A stretch of 63,248 bases of DNA, filler included, from an uncultured Methanosarcinales archaeon (GTDB lineage Archaea > Nanobdellota > Nanobdellia > Woesearchaeales > CAYZNE01), in assembly GCA_964405295.1 (NCBI GenBank). It is 22 parts of 22 records of this genome, joined end to end, with 100 filler letters (N's around TTAATTAATTAA, not from the genome) between each part and the next. Parts side by side here need not be neighbours in the genome. Positions count along the whole stretch, not along the records: positions 30,569 to 33,396 come from CAYONI010000086.1; 21 more parts are not named here. The stretch is one strand, 5' to 3'. How positions within the stretch are numbered: position 1 is the stretch's first letter; the number at the start of each line of letters is the position of its first letter. The notes beneath the pieces are model-generated. The model was not told the origin of the DNA and ran no database searches. It saw only the letters and a list, made by a program, of their open reading frames with translations. This document shows positions 1 through 63,248 of this stretch, one piece after another. Both the position numbers and the translations under genes were made by a program.

Positions 1-722
1 ATTGACATACGGTAGCGCATCCCATGGATGACTGTAAAGAAAACATAGTCATCAGCACCACGCGGACCATCACCGAACCAGCGCGACAAGTGTTTTTCTA
101 CTGTAGCTCTCGCCTTCTCCCCAATTGGCACTTCCCTGGTCTTTTTTCCCTTGCCATGAAGCCTCACGCTCGAACCTGAATCGAAGAAGTTAAGGTCACG
201 AATGTGCAAATCAAGCATTTCGGAGACCCTAGCGCCACTTTCATACATTAGGATCATGAAGGCAAGGTCACGGTTTCCGAACCTCGAATCCTCTGGTTGC
301 TCCAGTATGCTTTTTAAGGCATCCTCCCTTAGCCAGCCAATCATCGGTTTTTCTGCGGTGGCCATGGGAATGGAAAGGACTCCCGAGCCCCAGACTGTGA
401 GTTCGAAATCACAGTCCATCACATACCGTGCATAGGTCTTCAGGCATGCAAGTCTCTGGTTTCTTGTAGCCTTTCCAGCTCCAGACTTCTCAACCCAACA
501 AAGGTAGTCGAGAAAGAAATCACGGGTGGCTTGCTCAAAAGTGAACTTGAAAAAGTTTTTTTCAGTCTTTTCTTCTATATAATCACGAAGACGGCGCAGA
601 CAGCACCTGTAGGATGTAATGGTGTTTAGGCTACGCCCCAACTGACCCACCAGATAATCAGACAAGAAAGCTCCTGTATAGCTGAACAGAGGCTGCGTAA
701 GATGGTTTTTAATGGTTTTCAT
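1..722 (-). CDS. Tyrosine recombinase, third RIT gene (3' end truncated by contig edge)
   Basis: Not in the ORF track. Manual translation from ATG at 722 gives MKTIKNHLTQPLFSY...SLNTITSYRCCL...TRNQRLACLK...RDLAFMILMYESGARVSE...VRLHGKGKKTREVPI, a XerC/D-like core-binding domain plus the catalytic R and K motifs. Confidence 0.9.
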   Translation of the reverse strand, partial: MKTIKNHLTQPLFSYTGAFLSDYLVGQLGRSLNTITSYRCCLRRLRDYIEEKTEKNFFKFTFEQATRDFFLDYLCWVEKSGAGKATRNQRLACLKTYARYVMDCDFELTVWGSGVLSIPMATAEKPMIGWLREDALKSILEQPEDSRFGNRDLAFMILMYESGARVSEMLDLHIRDLNFFDSGSSVRLHGKGKKTREVPIGEKARATVEKHLSRWFGDGPRGADDYVFFTVIHGMRYRMS

Positions 723-2308
723 CTGAGGACCTCCTGTGGATACATGGTTTCAAACTGCTTCATGTTTTCACGGATCATCGGAAAGGAAGAGTCCACCAGA
801 GAAATATAATGGTAGGTATCCTCTAGAGAAGTGTGACCTAGGTAAGCGGAGAGATAAGGAAGCCAATAGGTATAGTCGACCTTGTCCCTGTACCACTCCT
901 CCAACTTCCTGGAGACCAGAGTATGGCGGAAACAATGTATCGTAGGCTTCTTATCCACCATTTCTGCAAATTCTGTCATATTCCAAATATTGGTGAAGTA
1001 TCTGCAGAGGCTGGTATCTACGAGATTGTTCCCCAACAAATCACCGACAAAGAAATACTGGCGGTTAGGGATACTCCTTTGAATCTCCTGGTCGTATTTT
1101 TTGGCCAGGACCAGAAGGTCCTCAGGCATGTACACGAGGCGGTCCTTCATGAGTTTTGCCCCCAGAATCTTCACCTTCCCAGTCCCGAGGTCGACATCTC
1201 CACGATTGAGCATTACCGCCTCATTCAACCTCAAGCCCATACAATAATAGAACCGGAAGATGACTGGCAGGGTCAGTCTGACAAAGGGACTTTTAGCCGG
1301 GTAGCGTTCCGAGCATGCGAAGAAGTCAACCAGCTCCTCATATCTGAAGATATGGGGTCTGCAAGAGGTAGCAGAAGGGCAGCATGGGGCAATGTATGCC
1401 TTATGCCCCCTAGAAATGAGGAAATTTGCAAACTGGCGGATGATACTGACCCGCTTGTTCCGGTACATCAGGCTTTCGGTAGGTCTTTGGATCGACCATT
1501 GCTGTACCAGGGCCTTGGTAAGGATGGGTTGGCTCTCCTTTTTCTTCTTACACAACAGGTCAAAATATTTGAGCATTTTCCGCTCTGATTCATACTTGAA
1601 TCCTGAAACCTTTTTGTCTAGGACAAAGACTTGAAGCAATTCAGCAAAGATGCTTCCAAATTTGTAGTTCTCAGCTGGATGCCCTTCTCTGTTACGGGTC
1701 GGCATTATCTCAAGAGGAAGACCCTTGGCTGTCTTGAGAAAAATGCATAATCCTCTTGCTACGTACCGGTAATCCTCTCTAGAAGCTAGGGTCTGTATCC
1801 GATTCTGGTGCCAAGCATTGATAAAATCTGGTGTAATATCCTCTATTCGTCCTATGTCTTGCTCACAGCAATAACGATCGAACGATTTCAGAGCAGCATC
1901 CTCATCTTTGTATCTCTTTCCTTGTTGTTGTTTGATGCTGATAAATTCATCAATGAACTCAGCCAAGATACTTTTGCACTCATAAGATTTTTTCAATACG
2001 ATCGGTACCAATAAGCTTTCAGGATTTTCTGCATTGAGGTAGAGGGAAAAACCACGAACCGCAGCAAAAAGTCCCTTCTTCGAACTTGGTGAACAATCCT
2101 CTATTGAAGCGAGCCATTTGGTTATGAGATCCTGCGTGAAAACAGGAGCTTTGATATCTATTTCGATGCAAAATCGGTCGAATATTTTCAGATCCCAAGT
2201 CGCATGGGCAAAAGTTACTCCTGAGGCCTGCTTTTGTTGTATAAATTCAGTTATCTTCAGACCAAGGACACTTTGGTATTCTTTTTTGTAAAATGATGAC
2301 TCTTTCAT
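719..2308 (-). CDS. Tyrosine recombinase, second RIT gene, with a triplicated N-terminal domain
   Basis: Catalytic motifs GLRLNE, AKLMKDR, IHCFRHT, YLGH and TYHY. The likely start is ATG 2308 (MKESSF), which overlaps the upstream stop and follows a GGAGG RBS. Confidence 0.9.
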   Translation of the reverse strand: MKESSFYKKEYQSVLGLKITEFIQQKQASGVTFAHATWDLKIFDRFCIEIDIKAPVFTQDLITKWLASIEDCSPSSKKGLFAAVRGFSLYLNAENPESLLVPIVLKKSYECKSILAEFIDEFISIKQQQGKRYKDEDAALKSFDRYCCEQDIGRIEDITPDFINAWHQNRIQTLASREDYRYVARGLCIFLKTAKGLPLEIMPTRNREGHPAENYKFGSIFAELLQVFVLDKKVSGFKYESERKMLKYFDLLCKKKKESQPILTKALVQQWSIQRPTESLMYRNKRVSIIRQFANFLISRGHKAYIAPCCPSATSCRPHIFRYEELVDFFACSERYPAKSPFVRLTLPVIFRFYYCMGLRLNEAVMLNRGDVDLGTGKVKILGAKLMKDRLVYMPEDLLVLAKKYDQEIQRSIPNRQYFFVGDLLGNNLVDTSLCRYFTNIWNMTEFAEMVDKKPTIHCFRHTLVSRKLEEWYRDKVDYTYWLPYLSAYLGHTSLEDTYHYISLVDSSFPMIRENMKQFETMYPQEVLR

Positions 2309-3093
2309 TTGAACACCTCCGGGACACCGATAGGGCCGAGAGGTATTGAGCAATGCATCATCCTCTCTTGGTCTATGCTCAAATAGGGATCTATGGATAA
2401 GGGGCTGTCATGTCCAAGAAATCCGGACACCAGCTCATGACTCACATTGCACCTTAAAAGATCAGAGGCAAGTGTTCTTCGCATGATTTGCATCCCCGAT
2501 GGTTGTCCGTCAGGTTTTTGTGTCACTAGCTTTGTGGATGCTGCAAAACAGTTTGAACTAGCCTTAAGTCTGCCAAAAGGGAATCGATGGGAGACAAATA
2601 GGTAAGGAGAGTCGGTCTCGGGCCGATGGTCCAGCACGTAATCGGCAATTGCATTCCCGACTACAGGGATGAGAGGGAGAACCATCTCTTTCTTTGTTTT
2701 CTGCTGGACCAACCTTATGTGGTTCTCAATCCATGAGATGTCGGAGAACTTGAGATTGATGATATCCACCGATCTTAGTCCGAGGTACAAGGCTAGCATA
2801 GCCATGGCATAGCTACGGTTTAGATAATCACCCTTAGAGTTCCTTGCTGCACATATTTCTCTCTTCTGTTCCTCTGAGAGGATAGTTACAATCTTGCTAG
2901 GGATACGGTATCTGGTCTTGATTGCATGTTCGAGCATCCTATCCACAAGGTTTTTGCGCCCAAGATATCTTACGAACATTCTGATCCGGTACTGATAGGC
3001 ACGTTTTCCGTTGTTTGTGGAATGACCATTCGTTTCAGCTTCATATCGCAGACAAAGCTCACGGGTCAGTCCTGTTGGGTTCATGCATCCACA
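2305..3093 (-). CDS. Tyrosine recombinase, first RIT gene (5' truncated)
   Basis: Motifs LGLRSVDI, QQKTKK, IMRRTLAS, LGH and IDPY. Confidence 0.85.
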   Translation of the reverse strand, partial: CGCMNPTGLTRELCLRYEAETNGHSTNNGKRAYQYRIRMFVRYLGRKNLVDRMLEHAIKTRYRIPSKIVTILSEEQKREICAARNSKGDYLNRSYAMAMLALYLGLRSVDIINLKFSDISWIENHIRLVQQKTKKEMVLPLIPVVGNAIADYVLDHRPETDSPYLFVSHRFPFGRLKASSNCFAASTKLVTQKPDGQPSGMQIMRRTLASDLLRCNVSHELVSGFLGHDSPLSIDPYLSIDQERMMHCSIPLGPIGVPEVFK

Positions 3094-3211
3094 NNNNNNN
3101 NNNNNNNNNNNNNNNNNNNNNNNNNNNNNNNNNNNNNTTAATTAATTAANNNNNNNNNNNNNNNNNNNNNNNNNNNNNNNNNNNNNNNNNNNNTAAAGAT
3201 TATTATCTATG

Positions 3212-6200
3212 TTATAATTCACCTTCTATTCTTTCTGATTTAGATTTTTTAGTAGATTCATCTCTTAATTCATAATTTTCTAAATCTTCTAAAACTTTAC
3301 CTAATAATTCATTTGATTTTTTAATATTTTCTTTCTCGGTTAATATTTTCTTATAATATCTTTTAAGTTTATCAATCTCAATAGAATTTTTTGTTTTTTT
3401 AATTTTATCTAAAATATCTTTTTCTGTTTTAAGTCCACTTTTTAATTCAGTAGTATTTTCAGCTTTTACATTTTGTAATGCTACCTTAAACATTCTATAA
3501 GCATCTATATTATTTCTTATAGCCATGTGATAAACTTCTTCTACATAAGATTTGTCACCTTGAATTATAGCTTTCTTATAAAGTTTTATAGCTTTAGATT
3601 TTGTTAATCCTTTTGATGAAGGAAATGCTAAATCAGATGGATACCATTCTTTATCTTCCCTCAATAAATTAGTTGAACTATATGGTAATGGTGATTTTAT
3701 AATTGTTTTAATAGCACCTAATGTCCAATCCCATCCTTTTTTATCTCTTAAATCCCAATTTTCATATCCACTTAATGTTTTCCCTGTGAATAATTGTATT
3801 CCTAATTGTAATTGTGGAGCAGCTTTACCACCAATTTTTTTTAACATTGGTTTTGGAAAATGAATTCCTTCATCATCCATAATTAATTCAGGAAATTCCC
3901 TAAATTGTTTTCCCCATCTCATATAGCGTTCAGATCCATCATCATATCTTCCTGTAAATAAATGCGTTTTATGACCAAGTGTATTATTAAACATTGTATA
4001 ATCCCAAAACTTCATATTTTTAGGATATATATCCGGATTTTCTTTTTCATCCTCACTTCTGAAATAATAATTTAACATATTCATTCCAACTCCATAGTAT
4101 AAACCTGCTTTAAGCCAAAACATAGCTCCTGCCTTACGTCTAATGTTTGCACTCTCTTTATACATTGCACCCGCTCCTGTTGGTGCTAAAGCTTGTCTAA
4201 TCGTACTAATAGTCCAATCAGGAGAAAGTAAAAACCACCTTAACATTTGCTGTTGTTTATTCGATACCATAAGAACATCCCAATTCTGACCACCAAAAGA
4301 ATCATTAATAAATTTTGCTTGTTCTTTTAAATATGTTGTTGGATTTTTTGTTTTTTTAGGCATTCTTAATTTTGCACTTTCAAAAGCATATAGCTTTAAT
4401 CCATCATGTAAATATTCCCATAATCCTTTATCCCAATTTTCATTAAATGTTTTTAATAAATAAGTTAATTGTTTTGCTACAGGAACTTTTTTGGTTTTCT
4501 GATAAAGTTTTTCTAAAGATTCTTGTATTCTTTTAACAGGATAATCCTGAGTAGAACCAAATTGAACTCCTGCTTTTATAGCTTCTATTGTTAATTCGGG
4601 ATTTTTAAAAGTTGGAATATCACCTTTTTTCCTTAATCCTTCATATAAAAAATCTTTTGTTAATACTTTTATTGCTTTAGGTAAATCCATTTTAGCAATA
4701 GCAGTTTCAGTTAATGCTGCATGATGGAATAATGATAAACTTAATTGAGTTTTCTTTAAAAACCCTCCTACATCTTCATAAGCTTTAATTATATCAAATT
4801 CTTTTCCAAGCAAATTTACTCTAGCAGTAAATCTACTATCAAATATTACATCTAAATAATTTTTTATATCTGGATGTACTTTATAATATGATGGGATTAT
4901 TTTATCAGGCTTTCCATTTTTACCAGGAATATATACATTTATTTTAAATGCTGGATGTTCCATAGTAACATAACCTGGAGGAGCTTGATTTGCCTTCATA
5001 ATAAGGTTTAATCCATCTTTCTTTATTTCTTTTAAGTTTTTTATAAACTTATTATTAGAAATTACATTATGAGATATTGAACTATGAACTCTAATTATAT
5101 CAGTAATATCAAGATGTTTAGGTTTTAAATCAAATAATTCAATACCTTCCTTTAATGTTTCGATATATCTTTTTTTAAGAAACTTATTTTGTGTGGCAAA
5201 CCAATTACTTACATCTTGTCGTTTGTTAACAGGAACATCCCATATATGAGTTACATAATCTGATATTTGTTCTGATGAAAGTTTATCAGTATTTTCAGTT
5301 ATATATTTCCACATATCATCAAAATATTTTCTTACTTCTTTGACAAGTGGTTCTAGTTTCTGTCTAGTTTCTTTATCTGCATATAAAGTTTCTAAATCTT
5401 TTCTGCCAAGCTTTTTTGGAACATCAGTTTTTTCTAATAAAAATGGAAGTAAATCTCTTTCTGCTTTTGTTGTAACTTTTTTTATTCCATTTATAAATAA
5501 ATTTGTTTTAAAAGAATTTACATCTAATTCAACCCTTCTATCAAAAATCTTTTCTCTAATATTTCCTTTTAATTGTTTTTTTTCTTTTTTTAATTCTGAT
5601 CTTTTTTTATTTACATTTGATTCTACTATTTTAGATAATCCTTTACCACTTTCGGTAAATTCATTAGATAATCCAATATCAATTTTAAATCTATCAACAT
5701 ACTCGTCAACATGATCACCTGTAATTTTATATTTTTTAACTATTTCTTTTAATTGTTTAATAATCTCCTCAATTTTAATTCCAGTTTTAGTTGCTAATCC
5801 ATCAGCTATTTTATAAACAGCTTTATAAACACTTGGTCTATCTAATGGATTTTCACCAGATTCAAATATTATTTTTTTACGTGCACCTATAATATCGGCT
5901 AATTCATCTATTCCATTTGCTATTTTATCATCAGCAATTTTTATACGTTCTTTGTTTCGTAACTCCTCTACTTTTTCATTATAAGCTGTTCTTTGTTCAG
6001 AATTTTTTATTTCAGGAACTAATTTTTGTGCTTCAGATATTTCTTTTGTAGCAGCAAGTCTTTCTTCAAAAGTTTCGGGTTGTTTTACTTTTGGAGTTTC
6101 TTTTTTAACTTTTGGTTTTTTTTCTTCCTTTACTACTTTTTCTTTAATTGGTTTTACCTTTTTCTTAACAGTAGTTTTTTTATTAATAGCCTCAATTAAT

Positions 6201-6223
6201 CGGTCTGCTTGTTTTTCGAGTTC
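3212..6223 (-). CDS. C-terminal ~1000 aa of a giant phage protein (probable internal virion/ejection or large polyvalent protein)
   Basis: The frame continues open from the listed start (5314) towards the contig edge. It is K/E-rich and helical, with segments such as AKFINDSFGG and FLLSPDW that resemble C-termini of giant phage virion proteins. Confidence 0.55.
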   Translation of the reverse strand, partial: ELEKQADRLIEAINKKTTVKKKVKPIKEKVVKEEKKPKVKKETPKVKQPETFEERLAATKEISEAQKLVPEIKNSEQRTAYNEKVEELRNKERIKIADDKIANGIDELADIIGARKKIIFESGENPLDRPSVYKAVYKIADGLATKTGIKIEEIIKQLKEIVKKYKITGDHVDEYVDRFKIDIGLSNEFTESGKGLSKIVESNVNKKRSELKKEKKQLKGNIREKIFDRRVELDVNSFKTNLFINGIKKVTTKAERDLLPFLLEKTDVPKKLGRKDLETLYADKETRQKLEPLVKEVRKYFDDMWKYITENTDKLSSEQISDYVTHIWDVPVNKRQDVSNWFATQNKFLKKRYIETLKEGIELFDLKPKHLDITDIIRVHSSISHNVISNNKFIKNLKEIKKDGLNLIMKANQAPPGYVTMEHPAFKINVYIPGKNGKPDKIIPSYYKVHPDIKNYLDVIFDSRFTARVNLLGKEFDIIKAYEDVGGFLKKTQLSLSLFHHAALTETAIAKMDLPKAIKVLTKDFLYEGLRKKGDIPTFKNPELTIEAIKAGVQFGSTQDYPVKRIQESLEKLYQKTKKVPVAKQLTYLLKTFNENWDKGLWEYLHDGLKLYAFESAKLRMPKKTKNPTTYLKEQAKFINDSFGGQNWDVLMVSNKQQQMLRWFLLSPDWTISTIRQALAPTGAGAMYKESANIRRKAGAMFWLKAGLYYGVGMNMLNYYFRSEDEKENPDIYPKNMKFWDYTMFNNTLGHKTHLFTGRYDDGSERYMRWGKQFREFPELIMDDEGIHFPKPMLKKIGGKAAPQLQLGIQLFTGKTLSGYENWDLRDKKGWDWTLGAIKTIIKSPLPYSSTNLLREDKEWYPSDLAFPSSKGLTKSKAIKLYKKAIIQGDKSYVEEVYHMAIRNNIDAYRMFKVALQNVKAENTTELKSGLKTEKDILDKIKKTKNSIEIDKLKRYYKKILTEKENIKKSNELLGKVLEDLENYELRDESTKKSKSERIEGEL

Positions 6224-6454
6224 TNNNNNNNNNNNNNNNNNNNNNNNNNNNNNNNNNNNNNNNNNNNNTTAATTAATTAANNNNNNNNNNNNNNNNNNNN
6301 NNNNNNNNNNNNNNNNNNNNNNNNATAGCTCCTGCAATAACTGAAACTAATAGTCTCTTATTCATTTGTATCACCTCTTACAATAATTATACCATTATTC
6401 TATATCAATATAAATTTAAAAATTGTTTCATCAAAAAAAGCCAAATTGGCTTTT

Positions 6455-6802
6455 TTATTTGTGACCTATTTTTGGAACTATGCAAATGAATCGAAATATA
6501 CTTTTACCTGAATTACTAAATTGATGCATTGCACCTGGTGGTACAAAAGCAAAAGATCCAGCCTTAACTTTGTTTATTTTGCCATCAATAAATAGTTCTC
6601 CTTCACCGTCAATCATATAATTAATATGTGGCCATGGATGGTTATGTTTAGGAGTATATCCATCTTTTTCTACTTCTACCACTCGCATTACATAATCTTC
6701 CCAACCTTCTACTGGAGAAACTAACACCTTCATCGCAGAATTTTTAGCACCAGCCATTATAATAGCCTTGCTCTCTAAGTTTTCAATATTTCCAATAATC
6801 AT
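6455..6802 (-). CDS. Cupin domain protein
   Basis: Cupin motifs PKHNHPWPHINYMIDGEG and VPPGAMHQFSN, with a GGAGG RBS. Confidence 0.9.
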   Translation of the reverse strand: MIIGNIENLESKAIIMAGAKNSAMKVLVSPVEGWEDYVMRVVEVEKDGYTPKHNHPWPHINYMIDGEGELFIDGKINKVKAGSFAFVPPGAMHQFSNSGKSIFRFICIVPKIGHK

Positions 6803-6901
6803 TTTTTATCCTCCATTTAAAATATATTCTATCGTGTTTATTATATCATGAAGATACAAATTATTATTAAAAATGACATGATCACTTTTTTAAGGAAAGA
6901 A

Positions 6902-6934
6902 AAAATCACAATCTAGTTTTCAGATTGTGATTTT
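6902..6934 (-). terminator. Intrinsic terminator after guaC
   Basis: 13-bp stem AAAATCACAATCT/AGATTGTGATTTT directly after the stop codon. Confidence 0.75.
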
Positions 6935-6936
6935 CA

Positions 6937-8010
6937 TTACTCAACAAATACATCGTTAAATTGCTTTGTTACTCTAATAAATGTAGTGCATTTAGATAAC
7001 TGTTTTAAAGTAGGCGCGCCTACATAAGTACATGTGGATCTAATTCCTCCAAGTAAATTTCTAACACTATATTCAACCTTACCCCTGTAAGGGATTCTCA
7101 CTGTTCTACCTTCTGAACTTCTATAATCTGCAATACCACCATGATGTTTGTCCATCGCAGTATTTGAACTCATTCCATAAAACTCTACAAATTTTCTATT
7201 TTGATACTTTGGATCTTTTAATTCTTTTCCAACCAATCCCGTAAGATAAGTTTCAAGAATAACTTCTCCTCCACCTTCATCATGTCCTGCTAACATTCCT
7301 CCAAGCATAACAAAATCAGCTCCAGCTCCAAAAGCTTTTGCTACATCCCCAGGAGATGTACATCCCCCATCTGAAATAATATGAGCTCCAAGACCATGCG
7401 CTGCATCAGCACATTCCATAATTGCACTTAATTGAGGGTATCCAACACCTGTTTGAATTCTAGTAGTGCATACACTACCTGGTCCAATACCAACTTTGAT
7501 TATGTCTGCACCTCTTAAAATTAATTCTTGAGTCATATCTGCGGTAACAACATTCCCAGCAATAATTGTATGATTTGGATAATCTCCTCTAACTTTTTCA
7601 ACAAAATCTCCAAAAGCATTCGAATATCCATTAGCAACATCAATACAAATGAACTTTATACTTGAATATGTTTTCAATATGATCTTTAAATTCTCGTAAT
7701 CTCTTTTGCCAATTCCAGTACTAACAGCGAAATATTCAGGGTTAATACTAATCTTACTAAAATCTTCTAGATTATAGCTTTTTACTAAACAAGTAAAAAG
7801 TTGTGATTTTTCTAATTCCAAAGCCATTTCAATTGTTCCAACACCATCCATATTAGAGGCCATTATTGGAATGCCATTCCACTCGTGTTTGCTGTATTTA
7901 AAATTATATTTTCTAGATAATATTACTTCTTTGCGACTGCTCAAAGTAGATCTTTTTGGTCTAATTAGTACATCCTTAAAATCGAGTTTAATATCATTTT
8001 CCATTCTCAT
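6937..8010 (-). CDS. guaC: GMP reductase (E. coli-like type 1)
   Basis: N-terminus [26 protein letters not shown], active-site loop [13 protein letters not shown], plus DGGC, FYGMSS and YRSSEG. AGGAGG RBS before ATG 8010. Confidence 0.95.
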
Positions 8011-8091
8011 AATCTTACCTCCTAATTTATTCACAGTTTAATTATAACAAACAAATAAGATATTAGTATAAATGGTTAAAAAAAAACAAAA

Positions 8092-8115
8092 ATAACTGGA
8101 ATTTAATCCAGTTAT
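8092..8115 (-). terminator. Probable intrinsic terminator
   Basis: ATAACTGGA/TCCAGTTAT stem followed by a T-rich tract on the minus strand. Confidence 0.65.
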
Positions 8116-8136
8116 ATTCAAATAGCATTTTAAATA

Positions 8137-8886
8137 CTAATCTTTTGGATGGCCTACTGTTGCTACATAAATAGTGAATTCTTTTTCTCCATCAACACCA
8201 AGTAATTTATCACAATCAAGTTGTGAATATGCTCCAATTGCAACCATACCTAAATTCAAACATGTACTATTTAAGTATAGATTTTGGCAAGCATGGCCTG
8301 CCTCCATTGAAATCATTTTATGAGCAGTGAAACTATATTTATATTCAGTTCTTATTGGAGTTGCTGTCCAGAAAAAGACAACTTGAGCTCCCCTAAATTG
8401 ATTTCTTAGCGCTTTATTAACCCAATTGATGTCTACGTCACTCTTAATCATATAAAGTTTGCCATCTCTACCATTATAGTGATATAAACCTTTTTCAAGA
8501 TTTTCAACATTATCAATATATAGATATGTTTCCAATGATTTTGTAGCTCCTGGTGTAGGAATTACACCCATAGTCCAGTTTTTACCTATCTTGTGGATCT
8601 TACAAGTGTTTATAACTAGATAACTTAGTTCATCAAAAGTTAAAGCTTGATTCTTATATTGACGAATGCTTTTTCTTAACTGAACCGATTCCATTAACGT
8701 ATGTTTCTCTAAATGAGAAACATTCACTTCTAAATCAATAATATTATCACTTTCATACTGTTTTAAGTAAACAGGTCTTTCTAATCCTTGACCCTGATGA
8801 GTTTCATTTGAATCAAGTTCTTCCCAAAGAGGTTTCAAGCTTTCTCGATATATCTTATTTATCTTTTCCATTTCTTGCTTCTTCAT
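8137..8886 (-). CDS. SagB/ThcOx-like nitroreductase family protein
   Basis: Motifs LRKSIRQY, PTPGATKSLETY, GLYHY, MEAGHACQNLYL and LGMVAIGAY. Confidence 0.85.
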   Translation of the reverse strand: MKKQEMEKINKIYRESLKPLWEELDSNETHQGQGLERPVYLKQYESDNIIDLEVNVSHLEKHTLMESVQLRKSIRQYKNQALTFDELSYLVINTCKIHKIGKNWTMGVIPTPGATKSLETYLYIDNVENLEKGLYHYNGRDGKLYMIKSDVDINWVNKALRNQFRGAQVVFFWTATPIRTEYKYSFTAHKMISMEAGHACQNLYLNSTCLNLGMVAIGAYSQLDCDKLLGVDGEKEFTIYVATVGHPKD

Positions 8887-8948
8887 AATATCACCTATTC
8901 CTTTCTTACTAAAATATGACTATTTACTACTTTTCCAATCAAATACAT

Positions 8949-9044
8949 TTATTCCATAAACAATTTCATCCCAACATATTCAAACAAGTCATCTATATCA
9001 TTCTCTTGAATTAATCTAATTTCTAGTCTTTTAGTTTCTATCAT
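8949..9044 (-). pseudogene. N-terminal remnant of a RimJ/RimL-type GNAT acetyltransferase
   Basis: AAGGTG RBS, then MIETKRLEIRLIQENDIDDLFEY, a typical RimL-type N-terminus. The frame stops after 31 codons. Confidence 0.5.
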
Positions 9045-9425
9045 TTTAATCACCTTATATCTATTATATCAAACTTATGTAATTATTTGCGATACCTTTC
9101 TAAAAAAATATAGAAAAAACACTTTAAGCTAGGCTCAAAGTGTTCATTTCTTAAAAATAAGAGGTTTTGTTTATTAGTTATTTGTTATTATTTATAAGGA
9201 CTGAAGTCGACGTTGCTGAATGTATCGTCACTTTCGTCTTTATATCCTGTAGCAAAGATTGTATCATATGTTAATTGAGGATCTGTAGCTAATAAAGTAT
9301 CGATTGGAGAATAGGCAGTTTTTGNNNNNNNNNNNNNNNNNNNNNNNNNNNNNNNNNNNNNNNNNNNNTTAATTAATTAANNNNNNNNNNNNNNNNNNNN
9401 NNNNNNNNNNNNNNNNNNNNNNNNT

Positions 9426-10472
9426 TATATCCGGGTGTTTGGAACTCAGTTATTGATACAGAGATTATTCCTTAAAGCACTAAAGATTGATGATGACTGG
9501 ACTGCGATAAGTAATATCCTTAATTACTCTGAGGTACTGGATGCTACTGAGAGACAGAAAGTATTTAACTATCTGAAAGATCCAAGTAAGAGCAATCAGG
9601 AAGCGTGGGAACTATATCAGGCAAGCGGAGTAGTTGCAGCTTATAGATTCGACCAACCACTTAGTTTATACAATGAAGATGGAAGTTTGTGTAAGTTGGG
9701 TTGGGAGGGTGAAACCTTAGATTCTGGCAATTTAACAATAGGAACTAAGTATAAGATTACTGCACAGGATGGTGGAGATTTCACAACTGATGGTGCTCCT
9801 GATAGTAACGTGGGAACCGTATTTGTTTCAACTGGAACAAATGTAACTTTAGACGCAAATGATACAGTAGTAGAAGTGGGTGAAGGTGTAGCTAAAGTGC
9901 TTGATGTTGGGGGCGGTGGAGTTGATGGCTTGACCTATTTTAATCTCCTTCAGTCTGATATTTCACTTCAGCCAAAGCATGCGGCTAATGGGAATAATTA
10001 TTATGGGCAGAAAAGTCTTGATGTTCCTTCACCATTATTGTCACCAGATGCAGACATAGATATGGAGATATGCTTTATGTCTAATGATGCAAGTAATTCT
10101 TCACACATAGTTGCGATTGATGACACAAGAAGATTTATAATCGAAATTTATAATAGTGTATTAAAGGTATGTTTTTATAATGGAACTTATGTAACAAAAA
10201 CAATAGCATTTACAGACATAGATTCTTTCCATGTGTTGAAGGTTCGATATAATTATACGTCGGAAGATTTTACGGCAACATTAGATGATGTGGAAATGAC
10301 AGGAACAATAACTTTGAACTATGCAGTGATTCCAGATATAAGATGTATTGGTCATGGGGGTAATTCAGAATTAGATTTTAATGGTATAATTAAATACCTT
10401 AAGGTGATAGAATATGTGCCTACGGTTCTTTTAGTAGGGACGGCATTATTAACAGGGACAGGGTTATTATGA
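9426..10472 (+). CDS. Hypothetical protein, probable viral structural protein with a LamG/concanavalin-like C-terminus (5' truncated)
   Basis: The frame is open to the contig edge. The C-terminal half is beta-rich and ends in DFNGIIKYLKV, similar to LamG-type ends. Confidence 0.45.
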   Translation, partial: YIRVFGTQLLIQRLFLKALKIDDDWTAISNILNYSEVLDATERQKVFNYLKDPSKSNQEAWELYQASGVVAAYRFDQPLSLYNEDGSLCKLGWEGETLDSGNLTIGTKYKITAQDGGDFTTDGAPDSNVGTVFVSTGTNVTLDANDTVVEVGEGVAKVLDVGGGGVDGLTYFNLLQSDISLQPKHAANGNNYYGQKSLDVPSPLLSPDADIDMEICFMSNDASNSSHIVAIDDTRRFIIEIYNSVLKVCFYNGTYVTKTIAFTDIDSFHVLKVRYNYTSEDFTATLDDVEMTGTITLNYAVIPDIRCIGHGGNSELDFNGIIKYLKVIEYVPTVLLVGTALLTGTGLL

Positions 10473-10491
10473 TAAAAGAAAGGAAATTATT

Positions 10492-11721
10492 ATGCCTATA
10501 GTACCAATTATTTACCCATCAACATGGGGAGCAGAGTCGGCAAAGATAAACAGTAACTTTGAATTCCTTAACGCGGCACTATACACTGAAACATTATTTG
10601 TCTCGAAAAATGGTGACGGGACTGACGGTAGTACTCTTGAGAAAGCTTACACTACATTGCAGGATGCTTTAGATGCTGCAAGTGTGGATCCTGATGACTT
10701 GACCTTGATCTTATTAGCACCTTGTGAGGGTGGAGTAGTTGGAACACCAGGGGTGGTAAACACTAAGGTTTATGATATTAATACAACCGGTACTCCTACT
10801 TGGACCGGAAATTATGAGATAAAGGGAACGCATAGGATATGGGCATTAATTGAAAATAACCACGCTTCGGCTGCAGCTATAATGAAGTTTACGGGGAAAG
10901 TTAGTATCTCTGACGTAGGAATAAGAACAACGGCAGCAATTAATGGAGTTATAATTACCGGCTCACATTACCGTATTAGACGTTGTGGTTTCAACTCTCA
11001 ATTCACAACAGGTTCAGCAAATAACCTTATTCATATAGATGGAACAGGTGGAGAGGTTGTAGAGGGGATCATAGATGACGTAGAAATACTTGGCAATATA
11101 GCATTAACAAGTGGCATAGTTATGACAAAAGCAAGTATATGTAATTATATAAATGTTCATTTCCATTTCTGTTTAGAAGCTATTCATATAGATGATGCAT
11201 TGAGTATCAATAACTACTTTGATGATTTAGATATTGGTGGCTGTGCTACTGGTATACATATTGTCGCAGGGGTATCGCAACATTTTAATAAAATAAATTT
11301 CCACGAAAATACTTTGAATGTAAATGATGAAGCAGGTGAACATCATTGGAATGGTATAACTGGCGAATTTTCAATATGTGTAGAACCTCAATCTATTACC
11401 GGTTTAAGGATAACTGGTGGAAGCCCAGGTTACGGGTTAGACACAGAATTAATAGCTGCTGGTGCAATTAGTAATCCCTTTAAGATTATAGCTTATCAGG
11501 TATCACCAGAAGCTGACGAGAATACTTTGTTAAGATTATCAGCAGATTCAGGATTAACCTATTTTACAGAAAGCATTTTTGCAACTAAGAAAGGTAAGGC
11601 TGCTGGTGGTGGAGATGCTACTGACTTCATATTTAACAAAGGTGCACGAATAAGTGGTAGTGTATTACCAAAAACAAATGGCAAATATATTGATGTATGG
11701 TTAGAAGTACAAGAAATTTAG
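10492..11721 (+). CDS. Pectin-lyase-like beta-helix protein (probable tailspike/virion protein)
   Basis: LFVSKNGDGTDGSTLEKAYTTLQDALDAA is a typical beta-helix N-cap and is followed by I/N/G-rich beta-helix-like repeats. Confidence 0.55.
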   Translation: MPIVPIIYPSTWGAESAKINSNFEFLNAALYTETLFVSKNGDGTDGSTLEKAYTTLQDALDAASVDPDDLTLILLAPCEGGVVGTPGVVNTKVYDINTTGTPTWTGNYEIKGTHRIWALIENNHASAAAIMKFTGKVSISDVGIRTTAAINGVIITGSHYRIRRCGFNSQFTTGSANNLIHIDGTGGEVVEGIIDDVEILGNIALTSGIVMTKASICNYINVHFHFCLEAIHIDDALSINNYFDDLDIGGCATGIHIVAGVSQHFNKINFHENTLNVNDEAGEHHWNGITGEFSICVEPQSITGLRITGGSPGYGLDTELIAAGAISNPFKIIAYQVSPEADENTLLRLSADSGLTYFTESIFATKKGKAAGGGDATDFIFNKGARISGSVLPKTNGKYIDVWLEVQEI

Positions 11722-11730
11722 GAGATAGTT

Positions 11731-12330
11731 ATGAGAATAATGATTAGACAAGACATTTCACAAGAGGAAGCGACGGGGATATTTATCTATCTACTGCGTA
11801 AGAACTTTATGCTCAACGGCCGTGTAGCGATTAGCAGGACAGCTAACGAGATAGGCAAATATCTATTAGCTCCAGAGAACAGAGATCATATCAAGGACAT
11901 TAGATTTGATAGTGAAAGATATTACATTAAGTTAGCATCAGATCATGCAGCTCTAAGCATGGTACATCATACAACCGATGGTGGTGTAGATGTTACCAAC
12001 GAAGAGTTCTATCCTATTACATATAGTCTCAAGGAAGATGAGTTGTATATCAAGGTACATGATTCTACATGGGAGGATTTACTTGCAGTAGTTGTCTTCA
12101 CTGATATTGAATGTAATGTGTTTGCTAATGATAAAGCTACTGTAGAGATTAATGAATTCACTAAGATTGATTATACATATAGTGCATCCCTTACCAAGGA
12201 TGATCTCTATGCTGTATTACTCAGAGCTGAGAAACAATTAGGTATTGAGTCAGGGTTGAATTCCAATGATCTTAAAGGAGACATTGCGGCATGGTTGGTT
12301 GAAGTACTTAATATAGAGGTACCCGCTTAA
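11731..12330 (+). CDS. Hypothetical protein
   Basis: 199-aa ORF with an AGGAG RBS, co-oriented with the upstream genes. Confidence 0.65.
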   Translation: MRIMIRQDISQEEATGIFIYLLRKNFMLNGRVAISRTANEIGKYLLAPENRDHIKDIRFDSERYYIKLASDHAALSMVHHTTDGGVDVTNEEFYPITYSLKEDELYIKVHDSTWEDLLAVVVFTDIECNVFANDKATVEINEFTKIDYTYSASLTKDDLYAVLLRAEKQLGIESGLNSNDLKGDIAAWLVEVLNIEVPA

Positions 12331-12514
12331 TAGTTTCTGTTAGAAGAATAATTAAGGCTTTATTGGGTAGCAGATATCGCAGTATTATTACTTAATATAA
12401 AAGGGGATAAATATNNNNNNNNNNNNNNNNNNNNNNNNNNNNNNNNNNNNNNNNNNNNTTAATTAATTAANNNNNNNNNNNNNNNNNNNNNNNNNNNNNN
12501 NNNNNNNNNNNNNN

Positions 12515-14513
12515 CTGCATCTGATGTTGTTAATGAAATTGCTGTAGCTGCTGCTTGTGAAGAAGCTATATTAATCTCTAAAGCTGCATCTGCATCAATT
12601 CCGCCTGCTGCACTTAATAGAGTAATAGCATTCGCTGCTGCTTCTTCTCCATTTACAACTACACGTCCGGCTGTTGAAATTAATGAAAGATCAATTCCTG
12701 CACCTGTAACGGTAAAGTTAGAAGCTGCTGCTGCATCTAAGCTAATCGCTCCTGTAGAGTCTAATAGTGTTCCTAGAGTTCCAGAATCACAATCAATCCC
12801 TCCGCCAGCATTACTTGCCTGAATGCTAACTGCTGCTGCATCGGCTTCTGAACCATTTATTAGAACTGATCCACCAACTGAAGCTAATGTCAAGTCGGCT
12901 GCTGCACCTGTAACGGTAAAGTTAGATGAGGCTACTGAATCAACAGAAATTGCATCTCCAGAATCTAAAGTTGCTCCACCGGTTCCAGCTACTAAAGCTA
13001 ATGAACCAGCTCCCGTTGCGTCACCAACAGTGATTACGTCAGCCGATGCTGCCGCACCAATATTTATCGTCTTAGCACCAGTTCCGCCACCAGCAATTTC
13101 TACTGTTCTAGCACCTGTGCCAGAAGCGAATTTACAAGTTCCAGTATTAACACCAGTTGAACTAATTTCATAAGTTGAAGTTACCGCTCCTTCAAGAGTG
13201 AAGTTTCCTGTTCCAACTAAAAGATCCATGCTTGAAGCACCACTTACAGAACCGAATGTAAGCACATTTGCTACTGCGCCGGTTGCTATATTTACTGCTT
13301 TTCCAGCAGTTGCACCTGTTGCAATATCAATTGTTGTCGCTCCTTCCCCAGAACCTATTTGAACAATATTTATGCCTGAGGAGTCACCTAGAGTCATTGT
13401 TCCAGTTTGAGCTGTTCCACCAATTGTAACCGTTCCAGTTGTAGTTGCTGAACCTATTGTATAAGTTGATGATGCAACACCGTCTAGAGCAAAATGGCCT
13501 GTTCCCACTTCCATAACAATAGCTGTTGCGCCTGTATTGTTTCCTAGGGTTAATGTGTGAGCAATCGCGTTTGTACCGATGTCTAAAGAACCAGTTCCAC
13601 AATCTACTACTACTGAAGCAGCTCCATTTGAGGACCCTAAAGTAATTGTTCTTTCACCGTCAGTACCTAAATTAATTGCTTGGTCAACATCATCATTACC
13701 AATATTAATTGCTGCTGCACTAGAATTTAAATCAATTGTTCCGGCTGCATCTACGACAAATTTGTCACCTGCATTAGCTGTAATGTCACCAGCTCCTGTT
13801 GAAGCTAAAGTGATACCTGCTGTTCCTGAATTAACAACAACTTGAGTAGCACCAGTAATATTTCCGAACGTTAATACCCGTGCTCCGGCACCTGTACCAC
13901 AATTAATCACTCCTGTTGAAGCATCTGCTCCCAAAGAAAGAGCTACTGCTCCCGTTACAATAGTTGCTGAGGCTCCAAGTGTTGCTAAGCCTGTTGCTGA
14001 TAATGTTGTGAAATCCGCTGCTGCTGGTGTTCCAGAGCCGATCGCTGCTGGTGCTGCAAAAGCATCTGCTAATTTTGAAGGTGTAATTGCTACTGTGTCT
14101 AATGTCAAAGCAACCGTTTCTGCTGTCGTTGCAATCTGTCCAATACCCTTAACTGTCTCACTCCAATCCGGAGCGCCTGCAATGGCTACTGCGGCAAGTC
14201 CTGCCGGTGTATTTGCTATTGCTTCAGAGATCCCAGCTTGTGTTTCTGCAATTGTAGCTAGTCTAACAGTACCTTCGACAGTAGTGCTTCCAGATGGTGA
14301 TGATGAGTCAACCCAAATAGCGTCTCCAGATGAATCAAGACCACCATATATATAATGATCTGCTGTGTCTGCTGTAGGTTTATAAACCCATGGAAATCCG
14401 ATAGAGAAATTCTTGTCAGATGCCGTTGGGGCTCTTGGATATTCTTTTGCTATCGGTGGAACACTAATAAATGGTAATTCCGTACAATAGGCTTGGTAAA
14501 TTTTTTTGGTCAT
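12515..14513 (-). CDS. Phage tail-fibre-like, G/A/T-rich repeat protein (3' truncated)
   Basis: Likely start ATG 14513 (MTKKIYQAY). Two tail-fibre-type repeats (STTVEGTVRLATIAE...TPAGL and SETVKGIGQIATTAE...TPSKL) are followed by long G/T/A beta repeats. An identical 25-nt segment occurs at 12698-12722 and 12902-12926. Confidence 0.65.
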
Positions 14514-14634
14514 TTTTTTCTCGCGTGTTTGAATGCCCATTTGTGGTTCGGGCCGTTGACCATATAATAACATTTTGAATGATTTTTTTATATTGGATAT
14601 TGTTGTAAATTCCCCAATAAGGTACATTAGTACT

Positions 14635-14811
14635 ATGATAAAGAAACAACTAAAGATTACGGTACATCCCAACATACATAAGAGGCTTAAAACGCTTGCA
14701 GCTAAGCAATGTAAGTCTCTAAATTATATCATGGATGTCGCTATTGCTAATTTTTTAGCAAAGTATGAAGGCCTAGATTACGAAGAAATTTTCAAAAAAA
14801 AAGATGAATAA
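14635..14811 (+). CDS. Ribbon-helix-helix (Arc/CopG-like) DNA-binding protein
   Basis: MIKKQLKITVHPNIHKRLKTLAAKQCKSLNYIMDVAI fits the RHH beta-helix-helix pattern. The gene is divergent from the fibre gene. Confidence 0.7.
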   Translation: MIKKQLKITVHPNIHKRLKTLAAKQCKSLNYIMDVAIANFLAKYEGLDYEEIFKKKDE

Positions 14812-14827
14812 ACCAAAAGGATACAAA

Positions 14828-15271
14828 ATGAAAAAATTAATTTTAGCATTAATAATAACTTCTAGCATGATTTGTGCTTTTGAAAAAAAAGAGGGATCTT
14901 ATAATTACAACGCAGTTGGAGCAGATGTTATTGCACCAGCGTTTTCAATTGGAAGTCGACATTGGAACAAAGAAGATGGATTTGACATAAACTTAAGCAT
15001 AGCTAGTCTGATCTTTGTAAATAGACTAACCCTTAATGTCTCTGTTCTTGAGAAATTTAATAACAATACTTATATGGGAATTGGAGCAGGAGTGTTTGCT
15101 TCGTCAATTCTTTTTAACGACATCTCTGTTATAAATTGTGGAATTTTCCCATCATTAAAATTTGGAAAAGAATACAAAGACCATTTCCATGAGGTAACTA
15201 TATCTGTTCCACAATTTTCAGTGCTTGGAACAGTGTTTGCACCAATAGTTTCATACCGTTACGGTTTCTAG
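14828..15271 (+). CDS. Secreted, probable small outer-membrane beta-barrel protein
   Basis: Signal peptide MKKLILALIITSSMICA, amphipathic beta strands and a C-terminal VSYRYGF beta-signal-like end. Confidence 0.55.
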   Translation: MKKLILALIITSSMICAFEKKEGSYNYNAVGADVIAPAFSIGSRHWNKEDGFDINLSIASLIFVNRLTLNVSVLEKFNNNTYMGIGAGVFASSILFNDISVINCGIFPSLKFGKEYKDHFHEVTISVPQFSVLGTVFAPIVSYRYGF

Positions 15272-15279
15272 GAGGGGGT

Positions 15280-15461
15280 ATGATTGATTATAAGACAATA
15301 TTAGTAATAATAGAAATTGTTGTTTTTTTAGTGCTTGTAGTTCTCACAATAAAAATGATAATTACGATGAAAAAAGCATACAAGGCTGATCAAAAACTAA
15401 TCGAAGTTATGAAAGAAGAGACGAAAACGCGTAAAACTTTTAATGGATTCATGACCAACGA
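15280..15461 (+). CDS. Small membrane protein (3' truncated)
   Basis: AGGAGG RBS and an N-terminal hydrophobic helix. Confidence 0.55.
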
Positions 15462-16111
15462 NNNNNNNNNNNNNNNNNNNNNNNNNNNNNNNNNNNNNNN
15501 NNNNNTTAATTAATTAANNNNNNNNNNNNNNNNNNNNNNNNNNNNNNNNNNNNNNNNNNNNCTTGATAAAAGGAAAGGCGAGATAAACGGAACACCCTGT
15601 AAATACACAACGTTTAGATTCAAAAGTTACAAAAAAAACGATAAATTTTCTAAAGATTTACAGCTAGCCTGCTCAATATATATTTGCGAAAAGATATTAA
15701 ACCTTCCCTTAATGCAGTTTGAATACTTCCAAAAATTAGCACAAAAACAGGCTTAATGATGCCGTATATAATAGTAAAAAAATAGCTTTGGATTTTATAA
15801 GGTATTATATTATAGTGTTTTTTTAAGGCTGAAAAGCTCGTTATTTAGATAATATCTAAAAAGTAATAGGTAACCATAAAGTCCACCAGACCTAGATTAC
15901 CTATACAGCGTCAATTACAAAGACAAGGCGATTATACCAAATACTAATAAAGTATAACAACCCAAAAACAACCAAAAAGTGAAAAACTTATTGGAGGGTT
16001 TTTTACTAAAAGCGTAAAACTAAATATTTTACACTAAAAACATAAGTATAATACCATATCCTTGTAGTTTCTCGCAACAGTTAAAAAATTGGTAACGTTG
16101 GAGTGGAAATT

Positions 16112-17584
16112 ATGTCAAAAGTTGAGCAAATTAAAGATCATCAAAAAGTATATTATAGAAAATCATTCCTAGAAAAATATGATTTATCTTTTTCGATTGT
16201 GTTACAGCACCTATATTATCATATTACATCGAATGAAAAGAAGAAGGTAAGGAAGGCTTGCAAAGACAATAACTATTGGTATTATGCGACATACCGACAA
16301 ATAGCATACTCAACGGGTCTTACGGCTTCACAGGTCAAAAGAGATATTAAAAAGATATTTAGAGAGGGGCTATTAATTGAAGGCAACCACAACTTTATTA
16401 AAAGCCACGAAAGAAAATGGTTTACATTGGGAAATATTAAAGAGCTAAATTTAAATGAAGAAGTCCCGCTTTTTTTAAAATTAGATAGGTTTATCAACAA
16501 CAAACCGCAGCCTGCCCTATTACATAAAACATTAAGTTTTATAATGGAATCTTTCGGTTCAAAGAACGAAGTATCATTAACTTTTACAGACATTTCAAGC
16601 TTCTTAAAAAATGCTTTATCACCTAGACAGGTTGTATATTGGGCTAATAAATTGGTTGAAAAAGGCGTGTTGATTATAAATAAAATTGGCAAAAAGTTAT
16701 CTACATTCTTGTTCACAAACGATGTTTATAGCCAAAATGATAGCGACAAAAGTGTTCACGATAGCGACAAAAGTGTTCACGATAGCGACAAAAGTGTTCA
16801 CGATAGCGACAAAAGTGACAGGGGTATAACAAGGAAGAACAAAGAAGCTTTTAAAGAAGTATCTCAGGAACATTGTAACACGCGCAAGCGCGAGCGTTGT
16901 TTTTCTATAAAAGAGATAGGGGAATTAAAAATGCTAGAAGCTAGCTTAAAAGAAAGCTACATAGGCTATCTCTTAAAGAAGTTTAGTTTTGAGAAGCTAA
17001 CGGAATTAATCATTTATTGTCAGGAAGTCAAACCTAATTGCGTAGGTGCATATCTAAGAATGCTCTTAAGAAAAAATCCTAGTGGGTTATTGCCACAAAA
17101 GGAAAATATTAAGCTGGCTAAGGAGTATTTCGGAAAATATGATATTCTGATAACAAAAAATTACGTAAAGATAACTAGCGATATAGAGTTTTCTTTTTGT
17201 GATAGAGTGGAACTTTTTAGGGAAAGATTTTTATATTACATAGAGAGAGCGAAGAAGAAAGAAGGTGTTTGCGGGAATCATAATAAGAGGCTGGTTAAGA
17301 AGCTTAAGGATGTTAATCCATATACAGTTAAGAGCATGAACAGCTATCAAGTTGTCGTTAATTCTTTTAATAGCCAACTAACATTAGATTTGTATAGCGA
17401 AACGGCAGAAGGGGATTTAGAGGAGTTAATAGAAAGAGAAAAAGCGATAAAAAATGAATCGGAGGAGAAGGTTTCGGAGTTTAAGAGCGTTCAGGATTTG
17501 TTTGACAATAGCCTTCTAGAGGAGCTTTTACAAGATGAAGATAACCTTTATGAAGAATTAAAATATAAAACAGTTGGAGAGTAA
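16112..17584 (+). CDS. Phage/plasmid replication initiator-like protein (winged-HTH, internal iterons)
   Basis: N-terminal WYYATYRQIAYSTGLTASQVKRDIKKIFREGLLIEGNHN...ERKWFTL resembles the wHTH of phage replication initiators. A second wHTH-like segment follows, then a 21-bp tandem repeat. Confidence 0.65.
   Translation: MSKVEQIKDHQKVYYRKSFLEKYDLSFSIVLQHLYYHITSNEKKKVRKACKDNNYWYYATYRQIAYSTGLTASQVKRDIKKIFREGLLIEGNHNFIKSHERKWFTLGNIKELNLNEEVPLFLKLDRFINNKPQPALLHKTLSFIMESFGSKNEVSLTFTDISSFLKNALSPRQVVYWANKLVEKGVLIINKIGKKLSTFLFTNDVYSQNDSDKSVHDSDKSVHDSDKSVHDSDKSDRGITRKNKEAFKEVSQEHCNTRKRERCFSIKEIGELKMLEASLKESYIGYLLKKFSFEKLTELIIYCQEVKPNCVGAYLRMLLRKNPSGLLPQKENIKLAKEYFGKYDILITKNYVKITSDIEFSFCDRVELFRERFLYYIERAKKKEGVCGNHNKRLVKKLKDVNPYTVKSMNSYQVVVNSFNSQLTLDLYSETAEGDLEELIEREKAIKNESEEKVSEFKSVQDLFDNSLLEELLQDEDNLYEELKYKTVGE
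16739..16817 (+). repeat. 3.8 perfect copies of the 21-bp unit GATAGCGACAAAAGTGTTCAC (putative iterons)
   Basis: Copies start at 16739, 16760 and 16781, with a partial 16-nt copy at 16802. They encode DSDKSVH repeats. Confidence 0.9.
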
Positions 17585-17587
17585 AAA

Positions 17588-17926
17588 ATGGAATATAAAT
17601 TAGTAGAAATAGAAGAATATAAAATTATAATAAAAGATGAAGAGCCAGATAGTTATAGCACTTTTTTAGATTATGATATAATTGGCTATGGTAAGACGAA
17701 TGAAGAAGCTTATAAAATGGCTTTTGAAAATATTTTAAAGCCATATTGTAAAAGTATGGAAAAAATAAGAGAGGTGGGGAAGCTTCTTTCTTCCGAAGAA
17801 TTTTATTTATCTGATGACCTTCTTTATGAATGGAAAGAGATAGAAGAATTAAGGAGAGAAGACTGGAAAGCGAATTCAGTTTCCTCAGACATTAAAAAAG
17901 AAGAGTTTGGATTCCTTATGAGATAG
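17588..17926 (+). CDS. HicB-like domain protein
   Basis: IIGYGKTNEEAYKMA matches the HicB-type G-x-T-x-EEA motif. Confidence 0.5.
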   Translation: MEYKLVEIEEYKIIIKDEEPDSYSTFLDYDIIGYGKTNEEAYKMAFENILKPYCKSMEKIREVGKLLSSEEFYLSDDLLYEWKEIEELRREDWKANSVSSDIKKEEFGFLMR

Positions 17927-18033
17927 CCAAGGATTAGCACAATAACGGCTTGGCTTGGCTAATACACCTAGCCGTGTATGATTAAGTATAAATGTAAAAC
18001 AAAACCCGCCAAGGGGCGTTAAAAGGAGAAATA

Positions 18034-18336
18034 GTGGAAGAGCAATATAGCAGTTGTATAGTTACAAATAAAATAGCATTGATCAAGCCAGCATATATTA
18101 TAGGAGTACAGGACGTGGCAAAAAGTTTTGTAAGCATATACATGGATGTGTTAACAAAGTTAAAATTAATATCTAAAGAGCATCGGTATTGCTCATCAAA
18201 GATTTCTGAATTAATAATTACATACGATAAAACACTTCTTGATGACTGTGAAATATTTATTCACGGTGAATTTCAAATTACATCACGAAGAGATATAATA
18301 AAGCAAGTTATCGCAAAAGTGGACAATAGTCTTTAA
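18034..18336 (+). CDS. Hypothetical protein
   Basis: GTG start with an AAGGAG RBS, 100 aa. Confidence 0.55.
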   Translation: MEEQYSSCIVTNKIALIKPAYIIGVQDVAKSFVSIYMDVLTKLKLISKEHRYCSSKISELIITYDKTLLDDCEIFIHGEFQITSRRDIIKQVIAKVDNSL

Positions 18337-18582
18337 ATGATAAAATAATGGGCTTTAAGGGGCTTTAAAAGGAGATTGAGGAATGTTACAAGATTTGATA
18401 GTATTAATTTTGGGAAAAGATGTTGCGATCGCATTTGGTATAATATTGTGTATACACGTTGTCTTAAATTTTTTTGTAAAATNNNNNNNNNNNNNNNNNN
18501 NNNNNNNNNNNNNNNNNNNNNNNNNNTTAATTAATTAANNNNNNNNNNNNNNNNNNNNNNNNNNNNNNNNNNNNNNNNNNNN

Positions 18583-19237
18583 CATTATATGTCAAATATT
18601 TATTATAATATTTTCTAGCTCCATTTGCACCTCTATTATATACTAACAATGATTTCTCTATATTATAACTATCATATGATTTACTAAAGTGATATACTCC
18701 TGCTTCTACATTATCATAAAAATTTAAATAATCTAATTCTCTTCCAAAATGTTCATTTAAATCATTTATATTGCAACTATTAAGTTGACATAATCCAAAA
18801 TCAATTGTACCATTCTTATTTAAAGTGTTTATTGCCTTAGAATTGAAATTACTCTCTAAAGATATCAATCCAAGCATTAATTCATAAGGAATTCCATATT
18901 TAGTACACTGTTTATAGATAAATTGTTGTTCTTTCTGTTCTAGTGGTATATCTTCAATGTAGTAAGTATTTAGTATCTCTAGGTGCAATTCGTCCAACCT
19001 TTTATTTAAAGCTATCACACGAGCTTGTTGGACGGTATCTAAATATTCATTCTCATCATTTAGTCTATTTATTTCACTTTTATACAATACATTAGATTTT
19101 TGAGTATTATATAGTTTAATTGACTGTGATTCTATTAATTGATTGTGTTTGTGATTATTATACAGTAAACCTACGTTAATTATTAATAATCCTATCATTG
19201 CATGTAATATAATTTTATTTTTCATTTTTATCATCAT
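18583..19237 (-). CDS. Lytic transglycosylase (SLT domain) with N-terminal membrane anchor and coiled coil (3' truncated)
   Basis: SLT motifs LISLESNFN, DFGLCQLN and LVYNRG. Confidence 0.85.
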
Positions 19238-19346
19238 ATCCTATCGCTATAATTTTCATTTTTAACACTCTCCTTATAATTGTTTTGCTCTATGTATATG
19301 ATTATACCACTATCAACTATTAGTGTCAAGTAATATAATCATTATT

Positions 19347-19865
19347 TTATTTAATGTCTTTTTTAGTTGTACTTCCCATTCCACCACTTCGAATATCTTT
19401 AACAATAGTATCATCGTCATCTGTAATTAAATATTTAACAAATATACCTTGAGCAATACAATCACCTTTAGCAATATTAATAGTTTTATTAGATGTATTG
19501 TGTAGTGGTAATCCTATATTTCCATCATTCTTTTTATTTGAATAATAATCACTATCAATAACTCCTGTTCCATTCATTAATATTAATCCTTTTTTAACAC
19601 CCAATGAACTCCTAATATATACTTTTAATACTTCATCTTTAAGCATATATGCTTTCACATCAGTCATAACAACGATTTTACCTTGTGGTGGAATACTTAT
19701 AGCTACAGGAACAGAAAAGTCATATCCTGCTGAATATATAGTTTTTCTAACAGGTAATTCAATATTTAATAAAGGATATTTTCTTAATGATTCTTTAATA
19801 ATTTCAAATCCACGTTTTCTTTTAATTACCTTTTTATTTTTTTTAATAACTGTTTTATTTTCCAT
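19347..19865 (-). CDS. dut: dUTPase (trimeric type)
   Basis: Motifs SAGYDF, IRSSLG, GVIDSDYY, IAQGIF and RSGGMGST. Confidence 0.95.
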   Translation of the reverse strand: MENKTVIKKNKKVIKRKRGFEIIKESLRKYPLLNIELPVRKTIYSAGYDFSVPVAISIPPQGKIVVMTDVKAYMLKDEVLKVYIRSSLGVKKGLILMNGTGVIDSDYYSNKKNDGNIGLPLHNTSNKTINIAKGDCIAQGIFVKYLITDDDDTIVKDIRSGGMGSTTKKDIK

Positions 19866-19879
19866 AATTTTACAACTCC

Positions 19880-20134
19880 TTATTTAATAGGTTCAATTAC
19901 AACTCTTTTAGTTATAATATCTGATTTTAATATTGTTGTTCTATTTATGCTTCCAAAAGTATATTCTGAAAATTGTTCAATCAATAAATATTTATTATAT
20001 ATATTTAATATTTTAATCTTAACTGCATATGCTTTCTCGTTTAAATCTACATTTTCTGCATAATGTGCAATATAATATTCATTAACTTTAAGTTTATTAA
20101 TTTCATTAATTTTTTTAGTATTTATATTATTCAT
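19880..20134 (-). CDS. Hypothetical phage protein
   Basis: Part of a tightly packed co-oriented gene string. Confidence 0.6.
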   Translation of the reverse strand: MNNINTKKINEINKLKVNEYYIAHYAENVDLNEKAYAVKIKILNIYNKYLLIEQFSEYTFGSINRTTILKSDIITKRVVIEPIK

Positions 20135-20741
20135 TTTTGATTACTCCTTTCTGCAATTCGATTTCTTTTAATACATCTATTGCTAAATTTGTTATATTAT
20201 TACTATTAGAATTAGTAGTATCTATAGTCATATCAATTAAGCTATCTAAATATAGTGATTTAAAACTAATATAATCTGCTTTAAGTAATGATGATTCCAT
20301 TATCATATCATTATATTTAGATAATGATAGATTAATATTTATCCATTTTAATTTTAATCTATTAACCATCCTTTCCATTTGAGTGTGACATGAACATGAT
20401 AATTTTACTATAAATATATCTCCTGCGTTTTCTAAGTCTAATATTTGTTTTAATCCTTTCATTTCAACTACAATCACATGATTTCTATCATTTAAAAAAT
20501 CTTTTTTAGTAATTCCATATAAAGCACCATAATTATCAACATGTTCTACAAACTCATTATTATTGTTCATTTCAGTAAATTTTTTTCTATCAATAAAATG
20601 ATAATCAACTCCATCAATTTCATTTGGTCTGCGTTCTCTAGTTGTCCATGATGGAATTGGTTCGAATGAAGTTATATTAGCTATTTCGTCTTGTAAAGTA
20701 GTCTTACCTGTGTATTTTTCACCTATAATTATTATATTCAT
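20127..20741 (-). CDS. gmk: Guanylate kinase-like protein
   Basis: P-loop GEKYTGKTT and the GK signature TTRERRPNEIDGVDYHF...YGALYG. Confidence 0.85.
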   Translation of the reverse strand: MNIIIIGEKYTGKTTLQDEIANITSFEPIPSWTTRERRPNEIDGVDYHFIDRKKFTEMNNNNEFVEHVDNYGALYGITKKDFLNDRNHVIVVEMKGLKQILDLENAGDIFIVKLSCSCHTQMERMVNRLKLKWININLSLSKYNDMIMESSLLKADYISFKSLYLDSLIDMTIDTTNSNSNNITNLAIDVLKEIELQKGVIKNE

Positions 20742-20960
20742 TTAATCTTCCTCCTCAGTATATTCAATATATTCCTTTTTACCATTTACTAATTTATAAT
20801 ATCTTCGATTAGTTTTTAGGAATGTTTCTGTTTCTTTTACTTGTTTAAATGTCATATCCGCAAACATTTTATATGGTTTTAAAAAATCTGCAAATAAAGA
20901 TATAAATTCAACTCCATCTGCGTTTAATCTTTTCATTTCTCTTAATATAAAATCTCTCAT
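20742..20960 (-). CDS. Hypothetical phage protein
   Basis: Abuts both neighbouring genes. Confidence 0.6.
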   Translation of the reverse strand: MRDFILREMKRLNADGVEFISLFADFLKPYKMFADMTFKQVKETETFLKTNRRYYKLVNGKKEYIEYTEEED

Positions 20961-21419
20961 TTAATCGTCATCTCCTTCAATGATATTTTCTAAATATGAC
21001 CATCTACCCCACATCAATGTATCTATATCATATAAAGTCATAAGAAAGTCTAATATATGTTCATCTTTAAAATCTGAATATTTGAATGTATCATGTCTAT
21101 CTAAACTAGGATGAAATTCACCATCTTTAATCATAACTCTAATATCACATTTTTCGTCATACATTTTGTCAATTACATCTTGAATATAATCAACACTAAT
21201 CCAATTTTCTTTTAATTTATCGTTTGATTTAATTAAATTTTCTTTACCACCATCTTCATATATTATTATAGTTTCTGAAAACATATCAAATATAGTTCCA
21301 TCTGTATTATAATCTATTATAGTTCTTCTTTTAATATCAATTATTTCTAAATCATAATTATCACTAAGCCATTTGTTTACAATATGTTCATCTTCTGTAA
21401 ATATTTTAATTTGTATCAT
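20961..21419 (-). CDS. Hypothetical phage protein
   Basis: AAGGAGG RBS, abuts the downstream gene. Confidence 0.65.
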   Translation of the reverse strand: MIQIKIFTEDEHIVNKWLSDNYDLEIIDIKRRTIIDYNTDGTIFDMFSETIIIYEDGGKENLIKSNDKLKENWISVDYIQDVIDKMYDEKCDIRVMIKDGEFHPSLDRHDTFKYSDFKDEHILDFLMTLYDIDTLMWGRWSYLENIIEGDDD

Positions 21420-21798
21420 TAAAGTATCCTCCTTATTTTAAATCCACTGTTAAATCTATTTTTATAGCATTTTTAGGTAAATATATTTTACAATTANNNN
21501 NNNNNNNNNNNNNNNNNNNNNNNNNNNNNNNNNNNNNNNNTTAATTAATTAANNNNNNNNNNNNNNNNNNNNNNNNNNNNNNNNNNNNNNNNNNNNGAGT
21601 AAGCGTAAATTCGACCCCACTGTGACTATTTTAGATCCTAGGTAATAATGAAGTCATAAGAGGAATCTCATGGCTACAAGCGAAATTCAGTCGGATATTT
21701 TTGGTTGCACAGTATATAAAGATGGAGGGCTGAGTTGCCCTTCAGCATCCTCAACCCCCAATTGCTTGGTTAGTTGTCTTGGTATCAACCCTTCTGGG

Positions 21799-23598
21799 TC
21801 AGTATTTTCCGCCCCGAATAACATAGGGCTCAGTCCTCAAGGGATCTGGCTTTGCCGAACTGAGCAGGGCTTTCTTCTCACTGATATCGGAGAGATCAAT
21901 GTTCCAAGGCAGCAGCTTCTCCCAATCCTCTTCAGTGGAGCAGCTGGGAATCCTGTCCAGGAGTGCCCAGAGATAATCCACCTCGTTGAGATTATTCAGC
22001 TTCGCGTTCTGGGCAAGGGTGAACATTACACTGGAAACCTCAGCCCCTCCATCAGTATCAGAAAAGAGCCAGTTGGATGAACCCATCGAAAATGGCCTTG
22101 TGAATCGCTCGGCCAAATTGTCATCGGGCGTAGCATGGAACTCGCAAGGGTATGCTATGAGCTGGTCCCAACGGTTGAGACAATAGTTTGTAGCCTTTTC
22201 AAGCTGGCTGCCTGGAAGTGCACGGACTTTGGCATCATCGATCCATTTTTTGATTTTTTCAAAAATGGGCTGGGTCTTTTCAGTCCGCAACATGTTGAAG
22301 TCATCTTTTGTTATGGATCCTTTCCCAAACAGCTCTCGCAGTTCCGACTCCACCTTATACAATTCAGAGATATACATGAGCACACTTTTGCACTTTGACT
22401 TCGAGTTTGATTTCAGCAGGGACACAAAACCCCTGCGACCATGAGCCCAGCAAGCCAGCTTGGTGCAGTTCAAATCATTATCCTCGTCGGCGACAGCCAC
22501 GTTATAAGACTGCAGGCCATCGGTCATGAGTGTGCCTGTAAAATTAGGTAGCAGGGCGGCAAGAATCTTGGAATTTCGCTTTACATTGAATGAGAACATG
22601 ACCACGCGCCAGGAATCGGACGTGCCGACCTGGATAATCTCATAATTTTCGGTATCTGAAGCCTTTCCTTCTATATTCAGTACTCGATGGATTGTTTCAT
22701 CCATATTAATTAGAGGACAGGAAAGAAGGCTTTTCCGCAGCAACTCTATCAGAGGGCCACACCTTTTGGACGCGCTGAATATCCAGTTTTTCATATTTTG
22801 CCGCGATATTGCAAAACCCATCCTCTTGAAGTGCTGCTCTTGGCGGTAGAGGGGCATATGGTCAAGATATTTTTTGGTGATTACCTCTGCCAGAATTTCG
22901 TGGCTTATCATCGAGCCCTTGAGGATTCGTTCCGGTTGGGGGTAGACCACGACTGAATTATATTCACCATCCTCAGCCTCATAATCCTCTTCAGGTCCGA
23001 AGACTGGGAAGATATGGTTGTAGATGACTGTGCGGACCTGTTTGCCGAGCTTTTTCTCGCAACGGACGCCAATCTGCACCATAGCCTTACCCGTATTGGA
23101 ATCGATTGGTGTAATACAGTCGCCTGTATGGTCCACATCGATGATAGGAGTATTAGCAGGGAGTGTAGTGAGGTCCTGTTCCTTGTGCTCTTTGCGCTTT
23201 TTTTTGATTATCTCTGGTTCTTCGACTGCAGAGCTTTCGCTGTCATCCTGCTGGCCCTTCTCATATTCCTGATTCTGTTTCTCTACCAGGTCGAGAAGTT
23301 CAGCCTCATCGAAGAGGTTCTTGCAGTAGATATCCAGGGATTTTGATTTCTCACTAGACTTGCCGTACAGTGCGGCCTGAAACTTCTTGATCAGTTCAAG
23401 GGCATTGCGGAGAACCAGCTCCCCATGCTCCTTGGAAAACTGCAAAGCAGCATTGGAGGTGGAGAGCTTTTCGTTCTCCTTGACCACTGCTGCATATTGG
23501 GCTTTGTAGGCATCACGCTCCATCTTGAGCTTGAAAATCTCCTGGGCCATGACTTTTTCTGCCGGTTTCCCGGAGGCGTTATTGCCATTGCTAATCAT
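21799..23598 (-). CDS. tnpC: IS66 DDE transposase TnpC
   Basis: Motifs LYGKSSEK, KYLDHMPLYRQ, INMDET, LMTDG, CWAHGRR and DNLAERFTRP. Confidence 0.95.
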   Translation of the reverse strand: MISNGNNASGKPAEKVMAQEIFKLKMERDAYKAQYAAVVKENEKLSTSNAALQFSKEHGELVLRNALELIKKFQAALYGKSSEKSKSLDIYCKNLFDEAELLDLVEKQNQEYEKGQQDDSESSAVEEPEIIKKKRKEHKEQDLTTLPANTPIIDVDHTGDCITPIDSNTGKAMVQIGVRCEKKLGKQVRTVIYNHIFPVFGPEEDYEAEDGEYNSVVVYPQPERILKGSMISHEILAEVITKKYLDHMPLYRQEQHFKRMGFAISRQNMKNWIFSASKRCGPLIELLRKSLLSCPLINMDETIHRVLNIEGKASDTENYEIIQVGTSDSWRVVMFSFNVKRNSKILAALLPNFTGTLMTDGLQSYNVAVADEDNDLNCTKLACWAHGRRGFVSLLKSNSKSKCKSVLMYISELYKVESELRELFGKGSITKDDFNMLRTEKTQPIFEKIKKWIDDAKVRALPGSQLEKATNYCLNRWDQLIAYPCEFHATPDDNLAERFTRPFSMGSSNWLFSDTDGGAEVSSVMFTLAQNAKLNNLNEVDYLWALLDRIPSCSTEEDWEKLLPWNIDLSDISEKKALLSSAKPDPLRTEPYVIRGGKY

Positions 23599-23671
23599 GC
23601 CCTATAATACACTATTGCAACGATTTAGTACACTGCTTTAGTGAAAATAGGGCATCATTTTGAGGTATTTT

Positions 23672-24019
23672 TCAGCTTAAATCCCCATACAGTTCAGGGA
23701 ATTTTCGCCAGCAATCCTCACCGGAAAGGAACTGCTGTATCTGGTTTGTGGTTATCTCCAGAGCAGCCTCTTCACTCTTTGGCCAGGCGAAGGTACCCCT
23801 GGCATAGAGCTTTTTATACAAAATCCACCACCCGTTGCGGTCCCAAGTCAGGATCTTAACACCCTTACGGGTCTTGCCTGTAAACAGGAACATCTTATTG
23901 GAAAGTGGATCCAGCTCCATCTGGGCTATGACGATCTGGGACAGCTTCTGGGCCCCGCACCTCATATCCACACTTTGGGGGCATATGTAGTATTCGTAGT
24001 TTTCAAAGTCAAAGAACAT
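23672..24019 (-). CDS. tnpB: IS66 accessory protein TnpB
   Basis: Motifs VDMRCG, LFTGKTRKGVKILTWDRNGWWILYKKL and FAWP. Confidence 0.95.
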   Translation of the reverse strand: MFFDFENYEYYICPQSVDMRCGAQKLSQIVIAQMELDPLSNKMFLFTGKTRKGVKILTWDRNGWWILYKKLYARGTFAWPKSEEAALEITTNQIQQFLSGEDCWRKFPELYGDLS

Positions 24020-24422
24020 TCAGGGCCCCCAATGTGGAAAGTAGCTGCGCCAGCAGTGTTGGAGCTATGTCTCCTGCAATGTCTATGTTTGAAGCTCTCA
24101 TTCTGATTCGGATTGCGGAATCGCTTTGAGTATCGGGTAAAGGTTTTGTCTGAACATCCTTTTTTGTTACGGCAACTAGGGAGGGGAAGTCATTGGGCTT
24201 GTTGTCTGCATTGGTAACAGGGCCTCTCTCAGCCCCACGCTTGCAAGCCTCATAATGCCATTTAAGGCAATTTGTTAGATATTGCAACTCGATGCCCCTC
24301 TCTTGGGCATAATGCACCCTTGATGTGCTACCAGTATCAGAACGCCATTGTTCATAATCCTGGAGCATGAGCAGTCTGCTCTGCCGCTCTTTCTCACTTA
24401 TTGTACTTCTTTTTTTCATCAT
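24009..24422 (-). CDS. tnpA: IS66 accessory protein TnpA (HTH)
   Basis: First ORF inside the IS, overlapping tnpB, with a GGAGG RBS before ATG 24422. Confidence 0.75.
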   Translation of the reverse strand: MMKKRSTISEKERQSRLLMLQDYEQWRSDTGSTSRVHYAQERGIELQYLTNCLKWHYEACKRGAERGPVTNADNKPNDFPSLVAVTKKDVQTKPLPDTQSDSAIRIRMRASNIDIAGDIAPTLLAQLLSTLGALNVL

Positions 24423-24727
24423 ATCCTCCAACGATTGTCATTGTCGGATATTGTTCATCTATATTGTAGAGGGCTCGAATTTACGCTTACNNNNNNNNNN
24501 NNNNNNNNNNNNNNNNNNNNNNNNNNNNNNNNNNTTAATTAATTAANNNNNNNNNNNNNNNNNNNNNNNNNNNNNNNNNNNNNNNNNNNNAGTGAAGGTA
24601 GTGTTAAATTGGCTTTTATTTGAAACCATTGTACACTTTTAAAACTAATCTATGTTACAATATAGATGAGAAAACATAAGGGGAATTTTTGTCCTCTTAT
24701 AGGACTATCTTTACGGAGGTTTGTATT

Positions 24728-25483
24728 GTGAGAAAATTGTTAGTGGTTTTTATGATGGTAACAATCGTATTTTTAAGTGGATGTAGTCTATTTAGGTCTG
24801 ATTCAAAAGAAATGTTTAATTGCTTATCCGAATTTGGAAAAGAAGAAGGTTGTAATCGTACTATGTCAGAGGATATTGTTCCTCTTGGAGTTATAGATTA
24901 TATTGAGAAGGGCGAGTATGATGTATCTTTAGAAAACGCAACTGTAGAAGGTAAGATTATGCAATTGGATAATAAATTAGACCTTATAATTGAGGTAGAA
25001 TTTGATGAACTAGTAATAAGTGCTTCTATGATTGATTTGGTAGTGAACCTTGTTGAAAATTTATATAATGATGCTTTAGATAATGATGTAGAACCTCATT
25101 CAGTTGTCGTGGTTTTTAGACAATTTAATTATGATAGTATCAGCGTAGTAAAATCAGACGATACTGATGATAGTGCGTTATTTGTTTACTATCATACAAA
25201 TAATATGAACCTAAACACTGTCATTAAAGAGAAAGAGATTATTTCTTTAGTGTTTAGTTATCAAGAGTCCTATTTTATCAAATATAGATTGTCTTATGTT
25301 GAGGATACCAAAGATTACACTATTGATCCTCAATTATCTTTGAATCTTTATGGAGAAAAGAAAACAGATATTATAAATTATAATTTTTTTAGATTTAACT
25401 ATGTAGATGTTGATTTTGAGGAAAATGATTTTTATCAGGTTTTATTTGATGAGTTTCCTGAAAAGCAGTTTTCTTATGATTAA
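24728..25483 (+). CDS. Lipoprotein, function unknown
   Basis: GGAGG RBS, GTG start and signal peptide with lipobox FLSGC. Confidence 0.75.
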   Translation: MRKLLVVFMMVTIVFLSGCSLFRSDSKEMFNCLSEFGKEEGCNRTMSEDIVPLGVIDYIEKGEYDVSLENATVEGKIMQLDNKLDLIIEVEFDELVISASMIDLVVNLVENLYNDALDNDVEPHSVVVVFRQFNYDSISVVKSDDTDDSALFVYYHTNNMNLNTVIKEKEIISLVFSYQESYFIKYRLSYVEDTKDYTIDPQLSLNLYGEKKTDIINYNFFRFNYVDVDFEENDFYQVLFDEFPEKQFSYD

Positions 25484-25589
25484 TTATAAGTATAGTTAAA
25501 TGATACTAATATCATAACAAGTTGCAACTAAAAACGTTATAATGAGCCGTATCACAAATAGTTGTAACTAATGATATACATACTATAAC

Positions 25590-25615
25590 AAAGCCCTTTT
25601 GGGCTTTTTCTTTTT
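25590..25615 (+). terminator. Intrinsic terminator
   Basis: AAAGCCC-TTTT-GGGCTTT stem followed by a T-rich tail. Confidence 0.7.
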
Positions 25616-25698
25616 GATTTTATTCAACTATAGGTTGCTTTACTTCAAATAGATGATACCTTATAATTTATATGATAGTTAATATAAAGGGGGTTACT

Positions 25699-27480
25699 AT
25701 GACCTATTCATTAGTTAGTAACATGATTTACGTATACAAGGAATCATTTTCACATTCAAAGACTATTAAATTATATTTATTGGTTAATTTCGTAACAAAA
25801 ATATTGACACCATTTTTAGCGACTTTATTAACTACATCAGTTGTATTTGCATTAACAAGCGGGAAAGAATTATCATATTATTCATCAGTGATAATAGGAC
25901 TTACACTAGCAACATTGATAGTTGAAAGTCTATATTACTGGTCATATACAATGTATACTTTTGAAAATATTTACACAAGAATGTCTCGTTTTTTCTTGTT
26001 TTTGTCTGATCATCAACTGAATACGGATTATCAAAATATAGAACCAAAATCAAAAAGGAAACTGATCTCTAAAGCTTTTGAGGCGGTTGCAAGTAATATT
26101 TTTGGTATTGAGTTAATGCTTAGGAACGTTCCGTTACTAGTAATCAATATAACTGGAATGATATTCTATGGAGGATTAGTAGCTTTTTACGTACCAATAG
26201 TATTGGTTGTTCTCTTCGCAATGACAGTCATTAATTTTATTCTAACGAAAAGAGCAAACTTGTATATGGAATCAAGACGTGATGATATTAACAATCATGA
26301 ACAGCAAAAATATTATTTAACTGAAGACGTAACTAATCCTAATTATGGAAAAGACATTAGAATATATAAGTTAAAGGATTGGTTCAATAATATTCTGATA
26401 GCTTTAACAAAAGAGAGAGTAACTATTGCAAAAAAAATCGAGAAAAGATATATACTCGCTAATGTATCAAATTCAATATTTTTGCTGATTAGAGATTTCA
26501 TTGTATTCTCCTTACTAATATCGTTTGTACTAAATGGTGATATCGATATCACTACTTTCACATTCTTAACAGGTATAGTAGCTGGATTTACACTGTGGCT
26601 CAATGGTTTTGTGGAAGCTTCTAATAACTTAAGAAGTTCAACAATAGCCGTTAATGAATTCCGTAAATGCATAGATATAGAAAATGAACTTAATCATGAC
26701 GAAGGAATAGATATAAGCAATCTAAACATTCCATGCTCCATTGAGTTTAAAAATGTCTCATTCTCATATCCTGATGCAGAAAAACCTACAATTGAAAATC
26801 TTTCCTTCAAAATCAGTCCAGGAGAGAAAGTAGCTTTGGTTGGAGACAATGGAGCAGGGAAAACGACAATAATAAAACTACTAACAGGATTATATAAAGC
26901 TGATGAAGGGGAAATACTTGTAAATGGTAATGACATACATGCATTTAATATTTCTGACTATATGAATTTGTTTAGTGTTGTGTTCCAAGATTCAGAACCA
27001 CTAGCATTAACTATTGAAAATATTATAACTTGTCAAAGAAATAATGAAGTTGATAAAGAGCGTTTATACGAGGCTTTAGAAAAGTCTGGATTAAAAGAAA
27101 AAGTATTAAGTCTTGAACTCAAAGAAAATACATACTTAACTCAAATGTTTGATTTGAAAGGTGTAAGACTAAGTGGTGGAGAAACTCAAAAATTAATGCT
27201 TGCGAGAGCTTTATATAAAAATGCACCATTATTAATTTTAGATGAACCAACGGCAGCCCTAGATCCACTTGCAGAAGAAAGATTGTATTTGCTATATGAT
27301 GAGTTCACAGAAAATAATACTTCATTATTTATCTCGCATCGATTAGCATCAACTAAGTTCTGCGATAGAGTATTCCTTCTAGAGCACGGTAAAATAATTG
27401 AAAATGGATCACATGATGAATTAATCAAATTGGATAAGAAATACAAGGAAACCTTTGATATTCAAGCAATATACTATAAG
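25699..27480 (+). CDS. ABC exporter, fused permease/ATPase (3' end just truncated)
   Basis: Transmembrane N-terminal half, Walker A GDNGAGKTT, signature LSGGE, Walker B LILDEPT and ISHR. Confidence 0.95.
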
Positions 27481-27580
27481 NNNNNNNNNNNNNNNNNNNN
27501 NNNNNNNNNNNNNNNNNNNNNNNNTTAATTAATTAANNNNNNNNNNNNNNNNNNNNNNNNNNNNNNNNNNNNNNNNNNNN

Positions 27581-27649
27581 CTTCATCAGCGTAAGTATGA
27601 AAAACTTGTAAATATTAAAAAAGCATTGCTTCAAAAGATGTTTGTATAG
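27581..27649 (+). CDS. hsdS: Type I R-M specificity subunit, C-terminal end
   Basis: LHQRKYEKLVNIKKALLQKMFV* is the conserved HsdS C-terminal helix and lies directly upstream of hsdR. Confidence 0.8.
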   Translation, partial: LHQRKYEKLVNIKKALLQKMFV

Positions 27650-27665
27650 GAAGGACGGAATATGT

Positions 27666-30468
27666 ATGGCATTTGATAATGAATTAATATTTGAAAAAGA
27701 ATTGATGTCTGTTCTATCACAATATGGATGGGAAAAAGAAATCATTAAAAATCCATCAGAAGAGGATTTGCTTAGAAACTGGGCAAATATTCTATTCTCT
27801 AGTAATAGAGAGATTGACCGTTTAAACAACCAACCACTTACTGATGGAGAAATGCAACAAATTATAGAACAAATCAAATCTCAAAGAACACCGTTGAAAC
27901 TAAATGGTTTTATTAATGGGAAAACTGTTTCTATTAAAAGAGATAATCCTCATGATAAGTTACATTTTGGTAAAGAAATCAGTTTAAAAATCTATGATCG
28001 TATGGAAATTGCTGCTGGTTCTAGTAAATATCAAATAGTAAGTCAACCCAAATTTAAAACTCCTGGTATTCTGAATGACAGGAGAGGAGATTTAATGCTA
28101 TTGATCAATGGTATGCCTGTCATTCATATTGAATTAAAGAAATCAGGTATTCCAGTATCTCAAGCAGCCAATCAAATTGAAAAATATTCAAGAGAAGGCG
28201 TATTTAGGGGTCTTTACTCACTAGTGCAGATATTTGTCGCAATGACTCCAGAAGAAACATTATACTTTTCTAATCCAGGTGAAGATAATAAATTCAATCC
28301 AAACTTTTATTTCCACTGGGCTGATTTTAACAATGAACCAATCAATGATTGGAAAGAAGTAACTGCGAAGTTATTATCAATACCAATGGCACACCAATTA
28401 ATCGGCTTTTATACTGTTGCGGACAATACAGATGGATTATTAAAGGTATTACGTAGTTATCAGTATTATGCTGCGTATGCAATATCAGATAAGGTATCAA
28501 AAACAGATTGGTCTGCGAAAAACAATTTAGGTGGATATATTTGGCACACTACAGGGTCTGGTAAAACGATGACCAGTTTTAAGTCTGCTCAATTAATATC
28601 TACATCGAAAGATGCAGATAAAGTTATTTTCTTAGTAGATCGTATTGAACTAGGTACACAGTCGTTAAGAGAATATCAGAATTTTGCAAGTGAAAATGAA
28701 GATGTTCAAGCGACTGAAAACAGTAATGTGCTTGTAACAAAACTGAAAAGCAGTGATCCATCTAATACGCTAATCGTGACATCAATCCAAAAAATGAGTC
28801 GCATTAGTGAAGATGAAGATGGACTTAAAGCAAAAGATATCGAGTTGATGAAATCAAAACGTATTGTCTTTATTGTGGACGAAGCACATAGATCTACATT
28901 TGGAGAAATGCTTTATCTTATTAAAACAACTTTCCCACAAGCAATATTCTTTGGATTTACCGGAACACCAATTCACAAAGAAAATGAAAGAAATGATTCT
29001 ACCACAGCTGATGTATTTGGAAATGAACTGCATCGCTATAGCATAGCTGATGGTATTAGAGACAAAAACGTATTAGGATTCGATCCATATAAAGTAACAA
29101 CCTATAAAGATTTAGGTTTAAGAAAGATTGTAGCTTTAGAAAAATCAAAAGCTACAAGTGAAGCAGATGCTATTTCAGATCCTGCTAAAAGTGATAAATA
29201 TTATGAGTTTATCAATAACGTACCAATGGCAGGATTCTATAATGATACAGGTTCTTATATCAAAGGAATTGAAGATTACATACCAAGTTCTCAATATGAT
29301 AACCCGATACATCACCAAATGGTTGTTGAAGATATTATATCAAACTGGACAACATTGAGTCGTAATTCGAAATTCCATGCAATATTAGCGACTTCAAGCA
29401 TCAAAGAAGCAATTGATTATTATCGTTTATTTAAAGCGAATCATTCAACAATAAAAGTAACTGCACTGTTTGATCCTAGTATTGATAATAATGGGGATAC
29501 AACCTACAAAGAAGAAGGATTAGTTGAGTTGTTAGAAGATTACAATGCCAGATATGGGATGTCGTATACGTTAGGTACTTGGGGTAATTACAAAAAGAAT
29601 GTTGCTTCTAGACTTGCCCATAAAGAGCCCTATATCAGTATTGAAAAAACTCCAGAAAAACAGATTGATATTTTAATTGTTGTCGATCAAATGTTAACTG
29701 GTTTTGATTCTAAATGGATTAATACCCTTTATGTAGATAAGTTATTAAAATATGAACATATCATTCAAGCATTTTCTAGAACAAACAGACTATTTGGTCC
29801 AGACAAACCGTTTGGAACAGTGAAGTATTATCGTAAGCCACATACAATGGAAAAGAACATTGAAATATCGATAAAACTATATTCAGGAGATAAACCACTA
29901 GGACTATTTGTACCTAAACTAAAAGACAATTTAGATAAACTTAATATAATCTACAAAGAAATTGAAGAACTGTTTATAGTAGGTGATCATACGGATTTCA
30001 CCAAACTTCCAGAAGAACCACCCACTAAAGCGAAATTCTCTAAACTTTTTAGACAACTTAATGAATCACTAGAATCAGCAAAAATTCAAGGATTCAATTG
30101 GGATAATATAGAAGAAACTCCTTTCATTTTAAAAGAAGATTTAGAAATTTATTTTGTAGAGAATGATTACTTGAATTTAGCGTTGAGATATAAAGAGTTA
30201 CCAACTTCTTCAAAAGATCCAAAGTCAGAAGATGTACCATACGAAATAGATGGATATTTGACAGAAATTAACACAGGACTAATTGATACCAACTATATGA
30301 ATAGTAAGTTTGACAAGTATTTGAAAGCATTAGACAGTGGAAGTCCTGAAGAACAAGAAAAAACCTTAAATGAGCTTCATAGTACATTCGCTTCTTTGAC
30401 ACAAGAAGAACAGAAGTATGCATCTATTTTCTTAAGAGATATCGAAAGAGGAGATGCAAAAATTGTTA
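27666..30468 (+). CDS. hsdR: Type I restriction endonuclease subunit R (3' truncated)
   Basis: Nuclease motifs RRGDLMLLINGMPVIHIELK and QIEKY. Helicase motifs HTTGSGKT, DEAH, GFTGTP, LTGFD and QAFSRTNR. Confidence 0.95.
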
Positions 30469-30629
30469 NNNNNNNNNNNNNNNNNNNNNNNNNNNNNNNN
30501 NNNNNNNNNNNNTTAATTAATTAANNNNNNNNNNNNNNNNNNNNNNNNNNNNNNNNNNNNNNNNNNNNGTTATACGACATATTACTCGGAGCCGACAAAT
30601 TTATATAAAACAGAAGTCCCTTTCAGATT

Positions 30630-31076
30630 ATGAGAATAAAAGTAGGAAATTTAGATTTAACAATAAGAAAAGCAACATTGCAGGATTATAATTACTGTTA
30701 TAAATTATTTAAAAGGGATATGTACCAAGTTATTGAAAAGTACTGGGGCTGGAAAAAAGGTAAGTTTAGAAACAATTTTATTCTTTCCCAAGTAAAAATT
30801 TTAGAATATAATAACAAAAGATTTGGATTTTATCAAATATCTATAGAAAATGGAGACTATTACATCAAAGAGATTCACATTTCAAATAATCTTAAAAGGA
30901 AAGGAATAGGTTCTAAATTATTAAGTATAATACAGGATGAAGCTAAGCAGAAAGGACATAAGAAAATTTTACTTCAGGTTTTCAAAGACAATCCTGCTAA
31001 GAGATTATACAAAAGACAAGGTTATAAAGTTAAAAAAGATAAAGGGCCTTCTGTATTGATGGAAAAGAGGATATAG
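30630..31076 (+). CDS. GNAT family N-acetyltransferase
   Basis: Acetyl-CoA motif KRKGIGSKLL and NPAKRLYKRQGY. Confidence 0.9.
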   Translation: MRIKVGNLDLTIRKATLQDYNYCYKLFKRDMYQVIEKYWGWKKGKFRNNFILSQVKILEYNNKRFGFYQISIENGDYYIKEIHISNNLKRKGIGSKLLSIIQDEAKQKGHKKILLQVFKDNPAKRLYKRQGYKVKKDKGPSVLMEKRI

Positions 31077-31078
31077 TA

Positions 31079-31204
31079 TCGGCTCCTGTGTCATACGCTT
31101 CGGATTTCTTTCAGAAATCCTTGGGGTCGCTACGCTTCTCACTTCGTTCGACCCTCGTATAACAGTAATTTGCCAAGTTATACGTAATATTAATCGGTCA
31201 GCCC
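31079..31204 (+). repeat. Structured junction between units 1 and 2
   Basis: In order: TCGGCTCC, CTGTGTCATAC, hairpins at 31102-31120 and 31124-31154, CGTATAAC (31156-31163), a 13-nt spacer, GTTATACG (31177-31184) and GGTCAGCCC. Confidence 0.85.
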
Positions 31205-31242
31205 TCAGAAGATTTAAATATATATAAGAATTTTTTAGAATT

Positions 31243-31674
31243 ATGGATGAAAAAAATATCAAAGAAATTTTGCAAATCATTCTAGATTGTCTTCAAGATA
31301 AAGAATTTGTTTGGAGACTTGAAGGAAGTGCTAATCTAAAAATTCAAGATGTTGATATTTCTGTTCAAGATTTAGACATCACCACAAATAATAATGGAAT
31401 TGAAATTTTTAGAGATGCCTTGAAGAAATATATTGTTAAAGATTTTTTCAGTCAAAAGATAAATGGTTACTCAATAGTCTGCGACATTAATAATTTTGAA
31501 GTTGAGATAAATTCCTATGGTGACAGAGAATTGGATATGTTTGATAAGACTGAAAAAATCTCATGGAATGATTTGCAAATTCCGATTTTACCTTTAGAAT
31601 ACGCTAAAAAATTCTATGAATTAATTAATCGAAAAGAAAAAGTTGATCTAATATCTAAGCATTTAACGGGCTGA
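31243..31674 (+). CDS. Pol-beta-superfamily nucleotidyltransferase-like protein
   Basis: WRLEGSANL...VQDLDIT contains the GS and DxD motifs. Confidence 0.7.
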   Translation: MDEKNIKEILQIILDCLQDKEFVWRLEGSANLKIQDVDISVQDLDITTNNNGIEIFRDALKKYIVKDFFSQKINGYSIVCDINNFEVEINSYGDRELDMFDKTEKISWNDLQIPILPLEYAKKFYELINRKEKVDLISKHLTG

Positions 31675-31733
31675 CCTGTGTCATACTGTGCCTACGCTTC
31701 GCTTCGGCATTTTTCTTGCAGAAAAACGTATAA

Positions 31734-31958
31734 CAGCCAAATTTACAATGTGAAGATTACTTGGCAATTCTTACAAAAAATGAAATAATTCCTGTTGACT
31801 ACACACCAGAAGATTGTAGAGCATTAGTCAAGAAAGCATTTGTTGATAGAAATTACAGAGAGCAAGAATTAATACAACAAGCTTCCAGTTTTAGAACTGA
31901 TGGCAGAGCCACAGAAAGAGTAACAGATTTAGTTTATCAACTTCTTGAAAGCAAATAA
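31734..31958 (+). pseudogene. 3' fragment of a gene (GT-B / sugar-epimerase-like C-terminus) beginning at the unit-2 right end
   Basis: The frame is open from 31734, immediately after the TAA in CGTATAAC, has no ATG, and ends DGRATERVTDLVYQLLESK. Confidence 0.45.
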
Positions 31959-32324
31959 TTTTTTCTTGAGGTCTTCAGCCAAATTTATATTAACTAGCTT
32001 TTTTGGTTTTTCTTCTAAGACATTCATTCCTTTTTTATTATATCTTGGAATAAGATGCCAATGAACATGTTTTGTTTCATCCATATACACCAAATAAACT
32101 TTTTTTATTTTTAATGCTTTAAGCATAGCGTCTCTTACAGCATCAACAACATCCATTAAATGTTCGTATTCTTTTCTCTTGAGCAAATGCAAATCTGTAA
32201 CTTTTTTCTTCCAGACAATAACTACATGTCCTCTTGTTATAGGATAATTTGCTAAAGTTGCGTAGAGATTTTTATCTTCAAAGAAAACTGCTCCCTTTTT
32301 TGGTTTTGGTAAATCCTTGTTCAT
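31929..32324 (-). CDS. HIT family hydrolase
   Basis: HVHWHLIPR histidine triad and PITRGHVVI. Confidence 0.9.
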   Translation of the reverse strand: MNKDLPKPKKGAVFFEDKNLYATLANYPITRGHVVIVWKKKVTDLHLLKRKEYEHLMDVVDAVRDAMLKALKIKKVYLVYMDETKHVHWHLIPRYNKKGMNVLEEKPKKLVNINLAEDLKKKLFAFKKLIN

Positions 32325-32608
32325 AGTTTAAACATAAATAGTTTATTATTTAAGTATTTCTTTTTTACATGTAATTAAAGTATCTAAAGTTCTCTCCTTC
32401 CCTTGATGTGTTTGTTAGATGTGGCTTCGCCCTTTAAAACGGCGTTCTCAAAAACTCTTCGAACGAAGTTTGACCACATTCTGTATGGTCAAAGAACATA
32501 ACAGGAATTTCCAAGTTAGTTTCAATAAGTGGGCGAGCTAAAAGTTAGTCAAATTAAAAATTTGAGAAATAATAAAAAAGAGGTTGGCGTTTATTGTTTC
32601 TTTGCTTT

Positions 32609-32926
32609 TCAAATTTCAAGTGCTTTTTCTAACTGTGTAATTGGGAATCCATGCTCTTTAGCCATTTTTCTTGCACTTGGTTCAGAACCTAAATAACCTT
32701 TACTAATTCTTTCCAAAAGAGAGTGTCCATAACTGGTTTGTATACCTTCTTTAAGTGCTTTTTCTAACTGTGTAATTGGGAATCCATGCTCTTTAGCCAT
32801 TTTTCTTGCACTTGGTTCAGAACCTAAATAACCTTTACTAATTCTTTCCAAAAGAGCTTGATAATTATCCCAGTCTGGAAATTGTTTTCTATATGCATCA
32901 TTAATTGTTCTACTTTGATTTATCAT
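32609..32926 (-). CDS. Hypothetical protein with an exact internal duplication
   Basis: LLERISKGYLGSEPSARKMAKEHGFPITQLEKAL occurs twice. TATA-like TTTAAATA lies upstream of ATG 32926. Confidence 0.6.
   Translation of the reverse strand: MINQSRTINDAYRKQFPDWDNYQALLERISKGYLGSEPSARKMAKEHGFPITQLEKALKEGIQTSYGHSLLERISKGYLGSEPSARKMAKEHGFPITQLEKALEI
32618..32856. repeat. Two identical 104-nt direct repeats (period 135 nt)
   Basis: 32618-32721 is identical to 32753-32856. Confidence 0.9.
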
Positions 32927-33175
32927 AGACAATATAATAAATAACTAGTATTTAAATCTTTCGATTAATTTACTACTATCAAGTTATTACTTTTCATAAA
33001 ACTACACCAACCTCTAAAATAAGCTCGCCCGCTTACTTTGGATTTTTCGGCTTCGCCGAACGTTGCACTAAAATTCAATTCTTCGGATAGTTTAACAGGA
33101 ATTCCTAAGTTATACGAAATTGAGAAAAAGCCTTTAAACCAAACATTTATAACTTCTACTATATAAAATAACAAT

Positions 33176-33396
33176 ATGAAAATATTTAGTGAGAAAATAT
33201 GGAAAAGACACACCAATCCTTTAAGTGGCTGGACTCGAGTAATGGCCTTCTTCTTAATTCCAATATCAGTTTGGTTCCAAAATTGGTATTTTCTAATAGG
33301 GCTTTTAATATTTTTTGCTATCAACCCTATACTTTTTCCCAAACCAAAAAATAAAAATAATTGGATGAGTAAATCTATTTTAGGTGAAGAATTATG
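33176..33396 (+). CDS. Small membrane protein, DUF6653-like (3' truncated)
   Basis: Pattern WKRHTNPLSGWTR...INPILFPKP...WMSKSILGE. Confidence 0.65.
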
Positions 33397-33603
33397 NNNN
33401 NNNNNNNNNNNNNNNNNNNNNNNNNNNNNNNNNNNNNNNNTTAATTAATTAANNNNNNNNNNNNNNNNNNNNNNNNNNNNNNNNNNNNNNNNNNNNGTGA
33501 ATGGGATCTTTCTAAACAAATGAAATTAGAAAATTTTAGATTTTATTGATTCGTAATTTAAACATTTTATTTGAAATATTATAGAAGATATTGAGGTTTC
33601 TTA

Positions 33604-35553
33604 ATGAAGAAAATTATAATTTTTGTATTTTGTTTTTCGGTTTTTAACTTATTAAATGCTCTCGGAACACTTCGGATAGAGTCTATTGAAATGTTGCCCG
33701 AAACCAGTATGAACATTGAAGTACGTGATGCAGATGGCAAATATGCGCCTGTCTTAATTGTGAAAACAAATTTAAAAGGTCTTGGCTTCCAAAATGTAAG
33801 CAGACCAACCTTACACTCCGCAGAATATATTGCTGGAGATCATCATTACAAATTTTACCTGAATGATAATCAACGAGTTGTAAAAATCACTCACTCAGAT
33901 TATGAGCCTTTAGAAATACGATTACTTGCTGATTTCGGAATCAATGTAAAAGCTCAACGTGTTTATGAAGTTGAACTGATTACCGATAAAGAAGAAATTC
34001 AAATTGCATCAATTGGCAAAGGAACTTTAACAATAACTACAGAACCCTCGAATGCTAACGTAAAAATTGAAGAATACCCAGATTTTGAAAAACAAACTCC
34101 TTGCGTTTTAGAAAATTATCCAGCAATAACATATCATTTTAATATCTCAAAATTTAGATACTCGCCTGTAGATACAGTTTTTTCAATTTTTGAAAAAGAG
34201 CATATATTTGAAGACGTTAAACTAAAACCATTGTGGGGTGATTTGACTATTACTTCTGAACCAACTGGCGCTGAAATTTATTTAAATGATAATTTCTTTG
34301 GATCAACTCCATTAAATCTTCATGGAGCGAAAGAAGGTCTATCATCAGGTGTATATAAATTGAGTGCAAAACCTAATTCAGCTCTTCATGATTATTATTT
34401 GGATACACTATATGTTGCAAATGGTAAGCTCATTAAAAAACATATTGATTTTATAGACATTTCAGGTGCCATTGAAATTAATTCAAACATTGATAATCTT
34501 AAAATTATGGTAAATGGCATTTATGATGAAATTTTATCAAATAAGGAAACAAAAAGATACCCCAAAGGTGAATATAATATTGAAATACAAAAAGATGGTG
34601 TTCACGCGACTTCATATATTCCGATAAAAAAAAATATCCAATTAAAAGAAGGTGAAATTATTGTTATTAGAGATTCACTATTTTCCAAAAAAGGAATATT
34701 AACAGTAACTTCCAATATCGAAAATACAAAGTTTGAGATTATTGATAAAGAAACTGATAGCATTGTTTATGTTGGCAATCAAGTTAATAATATTGAATTG
34801 CTAACTGGTAATTACAAAATAATTTCAAACGCTGAATTTCAAAAATTCATTGTTCTTGAAAAAGATATTCAAATTGAATATAATAAAAAAGAAATTATTA
34901 ATTTCGCTTTTTCTGAAAGACATAAAACTGAATTCATACGTAAAATCGAAAATGAAAATGAAATTGAGCGTCAAAAAAATCTAAACTTTGCTTACAATTT
35001 ATATGGTAATGATAATCCAGTTTATTTATATGAAAGTATGTTTAAATCTCCTAATACTGTGTTTAAACCAAAACCTATGCTATATCTTTTTAATGGTGGT
35101 TTTGGATTTCAAACACCAATATTAGCTAAACTCATCATATTTAATAGAAATAATTTATTGAATGATAACATATCATTTTATTATGGTTTCAGTTCTATAG
35201 GTAATATTCTCATATCTAATAAAATAATTCTAATTGATGCATGGTCGTTCCAAGCAGGTGCACTTATTAAAAGTGATGATCATAAAAATAGATTTTTTGT
35301 AGATATTGATTTTGGTGGGAAATGGGTATTTAATTTAAGCTATTTCCGTTCGTATAACTCTAGTGTGAAAGGAATTGACGATGATGGATGGGTACCCGCA
35401 GATTTATCATTTTGTTTTGAAAGACATACTATTTTGGATCAGTTTCTAGTTATTAAAATTGGCACAATTTTCTATGCTGGCAAAGAATTCAAAGAAAAGG
35501 ATATTATTAATTTAGGTTCAAATCCATACTTTGCTGTTGGCTATAGATTTTAA
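33604..35553 (+). CDS. Secreted PEGA-domain protein
   Basis: Signal peptide, repeats GTLTITTEPSNANVKI and GDLTITSEPTGAEIYLND...GSTPL, and a C-terminal VGYRF end. Confidence 0.8.
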   Translation: MKKIIIFVFCFSVFNLLNALGTLRIESIEMLPETSMNIEVRDADGKYAPVLIVKTNLKGLGFQNVSRPTLHSAEYIAGDHHYKFYLNDNQRVVKITHSDYEPLEIRLLADFGINVKAQRVYEVELITDKEEIQIASIGKGTLTITTEPSNANVKIEEYPDFEKQTPCVLENYPAITYHFNISKFRYSPVDTVFSIFEKEHIFEDVKLKPLWGDLTITSEPTGAEIYLNDNFFGSTPLNLHGAKEGLSSGVYKLSAKPNSALHDYYLDTLYVANGKLIKKHIDFIDISGAIEINSNIDNLKIMVNGIYDEILSNKETKRYPKGEYNIEIQKDGVHATSYIPIKKNIQLKEGEIIVIRDSLFSKKGILTVTSNIENTKFEIIDKETDSIVYVGNQVNNIELLTGNYKIISNAEFQKFIVLEKDIQIEYNKKEIINFAFSERHKTEFIRKIENENEIERQKNLNFAYNLYGNDNPVYLYESMFKSPNTVFKPKPMLYLFNGGFGFQTPILAKLIIFNRNNLLNDNISFYYGFSSIGNILISNKIILIDAWSFQAGALIKSDDHKNRFFVDIDFGGKWVFNLSYFRSYNSSVKGIDDDGWVPADLSFCFERHTILDQFLVIKIGTIFYAGKEFKEKDIINLGSNPYFAVGYRF

Positions 35554-35593
35554 AGAATCATATTATTATGATCATATAACAGGATAATGTAAC

Positions 35594-36276
35594 ATGAAAG
35601 AAAATCAAAAGCTATATCGTTTTATTCCCTTTCAAGAATTAGTTGATATTTGCGAAACTCCAGGCAAACTAATTCTTAAAAGCCCAAGTTTATGGGATGA
35701 TAATTATGAAGGTTATTTTTATCGTAAACTAATGCATGAAGAAAGTATGTCCGAGATGTTTGATAGATTTAATACATTAATTAAAGATAGTGATCTTGAT
35801 ATAGATGGTGACTTTAAAATAAACATTACTAATTTGAATCAGAAAACCATATTAGCAATGTTACGTTATAGTGCTCTTTATTACTTAATTTTTTGTATTA
35901 GTTGGAGTAAGAAAAAGGAATCGGATGCTTTGTGGCGGATTTACAATCACAATAATAAATCGATAAGAATTTCTACCAAAATTAATAATTTTAAAAAAAT
36001 AAAGTATTTAAATTTTAATGTAGTGGATTATAAAACTCATTTAGGTTTAAAAAAAGTATTGGATGAAATTTTAGTCAGGAATATAAATAATAATCATTTA
36101 ACTTTTAAACTTTTTATGCCATTTTGTTTAAAACGTAAAGAATTTCATCACGAAAATGAGATTAGAATGTTCTATTTCCATAAGTTACCAACAGTCCCAT
36201 TATTAAATCTTATCAGATCGGATGAACACAGTGCTGAAGATTTGAATTTTATCATTAAGGGAATCAAAACATGCTT
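35594..36276 (+). CDS. DUF2971-like protein (3' truncated)
   Basis: Motifs PSLWDDNYEG, CISWS..KESDALWRIY and KRKEFHHENEIR. Confidence 0.7.
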
Positions 36277-36376
36277 NNNNNNNNNNNNNNNNNNNNNNNN
36301 NNNNNNNNNNNNNNNNNNNNTTAATTAATTAANNNNNNNNNNNNNNNNNNNNNNNNNNNNNNNNNNNNNNNNNNNN

Positions 36377-38743
36377 AATGGATATAAGCCTATCCCTATT
36401 AAACCAAGAACGAAAATACCATTTATGAGCAAAGGGGAGTCCTGGCAGGTAGATATAGACAAGGCACAAGTAGAAGAATGGGCCGCAAACGGGAAAGGGG
36501 CAGGGAGTATAGCCCTGACCGGGCTGTGTGGTATTGATTGCGATGTCAAAAATAAAGTTGTGTCTAATAAGCTTGTAAAATATATCCGGGCGAATATAGG
36601 CAGAAAAGAAATGATCAGAATCGGGCTTCCCCCTAAATTCTTAGTCCCTGCCTCCCCATTATCTGCAATAAAAAAGAAACATAAAAACACATGGTACGAC
36701 AAATCAGGAGAGAAACACGAAATAGAGTTCCTCTCCCCAGGGGATCAATATTTTCTTGCCTTTGGTATCCACCCGGATACCGGCAAACCTTTCTCCTGGG
36801 TTAAAGATCATTCCCCTATTAATATTGCGATGGCCGATCTTACCACCTGGGACGAGCTGGACATATCCGGCCTTGAGGATGAATTTGACCGCCTGGCAAC
36901 GGAAGCAGACTGGACAAGAGAAAAAAAACAAAAGTCTAAAGGTGAGAATCCTCACCATAAGGCGCCCAAAAGGGTGGCTGATCCTTTCACCACCATGAAG
37001 GGGGCAGGGGACATGGCAGACAAGGCTGGTATAGCAGAGCTAAAGGCTTGGCTGTCCTTACTACCCAGTGCCTGGGTTAATGACCGCGACAACTGGATAA
37101 CCATCGGCGCTGCTGTCCACCATGAAACAGGTGGAGGGAATGAGGGCTGGCTGTTATTCGACCAATGGAGCCAGGGGAGCAATAAATATAAAGGTAGAAA
37201 AGACACCATGGATAGATGGGAGTCTTTTGATCAGGCCAGAGGGCTCAAAGACGGTGGAGGATGCAGCACCAGGGGGACTATCATTCATGTGTTAAAGGAA
37301 GCCGGGATCTGGAAGCAGGCAGAAAAAGAAGGAGAGGCGGCAAGGGAAACGGCATCAAACAGCCAAGAAAGAGAACAGTCCACAGGCAACGCCAGTGACC
37401 TTGTAGAGCAGATGAACCAACGCCATGCAGTTATAAAGATAGGAAGCAAGTGCCGGGTCATGGATGAAAGTAAAGCCATAGACGGTGGTATTGATCTTGG
37501 TTTCCTGAGTGTTCCTGATTTTAAAACAATGTACTCCAACAAATTTGCACCAGACCCAAAAGACCCCAAGAAACAGAAACGGCTTTCAGACATATGGTTG
37601 GTTGATCAGTGCAGACGAGAATATAACGGGATAGTTTTTGATCCATCGAGGCTGAATGTGGACGGGTATTACAATCTGTGGAAAGGGTTTTCCATAAAAC
37701 CAAAAAAAGGGGACTGGCGAAGGTTTGAGGATCATATCTATAATGTGATAGCAGACGGGAACGAGACAATAGGAAAATGGATAATTGCCTGGGTAGCAAG
37801 GATGGTACAAGACCCGGGAGGCAGACGACCAGGGACTTCAATTGTAATGAAGGGAGGTCAGGGAACCGGGAAAGGGGTTTTCGCAAACACTGTCGGGGAT
37901 TTCTTTGGACGGCATTATCTTCCCGTGTCCCACGCCTCCCAAGTGGCTGGGAGGTTTAATAGTCACCTGACAAACAAGCTCCTGGTTTTTATTGATGAAG
38001 GGTTCTGGGCAGGGGATAAGCAGGCGGAAGGAGTTTTAAAAAGTATTATTACAGAACTGTATATGGCTATTGAACAAAAAGGGATTGATATTATCAGGGT
38101 TGTGAACCACATTAATCTGATCATGGCCTCAAATAATGATTGGGTTGTTCCCGCAAACATGCAAGAAAGACGATTCTGTGTCCTGAATGTCAGCAGCAGA
38201 GAACAAGGACACCCTGAATATTTTGAAAAAGTTATGCGCCAGATGTATGAAGAAAACGGACTTCAGGCCATGCTTTATGACCTGCTCAAGATGGATATCT
38301 CTGACATAAAATTAGGAACGTTTGAGCAAACGAAAGGACTGTACGAACAAAAAATCCATTCCATGTCTACCGAAATGCAGTATTGGCATGAACGACTCCA
38401 AGAAGGAGAAATCTTATCCTTTATAGAAGATGAAAGTGAATTTTCTAATTATGTAGGGGAATCGGTTTTATGGGGTCAGGTCAACAGGAAAAAACAGCAC
38501 CTGGACTATCTAAGGTTTGCTGATCAGGTCAAAGAAAGATATCCATTATCTCCAACTCAGTTTGGATTGTTCGTCAAAAAAATATGTCCAGAAGTCAGAG
38601 TTTTTAAAAAAAGAATAGGCGAAAAATTAAAATGGTATAGAGAGTTCCCGGCAATAGAAGAGTGCAGGAAAGAGTTTGAAACTCAAATAAAATATCAAAT
38701 TGATTGGGAGTTGGAAGATGAAGAAGAAAACCTACCTTTTTAG
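36377..38743 (+). CDS. Phage/satellite primase-helicase: Prim-Pol + PriCT-2 + SF3-like helicase (5' truncated)
   Basis: N-terminal GYKPIPI and GIDCD. PriCT-2-like DRDNWITIGAAVHHE...FDQWS. Walker A GGQGTGKG, FIDE, MASN and ERRF. Confidence 0.85.
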   Translation, partial: NGYKPIPIKPRTKIPFMSKGESWQVDIDKAQVEEWAANGKGAGSIALTGLCGIDCDVKNKVVSNKLVKYIRANIGRKEMIRIGLPPKFLVPASPLSAIKKKHKNTWYDKSGEKHEIEFLSPGDQYFLAFGIHPDTGKPFSWVKDHSPINIAMADLTTWDELDISGLEDEFDRLATEADWTREKKQKSKGENPHHKAPKRVADPFTTMKGAGDMADKAGIAELKAWLSLLPSAWVNDRDNWITIGAAVHHETGGGNEGWLLFDQWSQGSNKYKGRKDTMDRWESFDQARGLKDGGGCSTRGTIIHVLKEAGIWKQAEKEGEAARETASNSQEREQSTGNASDLVEQMNQRHAVIKIGSKCRVMDESKAIDGGIDLGFLSVPDFKTMYSNKFAPDPKDPKKQKRLSDIWLVDQCRREYNGIVFDPSRLNVDGYYNLWKGFSIKPKKGDWRRFEDHIYNVIADGNETIGKWIIAWVARMVQDPGGRRPGTSIVMKGGQGTGKGVFANTVGDFFGRHYLPVSHASQVAGRFNSHLTNKLLVFIDEGFWAGDKQAEGVLKSIITELYMAIEQKGIDIIRVVNHINLIMASNNDWVVPANMQERRFCVLNVSSREQGHPEYFEKVMRQMYEENGLQAMLYDLLKMDISDIKLGTFEQTKGLYEQKIHSMSTEMQYWHERLQEGEILSFIEDESEFSNYVGESVLWGQVNRKKQHLDYLRFADQVKERYPLSPTQFGLFVKKICPEVRVFKKRIGEKLKWYREFPAIEECRKEFETQIKYQIDWELEDEEENLPF

Positions 38744-38754
38744 AAATTTTAGTT

Positions 38755-39030
38755 TGTACCCACTTAAGGGAGGTACACAGTTTAAAGGAGGTACAAATAA
38801 CCTATTGAAATATAAGGAAAAACCTTCTGTACCTTCTTTACCCCCCTTTTTGACTAATATTGCTATACTTTTTTTTCTTATAAAAACTACAGGAATTATC
38901 AGGATATATAATAGTATACTAATATATATATATACTAGGAACAGTAGGTACAGTAGGAACAACCCTTTGTTCATCACCCTCTTGGGTGTTCCCCCCTTGT
39001 TCCCCCTTTGGGCCAGGTGGGTACACAGCA
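38755..39030. repeat. Cluster of short GGTACA/GGAACA repeats in both orientations around an AT-rich core (putative origin)
   Basis: GGAGGTACA twice (38769, 38787), AGG(A/T)ACA three times at 9-nt period (38937-38961), TGTTCCCCC twice (38987-39008), and an AT-rich tract near 38865-38936. Confidence 0.6.
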
Positions 39031-39288
39031 GAAAACACCACAACCCACAAAAAAACAGGGCCCCCCTCCTTGGGTTGAGCCATGGCAACCTTGAAAGATT
39101 TCCTCCCTGAAAATATNNNNNNNNNNNNNNNNNNNNNNNNNNNNNNNNNNNNNNNNNNNNTTAATTAATTAANNNNNNNNNNNNNNNNNNNNNNNNNNNN
39201 NNNNNNNNNNNNNNNNTTTAGCTGATTAGGGTTAAGCCGTCGCTCGTATCGTGCGGATACGGCCGGTGTTCCCCCTGTTGGCACTTCG

Positions 39289-41904
39289 TTACGGACAATC
39301 ACCTTCTGGTTCTCTGGTATTATTAAGAAATGTATTCTGTGCGCCATTATCAATATATAATGTGATATCAGCATCATAAATCTTATTGTCCTTAAAGGTA
39401 TTGCGGTATGAATATACATATGCCATTAATGCGGCGCGGGTCGCGCCGGAGGGCATAGTACAAATAATATTATCGTGAACATTATTATCATGCGTATACG
39501 CATCCAGATAAATTCCCCTGATTGAAGCTCCATCCCCCGCATTCATAACGGTATTGTACCGGATTTCTTCATCCACGCATCCTGCCCCCGCACCATAAAT
39601 TCCACCACCATCACTGACTGACTGCATGAAATAATCAATAACGTTGTATTCTATTATATCCACCCTAAATACTACTTGAATACCGGAATATCCAGTATTC
39701 GTTGTCTTATTATAACTCACAGATTCAAGATCAGCACTTAAGACATAAATACCATTGCCGCGACTTCTGATTCTACCCGTTATGCATATATCTGTGATTT
39801 CATTATCATCAACTTCACCCCCAGCGTAACGCCCTACCGTAATACCACTTCCCATAATACAATCAGAGACAACATTCCCACTGATATTAATATTAACATT
39901 CCCCGGGAGTGCATACGTACCGTCCCACATACACATACTACCAGTGCGACTATCCCCCAACGCCTGAATCGCGGCTCCCCACCACGCTTGTTTGGGCGAG
40001 GCTTTTCGGCACGTATTGTTTGTGATGTCTATATTATCAGACATATAACTAAATATATTTGCTTCGTTTGTGTTTCCGATAGTCAGATTATCAAACGTAA
40101 TATTATCCGTTTCTTGAATCCAGATACCGTAACAATCTGCAATATACTCTACCGACTGTCCGGTCGTAGAGGGCAACTGCATATATAGATAATCATCTTT
40201 CCACCCCCACTCATAATCATCATCAATTTCGTTGATACACCCTTCGATATGTTTAAAAATTCCACCACCATAGTCACCAGGAACATTATTAAACGCATTA
40301 TATGATATCACTCCGGCGGCAGTGGATGATGTTATAATTTTTGATTCTACTAACCAATTGCATGTATGATATACAAATATTGCGCCTGTAAACCAATCGG
40401 CAGCCGCTCGCGCAAGGTCTGTCGCATCGTTAAAAGATGTTAGGCCGGGATAGACCACACTCGTTATTGCCGTTTGTACCGGATCGGTTTCTACCCCATC
40501 AACATATATTCGTGTCGGACCGTAAAACCAGTCACAATCCAGCCAATCTGTTCCATCCCATTCAACTGCGTTGGGTCCACTGAGATCAGTATCTATCCAT
40601 TTTTCCCCGACAGACGGAGAACCCGGAGTGGTCCCAAATACATAATCCACATCAGACGGCATATAAACCCTGTAAAGATCTCCGCTGACTAATACCCAAT
40701 CGGAATTATCAATGGTTCTTAATCCACTGATAGCGCCAGATTGAACCGGATGATTACTGGAATAAATAATGGGGTGACTAATATCATCTCCGCTCTGCGT
40801 GGGTTGCATATCCCCATTAACCGAACCGCAAAAATAAACAATATCCAGCCCTTTTAAATTGGATTGTGTTAGGCTCCCGAAGGGATAAATCGCATCGGTA
40901 TAAGAATGTCCATCACTGGTGCCATCACCATTTGCCGCCACAAAATAATCTTTTCCACCGACTCCTGAATTTTGTCGGATTGATGTTGATGTAATTCCGC
41001 CAAATGTCCCCCCATTAATAACACCGCCTGCCGAACTTGTTTTGTAGCCAAATTCAGACAGCACTGGCGCTGTAGCCGTTGCAAAGTCAGCAGAATACAT
41101 GGCGTATTCAGTTGCGATTTGCGTAGCTGATTTTGCAGATTCGGTAAACTGAAATTCGTCTAAATACATGCGCGGGCATAGGCCTGAGTCTGCACCAAAT
41201 GTTGTATTTGTTGACCAATTTGTCCCAGTATACGTTTCTGTGTCGCCGTCTTGCGATCCATTCACATATACTTTTGCGGTCCCTGCAGTTGCATCAAACA
41301 CAAACGAAAGATGTTCCCATGACACCGCAGATGCAGTTGAGCCTGTGAAAGTTGTCCAGCCATCTATTGTAAGAAATCCAAACTCACCAGCCGTTGGGCC
41401 ATTCCAACACATCCGAACAAAAGGAGAATACACAATTTGTGCATAATCATTGCTCGCTGTGCTCTTAATCCACATATTTGCAGTATAATCCTGTTCCGTG
41501 GATGTCATTGTGGACGTAATGAAATTTCTATAATTAAAATACTGGCAAGTCCCGATATATCCGGCAGCGGTTTTTATCGGACTATCAGATGCTTTTTTTG
41601 TCCCTGTGTACCCATTGGCAGTTGAATCACCTATTGTAGTCGTGGTCAATTCTTCCATATGATAGACACATAAATCATTAGCCCAAACCGCCTCACTCCC
41701 ATATGTGCTATCTGCTGCTGGTTGTGATCCTGTACCACCTGCACTCATGCCCCACCAAAGATAAAAATCAACATCAGTAGTCGTCGAACCCGTAATCGGC
41801 ACCCATATTTCACAGTCACCATTTGCCACAATCGCCGCAGGAGTATACCATACCGGATCACACGCCATTTGCGTTTCCCCACCTGCATCAGAAGAAACCC
41901 GCAC
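39289..41904 (-). CDS. Large extracellular/virion protein: DUF2341-like + LamG + right-handed beta-helix (5' truncated)
   Basis: EIWVP...DFYLWWG...VWANDLCVYHMEE (DUF2341-like), WEHLSFVFD...VYVNG...LDEF (LamG), and DGGGIY/GIYLD beta-helix repeats. Confidence 0.7.
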   Translation of the reverse strand: MRVSSDAGGETQMACDPVWYTPAAIVANGDCEIWVPITGSTTTDVDFYLWWGMSAGGTGSQPAADSTYGSEAVWANDLCVYHMEELTTTTIGDSTANGYTGTKKASDSPIKTAAGYIGTCQYFNYRNFITSTMTSTEQDYTANMWIKSTASNDYAQIVYSPFVRMCWNGPTAGEFGFLTIDGWTTFTGSTASAVSWEHLSFVFDATAGTAKVYVNGSQDGDTETYTGTNWSTNTTFGADSGLCPRMYLDEFQFTESAKSATQIATEYAMYSADFATATAPVLSEFGYKTSSAGGVINGGTFGGITSTSIRQNSGVGGKDYFVAANGDGTSDGHSYTDAIYPFGSLTQSNLKGLDIVYFCGSVNGDMQPTQSGDDISHPIIYSSNHPVQSGAISGLRTIDNSDWVLVSGDLYRVYMPSDVDYVFGTTPGSPSVGEKWIDTDLSGPNAVEWDGTDWLDCDWFYGPTRIYVDGVETDPVQTAITSVVYPGLTSFNDATDLARAAADWFTGAIFVYHTCNWLVESKIITSSTAAGVISYNAFNNVPGDYGGGIFKHIEGCINEIDDDYEWGWKDDYLYMQLPSTTGQSVEYIADCYGIWIQETDNITFDNLTIGNTNEANIFSYMSDNIDITNNTCRKASPKQAWWGAAIQALGDSRTGSMCMWDGTYALPGNVNINISGNVVSDCIMGSGITVGRYAGGEVDDNEITDICITGRIRSRGNGIYVLSADLESVSYNKTTNTGYSGIQVVFRVDIIEYNVIDYFMQSVSDGGGIYGAGAGCVDEEIRYNTVMNAGDGASIRGIYLDAYTHDNNVHDNIICTMPSGATRAALMAYVYSYRNTFKDNKIYDADITLYIDNGAQNTFLNNTREPEGDCP

Positions 41905-42004
41905 NNNNNNNNNNNNNNNNNNNNNNNNNNNNNNNNNNNNNNNNNNNNTTAATTAATTAANNNNNNNNNNNNNNNNNNNNNNNNNNNNNNNNNNNNNNNN
42001 NNNN

Positions 42005-42799
42005 AATCTCAAAGAATCCGTAATTTTCCTTTTTGAGATTGACCAAGACCGTTCCCAGAGCCATATTTGCCAGAAGAACCGAAAGGCCAAGGATAATGGA
42101 AAGCCCGGTAGTAAAAAAAATCAAACCCAGAGTAATAATCAGAAGGTCGGCTCTGGTCTTAACAAAACGACCTAACCAACTAAGAAGAATCCCGAAACAT
42201 CCCCCAAGGAAGAAAGCGCCGATAATCTGGACAAGAGCGTGAAAGATTACCTTAAGAATATTGACATCAAGATGTAAGGATAAAGCCCTGGCTATAGCCA
42301 GAGAGATAGAAAAAATGATTAAACACCAGGCATCATCGATTGCGACAATCCCCAGGAGGGTGTTAGTAAAGGTTCCTCTTGCTTTATATTCGCGGATAAC
42401 CATTACGGTAGCCGCAGGAGCAGTAGCAGTGCCAATGGAGCCAAAGAGAAGAGCAAGATAAAAATTTTGTTTCAAAATGAAAAATAAGGCAAGGGTAATC
42501 AAAAACCAGGCACCGGTTGCCTCTAAAATGGAAATCGTAAGGACCGACTTACCAATCTTTCTGAAATGCTCTTTAGAAAAGTTCTGACCTAAACCAAAGG
42601 CGATGATGGAAAGAACGATATTGGAGATAAGTCCTGAAGAATTGATAACTCCGGGAGAGACCAGATTAAGGAGAGGAGGACCAATAATGATGCCCAGGAG
42701 AAGATAGGCGGTGACCGCGGGAAATTTGAATCGGTGTAATATCTTGGCCGCAAAAAGTCCGGTAAAAAGAATGATCCCCAGGGAAAAGATTGTATCCAT
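42005..42799 (-). CDS. Cation:proton antiporter (CPA2/Kef-like, 3' truncated)
   Basis: Multiple TM helices, with PAVTAYLLLGIIIGP, ATAPAAT and GIVAIDD. Confidence 0.85.
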
Positions 42800-42800
42800 T

Positions 42801-43283
42801 TTATTTAAAGTCCGAGCAAAGTCCTTTCTCTTTGAAAACTGATAAGATAATATCAAATAAACTGATGATTCCGAGTAAATTATTCTTTTTATCAACAACC
42901 ATCAATCTTTGAGTTTTGTGTAATTTCATCAGACGCCTCGCCTCCTGAACCGTTGCCTCTTTGCTGACAGTTAAAAATTTTCTTTCCATAATATCATCAA
43001 CGATACAAAGCATTGCTATCTCTGAGCTAACCTCCAACGCAAAAATATTTCTTTCCTCCTCCTGGAGGAAGGGGACACTTTTCAATAATTCGTGGATATG
43101 CGGCGGATGGGGCTGGAAAACCCTTAAAAGATGCTCCAATTCCACAATCCCCACTATCTTTTCATCCTCGATTACGGGGATGGTATGGAAAGTGTATTTA
43201 TAGAAAATGCCGATTAATTCTTTTAAGGTTGTTTCCCTCCTCGCCATAACCACATCCTTTTTCATCACATCTTTAACTAACAT
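42801..43283 (-). CDS. Tandem CBS domain protein
   Basis: VKDVMKKDV...IPVI...VGIV and VDDIMER...LMVVD...LLGIISLFDI. Confidence 0.9.
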   Translation of the reverse strand: MLVKDVMKKDVVMARRETTLKELIGIFYKYTFHTIPVIEDEKIVGIVELEHLLRVFQPHPPHIHELLKSVPFLQEEERNIFALEVSSEIAMLCIVDDIMERKFLTVSKEATVQEARRLMKLHKTQRLMVVDKKNNLLGIISLFDIILSVFKEKGLCSDFK

Positions 43284-44629
43284 ATTTTCTCCACCTCCTT
43301 TAATCTTCTCAACACCTTTTTCTTTCCCAGAATCTCCATCATCTCAAAAAGTCCGGGACCAATTGTTCTGCCGGTGATTGCTACTCTTAAAGGGTGAAAA
43401 ACGTCTTTAGTTTTCAAACCATTATTTTTAGTCCAATCACGAATTATTTTTTCCAGGGAAACGACCGAAAAATCCGAAAGAGTTTCAAGTTCCTGTTTTA
43501 GCGAAACCAGGATTTCCTTAACCTTTGGTTTTTCTAAAACAAGCAATGCCTGAGGGCTAAATTTTATCTCTTCACCCAGGAAATATTCAATCAAATCAGG
43601 AACCTCGGAAAGTTTCTTGATGCGTTCTTTTTCCAGGGCAATAACCTTGATGAGGTAATCTTTATTTCCTTCCCGTTGTTTTTCTTCTAAATAAGGCAAA
43701 ATAAGTTCCACTAATTCTTCCGGTTCTTTCTTTCTAATGTAAAGACCGTTCATCCAGGTTAATTTATTTGTATCAAAGATAGCGGCTCCTTCTTTGCACC
43801 TTTCCAGCGAGAATTTTTGAATTAATTCCTCTTTGGTGAAAATTTCCTGACTTTCCTCTGTCCCCCAGCCCAAAAGCGCAAGATAGTTAAACAATGCCTC
43901 CGGGAGAACCCCGATTTTTCTGAATTCCATTACCGAAGTTGCCCCGTGCCTCTTACTTAAACGACCGCCATCCGGTCCCAGGGTCATTGCCATATGCGCA
44001 AATTCGGGAATTTTACTGTTGAATGCTTCAAAAAGCATAATGTGACGGGGGGTGTTGGAAAGATGGTCCTCTCCTCTGATGACTGCGGTGATTTCCATTA
44101 AAATATCGTCTACTACCACCGCAAAATTGAATGCCGGTTTGCCATCGGACTTCATAATGATAAAATCCCCCATCAATTTCGTGTCAAAACTGACCTTTCC
44201 TCTGATTAAATCATTAATCTCAATGGTCTTTTCCGGAATCTTGAATCGGAGAACTGGCTTTCTTCCCTCTTTGATATATTTTTCTTTCTGCGCATCGCTA
44301 AGGTCACGACAGCGGTTATCATAGCGCGGGCTTTCTCTTTTAGCCAGAAGTTCCTTATTTCTTTGCTCTAATTCTTCTTTACTGCAGTAGCAATAATAGG
44401 CCTTATTTTCCTTTAATAATTTCTCGGCATATTCCTGATAGAATTCCAGTCGTTCCGACTGCCGGTAGGGTCCAAAATCTCCCCCCTTCTCCGGTCCCTC
44501 ATCCCAGTTCAGACCCAGCCAGTGTAAGTCCTCGATAATTCCTGCCTCAAACTCTTTTTTTGAACGGGCAATGTCGGTATCCTCAATCCTGAGGATAAAC
44601 TTCCCCTGGTGCTTTTTTGCCAGAAGATA
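43277..44629 (-). CDS. gltX: Glutamate--tRNA ligase (5' truncated)
   Basis: The frame is open to the contig edge. Motifs FILRIEDTD, GPYRQSER, AYYCYC, VIRGEDH, LSKRHG and PLRVAITG. Confidence 0.95.
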   Translation of the reverse strand, partial: YLLAKKHQGKFILRIEDTDIARSKKEFEAGIIEDLHWLGLNWDEGPEKGGDFGPYRQSERLEFYQEYAEKLLKENKAYYCYCSKEELEQRNKELLAKRESPRYDNRCRDLSDAQKEKYIKEGRKPVLRFKIPEKTIEINDLIRGKVSFDTKLMGDFIIMKSDGKPAFNFAVVVDDILMEITAVIRGEDHLSNTPRHIMLFEAFNSKIPEFAHMAMTLGPDGGRLSKRHGATSVMEFRKIGVLPEALFNYLALLGWGTEESQEIFTKEELIQKFSLERCKEGAAIFDTNKLTWMNGLYIRKKEPEELVELILPYLEEKQREGNKDYLIKVIALEKERIKKLSEVPDLIEYFLGEEIKFSPQALLVLEKPKVKEILVSLKQELETLSDFSVVSLEKIIRDWTKNNGLKTKDVFHPLRVAITGRTIGPGLFEMMEILGKKKVLRRLKEVEKIC

Positions 44630-44730
44630 NNNNNNNNNNNNNNNNNNNNNNNNNNNNNNNNNNNNNNNNNNNNTTAATTAATTAANNNNNNNNNNNNNNN
44701 NNNNNNNNNNNNNNNNNNNNNNNNNNNNNT

Positions 44731-46149
44731 TCTTGTAAAAAAACTACAGAGGAAGAAAACGTAATTGAACCATTTCTTGATATTTATTACATTAACGATT
44801 TACATGGGGCAATTTTACCATCAGACGATCAAATTGGTATTTCAAATATAGCTAATTTTATCAATACTAAAAAAGAAGCTAATCCTGAAAATGTATTAGT
44901 ATTAGCAGGTGGAGATATGTTACAAGGTTCAGCATTATCAAATTATTATTCAGGTTTATCTACTATTAATATGATGAACTTAATGCATTTTGATGCATTT
45001 ACTCTTGGAAATCATGAATTTGATTGGGGATTAGAAACAGTTACAAACTATTTTGATGGAAATGAAGATAATGGTGAAGCTAATTTCCCATTATTAGGTG
45101 CAAATGTGTTTTTAGAAGGCACAGAAATTATTCCAGACAATATTGAACCTTATACAATAATTGAACGTGGAAACGTAAAAATCGGTATAATTGGCACAAT
45201 GGGATTTGGCCTTGAATATTCTATTGCTGCAAGTAAGATTGCAGGATATGAATTTGCTTCTCCAGTACCTATTATTGAAGAATATGCTTATCATTTAAGA
45301 ACTATTGAATTGGTTGACATAGTTATTGTTGTTAGTCATGATTCAGGGAATATAAATAATGGAGTTTCAGCCCTTACTGGCGACTATAAGGTTGATGCAA
45401 TCTTCAATGCACATTCACATAATGAATATGCATATACTGATCTTGGGATTCCGGTTATTCAATCAGGAAGCAATGGAGAATATGTTGGTCATGTAAGACT
45501 TGATTTAGACGAAGAAACAATTACCACATCTTCAGCTGAAAACTTAAGCTATTATGATAGTGCATTGTTCCAAGCTGAAAATGAGGAAGTACAAAATCTT
45601 TTAGATACATACTTATTAGAAACAGACGAGTTATTCAATACACCTATTTTGGTTTCTGGAGAAGATTTATCTAGAGATGATCTTTCCAGATGGCTTGCTA
45701 AATTAATGCGAATTACATCAGGTAGTGATATAGCTTTTCATAATCTTGGAGGTACAAGAACTGAGATAGATGATTCAGAAATGATTACCCTTGGATTATT
45801 GTATCAAGTGTGGCCTTTTGATAATATTATCAAAACTGTATATTTAACAGGTGCTCAAATAAGTAGCTATAGAATTACTAGTTCGGATGCATTTGATACT
45901 GATATTACAACTTTTGAGGATGATGTTTATTATAAAGTTGCGACGAACGACTATGTATTTGATAAGGAGTATAACCCATTCTTAGATGGGGAACATCCTG
46001 AAAATACAGGCTTACTTCTTAGAGATATTGCAGTTTCAGAATTAGAATTACAATCTATTCTAAATTCATCGTTTCTCTCTTCAAATGATATCTTATCTGT
46101 ATCTCTTTACCCAGATGAAGAAAATCCTTTCATCTCACCAACAAATTAG
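44731..46149 (+). CDS. Bifunctional metallophosphatase/5'-nucleotidase, probable lipoprotein (5' truncated)
   Basis: Motifs NDLHG, AGGDMLQG, LGNHEFDWG, AHSH, NLGGTR and WPFDN. Confidence 0.9.
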   Translation, partial: SCKKTTEEENVIEPFLDIYYINDLHGAILPSDDQIGISNIANFINTKKEANPENVLVLAGGDMLQGSALSNYYSGLSTINMMNLMHFDAFTLGNHEFDWGLETVTNYFDGNEDNGEANFPLLGANVFLEGTEIIPDNIEPYTIIERGNVKIGIIGTMGFGLEYSIAASKIAGYEFASPVPIIEEYAYHLRTIELVDIVIVVSHDSGNINNGVSALTGDYKVDAIFNAHSHNEYAYTDLGIPVIQSGSNGEYVGHVRLDLDEETITTSSAENLSYYDSALFQAENEEVQNLLDTYLLETDELFNTPILVSGEDLSRDDLSRWLAKLMRITSGSDIAFHNLGGTRTEIDDSEMITLGLLYQVWPFDNIIKTVYLTGAQISSYRITSSDAFDTDITTFEDDVYYKVATNDYVFDKEYNPFLDGEHPENTGLLLRDIAVSELELQSILNSSFLSSNDILSVSLYPDEENPFISPTN

Positions 46150-46154
46150 TTATA

Positions 46155-46200
46155 ATGGCTAATATTATCCAATATTAGCCATCTCTATGATTTTTTTTCT
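46155..46200 (+). terminator. Probable terminator
   Basis: 12-bp perfect stem ATGGCTAATATT/AATATTAGCCAT with a T run shortly after. Confidence 0.6.
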
Positions 46201-46397
46201 AGAATTTTTGACAAAATAATATGATAATAGTTCAACTTGAACTATCACTATTTTTGTTATAAAATTATGATGCATACTTGCTGTTCACATGATATAATAA
46301 TATAGAGCAATAATGGCAGCAAACAGAATGTATTTTAGACTCTTCATTAAATAAAGAATCACATTTTCTTAATTTTACATAGAAAGGACTACCTCTC

Positions 46398-47334
46398 ATG
46401 ATTAACAAAGATAATAATTTCATCGGTAAATTCACTATTGTATTATCCATAATAATATTGTTTGAAATATTAAATTTCGTAATGAGCTTCTATATCAGCT
46501 CCACTGATACAGTTGGTTTTAACGTTGTTGATATGGTCTTCATAATAAAATTTATTGGAGTAGTAACATTATTCATTTCATTATTTTGGTGGGGAAGAAG
46601 CAAGCACAATAACTTATTGAAAGAACAAGTCATTATCCATACAGTATATGTATTTGCAATTTCGATATTCTATTTCACAATCCTTTACTTATTTAAATAC
46701 TCAATCATTCTAAGTGTTATGGATATCTTAAGAAATAAAATGATTGAAGGAAACCCTGCACTTTTATTAAATTTTTCAGTTTATTCATATAATACTTTAA
46801 AATACGTTGAAGGTGTATATCAAAGTTTTACTTCTGAGTTAATTCTGATGATTGAGTTGCTATTCATAACTTGGAACTTAAGAAATCTAATGACTTTGAC
46901 AAAAAAAGAAGAAAAAAATGTACATTACGATTCATTTTTACATAAAGGCTACTTAAAATATGTGACATTGGCTTTATTAATATCATCGTTTCTGTCCATT
47001 AATCTTTTTGAATTTGTATTTGATTTTCTTGGAGCAATGATGTTTTTAATTTCATTCTTCTTATTCAGTCTACAGCTTCCACTTCATTATTTCACTGTTA
47101 AACTTAGCAACATGCAGCCTAGTGAAACAACAAAAAGTGTTTTCGTGACATTACAAAAATCATCCTTTATACTTAGCATTATAACTGCCGTAGGATTTGT
47201 GGTTTATTTGTGTCTAATTATTTATGGATTTACAGTTGGTGTTGGTAGTTATCGTTTATTTTCAGCTCTAACATCTTTAGTTCTAGTAAGTATTATTGTC
47301 TATAATACCTCGCGAACTTTACGATTAGTTGAAC
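46398..47334 (+). CDS. Multi-pass membrane protein (3' truncated)
   Basis: About eight hydrophobic segments and an AAAGGA RBS. Confidence 0.75.
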
Positions 47335-47544
47335 NNNNNNNNNNNNNNNNNNNNNNNNNNNNNNNNNNNNNNNNNNNNTTAATTAATTAANNNNNNNNNN
47401 NNNNNNNNNNNNNNNNNNNNNNNNNNNNNNNNNNATCCTAAAGTCGTTGAACATATTCAAAATGAAGAGATAGTAAACAAAGAAATAACGTAAGCGTCAA
47501 ATACTGGACGTAATACAAAAGGAGCGACAACTACTCAATTGTAG

Positions 47545-49182
47545 TTATTGCTCCTTATTCATATTAAAGTCCTTAATGATATTTTTACTGTAGGGTAAAA
47601 TATCATTAAGTTTTATCTGATTGATTTTGTGGTTCGCTAAATAATCTAGCACGAATGCTAAGTATTTATATGGATTTATCTTGTTTAGTAAACAAGTTTG
47701 AACGATTGAATAAAGAATTGCACTTGATCTTGCCCCATTTGGAGTATTACTAAATAACCAGTTCTTTCTACCAATCACAAATGGCTTAATCGCACGTTCT
47801 GCTTTATTGTTGTCAAGTTCAAGTCTTCCATCAAGTAAATAATTCATGATTGTTGGTAAATAGTTAACGGCGTAATTTATCGCCTTACCATACCCTGACT
47901 GAGGAGCGCTCGTTAACTGTTTCTCATTTAACCAATTCCTTAACTCAATCATTAATGGTTTTATGTGAACTTGTTTATACTCATACCTTTCATTGATAGA
48001 TAAATCTCTTGATTCTCTATCTAATGAATAGATACGGTTAATGTAATTCATCGCATCTGATGTATTACTATTAGCTCGTTTATCTTCAGGTAAGGACACA
48101 AATACATCATGAAATTTACGTCTTAAATGAGCCATGCAATGAACTAAAGTCACATTATCAACTTGGTTATATCCGGTATACCCATCAACGTGTAAATACC
48201 CTTTGAAGTCTTTAAGAAACTCACTAGCGTTACTTCCCTTTCTTGAAGATGTATATTCGTATAAGACTATATTATCATCATAGTTTGATGATACATATGT
48301 CCACATATATGATTTACTATTTGCTTTCTTACCACTTTCTTTTAAAACTTGAAGTGTGGTTTCGTCAGCGTGAATAATGTTCTTACTTGTAAGATCATCT
48401 CTCATTTTATTAAAGATAAGTTCAAGCTGTAAACTTGATTTAATCATCCAATTTGATAATGTTTGTCTACTTAAGTTAAGTCCTATTCTTTTATAGTCTT
48501 CACTTTGACGATATAACGGTAAGGCATTAGCCGTTTTATCAACGATAACTTGTGCTAGTAAGCTAGATGTTGCGATACTTCCCTCGATAGGTAGTTTAGA
48601 TAAAGCTGCCTTATGAAAAGAATTACATTTAGGACATTTATAAGTAATGGATTTCTCCATTACTTTAACTGCTTTTTTAATTACTTCTATTGTTTCTCTA
48701 GTCTTACTGCCAACTTCAACTAGTGATGCATCACATTCATGACATATTTTATCATCTTCATCTAAATCATATATAACTTCTCTTGATTCTAAATTCTTAA
48801 AACTTTCAGCTTTAGTAGTTTTAGCTTTACGTTTTTTGATTACTTTATCAATTGTTGGTTCAACTGCGTTTAAGTTTTGATTTTCTTCAGCTTCATTTAG
48901 GTTAAAGAGATTTCTCTCTTCTTCAGTAGGAATACTTTTTTCACTGCTGGTACCGAAAAGAGTTCTATTCATTTTACTTAATGTGAAAGTTAAAACTTCA
49001 ATTTGTTTTTCTAGTTCATGAAGTTTTAAATGCTCCATTTCAAATTGGTTCACCAACTTTTGATTTTCAATAATAAGCTTTTCAAATTTAATGTTAAGAT
49101 CTTTATTTTTAGTATTTAACCCTAAAATATAGTCGGCTAAATCAGGGTTGTCTTTAAGTAGTTTATCAATATTTTTATTCAT
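47545..49182 (-). CDS. tnpC: IS66 transposase TnpC
   Basis: LFGTSSEK, zinc finger CHEC...CPKC, LPLYRQ, HADET, HVDGY, CMAHLRRKF and DNNKAERAIKP. Confidence 0.95.
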   Translation of the reverse strand: MNKNIDKLLKDNPDLADYILGLNTKNKDLNIKFEKLIIENQKLVNQFEMEHLKLHELEKQIEVLTFTLSKMNRTLFGTSSEKSIPTEEERNLFNLNEAEENQNLNAVEPTIDKVIKKRKAKTTKAESFKNLESREVIYDLDEDDKICHECDASLVEVGSKTRETIEVIKKAVKVMEKSITYKCPKCNSFHKAALSKLPIEGSIATSSLLAQVIVDKTANALPLYRQSEDYKRIGLNLSRQTLSNWMIKSSLQLELIFNKMRDDLTSKNIIHADETTLQVLKESGKKANSKSYMWTYVSSNYDDNIVLYEYTSSRKGSNASEFLKDFKGYLHVDGYTGYNQVDNVTLVHCMAHLRRKFHDVFVSLPEDKRANSNTSDAMNYINRIYSLDRESRDLSINERYEYKQVHIKPLMIELRNWLNEKQLTSAPQSGYGKAINYAVNYLPTIMNYLLDGRLELDNNKAERAIKPFVIGRKNWLFSNTPNGARSSAILYSIVQTCLLNKINPYKYLAFVLDYLANHKINQIKLNDILPYSKNIIKDFNMNKEQ

Positions 49183-49278
49183 GAAATAGCCTCCTTTTTA
49201 TAGTGTTTTTATCTATAAATAGTGTATCATAAAAACGGCTAAATATCAAGCTATTTAGCCGTTTTATATCATATATTA

Positions 49279-49632
49279 TTAGTAAAATTCTAACTTGTTT
49301 ATATCCTTGAATTTGCGCTCTTTTAACCTGAGGCTATGCCCGTTTATTAACCACTTCAATTCATCAAATGATATATTGTATATTTCATTTGTTTTAGTTG
49401 GCCATTTGAACTTGCCTTGTTCTAGTCTTCTGTAATATAACCAAAAGCCATTATCGAAATGCAGAATCTTTATTTTGTTTTTTGCTTTATTACAGAAAAT
49501 AAATAACGATGGTTCAAATAAATCTAACTTAAACTCTGTTTCAACGATGATTGATAATCCGTCAATTGCTTTTCTTAAATCAGTATAGTTAGAACTTAAA
49601 TACACATTTGTTATCTTATCTAAGTTAATCAA
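49279..49632 (-). CDS. tnpB: IS66 TnpB
   Basis: TDLRKAIDGL...FIFCNK...KIKIL...GFWLYYRRLEQGKFKWP. Confidence 0.95.
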   Translation of the reverse strand: MINLDKITNVYLSSNYTDLRKAIDGLSIIVETEFKLDLFEPSLFIFCNKAKNKIKILHFDNGFWLYYRRLEQGKFKWPTKTNEIYNISFDELKWLINGHSLRLKERKFKDINKLEFY

Positions 49633-49951
49633 TTGCTTGTACCACTTTAATTAGTTTCATAAGTTCTAGATGATCAAAATTGAATGGGACATTGATTTTG
49701 ATCTTATTTAGCTCGATTGAGAACGGAACGATGTTGCTGGTCTCTTTGGGAATATGTTGGACAACTTTAATAAATGATGACTTTTTATTCTTTTTTCTAA
49801 CTATTCCTCGTTCAATCTTATCTCTCCAATATATGAATTGATGTACTTTCACATAATTTGATTCGCAAAATGATTTGATTGTTTGATTTGTTGTTTTATG
49901 GTCCTTTAATAGCTTTCGCCATTTCTCTTCTGGAGTTACTTCTATATTCAT
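49625..49951 (-). CDS. tnpA: IS66 TnpA
   Basis: KWRKLL...IKSFC...FIYWRDK HTH pattern, overlapping tnpB. Confidence 0.85.
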   Translation of the reverse strand: MNIEVTPEEKWRKLLKDHKTTNQTIKSFCESNYVKVHQFIYWRDKIERGIVRKKNKKSSFIKVVQHIPKETSNIVPFSIELNKIKINVPFNFDHLELMKLIKVVQAID

Positions 49952-50126
49952 TTTAAAACACCACCTTTAGTAGTATTTTATCAAAATATGGCTGGTTTTG
50001 AAATGCGTCTTCTATTTGACGCTTACNNNNNNNNNNNNNNNNNNNNNNNNNNNNNNNNNNNNNNNNNNNNTTAATTAATTAANNNNNNNNNNNNNNNNNN
50101 NNNNNNNNNNNNNNNNNNNNNNNNNN

Positions 50127-50832
50127 TAAAGTCGTTAAATGTCCACAAAGCGGAGAGGAGAGTTGCAATAAAGATAATTTGCTTAATTGAAGGAATAGTT
50201 ATGTATCTGAACTTACCAAAAGCATTTATCCCATCAATTTCAGCAGACTCATACAACTCTTTTGGGACAGATTGCATTCCCGCTAAGAAGACCAATGCCA
50301 TAAAGGGTATTCCAATCCAAATATCGACCCACATACAGGAAACGAACGACCATATAGGAGTTCCTAACCACACTGGTGGGTTTTGAGTAATACTAAGAGC
50401 TTTGAGAGTATGGTTAAGAAGACCAAACTCATGATCAAACACCCACTTCCATAGCATTGCACTAATAGGAACAGATGAAGCCCAAGGAATAATAAAGAGC
50501 ATTCGAGCAAATTTACGCCCTCTAAACTCTACGTTCAGACACAAAGCAATGATCATTCCAATTACAGTTTTAAAAAAGACACCTAATGTGGTCCAAAGCA
50601 AAGAACGTGCAGTTACTTCCCAAAACACTTTTTGCTTCATTAATCGTATAAAATTATCAAACCATACAAAATTTTGTAAGATACCTAACTTATTGGTCTT
50701 ATACAGAGACATCAACACAACGTAGATAATGGGGTATATCATAAATACTGCAATAAACAGAGCCGCAGGAGTAAGCAACGCATATGCTAAAGCGGTTTCT
50801 CCATTATGTCGTTTCGCTGAAAGTGATTTCAT
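50127..50832 (-). CDS. Carbohydrate ABC transporter permease (3' truncated)
   Basis: EAA motif LYESAEIDG...FRYITIP plus TM helices. Confidence 0.9.
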
Positions 50833-50920
50833 GTACAGCCTTCCTCATCAAAAAATCAATGTTACTACATGAACACCGCCTAGCCAAAAGGCCTAGGCGG
50901 ATGTACAAAATCACAATTTA

Positions 50921-52162
50921 TTAGTACTGAGCTTTAATTTGATCAACTAATCTAGCTGCTTCATCAAGAGCTGCCTTTGGAGTTTTTTGTCCAAGGAATG
51001 CCATTGAAACTGCATCCCAGATTACGTCAGTCATTTCAGCAAACCCTTCAATTAATGGCCATGATTTAGCATTGCCAGCAGCTATATTAAGAGCTTGATA
51101 TAAAGGAGATTGGAACTGAGGAAGTTTAGCAGCAGAAATTGTTACAGGTGGGAATCCGATCAATTCGTCAAATTCTGCTTTCCATTCATCACGGTAGAAG
51201 AAGTCAAGAAATAATCCAGCTTCTTTCTTATTCTTTGCTTCTTTAAAGATAGCAATAGAGTCTGTAATTACTAATGGAGTAGAGTTAACCCCTTCAAATC
51301 CTGGAATTTGTGCATATGTAACATCAAAATTTGCGCCAGCTTGAGCAAGTGCTGATTCAACCCACGCACCAATCATTACATAAGCTGCTTCACCTGAGTA
51401 GAACACAGGGTGAGATTCCATTCTTGTTTGTGATAAATAGCCACTTGGGACTGTTTTATCTTTAGCAAGTTGCACCATAAATTCAAGAGCTTTTACACCA
51501 GCTGGGGAGTTAATGGCACATTTGCCATAACTGCCATCAGCGTTAGTTTCAAAGATATCTCCGTCTGCGGCGTAGAGATAATAACCAAAGTCTGTAAGTT
51601 CAGTATGTTTCTTACCAGGCATGATTATCCCGTATTTGCCGGTTCTTTGTTTTACGCTTTTAGCTTCTTGTCTCATCTCTTCCATTGTTGCGGGCACTTT
51701 TTTAGTAAGATCATTATTAATGACTAAGATTCTTGCACCTGCGGCAACTGGAAGACCAATTAATTTACCATCAATAAAAGCTTCTTTGGTACCTTCAAAG
51801 ATATTATCCAAAGTTGCTTGACTGACGTATTTGTCAACAGGTTCGATTGCATCAAGAGAGAGAAGTTCAAGAGCCCAACGAGTACCAATTACTGACAACT
51901 CAGGAGCATTGCCTCCAGCGAGGGATGTGGTGAGTTTATCATACAAGTTGTCCCAAGGGATTGGCACAATGTCGAGTTCAATGTTTGGATATTCAGCCAT
52001 AAACGCATCTTGCAATCTTACTCGGTAATCTTCTGTCAACCCATCATACAAAGCCCAAAACACGGTCACTTTTGGTTTCGCTGCCTCTTGTTGACCAGCT
52101 GCAAAAGTTACCGACGTTGTCACTAGTAGCATTATTGCCACTACCAAAAAAACCTTTTTCAT
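50921..52162 (-). CDS. Sugar ABC transporter substrate-binding protein
   Basis: Signal peptide ending FAAGQQE (spirochaete-style N-terminus), PWDNLYDKL..SLAGGNAPE, and an AAGGAGG RBS. Confidence 0.9.
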   Translation of the reverse strand: MKKVFLVVAIMLLVTTSVTFAAGQQEAAKPKVTVFWALYDGLTEDYRVRLQDAFMAEYPNIELDIVPIPWDNLYDKLTTSLAGGNAPELSVIGTRWALELLSLDAIEPVDKYVSQATLDNIFEGTKEAFIDGKLIGLPVAAGARILVINNDLTKKVPATMEEMRQEAKSVKQRTGKYGIIMPGKKHTELTDFGYYLYAADGDIFETNADGSYGKCAINSPAGVKALEFMVQLAKDKTVPSGYLSQTRMESHPVFYSGEAAYVMIGAWVESALAQAGANFDVTYAQIPGFEGVNSTPLVITDSIAIFKEAKNKKEAGLFLDFFYRDEWKAEFDELIGFPPVTISAAKLPQFQSPLYQALNIAAGNAKSWPLIEGFAEMTDVIWDAVSMAFLGQKTPKAALDEAARLVDQIKAQY

Positions 52163-52807
52163 AGTAATCCTCCTTGTTTGTTACACCAGAACTTATGATT
52201 TACTTAGTGTTAATCATAACTACTGTACTCCTACTGTTTTATTTTATTTCACCCTCTTCCTGAAGTCAAGAATTATCTTTTAAAACTTAAAATAGGACTA
52301 AGCCGGATATGATAATTTCCAATCCATCATCAAATGATTTTTTCCCATATACCTAAAACTATGTTTTAATGGAGTAAGAACAGGGAGAAGATCCCTAAAG
52401 GAGATAAAGAAGAGGAAGCCCTTTGTTTGACAGCATAAAGCTTCCTCTTCAACAATACCTATGAAAACAGTAACACCGGCCCGGCTTAAGTTCAAGAGAG
52501 TTCCCATCCATCCTTGAGACAAGGCAATGGCAAGATGCTGTGTCGCACATGCCTCGGCCCGCTTGAGCTTTCATTCTCGCGGAAGAGAAGCAAGAGATAC
52601 ACAGCAGAAGATGGCCCAGCGATAGAAACGATAATGGTTTCCGTTGGCCGTTGCCTGGAAGATGGCCACTACTCGACAATATTCCCTGACGATATTGTTA
52701 AGTACNNNNNNNNNNNNNNNNNNNNNNNNNNNNNNNNNNNNNNNNNNNNTTAATTAATTAANNNNNNNNNNNNNNNNNNNNNNNNNNNNNNNNNNNNNNN
52801 NNNNNTT

Positions 52808-53269
52808 GCTGAATATAATGCTACTACTATAAAAGAACAGACTAAAATATTTGATAAGTTTATACAAGAAAGCTCTAAAGAAGATGTATTACAAGTAGTT
52901 AAAGGTAATGAGCCACTCCCAGAAGGATTAAAAGGTGCTACACTATTAGTAGGGCTTGAAAACTATGCTATGAAGAAAGGTGATGCTGAATTACTATTAG
53001 AGTTGGCTAGGTCTCCTATAGCTACAGAAACAAGCGAAGCAGGACAAACCCTTAGACTCATTAGAGAAAGAAGACGAGATTCTGTATCTGCTAAAATATA
53101 TAGAATTAAAAGAATGAGAGAAGCTAATGCTAAGAGAAGATTAAAAGAACGAGGTAAATCAGTAACCGAAGTAAAAAAGAGTATTAAGAGAAGTGCTAAA
53201 CAAGCTATTACTAAAGAAAAAATAAGTCTTAGCGAATGGGATAATTTTATTCAAGAAATTAAATGTTAA
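52808..53269 (+). CDS. C-terminus of a phage protein (5' truncated)
   Basis: The frame is open to the contig edge and ends WDNFIQEIKC*. Confidence 0.6.
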   Translation, partial: AEYNATTIKEQTKIFDKFIQESSKEDVLQVVKGNEPLPEGLKGATLLVGLENYAMKKGDAELLLELARSPIATETSEAGQTLRLIRERRRDSVSAKIYRIKRMREANAKRRLKERGKSVTEVKKSIKRSAKQAITKEKISLSEWDNFIQEIKC

Positions 53270-53273
53270 TTAT

Positions 53274-53360
53274 ATGTATGAAAGAATAGAACAAATGAGT
53301 GATATTGATACTTGGATTTTTGTAATAGGTCTAATTATTTTAATAAAGTTAATAAGTTAA
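53274..53360 (+). CDS. Small membrane peptide (28 aa)
   Basis: MYERIEQMSDIDTWIFVIGLIILIKLIS* fills the gap between the two larger genes. Confidence 0.4.
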   Translation: MYERIEQMSDIDTWIFVIGLIILIKLIS

Positions 53361-53364
53361 TTAT

Positions 53365-55323
53365 ATGGCAGTATTATGTTTAACTGACGAAGGAGTCAGA
53401 AAATTAAAAAAAGCTATTAAAGAAGGTAAAATAAATCCTAATAAGTTATTAGCTATGACTTCAGCAGAAAGACGAGCTTTCCTTGCTAAGTTTTTAAGTG
53501 AAGAACAGGCTAAAATAGTTAATGTAGAATTTGAAAAAAAACTTCTATTAAAGAATCAAGAAAAAGGATTAGTTAATTGGGCTAGAACAATTACTGGTTT
53601 AACTACAGAACAAAAACAAGCTGCAAGCCAGAAGATTAAAGATGCTTATGCTGAGAAAAGAAGAAGAAAGTTTAACCCTGCTGAGAATGAATCATTTTTA
53701 AATGAATTAACTGCTGATATTTATGGTAAAAAGTATAATGCTGATGTTACTTTAGAAGAAGCTCAAACTATTACAGAACTAGGACAAGATATGTTTGAAG
53801 CAGAAGCCAAAAGAAATGAAGATTTTACTTGGAATAGTGTCAAAGAAGGATTAGAATTTGGTGCTAAAAAGGTAGCCTATGATAATTATATTGCTGGATT
53901 AGAAAGAATATCTGAAGGAAAAGGTTTTATAATTCCTAAAAAGATAGGAGAAGTTCCTAGAGCAGTAGGTAGAGCTGGTTCTATATCATTCAATTTTATA
54001 GCTGAAAATTCTCGTGCTATTAAGGCTTCAGTTGATAATAGTTTTTGGGGTCGTCAAGGTATTAAGGTTCTTTATACTCATCCTAAATTATGGGCTAAGA
54101 ATTTTGTTACTTCATTTAAAGACATAGGTAAAACTCTCAAAGGTGGAAATGTAGCTGGTGATGCTATTTTAGATGGTGTTAAAGCTGAGATATACTCAAG
54201 AGAAAATTATGCTAAAGGATTATATACTAAAGGAAAATATAAGTTAGATATAGGTATTCAAGAAGAGGAATTTCCTACATCTTTACCTGCTAAGATTCCT
54301 GTATTAGGTAGATTATTTAAAGCTGCCGAAGTATCTTATGAAGCTGGTGCTATGAGATTAAGAGCTGATTTAGCTGATAAATTATATAGTATAGCAGAAA
54401 ACAATAAAGTTGATATGACAAGTAATGAACAAGTAGGTGCTATAAATAGATTAGTTAATTCAATGACTGGTCGTGGTAGTTTACCATTGTCTCCTAAAGT
54501 ACAAAAAATTGTTAATACTGCTTTCTTTTCAATCAAGTTTGCTAAATCTAACTTTGATACATTAACTGGATTTGCTACAGAAAAGACTGCTTTTACTAGA
54601 AAACAGGCTTCAATAAACCTATTAAAGATAGCATCTAGTATAGCTGTAATTTTATTTGTAGCTTCAAGATTAGGTGCTGATGTAGAAGATGATACAACAA
54701 GTTCTGACTTAGGAAAGATTAAAAAACTAAATACTAGATTTGATATTTCTGGTGGTATGTTTCCATATTTAACTCTAATAGCTCGTATAAAATCTAATTC
54801 TATTAAGAGTACTATTACTGGTCTAAAAAAAGAAGGTGTTGGATTTGGTTCTACAAGTGGAACTGATTTATTCTGGAACTTCTTAGAAAATAAATTATCT
54901 CCTATAGGTCAGTTAATTAAAGATATGGTTAATAGAAAGACATTTGATGGAGACAAACCTACTCTTAAAAATGAGTTAGTTAATATGGGAATCCCTATGG
55001 TTTTAGAAGGAGCTTGGACTGCTAAGAAAATTGATGGTATGGGAATGGCTTTGCTATCTTTTATAGCAGATGGTTTAGGATTTTCTGCTAATACTTATGA
55101 GTTCAAAGATAACTGGGATACAAAAACTACTAAAGAAATGACTGAGTTTAAAAAAGAAATAGGACAGAAAAAGTTTGACGAAGCTAATGCTGAATATAAT
55201 GAAAAAGTAAATGAATATCTTAATAGTGGAAAATATAAAAGAATGAATGATGATAAAAAAGTAAGTGAGTTATTAAAGTATAAGAATAGACAGAAAAAAA
55301 TAATCATAAATAAGTATAACTAA
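53365..55323 (+). CDS. Large phage protein (probable internal virion/ejection protein)
   Basis: 652-aa helical protein with ASVDNSFWGRQG, VNSMTGRG, SSDLGKIK and NKLSP, similar in style to C-termini of giant phage virion proteins. Confidence 0.55.
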   Translation: MAVLCLTDEGVRKLKKAIKEGKINPNKLLAMTSAERRAFLAKFLSEEQAKIVNVEFEKKLLLKNQEKGLVNWARTITGLTTEQKQAASQKIKDAYAEKRRRKFNPAENESFLNELTADIYGKKYNADVTLEEAQTITELGQDMFEAEAKRNEDFTWNSVKEGLEFGAKKVAYDNYIAGLERISEGKGFIIPKKIGEVPRAVGRAGSISFNFIAENSRAIKASVDNSFWGRQGIKVLYTHPKLWAKNFVTSFKDIGKTLKGGNVAGDAILDGVKAEIYSRENYAKGLYTKGKYKLDIGIQEEEFPTSLPAKIPVLGRLFKAAEVSYEAGAMRLRADLADKLYSIAENNKVDMTSNEQVGAINRLVNSMTGRGSLPLSPKVQKIVNTAFFSIKFAKSNFDTLTGFATEKTAFTRKQASINLLKIASSIAVILFVASRLGADVEDDTTSSDLGKIKKLNTRFDISGGMFPYLTLIARIKSNSIKSTITGLKKEGVGFGSTSGTDLFWNFLENKLSPIGQLIKDMVNRKTFDGDKPTLKNELVNMGIPMVLEGAWTAKKIDGMGMALLSFIADGLGFSANTYEFKDNWDTKTTKEMTEFKKEIGQKKFDEANAEYNEKVNEYLNSGKYKRMNDDKKVSELLKYKNRQKKIIINKYN

Positions 55324-55476
55324 ACAAGCCTTCCTGCCTATCTTGACAAGAAAACCATTAGGGTGTAAGATTACTANNNNNNNNNNNNNNNNNNNNNNNN
55401 NNNNNNNNNNNNNNNNNNNNTTAATTAATTAANNNNNNNNNNNNNNNNNNNNNNNNNNNNNNNNNNNNNNNNNNNN

Positions 55477-56355
55477 TTAACTTTTACTCTTGTGTATGCG
55501 CCAACTGGTAACGGTGTTACCTCTGAAATCGTCCAGATTGACGTTTGCAAGCGCAGGAATGGCTTTGTAGTCTACCCGCCCTATGGTTGTACTGCGTGTA
55601 TAGCGATAGAGGCCTGAGCATGCGTTTCTGTGGCTTGAACTCTCTTTTAGCATTTCTCCAAGATCTTTTTCTTGATCGGCTATTGCTTTCTTTTGCAATT
55701 TCAGATCATATAATTTTTCAGCAATTTTAAGCCATTCATTTCCTTGCTCAACGAAATCATCATCGGTCAAAGCAGGCTCTTTAAGTGTTTCGACACATTT
55801 CCAAAAAGCATCAAGCTTTTTTTCCATCTTTTTAATATATACTTCATCTCTTGCGACCTTAACAAGGATTCCCTCGTTTTTATGGAAAGAAAAATAATCA
55901 ACAAAATGTAACTCAGTTACCATCGCTTGCATTTGGACTTGAGCATAATATTTTGGAGGGACTTTTCCAGCTCTCGCTAGCTCATGATCTTCTGATTTGC
56001 AGTTTTTTATCTCAACTGCTCGGTCATCTGTAACGTTTAAGCCATCTAATGAAACCATTAAGTGCGGATATTTTGCGTTTTTTACACAAACTGGTTCAAA
56101 TAAATCACCAACCATCTCTTGATATGCTTCTCTTGCAGGCGCTTCCATTACTTTTCCGTAACGTGTCGCGGGATTGTCACAATCCATTTCATCAAGACCC
56201 AGCTTTTCTTGCCACAAAAGATAAGGCGTTTTTATACGCCCATCGTTAGTTTTCCATCTCGATACGCCCATGATAATTCCAGCGTCACTTGCCCCAATAT
56301 GTTCTTTTCTGACCTTAAGCCACTCTGATTCTGTTTCAAATATAATTTTATGCAT
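55477..56355 (-). CDS. YqaJ/lambda-exonuclease family recombination nuclease
   Basis: Motifs WLKVRKEHIGASD, SLDG, VEIK and YYAQVQMQ. Confidence 0.9.
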   Translation of the reverse strand: MHKIIFETESEWLKVRKEHIGASDAGIIMGVSRWKTNDGRIKTPYLLWQEKLGLDEMDCDNPATRYGKVMEAPAREAYQEMVGDLFEPVCVKNAKYPHLMVSLDGLNVTDDRAVEIKNCKSEDHELARAGKVPPKYYAQVQMQAMVTELHFVDYFSFHKNEGILVKVARDEVYIKKMEKKLDAFWKCVETLKEPALTDDDFVEQGNEWLKIAEKLYDLKLQKKAIADQEKDLGEMLKESSSHRNACSGLYRYTRSTTIGRVDYKAIPALANVNLDDFRGNTVTSWRIHKSKS

Positions 56356-56512
56356 GTGATCCCCCCATAAGTGAAAGTTTTTTTAATTCGATTTCGGTCT
56401 TAGCTTTAGTTGCCACGATGCTATATTCATTTGCAAGGTGAAAAGAGCCTAGTAAAAAGACCACAAATAAAACTCCAGTTACTATCCAACATATTAAATC
56501 GTTTTTATGCAT
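56348..56512 (-). CDS. Small membrane protein (54 aa)
   Basis: MHKNDLICWIVTGVLFVVFLLGSFHL... overlaps both neighbours by 8 nt. Confidence 0.55.
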   Translation of the reverse strand: MHKNDLICWIVTGVLFVVFLLGSFHLANEYSIVATKAKTEIELKKLSLMGGSHA

Positions 56513-57335
56513 TTGCTACCTCCAACTCTTTGTTAGAAAATTTAGTTTGCAATGAAGAAACATATTCTTGTACTTTTTCACGAGCAATTTTCACCACTTT
56601 TGAATACATTTCTTTTGGCATTTCCTTAAGCGATAAGATTTCTTTTTTTCTTAAAAATAATTCGATAGTTTTTTTGTAATCTGGAACGACATTGAATAAA
56701 TCCATTAGCGTTTTCACCTCTTCATCTGTTCGTAGGTCTGCAACAACTTCGACTACTGTTTCGCTGTCGTTTTGGGCTTCGCTTTTAATGTCAATATGTT
56801 TTGTTTTAGGCTCTTTAATGCTCGGATCTAAAGATATTTCGCCCTCAACATAGCAATTGCCAATAATATCTGGAAAAAGCTGTCTGGCCAATCTTGAAAG
56901 AGCTCTTGCAAAAAGCATGTCTCTTGTATATGTTTGCCAAGGTCCTCTTGATCCGTAAATTCCTGCTTTTTTCGCATCTTCAATTGAAAAACTTTCTGAC
57001 CACATGTCGTTAGTGTCTGATCTTTTGCCGTGTAAAATACAAATTGTATCGTCTGAGCGTTTATCTCGAGTAACTGAATGTTTTTGAGCTCTAATTAAAG
57101 CGTTCATCATGCGAGATGACATCTCGACCTTGCCCCGTGTATAGTATAGACCACCGCCAAGAGCTAAGCGCGGGTCAATTCCAAGCGATTTAGCAGTTTC
57201 AACAATTGCAAAAACTCCAACCGCTCCAATAGTATCGTAATGCTTTGTTTGCATTAATAGTTTACACATCTCTTGTGTATTTTTTAGTTCAACTAGATAG
57301 TCATTTTTTACTATCTCTTTATCATTATTATTCAT
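56505..57335 (-). CDS. RecT/Bet-like single-strand annealing protein
   Basis: AKSLGIDP..ALGGGLY, FSIEDAKKAG and PWQTYTRDMLFARALSRLARQLFPD, next to the YqaJ nuclease. Confidence 0.8.
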   Translation of the reverse strand: MNNNDKEIVKNDYLVELKNTQEMCKLLMQTKHYDTIGAVGVFAIVETAKSLGIDPRLALGGGLYYTRGKVEMSSRMMNALIRAQKHSVTRDKRSDDTICILHGKRSDTNDMWSESFSIEDAKKAGIYGSRGPWQTYTRDMLFARALSRLARQLFPDIIGNCYVEGEISLDPSIKEPKTKHIDIKSEAQNDSETVVEVVADLRTDEEVKTLMDLFNVVPDYKKTIELFLRKKEILSLKEMPKEMYSKVVKIAREKVQEYVSSLQTKFSNKELEVANA

Positions 57336-57428
57336 AGTGGTTCCCCTCGTTATGAATGTTTATATTAGGTTATCAGGCCTTTTTTTCTTTTAACATTTTC
57401 AGCCTTTAAAATGTTTGTTATTTTAATC

Positions 57429-57731
57429 TTATTTGATCTTGACAATCGCACCCATTAGTTGGTCTTGATCTAAGATTCTTGAAACTTCTTTTTTAAAAGA
57501 GTCGTCATCTAGTGAAATTAATTCAACATGCCCCTTGTCGGTCATTGAATCCATGATCGAATCACAAAAGTAAACCCAAACGTGTTCATCTAGCATGTCA
57601 ACATCATCATAATTATATGAATCAAGGGTTGAAATAGCCTCGTCGTAAATTGAGTCGCTGATTTCAGGGTGCAAGTCATAAAAATCGCTTAATCTATCAA
57701 TTAAAACTTCTTCATTTGTTTGTTTTATCAT
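57429..57731 (-). CDS. Hypothetical acidic phage protein
   Basis: 100-aa ORF with an AAGGTG RBS. Confidence 0.6.
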   Translation of the reverse strand: MIKQTNEEVLIDRLSDFYDLHPEISDSIYDEAISTLDSYNYDDVDMLDEHVWVYFCDSIMDSMTDKGHVELISLDDDSFKKEVSRILDQDQLMGAIVKIK

Positions 57732-58123
57732 TCTTCACCTTCCCTTTCTAAGCTGTTGCCATCTGTCCAGATGTTCCAGAAAAGCTCTACATCGTTTTTG
57801 TCTTCATCATATTTTTTTTCAAGATCTTCATCTGTCATTTCTTCATGTAAAAATCCACCCGATAAATCCTTTATACAATAGGATTCCCATAATTCATATT
57901 TATCTTTGCCATAAAAAAATTCTAAAAAATCATCTACAACTTCTTCACCCGTTGCAAGATCTCCGCTTACTGGGTAGTAATAGCGCTTATCCTTATCTAA
58001 CTCATATTCAAATAAAAAGTCTANNNNNNNNNNNNNNNNNNNNNNNNNNNNNNNNNNNNNNNNNNNNTTAATTAATTAANNNNNNNNNNNNNNNNNNNNN
58101 NNNNNNNNNNNNNNNNNNNNNNN

Positions 58124-59040
58124 GCAGCGTCTGCTGGTTCGTATGCCGACATTTCACTGTCATTTCCAAAGTAGTGAGACCACATTCTCTTAATAGTTTC
58201 ATTACGAGAATTTTCCATTGTAAGATATACTACAACAGGTTTTAATTTCGGATTTCTGGTACTGAATTTATTGTGTTTTACACTCCATAACGCTGAATTA
58301 AGCAAAAATCCACTTTTCCAGCCGCCCGCCAATCCCAAGGCCAAGTACACCCTTGATTTTTCGAACCCGCCGTTAAATGCTTCATTAATATATTGAATCC
58401 CCGTCTTAATCTTTGTTGAAGGGTTTCTATCTTCTTCAATCATAGCGGCAAGTACATTAACAAACTGGTCACTAGCAAGACTGATGTCTTGTTTAGAGTC
58501 CTTAATACTTTCCTTTGCTGACTTTAGATTCTTTGCAAGGCTCGATAAAGAACCCTCGAATGTGTTAATGAAGTCATCAAAATCTTCATAGTTCTCATTC
58601 TCTAAATCCATAAGTAAGTCGGCAATATCTCTACTATCATTACCCAATACACTAAATTTAAGTTGCTGAGTAATTTTCTTATCTAATTCTTTTAATTCAC
58701 TATCATCTAAATCATAGTCAATTAATTCTTTTACAACGTTATTCATTACATCAATTGCATCATTTTCGTATTTCCCACTAAAGTCTAAGAATGCTAGTAT
58801 AGCATCTCTGTTTGTAAGGTCTTTTTCTATAATTGCCGTTGCAATTTTCTTTATGATGTAAACTCTGATTTCACTTTCGAAATCATTTTTATACGATTCT
58901 TCCTTAAACATGTTAAAGAGTCTTAAAACGTTTCCAGCAAAAACTTTATTATGGCTATTACCAAGCATGGCAATAATAATTCGTTCAAGCTGTGCAAAAT
59001 TAAATTTCATGCGTATTTTATCTGTAAAAATTTGCGCCAT
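58124..59040 (-). CDS. DnaB-like replicative helicase of a large phage (3' truncated)
   Basis: IKTGIQYINEAFNGGFEKSRVY, Walker A GLAGGWKS and YLTMEN, after a long divergent N-terminus. GGAGG RBS before ATG 59040. Confidence 0.8.
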
Positions 59041-59041
59041 T

Positions 59042-59521
59042 TTATTCCTCCTCAAATGATTCTGGACAGTATACATAGAGAATTGGAGTTGTTGTCATTT
59101 CCAAATTTCCCCATTCTACTGTTTCAATTAAGAGTATTACATAATCACTAGAATCTATTTTTGAGTTTGCAGATCTATTATCGATGTTTGTAATGTTCTC
59201 TAAGACTTTGTTATCCAAGTCGTAAAGCTTTACAAATTCACTAACAGAATGATCCACATAGCCAAAGTATGTAAACGCTTTTTGAAAAGAACCTGATGAT
59301 GGTTTGCTTAAGAATACATCTATTTCATTTACAATTTGAATATCCGATTCTATTTCATCGATATCTTCTTTAGAATAAATTTCTACTGTTTGTACAAGTT
59401 CATTCTCATCAAATACATCTTGCAGAGCATTTGCGACATCGATTGGTAAATCTATATTGTTTTCATTGAAAAATTTCAATACTACTTCATGTTTTTCATT
59501 CATCGAGCATCTTTCCTTCAT
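59042..59521 (-). CDS. Hypothetical acidic phage protein
   Basis: Tightly packed between the nuclease and helicase genes. Confidence 0.65.
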   Translation of the reverse strand: MKERCSMNEKHEVVLKFFNENNIDLPIDVANALQDVFDENELVQTVEIYSKEDIDEIESDIQIVNEIDVFLSKPSSGSFQKAFTYFGYVDHSVSEFVKLYDLDNKVLENITNIDNRSANSKIDSSDYVILLIETVEWGNLEMTTTPILYVYCPESFEEE

Positions 59522-59531
59522 CTTGTATTTT

Positions 59532-60641
59532 TTATTCTTTGATTATCTCATTTATTTTTTCTAATGTAATTTTTCCATTGTATTCATCTTTGATAAATTT
59601 TTGAATTGTTTTATCAAGTGGAAGTTCACGTTTTAAAATATATCCGTATTTTTCGTAGATTGCAGGTTCTAATGCTTCTTCTTTAAGAAGCTTCTTGCTT
59701 TTTTTAACTACGACTTTTACATTCGGATCTTTTTTAAATACATCTTTGAATATTTTAATTCTATCTTCAGACAAACCAGCAAGATCAATCTTAAGGTTGT
59801 CTGTATCTTTAACATACTCATTTAAAACTATCTGAATATCTTCTAGAGTCAAATCATCTAAATTTTGTCCTTTAAATAATTTTTTCATAGACACTGATGT
59901 ATAGTCAGGTGCATTTTCATTATTAATGTATTCAACTTTCCATTCTTTAGTTTCTGTATCAACTTCATAGTACATGATACCTTTTTCAGATGGATCTCCA
60001 AATCCCCAAGCAGTTAAGCTTCCTGAGTAGTAAACGTTTTTGAAATCTTGTCTCTGATGAATATGCCCACCAAGAGCAAAGCCATTTTTGATTGCATTTT
60101 CCCATTCATCATAATAGAAGACTGGTGCTGAACGCATAATTTCTTTACGTTTTTCATGTTCTAAGTTTGCTATAAATGACACGAAATCCCATGTTCCATG
60201 AAATAGCATAGCATCATAACTTTTCTTTTTGTATTCTTTATAATATTCTTCGCTGCTTTCTGGATATTCTTCAGGAACATACAAAAATTTCACTCCATCG
60301 ATTGTTTCTTCAGTAACGCTTGTCATATATTTAATATCCAACTCAGGTCTTTCGAAATAATGTTGGAATAATGTGACATACTGATTCAAATCGTGTGAGC
60401 GTGTACCAAGAATGATTCTAACTTTGATTTTCTTTTCTTCACAAATTTCCATAAGCTCATCAAAGAATCTGATTGCATAAGCTGTAGCTGGCTCTGTTGC
60501 TGAAAGTTTTCTGTCAAAGTAATCTCCATTGAAATTTAAAATGTCAATATCTCTCTCATTTAACTCTTTTATTATAAGAGGGCATTCTTCTTTGTACATT
60601 CTCTCTGTATATTTGTGGCCGAAATGTAAATCTTGAATTGC
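59532..60641 (-). CDS. SbcD/Mre11-like metallophosphoesterase nuclease (5' truncated by a few codons)
   Basis: Motifs IQDLHFG, NGDYFD, GTRSHD, FHGT, GGHIH and YSGS. Confidence 0.85.
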   Translation of the reverse strand, partial: AIQDLHFGHKYTERMYKEECPLIIKELNERDIDILNFNGDYFDRKLSATEPATAYAIRFFDELMEICEEKKIKVRIILGTRSHDLNQYVTLFQHYFERPELDIKYMTSVTEETIDGVKFLYVPEEYPESSEEYYKEYKKKSYDAMLFHGTWDFVSFIANLEHEKRKEIMRSAPVFYYDEWENAIKNGFALGGHIHQRQDFKNVYYSGSLTAWGFGDPSEKGIMYYEVDTETKEWKVEYINNENAPDYTSVSMKKLFKGQNLDDLTLEDIQIVLNEYVKDTDNLKIDLAGLSEDRIKIFKDVFKKDPNVKVVVKKSKKLLKEEALEPAIYEKYGYILKRELPLDKTIQKFIKDEYNGKITLEKINEIIKE

Positions 60642-60805
60642 NNNNNNNNNNNNNNNNNNNNNNNNNNNNNNNNNNNNNNNNNNNNTTAATTAATTAANNN
60701 NNNNNNNNNNNNNNNNNNNNNNNNNNNNNNNNNNNNNNNNNAAGCAATACAATTTGCTTTGTACAAAACATGTGATGTAAATTGGTCTTATAAAGGGAAA
60801 TAGCT

Positions 60806-61717
60806 ATGAAAATATTATTAACAGGTGGTGCTGGATTTGTAGGAAGCAACATTTATAATGCCCTTAAAGATGAATATGATGTATGGGTGGTGGACAACCT
60901 AACATTCGGTGATAGCAGAAACATTGAAATAAATCCTAAATGGTTAAAGGATAAGATTCCTGTCAGGTTTAAAGCAGATTTTAACGACCTACGTGATTAT
61001 GTGCTAAACTCTTTTGACATTTTGATTCATTGTGCTACTATAAACATAGAATATGCAATGAAAGAGCCTATTGAAACATTTAAGGTAAATGCCCTAAACA
61101 CTATTAAGCTATTTGAGAGGTTTAAAGGTAAAATAATATATACATCTACGGCATCTGTATATGGTAATGCAGCAGAGTTGCCCACTAAAGAATGTGCGCC
61201 TGACAATGTGTCCAATGCCTACGATCAGAGCAAGCTAATAGCAGAGCATTACTTACAGCTAAGGGGTAATTATACCACTCTGAGGCTATCCAATGTCTAT
61301 GGAATTAATCAGCGTCCTGATAAGGATATTGTGGGTGTGGTGGGTAAGTTTGTTGATTCTATACTAAACAATAAGCCTGTCACAATATATGGAGATGGGA
61401 AAGACACACGTGACTACACATATGTTAGTGATGTGGTGAGGGCTGTGGAGATGTGTGTAGAGCAAAAGGCTAAAAACAAGGAATACAATATTAGTGGAGG
61501 TGACGAGCTGTCAATAATGGAGTTGGCTAATAAAATAGCCTATTTAGTTGGGACACCTATTGTGGTGAAGAATGTTAAGAGTAGGAAGATTGACAAAATC
61601 AACAGAAGGCTGTTAGACACTACGTTAGCACAGGAGGAATTGGGGTGGCATCCCCTTATTGGTATTAATAAAGGGTTGGAGAAAACAATATTTTGGCAGA
61701 GAAAGGAATACAGATGA
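60806..61717 (+). CDS. NAD-dependent nucleotide-sugar epimerase/dehydratase
   Basis: TGGAGFVGS, STASVYG, YDQSK (YxxxK) and GDGKDTRDYTYVSD. Confidence 0.92.
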   Translation: MKILLTGGAGFVGSNIYNALKDEYDVWVVDNLTFGDSRNIEINPKWLKDKIPVRFKADFNDLRDYVLNSFDILIHCATINIEYAMKEPIETFKVNALNTIKLFERFKGKIIYTSTASVYGNAAELPTKECAPDNVSNAYDQSKLIAEHYLQLRGNYTTLRLSNVYGINQRPDKDIVGVVGKFVDSILNNKPVTIYGDGKDTRDYTYVSDVVRAVEMCVEQKAKNKEYNISGGDELSIMELANKIAYLVGTPIVVKNVKSRKIDKINRRLLDTTLAQEELGWHPLIGINKGLEKTIFWQRKEYR

Positions 61718-63132
61718 GAATATATTATCACATATTAATGGTGAACAATTGGGAAGAGGTTGTTAAAGAACAGCTTTCACTTATTAAATCATCTGGACTA
61801 TATAACAAGATAGACAGCATTAACATAGGAGCATTGGGACATGGACTGCCAAGACTAAAACAGATACTGAAAGCCTATCCAAAAGCCATAGTGAGGGCAC
61901 ACAGCCTTAACAAGAAACATTATGAATACTACACATTACAGCTATTGTACGATGACTGTATGAATGGTGATCTGTTTCAAGGACTATATATGCACACTAA
62001 GGGTGTTAGCTTTCCTAAAATTAGTGGAGGGAAATATTGGCGTGACTATATGGGACATTATAACATAACTAAACATCAGGGGTGTATTGACAAACTATCT
62101 ATGGGATATAGTCTGTGTGGTGTTAAATTCTTAGAATGGAACGGAAAACCACACTACTCAGGCAACTTCTTTTGGTTTAACAGCGTATATATCCAATCAC
62201 TAAAATCAGTTGATACACTAAACCAGAAAGATAGATTTCAAGCTGAGTTTTGGTCTTGTTCTAATAATGGGCTATTTGCCAATATGTCTAATGAACATGT
62301 AGATTATGACACTAAGGGAACTTTTGCCCCTCCTACCAATTACGTACATACATTAGCCTACAATCTTGTTAGTGAGACTGAGAAGTCGGTTAAATTGTTG
62401 TATGAGCTTAACGACAAAGCCAGTTTTAAACATGTTATTGTTGATTTAGGCTTTCCTCTTGAAGAAGGGAATGTGATTCCTGATGATATTGAACAATCTA
62501 AGAGAAACAACACCAAAAAACTAAAGGCACTAGCTAAGAAATATGGTAGTCTGTATTATAAAACAGAGAATGTAGGTGTTAGTCAGAATTGGACTGCTGC
62601 ATATAAATATTGTAAGCTAAATGCTAATGATGTCTTAATAGGGCTTGACCCTGATGAGCATACACAATGTAAAGGGTGGGTGGCTGCTATGGCTGCCTTA
62701 CTACGTAGTAAACATAAGATTGGACTTGCCATCCTCTCAACGGCAAAACAAGTTAGACAGCAGAGGGGAAAAGCAATTTCTGCTAGTGGCTATAAAGGGG
62801 TAATCCCAAGAGGTTTTTATGCGTGGGCATTAATAGGCTTTAGGGGAGATTTCATAGAAGCTATGGGTGGGAAGATTCCTGTTCCTAAAAATGCTGAACG
62901 CTATGGGTGGATTGAAAATGAGGTGACTAAGGCTTTAACTAAAACTAAATTTAATTGCTGCCTTCTCCCCGACTACACTGTTAAACATACAGACTACACA
63001 TTAAAGAGTGAGGGGAGTAGTAAGCTGTTAAGGGAATGGAAGAATTTGATTGTGCATCAGATAAAGAAATATGGGCAGCCTAGTCTAGACGAATATTTAG
63101 TTAGGAAAAGGAAGGGAGAACACTTCAACTAA
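61714..63132 (+). CDS. Two-domain putative glycosyltransferase
   Basis: ATGA-coupled to the epimerase. The N-domain has YEYYTL, YMHTKG and HYSGNFFW. The C-domain has GT-A-like VIVDLG, ENVGVSQNW and GLDPD. Confidence 0.6.
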   Translation: MRIYYHILMVNNWEEVVKEQLSLIKSSGLYNKIDSINIGALGHGLPRLKQILKAYPKAIVRAHSLNKKHYEYYTLQLLYDDCMNGDLFQGLYMHTKGVSFPKISGGKYWRDYMGHYNITKHQGCIDKLSMGYSLCGVKFLEWNGKPHYSGNFFWFNSVYIQSLKSVDTLNQKDRFQAEFWSCSNNGLFANMSNEHVDYDTKGTFAPPTNYVHTLAYNLVSETEKSVKLLYELNDKASFKHVIVDLGFPLEEGNVIPDDIEQSKRNNTKKLKALAKKYGSLYYKTENVGVSQNWTAAYKYCKLNANDVLIGLDPDEHTQCKGWVAAMAALLRSKHKIGLAILSTAKQVRQQRGKAISASGYKGVIPRGFYAWALIGFRGDFIEAMGGKIPVPKNAERYGWIENEVTKALTKTKFNCCLLPDYTVKHTDYTLKSEGSSKLLREWKNLIVHQIKKYGQPSLDEYLVRKRKGEHFN

Positions 63133-63149
63133 ACTATAACTAAAAATAC

Positions 63150-63180
63150 TTGACATTCTGATTTAGATGTCGTATGTTTG
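63150..63180 (+). promoter_or_regulatory. Putative promoter
   Basis: TTGACA-17 nt-TATGTT. The -10 region also matches the Bacteroidota TAnnTTTG motif (TATGTTTG). Confidence 0.5.
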
Positions 63181-63204
63181 CATTGTGGTTTTTTAAGGGT
63201 TATT

Positions 63205-63239
63205 AAAAGTGCCGGGTCTCCCGATCTCGCACTTTTTTT
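63205..63239 (+). terminator. Intrinsic terminator
   Basis: AAAAGTGC...GCACTTTT stem ending in a T run. Confidence 0.6.
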
Positions 63240-63248
63240 ATTTATCCT

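Follow-up and report, generated by a model that had tools for sequence, protein, structure and literature searches.

A cassette-array fragment of a probable integron-like system, linked to a XerA paralogue, in a DPANN archaeal genome

INTRODUCTION

Integrons are defined by the integrase IntI, a tyrosine recombinase whose extra domain, near patch III, is held to enable the reading of folded attC sites. An attC is an imperfect hairpin with the inverse core ...AAC and the core GTT... at its base, paired boxes further in, unpaired or bulged bases and a variable tip, and the first cassette is joined at the GTT of attI, beside the integrase gene. In the strict consensus the attC arms read RYYYAAC/GTTRRRY, and the cassettes of classical integrons are mostly promoterless, co-oriented and served by a common promoter; to our knowledge, they have neither extra conserved hairpins nor end repeats specific to each cassette. 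Other small modules depend on housekeeping Xer recombinases, which act on dif, a 28-bp duplex in which a centre of 6-8 bp separates two arms of ~11 bp each. Examples are the IMEX elements, such as the CTX phage, and the pdif modules of Acinetobacter plasmids.

In archaea, the parts of the survey of Ghaly et al. (2022, Sci Adv, PMC9668308) considered here report integrons in 75 of 6718 genomes, where the criterion was IntI or a match to an attC covariance model. A small number of MAGs named there, from Woesearchaeales and Pacearchaeales, have 2-4 attCs but lack IntI (CALINs). The searched parts of its supplement contain no attC sequences. Beyond these CALIN listings, the portions of the literature covered, PMC8371274 and PMC8138268 included, hold no account of the system described below.

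The window that we analyzed is a 63-kb stretch of 22 contigs with N spacers between them, and the finding concerns one entire contig, C86 (30569-33396, 2828 bp). The source genome (G000) totals 1.27 Mb, and it was compared with 401 genomes of the same archaeal order, which are G-numbered as well. No SSU rRNA, archaeal or bacterial, was found in the assembly, and the domain was assigned via TBP. C86 is also present in two marine-metagenome runs, X1 and X2, for which Logan contigs only were used.

RESULTS

Genes of contig C86

The contig carries the following genes (window coordinates).

30630-31076, plus strand: gene of cassette 1, GNAT acetyltransferase, 148 aa (Pfam PF00583, E 2.5e-12)
31243-31674, plus strand: gene of cassette 2, small nucleotidyltransferase-like protein, 143 aa (PF10706, sub-threshold at 19.9 bits, cut-off 21)
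31737-32399, no strand: rearranged stretch without end repeats of its own, with a 65-aa ORF and a HIT gene
31761-31958, plus strand: 65-aa ORF of the rearranged stretch (no Pfam family over cut-off)
31929-32324, minus strand: HIT-family gene of the rearranged stretch (PF01230, E 1.5e-13)
32609-32932, minus strand: gene of cassette 4, orphan 107-aa ORF (no Pfam family over cut-off)
33176-33396, plus strand: gene of cassette 5, DUF6653 (PF20358, E 2.3e-10), truncated at the contig end

Pfam thus agrees with the cargo named in the initial annotation for GNAT, HIT and DUF6653, but the nucleotidyltransferase family match stays under its cut-off. Relative to the sites, the genes run + + + - - + along the contig. 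TATA-like boxes ahead of both the GNAT gene (~22-29 nt upstream of the ATG) and the nucleotidyltransferase-like gene suggest that these genes have their own promoters. The ORF of cassette 4 contains an internal 135-bp tandem duplication (32615-32721 and 32750-32856, 99% identical). In the rearranged stretch the longest inverted repeat is 7 nt, which is background level.

Short sites between the genes

Three TAAC-N12/13-GTTA sites and two half-sites lie between these unrelated small genes, at the positions first given for them.

30569-30580 (core 30569-30576), plus strand: right-arm (R'-type) half-site GTTATACG..., at the first base of C86 and the start of cassette 1
31156-31184, plus strand: collapsed site 1, left arm CGTATAAC, 13-nt centre, right arm GTTATACG (sequence, motif count and fold)
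31727-31736, plus strand: left-arm half-site CGTATAACAG, ending at 31736, the end of module J2
32496-32526 (core 32496-32520), plus strand: collapsed site 2, ACATAAC, 12-nt centre with GGAA-T-TTCC, GTTAGT, TTCAAT
33091-33116, plus strand: collapsed site 3, TTTAAC, 12-nt centre with GGAATTCC, then GTTATACG

At 30569 the assembly break fell inside a site. The half-site CGTATAACAG is not followed by a right arm and therefore marks a broken junction. The motif TAACAG-N7-10-AAGTTA occurs three times in the window against 0.08 expected, a number reached in 0 of 100 shuffles, and in the source genome the full motif is confined to C86. Similarly, GTTATACG was observed six times, five of them on C86, against 0.95 expected (six copies in 0 of 100 shuffles). 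The arms GTATAAC and GTTATAC depart from the strict attC consensus. All three sites consist only of the AAC/GTT arms and the 12-13 nt between them, without inner stem and tip; given what is missing they may be dead, and they are probably weakened or fixed.

Inverted repeats and accessory hairpins

Each complete cassette of C86 has a private short inverted repeat around its gene, a feature that is absent from the initial annotation, and conserved accessory modules lie upstream of the left arms.

30588-30595 / 31079-31086, plus strand: inverted repeat of cassette 1, 8 nt exact
31196-31204 / 31668-31676, plus strand: inverted repeat of cassette 2, 9 nt
32531-32539 / 33022-33030, plus strand: inverted repeat of cassette 4, 9 nt exact
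31102-31154, plus strand: module J1, two accessory hairpins upstream of the left arm of site 1 (fold)
31677-31736, plus strand: accessory module J2, which recurs at 85-96% identity in other genomes
32458-32467 and 32469-32493, plus strand: accessory hairpins hpA and hpB of module J3 (multi-copy comparison)
33033-33090, plus strand: accessory module J4 (BLAST of the order genomes)

Across cassettes, the longest exact inverted repeat between the two ends has a median of 12 nt, and repeats of at least 11 nt join 12 of 17 true end pairs but only 8 of 272 mismatched ones. The inner repeats are cassette-specific and covary, which indicates pairing and not a protein-binding sequence. The left repeat of cassette 1 (30588-30595) is kept along with the cassette in the relatives G241 and G222.

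The hairpins upstream of the AAC, which had been noticed before, are real: the stretch 31077-31200 folds with z = -4.25, and none of 200 shuffles folded equally well. The other three junction stretches of C86 give folds that are singly non-significant (z -0.7 to -1.7). J1 is also conserved in G241, G222 and at locus L149, and the J4 region (C86 positions 2465-2535) reaches up to 98% identity in many genomes. In the stem of hpB, 7 of 10 predicted pairs are retained through two-sided changes among 13 copies. These hairpins are extra conserved modules, however, and they occur beside long sites too. Contigs of X1 and X2 share 31685-31726, within J2, with C86 and then run into a normal short site.

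Long sites and their spread among relatives

The AAC and GTT boxes of C86, with hairpins outside them, had been described as an 'inside-out' geometry of new design. This idea had to be given up, as in related arrays and in the source genome's own array on contig C2 the TAAC and GTTA boxes enclose an attC-like imperfect hairpin. The distance from TAAC to GTTA in related arrays is from tens of nt up to about 210 nt; with the short sites included, the centres measure between 4 nt and well over 100 nt. The GNAT cassette ends in the same way in G241 and G222, where ~70-80 nt then separate TAAC from GTTA. The five long C2 sites fold as hairpins (z -2.8 to -6.4), and at 38 of 80 loci from a public scan an exactly matching 8-nt partner, with TAACA before it, lies 42-136 nt upstream. 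On C86 the inner-stem halves abut and leave small palindromes, for example GGAATTCC. The 12-13-nt spacing therefore appears to be that of an attC-like hairpin after the loss of its interior, and long and short sites would form one family. Since the sites of C2 and of related arrays enclose an attC-like hairpin and the outer hairpins are added modules, the array is integron-like: the initial annotation was right to see a fragment of a site-specific cassette array, but not to see a categorically new one.

With C86 as BLAST query, 305 of the 401 genomes were matched; many of the matches fall in intergenic modules, often several per contig at spacings of 0.5-2 kb, and one 3'-end site motif is present in 183 of the 401. 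Related genomes are enriched in motifs of this family, as had been proposed. Locus L149 has 9 sites within 7.5 kb, with genes mostly opposite in direction to the sites. TAACAG-N7-10-AAGTTA itself was too loose as a search pattern: it matched 36 of 61 relatives, a reversed control did about equally well, and one look-alike (L015) lies inside a gyrase-like coding stretch. A scan of viral contigs with TAACAGKAATT-N3-5-AAGTTA returned 91 matches, each of them single and lacking the palindromic flanks; they are all due to chance, and the pattern thus gives no hint that viral contigs carry the element. A cmscan of three arrays with E up to 1 returned just two weak, irrelevant matches; Rfam has no attC model.

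The units end in inverted repeats (GTTA... / ...TAAC) with further inverted repeats inside, and insertion sequences lie within or adjoining arrays (an rve-domain transposase at L149, an IS110-family gene at L157 and an IS200-like gene at L158), so that one may think of tandem MITE- or MIC-like non-autonomous transposons whose terminal repeats are moved by a transposase elsewhere. Yet the inner repeats are specific to their cassettes, and beyond arms of 8-12 nt the end repeats differ from cassette to cassette. They are arranged head to tail, share one junction and show no target-site duplication. In the source genome the site model matches C86 and the C2 array only and no scattered solo copies. 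What steadily accompanies the arrays, moreover, is not a transposase but a half-site and a tyrosine recombinase. We consider a transposon origin extremely improbable.

The recombinase and its attI-like half-site

The initial annotation had expected a recombinase outside C86. None is encoded on C86, and C2 provides a candidate together with an attI-like half-site and five cassette sites.

C2:114708-115544: array-linked XerA-like tyrosine recombinase (gene call, XerA model)
C2:114584-114603: attI-like half-site, ~105-125 nt upstream of the recombinase
C2, from the attI-like site down to about 108150: five long cassette sites (site model and fold)

The recombinase does not always lie directly beside the array, and its distance to the first recognisable site is usually 0.2-7 kb. 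The catalytic set R, K, HxxR, H and Y is complete in the array-linked recombinases, and their nearest solved structures are XerA and IntI4. With the XerA equivalog model NF040815 (cut-off 220 bits), a C1 protein of the source genome scores 269.8, the array-linked C2 protein 217.3, just below the cut-off, and the array-linked protein of G099 192.1. The last belongs to clade B, which separates from the XerA clade A with a FastTree support of 1.0. The C2 enzyme lies outside clade B, on a long branch near clade A, and with its 217.3 bits it indicates that the array link is to XerA-like paralogues generally and not to one clade.

Clade-B genes in G099, G360 and G319 lie 2-5 kb from arrays, with the 5' end towards them. 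Upstream of clade-B genes the right-arm motif occurs 44 times on the array strand versus 8 on the other (125.9 kb), while there are 6 and 4 per strand downstream (208 kb) and 10, 6, 6 and 9 beside 20 clade-A genes (about 182 kb each). The nhmmer site model matches 6 of 20 clade-B loci, upstream every time, and none of the 20 clade-A loci. Among the 10 clade-B loci whose upstream sequence extends to 9 kb or more, 5 have no match. An attI-like ATTG-nnnn-TAAC-N3-5-TATATGCGAAG (gene orientation) stands upstream of the start at 14 or more of the 23 clade-B loci, and the shared homology of five related platforms stops at this motif. A half-site next to the recombinase, in the manner of an integron, is thus present. 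Matches to the G099 enzyme on the plus strand with at least 42% identity begin <2 kb from the contig start in 27 of 45 cases, and those with 35-41% in 12 of 39; this bias of the high-identity matches is suggestive, with clades that identity separates uncleanly.

Small modules could also hitch-hike on the housekeeping XerA by means of dif-like sites, as IMEX elements or Acinetobacter pdif modules do. The array recombinases are XerA-like, and the sites of G099, two inverted ~11-bp arms around a 6-bp centre, are dif-like; this genome is seemingly without a separate clade-A XerA, so that its array-linked enzyme could have a housekeeping role. However, clade-A loci show neither site-model matches (0 of 20) nor enrichment of the motif. 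Most centres are folded and have 12 nt to well over 100 nt instead of 6-8 bp, and the sites within an array are direct and not alternating. Nor was a conserved chromosomal dif found that shares these arms: regex searches of the source genome and of five others, complete or nearly so, produced nothing convincing in single copy except one candidate in the source genome, on C5 near 11991. We regard this explanation as very unlikely.

Another possibility is an ordinary CALIN, in which classical attC sites are served in trans by a true IntI elsewhere in the genome or in another organism. The long sites of the source genome and its relatives do have the attC layout, an imperfect AAC...GTT hairpin with bulged bases and a variable tip, and similar MAGs without IntI are on record (see Introduction). 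In the source genome the best piece matched by the IntI model TIGR02249 reaches 129 bits against a cut-off of 265, with model positions ~181-237 unmatched; array-linked proteins align in two stretches, with the IntI insertion passed over, and reach 184-229 bits. The cut-off was reached in 0 of the 401 genomes, a count without a positive control, as the control genomes scored no match either. In many genomes, a XerA-like gene with its attI-like half-site heads the arrays, and cassette genes point in either direction. Together with conserved extra hairpins and cassette-specific end repeats, which are not known from classical cassettes, these features make an ordinary CALIN very unlikely, and a XerA paralogue acting on integron-like sites remains the preferred reading.

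Cassettes as moving units

It had been proposed that homologous cargo should carry the same ends beside different neighbours in other genomes, and this is the case for the GNAT cassette in G241 (81% identity) and G222 (68%), where the neighbours differ. The homology extends from GTTATACG (30569 on C86) to CGTATAACA. For the nucleotidyltransferase, 1 of 8 loci examined (G366) has a site, which lies upstream; L133 was left out of this count. In three genomes of the same genus (G001-G003), the recombinase and both flanks match C2 at 68-88% identity and the cassette coding DNA is unmatched, so cassettes have turned over among congeners. In the Logan contigs of X1 and X2, no recombination event, circular junction or alternative cassette order can be read. 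One X1 contig has a joint 31737 -> 32937, with 49 nt on its shorter side, which starts just past the half-site; its far end is at no recognisable site.

DISCUSSION

Based on these sequences, we propose that C86 is a chromosomal cassette-array fragment of a DPANN integron-like capture system run by a XerA paralogue, a reading to which we give a probability of about 0.8 and in which recombination is what we infer. The system is widespread in genomes labelled Woese- or Pacearchaeota and has hardly been described.

What the sequences show is the anatomy of the cassettes, the covariation of their hairpins, the link of arrays to the recombinase, the turnover of cassettes between congeners and the presence of one cassette in different contexts. 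A cassette starts with the right arm GTTA-nn-(T)TCAAT, followed by its specific inverted repeat, by one gene or a few, which may face either way and seem to bring a promoter of their own, and by the matching repeat; one or two conserved accessory hairpins and the left arm ...yTAAC close it. In a standard site TAAC and GTTA form the base of an attC-like imperfect hairpin, whose tip can be branched and whose 3' side can bear a bulge of 2-3 nt (GAT). The candidate platform, on C2 in the source genome, is the XerA-paralogous recombinase, without the IntI insertion and divergent from the attI-like half-site where the array begins. The recombinase may exchange strands at or beside the conserved AAC/GTT boxes; for the chemistry, the exact crossover point and the choice of a single- or double-stranded substrate, this is a proposal from sequence. 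By such exchange cassettes would leave as circles, and either the attI-like site or another cassette site would take them up. Once a cassette is circular, its own inverted repeats would extend the hairpin stem, and this may aid extrusion or folding.

Such a system is similar to bacterial integrons, especially to those of the sedentary chromosomal type, whose attC sites are long and homogeneous. Both have arrays of mostly single-gene cassettes, long sites that are imperfect hairpins with a ...AAC / GTT... base, and a divergent tyrosine recombinase at the array head beside a half-site. In both, cassettes are exchanged between genomes, arrays are hypervariable among close relatives and the cargo is rich in GNATs, toxin-antitoxin pairs, NUDIX proteins and methyltransferases. 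Unlike in bacterial integrons, the DPANN recombinase is without the IntI-specific insertion and scores XerA-like, and cassette genes lie in both orientations, seemingly with their own promoters. Hairpins upstream of the AAC and cassette-specific repeats around the gene are further differences, and many sites are collapsed, with 4-15 nt between AAC and (G)TT. With IMEX elements and pdif modules the arrays have in common a Xer-family recombinase, short inverted-arm sites that bound small gene modules, and tandem build-up at one locus. They differ in being linked to a dedicated paralogue, not to the housekeeping Xer, and in having directly repeated sites that are mostly long folded hairpins, with only the G099 sites dif-like. 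As in the systems of Ghaly et al. (2022; PMC9668308), in the parts considered, attC-type arrays lie on archaeal chromosomal contigs; unlike in that survey, one 3'-end motif of the present sites is by itself found in 183 of 401 genomes of one order, and the arrays are linked to a non-IntI recombinase. The Woesearchaeales and Pacearchaeales CALINs listed there may belong to the same family.

More generally, there is a slight balance in favour of the view that DPANN archaea of the Woese- and Pacearchaeota type, and possibly other ultra-small prokaryotes, have a second, IntI-independent class of integrons, in which a XerA paralogue without the extra domain captures and shuffles cassettes at branched hairpins, aided by accessory hairpins and cassette-specific closing stems. 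Surveys based on IntI and bacterial attC models would largely overlook such arrays, and the collapsed sites of C86 suggest how arrays decay or become fixed. If this view is correct, cassette capture would be possible without the extra domain of IntI, which would give a clue to the origin of integrons from Xer-type enzymes. It would also account for some of the plasticity seen in the tiny genomes of the host-dependent DPANN archaea, and it would reveal a major, overlooked route of gene flux in these lineages, be it an ancestor-like relative of the integron or an independent invention.

The cassette-array fragment on contig C86

The window consists of 22 small contigs of the metagenome-assembled genome G000 (1.27 Mb in 98 contigs, G+C ~30%) with N spacers between them, and the array fragment under study takes up one whole contig, C86.

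Window 30569-33396: array fragment, the whole of contig C86 of G000, 2828 bp

G000 carries a TBP gene with both repeats and is therefore archaeal; among the control genomes TBP was matched in the four archaeal ones only. No rRNA is assembled in G000. It was suggested in the initial annotation that unrelated small genes on C86 are joined at three short junctions and two half-sites, and all five were found again in the sequence at the same coordinates. The pattern TAACAG-N7-10-AAGTTA occurs three times against 0.08 expected, a count of at least three being reached in none of 100 shuffles, and in a search of the whole genome the full motif was found on C86 only. GTTATACG occurs six times against 0.95 expected. 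Pfam confirms the GNAT, HIT and DUF6653 genes of the proposed cargo, but the 'nucleotidyltransferase' matches below threshold only and two ORFs have no family. Of the hairpins proposed at the junctions, the stretch after the GNAT gene folds far better than its shuffles (z = -4.25), but the other three stretches are individually non-significant. Each complete C86 cassette also has an inverted repeat of 8-9 nt around its gene, specific to that cassette, which had been missed.

Two further observations concern single ORFs. Within the orphan ORF at window 32609-32932, a 107-nt stretch is repeated (32615-32721 and 32750-32856, 99% identical, 135-bp period), so that the predicted protein contains a duplicated segment. 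A 65-aa ORF without a Pfam family lies within window 31737-31958, directly after the half-site CGTATAACAG. It overlaps the HIT gene at that gene's 3' end and could be the remnant of a gene, left by a rearrangement at this half-site.

Exchange and cargo of the cassettes

When C86 was compared by BLAST with 401 genomes of the order to which G000 belongs, 305 had matches, with identities of up to 98%. A large share of the matches falls on the four intergenic junction stretches rather than on the genes, often with several per contig at a spacing of 0.5-2 kb. In twenty matched regions that were fetched the junction modules occur in rows; between the small genes of one 7.5-kb contig (L149) there are nine junctions built in the same way. 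The GNAT cassette is found elsewhere with the same ends and other neighbours, at 81% identity in G241 and 68% in G222, genomes from other families of the order. In the three-way alignment homology starts at GTTATACG and stops at CGTATAACA, and the flanks are unrelated. Judged from these alignments, the cassette is the apparent unit of exchange. The nucleotidyltransferase-like gene is mostly found outside cassettes, with a site at one of the eight loci examined.

Among 211 ORFs of the fetched regions, Pfam detects GNATs, ParE/MazE/PIN pairs, NUDIX, HAD, MazG and JAB proteins, together with methyltransferases, APH-type kinases, MFS proteins and peptidases. These genes lie in or near the arrays, beside housekeeping genes such as those for ribosomal proteins and RNA polymerase. 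One fetched locus also has an IS110-family transposase gene (L157:5222-6680) about 0.3 kb past a cassette site. IS elements that target attC sites exist in bacteria, and this placement recalls them.

Architecture of the sites

Two parts are conserved across copies, the left arm with yTAAC at its end and the right arm GTTA-nn-(T)TCAAT. In many arrays these arms are far apart: they are separated by roughly 70-210 nt in the fetched locus L151, as counted on the printed sites, and the inner-stem halves lie 42-136 nt apart in public records. In such long sites the bases after TAAC (A followed by a stretch such as GCGATTAAGAG) pair with CTCTTAATCGC before GTTA, an unpaired GAT stands between CTCTTAATCGC and GTTA, and the interior is variable. 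This layout of basal arms, bulged bases, inner stem and variable tip is shared with the attC sites of classical integrons. In L350:8140-14132 and in L151 the tips of the long sites are conserved too, with a CTTGCAG loop, CCAAAT and a TTTTTGC-nnn-GCAAAAA mini-hairpin, elements which indicate a three-armed fold. A search of three arrays gave no relevant match to an Rfam family.

In the short sites of C86 and L149 the centres are small differing palindromes (GGAATTCC, GCAATTGC, GGGCCC, GCGCGC, GGGCTTACCC), produced where the first few bases of the two inner-stem halves abut. By sequence comparison, the short sites are best described as long sites minus their interior. After the GNAT cassette the centre measures 13 nt in C86, against roughly 70-80 nt from TAAC to GTTA in G241 and G222; a deletion of the hairpin interior would produce the 12-13-nt centres of C86. 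G099, a genome in one contig, has even shorter sites, with 4-5 nt between AAC and TTA. The 'inside-out' geometry that had been proposed, with hairpins lying outside, upstream of the AAC, is not borne out, since in the long sites the hairpin is enclosed between TAAC and GTTA; the C86 sites are collapsed hairpins whose long relatives are attC-like.

One or two accessory hairpins of few sequence types lie upstream of the left arm; the types are numbered here by the four C86 junction stretches, J1 to J4. The J3 type has an 8-bp stem in a predicted 10-pair hairpin and, across 13 copies, 7 of the 10 pairs are preserved through two-sided changes. The cassette-specific inverted repeats are placed outside these hairpins and just 3' of the right arm. 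The two ends of one cassette share a longest exact inverted repeat with a median length of 12 nt, and 12 of 17 cassettes have one of at least 11 nt; ends taken from different cassettes give a median of 7 nt, with 11 nt reached in 8 of 272 pairs. These figures cover 17 cassettes of five arrays, the C2 array of G000 (below) not being counted. In a circularised cassette, the end repeats would extend the site stem outward.

Identity of the probable recombinase

G000 has 14 tyrosine-recombinase domain matches, none of them above the IntI cut-off. No IntI exceeds the cut-off in any of the 401 genomes either, a count that has no positive control as the control genomes also gave no match. Five genomes whose arrays sit on long contigs were surveyed. 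In three of them (G099, G360 and G319) a gene for a Xer-like protein of ~270-300 aa is found at a distance of 2-5 kb from the array and points its 5' end at it, and G078 has a related gene 0.3 kb from a contig end. The four proteins form one clade with FastTree support of 1.0, apart from the clade with a protein encoded on contig C1 of G000, and both clades persist in a 48-protein tree, all assignments being based on quick trees. We refer to the clade of the C1 protein, which is XerA equivalog-like, as clade A and to the clade of these four proteins as clade B. With 269.8 bits the C1 protein is above the cut-off (220) of the archaeal XerA equivalog model; the G099 array-linked protein, with 192.1 bits, is below it. 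Both fall short of the IntI cut-off, and their matches to that model come in two pieces with the IntI-specific insertion left out. Both clades retain the catalytic R, K, HxxR, H and Y. Among solved structures the closest matches are P. abyssi XerA (E 3.8e-33) and V. cholerae IntI4 (E 3.8e-32, N-terminal half only).

For the association with arrays, 20 genes of clade B and 20 of clade A were examined with their flanks, as much as 10 kb on either side. An nhmmer model of 23 sites gave matches at 6 of the 20 clade-B loci and at none of the 20 clade-A loci; every match lies upstream of the 5' end of the gene, on the strand opposite to it. Such models miss variants: of ten clade-B loci with a long stretch of upstream sequence, five gave no match. 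Upstream of 24 clade-B genes (125.9 kb) the array strand has 44 copies of the right-arm motif and the other strand 8; downstream the counts are 6 and 4 in 208 kb, and around clade-A genes 10, 6, 6 and 9 in ~182 kb each. Eleven of the 20 clade-B contigs terminate within ~2 kb upstream of the gene, and many more homologues lie at contig starts, as expected if repeats are present there.

Upstream of the clade-B starts there is an attI-like motif, which reads in gene orientation ATTG-nnnn-TAAC, 3-5 nt, TATATGCGAAG. A regular expression locates it in at least 14 of 23 loci, at upstream distances of 94-399 nt, and more are seen by eye; its distal half is the reverse complement of the cassette right arm. 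When five platforms with recombinases of 71-72% identity are aligned, the match runs from the gene to this motif and is lost beyond it.

Two other contigs of G000 may be mentioned here. C76 (window 1-3093, 3.1 kb) has a G+C of 46% against ~30% for the genome and three consecutive tyrosine-recombinase domain matches on the minus strand, which suggests a recombinase-trio element or a contig of foreign origin. On C5, near position 11991, there is an intergenic dif-like candidate with 11-nt arms matching at 9 of 11 positions and a 6-nt centre; its right arm is of the type TTAAACTCAAT, as in the cassette sites.

The platform on contig C2

The initial annotation had placed the recombinase off C86, and this agrees with a Xer-like candidate that heads an array on another contig, C2, of the same genome:

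G000:C2:114708-115544: recombinase gene; contig of 155 kb, chromosomal
G000:C2:114584-114603: variant of the attI-like site
G000:C2, from there away from the gene down to ~108150: five long sites, three of which also fit SYGATGTTA-N4-CAAT

Each of these sites has accessory modules before it and a cassette with its own end repeats after it. Folding gives a hairpin with the GAT bulge for all five, and a branched tip for most (z -2.8 to -6.4). The C2 recombinase falls outside clade B: its long branch is placed near clade A, and its score in the XerA model is 217.3 bits (cut-off 220). In three genomes of the same genus the recombinase and both flanks match at 68-88% identity; within the array the site modules match and none of the cassette coding DNA does.

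ARAGORN predicts an 86-nt tRNA-Gly(ACC)-like gene inside the fifth cassette, just before the site (G000:C2:108369-108454). In G001, one of the same-genus genomes, both flanks of the C2 platform lie only ~2.2 kb apart on contig C14, and its recombinase and sites are found on another contig, C101. The whole platform may be mobile or have a different location in that genome.

Distribution

The 3' end of the site, SYGATGTTA-N4-CAAT, occurs in 183 of the 401 genomes of the order, with ~396 matches against ~34 for the reversed control (as counted from the table). A stricter pattern, searched in one genome per prokaryote species, gave at least 122 loci. The 80 matches listed carry 31 Woesearchaeota, 9 Pacearchaeota, 10 Nanoarchaeota or Nanobdellota, 2 Aenigmatarchaeota, 7 plain 'archaeon', 10 other archaeal and 11 bacterial labels; an exact hairpin partner is present in 38 of these 80, including one of the 11 bacterial-labelled loci. 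Five genomes from this listing were checked, and three have a Xer-like gene at a distance of 0.6-7.2 kb whose 5' end points to the site; for two of the three the contig identity is inferred from numbering.

Relation to known systems

Integrons, defined by IntI or attC-model hits, are reported in 75 of 6718 archaeal genomes, and a few Woese- and Pacearchaeales MAGs have 2-4 attCs and no IntI (Ghaly et al., 2022; PMC9668308). The searched parts of its supplement hold no attC sequences. A literature search on Woesearchaeales/DPANN cassette systems, XerA-linked elements and integron-like archaeal recombinases returned nothing beyond this study, and such arrays go unmentioned in the available parts of a review of archaeal tyrosine recombinases (PMC8371274) and of Smyshlyaev et al. 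(2021; PMC8138268).

No recombination products were observed in the contigs of two public marine-metagenome runs (X1 and X2). One X1 contig joins window 31737, just past the half-site, to 32937, skipping 1199 nt; its other end lies at no recognisable site.

The initial reading of C86 as a site-specific gene-cassette array thus stands, but not its claim of a new, inside-out type of site, the long relatives being attC-like. Based on the comparisons presented here, the C86 system appears to be integron-like with a Xer-type recombinase, and C86 preserves a worn piece of one such array.

Follow-up and report, generated by a model that had tools for sequence, protein, structure and literature searches.

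Why does each gene-bearing unit on one archaeal contig carry an inverted-repeat pair that appears to be its own? The contig, CAYONI010000086.1 (C86), is one of 22 parts of assembly GCA_964405295.1 that make up the window, the 63,248-nucleotide stretch of DNA analysed here. A preliminary description had marked three such pairs and read them as signs of a mobile unit, possibly serving self-recognition.

Paired arms enclose the units of the contig

All six arms lie where they had been described, on the plus strand: at 30588..30595 and 31079..31086 in unit 1 (8/8 positions paired), at 31196..31204 and 31668..31676 in unit 2 (9/9), and at 32526..32539 and 33022..33035 in unit 3 (13/14), where the stem is longer than first noted and reaches 32524..32539 / 33022..33037. 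The two arms are 483, 463 and 482 nt apart in units 1, 2 and 3. Counted from the G of GTTA at 30569 in unit 1 and 31177 in unit 2, the left arm begins 19 nt further on, as was noted before, behind a common ATATTAnTC linker. When each right flank was dinucleotide-shuffled 300 times, the observed score was reached by 5, 0 and 1 of the shuffles, so that the signal is modest for unit 1 taken by itself (p about 0.02) and clear for units 2 and 3. Joining each right end to its own left end gained -18.9, -10.8 and -14.8 kcal/mol for units 1-3 (DNA parameters, bottom strand), versus -5.2 kcal/mol at best for nine non-cognate joins of the same right ends. One other non-cognate join, the orphan right end of a HIT unit with the left end of unit 4, reached -10.9 kcal/mol, as good as the cognate join of unit 2. 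The description had one pair per unit. Further inside, every unit holds another pair that scores 20-23 bits and is borderline by itself (30610-30623/31041-31054, 31227-31238/31604-31615 and 32579-32590/33004-33015 in units 1, 2 and 3); the pairs first described are one layer among two or three nested stems.

Cassette 1 (30569..31176, plus strand) extends from its G/TTA crossover, marked here by the slash, to the last base before the next crossover. Its crossover G is also the first base of the contig. The left recombinase arm, recognised with the help of the family consensus and reading G/TTA-N5-CAT here, spans 30569..30580, and the first 9 nt from the crossover match the unit's own TAAC end at 9/9 positions, as they do in unit 2. 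Past the outer and inner left arms lies a gene for a GNAT acetyltransferase of 148 aa (30630..31076, plus; PF00583, E 2.5e-12), within which the partner of the inner arm falls. The right outer arm follows 2 nt past the stop codon; in run X2 it carries a T>C change at 31084 that keeps a bottom-strand G.T pair. By sequence and fold, a split right arm then occupies 31095..31163 on the plus strand, consisting of ACG (31095-31097), two hairpins and N5-TAAC (TAAC 31160-31163). At the border with cassette 2 lies a short junction site, TAAC-13 nt-GTTA (31160..31180, plus), which is attC-like and without an apical stem.

Cassette 2 encodes a nucleotidyltransferase-like protein of 143 aa (31243..31674, plus; PF10706, E 9e-4, below the family cut-off). 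Its split right arm (31685..31740, plus) consists of ACT, two hairpins, N5-TAAC (31731-31734) and a spacer; no GTTA follows the spacer, and this junction reads as broken or as lying at a secondary site. The next unit holds a HIT-family gene (31929..32324, minus strand); its left end is absent from the window, and the TAAC at 32499 forms the right end, where a short junction TAAC-12 nt-GTTA (32499..32518, plus) leads into cassette 3. There the left outer arm includes a conserved AAT and the right outer arm ends in a conserved ACT, enclosing an antisense ORF of 107 aa (32609..32932, minus) that has an internal duplication with a spacing of 135 nt. Another TAAC-12 nt-GTTA junction (33093..33112, plus) precedes cassette 4, whose DUF6653 gene (33176..33396, plus) is truncated by the contig end. 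Three of the four junctions are thus short and one is broken. No recombinase gene lies on C86 itself. C86 is a fragment of an array of integron-like cassettes. The pairs do mark out mobile units, as had been proposed; the bounds of a unit run from one G/TTA crossover to the next, with the attC-like hairpin past TAAC included, and not merely from GTTA to TAAC.

The three short junction sites are spanned by contigs of two runs from two studies, one of which may be the source sample. An assembly artefact was considered for them and rejected, as contigs of both runs bridge them and such sites are also present at other loci. A strict short-site pattern was found in this assembly alone of 401 genomes and caught a third of the contig's sites, a pattern that is too narrow. 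A looser one was found in 22/301 genomes, alongside about 12 control genomes (counted by eye), with clear cassette sites in 3 of 9 loci inspected. Ultra-short TAA-N6-TTA junctions were found seven times. The short sites of the window are recurrent derivatives in which the apical stem was lost.

A recombinase locus with a dif-like attI

A complete locus, C2, is present in the same assembly. Its XerA-like recombinase (C2:114708-115544) has no IntI insert, and with it come a dif-like attI and hairpins of attC type; the tie between C86 and this locus is indirect. Against TIGR02249 the C2 recombinase scores 186 bits (cut-off 265), and the match breaks off at profile position 179 and restarts at 243. 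By this cut-off, no gene in the assembly qualifies as IntI. The C2 recombinase aligns to XerA 4a8e without interruption but to IntI4 (2a3v) with a break where the insert lies; 4a8e is the best structural relative (E 1.2e-47, no long alignment gap). Of 30 C2-type recombinases, 20 have a dif-like site upstream, versus 0 of 6 other Xer genes and a background of 8.75%. In a quick tree, in which the C2 type was sampled by likeness to C2, it forms its own clade apart from the other XerA of the assembly; the branching order of C2 type, C1 type and IntI is not fixed. This tree also took in the integrases of three of four Pseudoalteromonas/Aliivibrio integron loci and 20 of 80 distant Xer loci from a metagenome scan with generic Xer patterns, loci that were excluded from the cassette statistics. 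One Xer locus, from Persicobacter, showed no array by a simple pattern.

The attI beside the C2 recombinase reads ACT-N5-TAA-N6-TTA-N5-AAT. Cassettes have the order G/TTA-N5-AAT, nested left arms, cargo in either orientation, nested right arms, ACT, hairpins, N5-TAA-C and an attC-like stem. The right end of a cassette is therefore the left arm of attI (ACT-N5-TAA) split by hairpins, and on the predicted pairing this arm is rebuilt only with the cassette's own left end (TTA-N5-AAT plus stem). Two integron features are present, namely an attI adjoining the recombinase with the array running away from it (at C2, though not on C86) and tandem cassettes with palindromic sites that have their own R''/R' complementarity. 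The extrahelical bases and unpaired central spacer of attC are not: 60 of at least 73 sites pair at 8/11 positions or more without gaps, 25 of them perfectly, one subtype has a single bulge, and the spacer (6 versus 8 nt) is paired for the most part. By prediction, the site is a folded single strand that mimics a duplex without extrahelical bases, as in IMEX.

Cassette ends are complementary to their own partners

The within-unit complementarity seen on C86 is present in cassettes of other genomes. Among 82 distinct cassettes from 48 loci, own ends paired with a median of 25.1 bits versus 14.75 bits for 984 mismatched pairs (p=2e-35); cassettes taken from related genomes do not count as independent, and these loci had also served to train the site matrices. 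A score of at least 20 bits was reached by 64/82 own-end pairs versus 4.8% of the mismatched pairs; 18 cassettes fell below it, and four had no stem at all. Stems were nested in 63/82. In folding of circle junctions, the cognate join was better in 70/73 (median -19.2 versus -4.0 kcal/mol), as the preliminary description would have it. The five variable bases past GTTA match the cassette's own TAAC end at 3.98/5 versus 1.94, a value reached by 0 of 2000 permutations. The outer stem begins exactly at AAT in 45/82, and in 44 of those 45 AAT pairs with ACT. The stems, which were selected for pairing, contain 2110 Watson-Crick cells versus 29 true mismatches. As a control, cassettes of a Vibrio superintegron showed end pairing in only 1 of 49, that is, nothing.

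The arms are set in by 9-19 nt from the left boundary and by 38-131 nt from TAAC, and the median cassette is 0.9 kb. Cargo is sense in 41 cassettes, antisense in 28 and mixed in 11, with the same layout in all three. The claim that each pair is private to its unit does not hold strictly: 73 of the 82 are distinct, and one outer arm is common to six cassettes with different genes. Unrelated genes occur within the same outer frames, and some arms recur in families. Because some are common to unrelated cassettes, outer arms as read here are not always able to distinguish self from non-self.

As had been pointed out, the full stem requires a single strand that is looped or circular; of the two molecules proposed, DNA is likelier than RNA. 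Wobbles in the attC stem (33 on the bottom versus 4 on the top strand) point to the bottom strand as the one that folds, and folding energy is lower on the bottom strand in 70/73. Within the private stems the bias (39 bottom versus 26 top) is not significant (p=0.14), as expected if these were unselected copies.

Proposed mechanism and alternatives

The paired arms are probably the two ends of integron-like cassettes, which would close a single, likely bottom, strand into a branched rod that completes a Xer-type site only for ends of the same cassette. In an excised circle or a looped strand, perhaps one exposed by replication, the right end would pair across the hairpin split with its own left end. 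The rod would join the two flanking attC-like hairpins and so favour excision of exactly one cassette, multi-kilobase ones too. The folded site of the circle, a near-plain duplex with a 2-nt spacer bulge, would then be recombined with double-stranded attI by the dedicated XerA-like recombinase, and replication would resolve the junction. We propose that the recombinase may dispense with the IntI insert, as the site has no conserved extrahelical bases for it to recognise. The earlier idea of a self-recognition device gains a structural basis, since the stem rebuilds a split recombinase-binding arm; the stem may act in recombination, or may be a scar of cassette formation.

Under the scar explanation, private stems would stem from cassette formation or template switching, with a recombination role only for the short conserved AAT/ACT pair. 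A folded end would prime copying of the other end, so that the non-coding arm would be an inverted copy of gene-boundary sequence. A stem within -15 to +5 nt of the stop codon in 18/34 sense and 13/22 antisense cassettes (figures inflated by choice of the nearest stem) speaks for it, as do 27 stems with a coding right arm and a non-coding left arm versus 9 of the reverse kind, the lack of a significant wobble bias in the private stems, and the right arm of cassette 2, which overlaps the stop codon. We nevertheless think it unlikely, though the most serious of the alternatives, given that outer stems begin at a fixed offset with a conserved, strand-specific ACT/AAT pair, that identical outer frames hold unrelated genes, and that near-perfect stems are kept (though pairing was the basis on which the stems were chosen). 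As an explanation of where the stems come from, it is compatible with integron-like recombination. It is also conceivable, but improbable, that the cassettes are IMEX-like passengers moved by a housekeeping XerA at the chromosomal dif, the adjacent recombinase being incidental or itself housekeeping. The attI is laid out like a dif site, most genomes with the site pattern (148/168) have no detected C2-clade recombinase at E<=1e-72, and genome G030 (100% complete) has the C2-type enzyme only, at E<=1e-45. This assembly and 4/5 other genomes tested, on the other hand, have a second, C1-type XerA; none of the six non-C2-type Xer loci has an upstream site or a cassette site within 1.5 kb; and the C2 type is a separate clade in the tree, as sampled by likeness to C2. 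Moreover, because the contig ends less than 600 nt upstream of the recombinase at 16/30 C2-type loci, binning would often lose the gene.

We consider it very improbable that the pairs act at the RNA level, as a panhandle protecting or regulating each cassette transcript. GC-rich arms closing around a gene would suit a panhandle, and the one mismatch of unit 3 is a top-strand G.T; yet the layout does not change with cargo orientation, site wobbles favour the bottom strand, and in units 1 and 2 the left arm contains a TATA-like, AT-rich box, so that the cassette's own transcript would lack that arm. An Rfam scan of C86 gave five matches, every one far under the gathering score. A tandem stack of small non-autonomous transposons (MITE- or IS-derived), with the arms as their terminal inverted repeats, would likewise place a passenger gene between inverted ends and give arms recurring in families. 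We give this almost no credence: the arms are internal rather than at the very ends, 73/82 differ, and the units meet at G/TTA within Xer-like sites, stacked from a site beside a tyrosine recombinase.

Comparison with known systems

Single genes between Xer-type sites are found in pdif (dif modules) of Acinetobacter plasmids, and the ultra-short junctions here resemble such plain double-stranded sites; the sites here differ in that all point in one direction, most have a long hairpin, and the ends pair mutually. With archaeal XerA/dif (PDB 4a8e, 5hxy; NCBIfam NF040815) the system shares its closest structural relative, 4a8e, and an 11-6-11 style site, but the C2 type is a clade apart from the genome's other XerA and is tied to a variable cassette array. 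With integrons it shares a tyrosine recombinase gene divergent from attI, tandem cassettes with or without a promoter, the G/TT crossover, a palindromic site with its own R''/R' match and bottom-strand wobble bias, and small accessory cargo (GNAT, HIT, toxin-antitoxin-like pairs, restriction-modification-like genes). Integrons differ from it in several ways. The archaeal recombinase is without the IntI insert, conserved extrahelical bases are missing from the stem of its site, and the spacer there is nearly paired. Outside the R box there are also nested closing stems and an arm split by hairpins, features that were absent in the 49 Vibrio cassettes. IMEX, especially CTXphi attP(+), also present a folded single-stranded site without extrahelical bases, a duplex mimic read by Xer without an I2 domain (Escudero et al. 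2016, PMC4792948). IMEX hijack host XerCD and, according to that paper, are not complete systems, whereas here a dedicated recombinase clade has its own attI beside stacked, presumably non-replicating cassettes and the fold requires both cassette ends. Archaeal integrons and CALINs are the subject of Ghaly et al. 2022 (PMC9668308); in its Data S3, 28/28 Nanoarchaeota rows are CALINs, with 0 IntI, and these may or may not be the present system. Our literature search found no description of such a cassette system.

Distribution and significance

The system is widespread in these archaea, the site pattern being present in 168/401 genomes of the order; its hosts are small-genome archaea, likely DPANN (Woesearchaeota) going by the names of homologues. 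A scan of genome contigs with the single recombinase gave seven loci, two of them close. Several observations bear indirectly on mobility. Two attI alleles in this assembly part ways directly after GTTA, two genomes share a cassette at 94% identity but have different neighbours downstream of it, the second cassette of the C2 array is the first in genome G253, and in G030 one cassette is duplicated in tandem. No circle junctions were found in the contigs of two runs compared with C86 and the C2 array (the joints listed were short-sided, of 90% likeness, and were not used).

How the IntI-specific domain and attC could each arise without the other, and how cassettes are made, are long-standing integron questions that PMC4792948, PMC5371416 and PMC4889954 treat as unsolved; a stage before I2 has been termed a chicken-and-egg problem in one of them (Escudero et al. 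2016, PMC4792948). Cury et al. 2016 concluded that a recombinase found close to attC sites but without the IntI domain does not count as an integron integrase. IntI-based tools may file the present system as orphan arrays. Its recombinase clade is defined, its attI is conserved, its cassette sites are many, and it is testable by standard strand-delivery assays. Given how common the site pattern is, it may be a main route of accessory-gene exchange in these archaea. We tentatively suggest, at somewhat less than even confidence, a complete cassette platform that relies on a Xer-type recombinase with no IntI insert and whose DNA itself encodes directionality and one-cassette excision, as a cassette's own ends have to zip to rebuild the hairpin-split arm. 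If true, the system would show the pre-I2 integron stage still alive today, or a parallel invention of it, and the stop-codon-anchored stems would be a record of how new cassettes are made.

Cassette ends on contig C86

The assembly studied here (G000) comprises 1.27 Mb in 98 contigs, of which the window strings together 22 small ones. Contig C86 (30569-33396) starts exactly at GTTATAC and, with 30.4% GC, resembles the large contigs. It carries a GNAT gene, a weak nucleotidyltransferase, a HIT protein, an unassigned ORF and DUF6653. The preliminary description held that each of its three complete gene units (30588..33035) is enclosed by a private inverted-repeat pair, possibly a self-recognition device. 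The pairs are present, matching at 8/8 positions in unit 1 (30588-30595 and 31079-31086), 9/9 in unit 2 (31196-31204 and 31668-31676) and 13/14 in unit 3 (32526-32539 and 33022-33035); 5, 0 and 1 of 300 shuffles, respectively, reached the observed score. Joining each right end to its own left end gave bottom-strand folding gains of -18.9, -10.8 and -14.8 kcal/mol, whereas non-cognate joins with the same right ends gave at most -5.2. The right end of the orphan HIT unit joined to the left end of unit 4, also non-cognate, gave -10.9 kcal/mol.

After the TAAC and spacer of cassette 2 no GTTA follows in 31735-31958, which holds a 73-codon open frame resembling the tail of a host gene but matching no NCBIfam family, and nowhere in the window is there the left end that the HIT unit should have; either a deletion or a secondary-site insertion would account for this. 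Within the cassette 3 ORF (32615-32856) lie two 107-nt copies, 99% identical at 135-nt spacing, and among the contigs of two runs aligned to C86 none spans both.

Pairing of own ends across the family

Of 84 cassettes delimited, 82 remained once near-identical left ends were dropped; they come from 48 loci, measure 288-8586 nt and include three from the window. The pairing score is that of the strongest inverted match of the first 12-70 nt with the final 260 nt. Own ends scored a median of 25.1 bits and the 984 foreign pairs 14.75, and within-unit complementarity extends to other genomes, with at least 20 bits in 64/82 cassettes against 4.8% of foreign pairs. The same score applied to 49 distinct cassettes of one Vibrio superintegron genome, which do have the ordinary R-box match, gave 14.3 versus 14.4, with 20 bits in 1/49. 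At least two nested stems are found in 63 of the 82, one in 15 and none in 4; 58 chains exceed the 99th percentile of the null. In 70/73 cases, folding was better for the cognate circle junction than for a random foreign join.

Forty-five outer stems begin exactly at AAT, nine bases past the crossover (G|TTA), and in 44 of these its partner is ACT, which gives a G.T pair on the bottom strand. In cassettes the ACT lies 38-131 nt before the TAAC end, with hairpins in between, and the five bases that precede TAA agree with the N5 of the same cassette at 3.98/5 positions versus 1.94 (0/2000 permutations). Because the left arm of attI also opens with ACT and the pre-TAA bases match their own N5, we read the right end as an 11-nt arm split by hairpins, which would become a continuous duplex only once its own left end pairs over the gap; the stem described initially would clamp this rebuilt duplex. 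In the subtype that includes units 1 and 2 (nine stems), the strong stem begins at offset 19 and an imperfect linker holds the equivalent of the AAT/ACT pair in the junction fold (ACG at 31095, ACT at 31685). Unit 3 represents the main type.

The recombinase and attI

No gene of G000 passed the integron-integrase cut-off, and two are XerA-like. Upstream of the one on contig C2 lie five cassettes in an array heading away from it, with the architecture of the C86 units, each terminating in a palindromic site. Contig C53 carries a second allele, identical to C2 until GTTA and diverging afterwards. Of 401 genomes of the order, 31 have relatives of the C2 type (E<=1e-72, at most six candidates scored per genome). 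We examined 30 recombinase loci: C2, C53 and loci in 28 of the other 30 genomes. At 20 of them the site ACT-N5-TAA-N6-TTA-N5-AAT lies 40-330 nt upstream; 0/6 other Xer genes have it, and random windows contain it at a rate of 8.75%. A contig end is <600 nt away in 16/30. The C2-type protein aligns with archaeal XerA (4a8e) without a long gap, while its alignment with IntI4 breaks at the IntI4 insert. In a quick tree of 82 rows, for which C2-type rows were chosen by likeness to C2 and whose base is not settled, C2-type proteins make up a single group of 35 rows (SH-aLRT 85; 32-row core, 99) separate from IntI and from the other XerA, the C1 type.

Directly downstream of the C1-type xerA is a long imperfect palindrome (G000:C1:171140-171260), possibly the dif region. 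A frameshifted C2-type recombinase (G002:C5:8858-9678) still has its attI and array. At two loci (L030, G030:C3; L036, G243:C19, which contains an N gap) the first cassette or its start adjoins attI twice in tandem; the G030 copy is 300 nt and lacks an ORF of >=80 aa. The complete C2 array (L219, G000:C2:108200-114592) carries cargo that looks housekeeping, including SurE above the TIGR00087 cut-off and a cis-prenyltransferase-like gene. One of its cassettes has, by eye, a possible tRNA-like sequence (~108380-108460). The first cassette of the C53 allele (G000:C53:443-4056) holds genes of which one is ATP-dependent helicase-like, one has a C-type-lectin/FGE-like tail and one is Avd-like; we take this set to be the usual company of a diversity-generating retroelement.

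Full and short cassette sites

The strict crossover-half pattern occurs in 168/401 genomes, six of them unpublished and entering the tallies alone, and its reversed control in 26 (counted by eye). It is found in 20/31 recombinase genomes versus 148/370 others (p=0.013, a value that treats kin genomes as independent, which they are not). A matrix trained on the 124 sequences around pattern matches finds 172 sites in them and 0 in reversed sequence. In order, a full site consists of TAA-C-A, one side of an 11-bp stem, a loop that varies, the other side of the stem, GAT and G|TTA-N5-AAT. At least 73 sites are complete; 60 pair ungapped at >=8/11 positions and 25 perfectly, with 33 wobbles on the bottom strand versus 4 on the top. 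Since the stems pair near-completely without gaps, there are no conserved extrahelical bases. Such bases are read by a domain (Escudero 2016, PMC4792948) that the C2-type enzyme lacks, and a site without them fits this.

Three window junctions have just 12-13 nt between TAAC and GTTA, and contigs from two studies bridge them. Fetched arrays hold 29 other sites of <=14 nt, 15 of exactly 12. Lengths of 15-47 nt do not occur, the control contains no short sites, and a further seven sites are plain TAA-N6-TTA. The 12-nt form is the full site minus its apical stem, with both spacers retained. One cassette, 94% identical between two genomes, ends in a full site in G222 and a plain one in G319. Stems of >=20 bits occur in 12/18 cassettes ending in short sites, counting one mis-paired interval (unit 2/HIT, C86), and in 4/7 ending in plain ones. 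Five junctions in a row at L181 (G319:C29, minus strand 8759-13835) are plain TAA-N6-TTA-N5-AAT, as also seen at L176 and L230. Such a product would be expected from a recombinase that religates the folded site to itself or recombines the two halves of the site.

Possible origin and role of the stems

The claim that the arms are private stood for most cassettes, as 73/82 outer arms are distinct; it failed for four arm sequences that recur, one of them in six cassettes whose genes differ. The shared arms are frames reused with different cargo. Private-stem wobbles number 39 on the bottom strand versus 26 on the top (p=0.14). Of the sense cassettes 18/34, and of the antisense ones 13/22, have a stem at their stop codon, and a non-coding left arm pairs with coding sequence in 27 stems versus 9 for the reverse, some inner stems being chance matches. 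The stop-codon stems, this asymmetry and wobbles with no significant strand bias favor an origin by copying during cassette formation. Copying may explain how stems arise and leaves room for a role; that they are inert scars strikes us as unlikely. It is more doubtful still that a housekeeping XerA is the sole enzyme.

Host and proposed mechanism

Homologs of the G000 recombinases are labeled Woesearchaeota or Nanoarchaeota, which makes a DPANN archaeon the likely host. C86 and the chromosomal contig C2 have site elements in common (26/27 nt) and alike depth in two runs, and on this basis likely come from the same population. The high-GC contigs at 21597-24490 of the window and C65, C76 and C87 appear foreign to the bin; they carry what are presumably IS66-like and RIT-like triple-recombinase genes.

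The paired ends are a real feature. As far as comparison of sequences reaches, the architecture, the covariation and the adjacency in C2 and its relatives are demonstrated, and mobility is indicated indirectly. We propose, with somewhat better than even confidence, that the bottom strand would fold during replication, the rod would juxtapose the two flanking sites, a single cassette would be excised, the C2-type enzyme would insert it at attI, and replication would resolve the junction. In Loot 2017, excision requires both sites to be folded simultaneously and drops with length for weak sites.

Archaeal integrons with IntI have been found, and the Nanoarchaeota rows of Data S3 are all CALINs without IntI (28/28; sections of Ghaly 2022, PMC9668308). 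Recombinases lacking the IntI domain near attC were dismissed in the relevant part of Cury 2016, and the available portions of Smyshlyaev 2021 and of Ghaly 2021 make no mention of such a group. The full-text literature searched, which included few subscription papers, gave no account of nested stems or an insert-less cassette recombinase in DPANN. The system of C86 and C2 would work like an integron, yet fails two defining integron tests and is therefore not an integron member.
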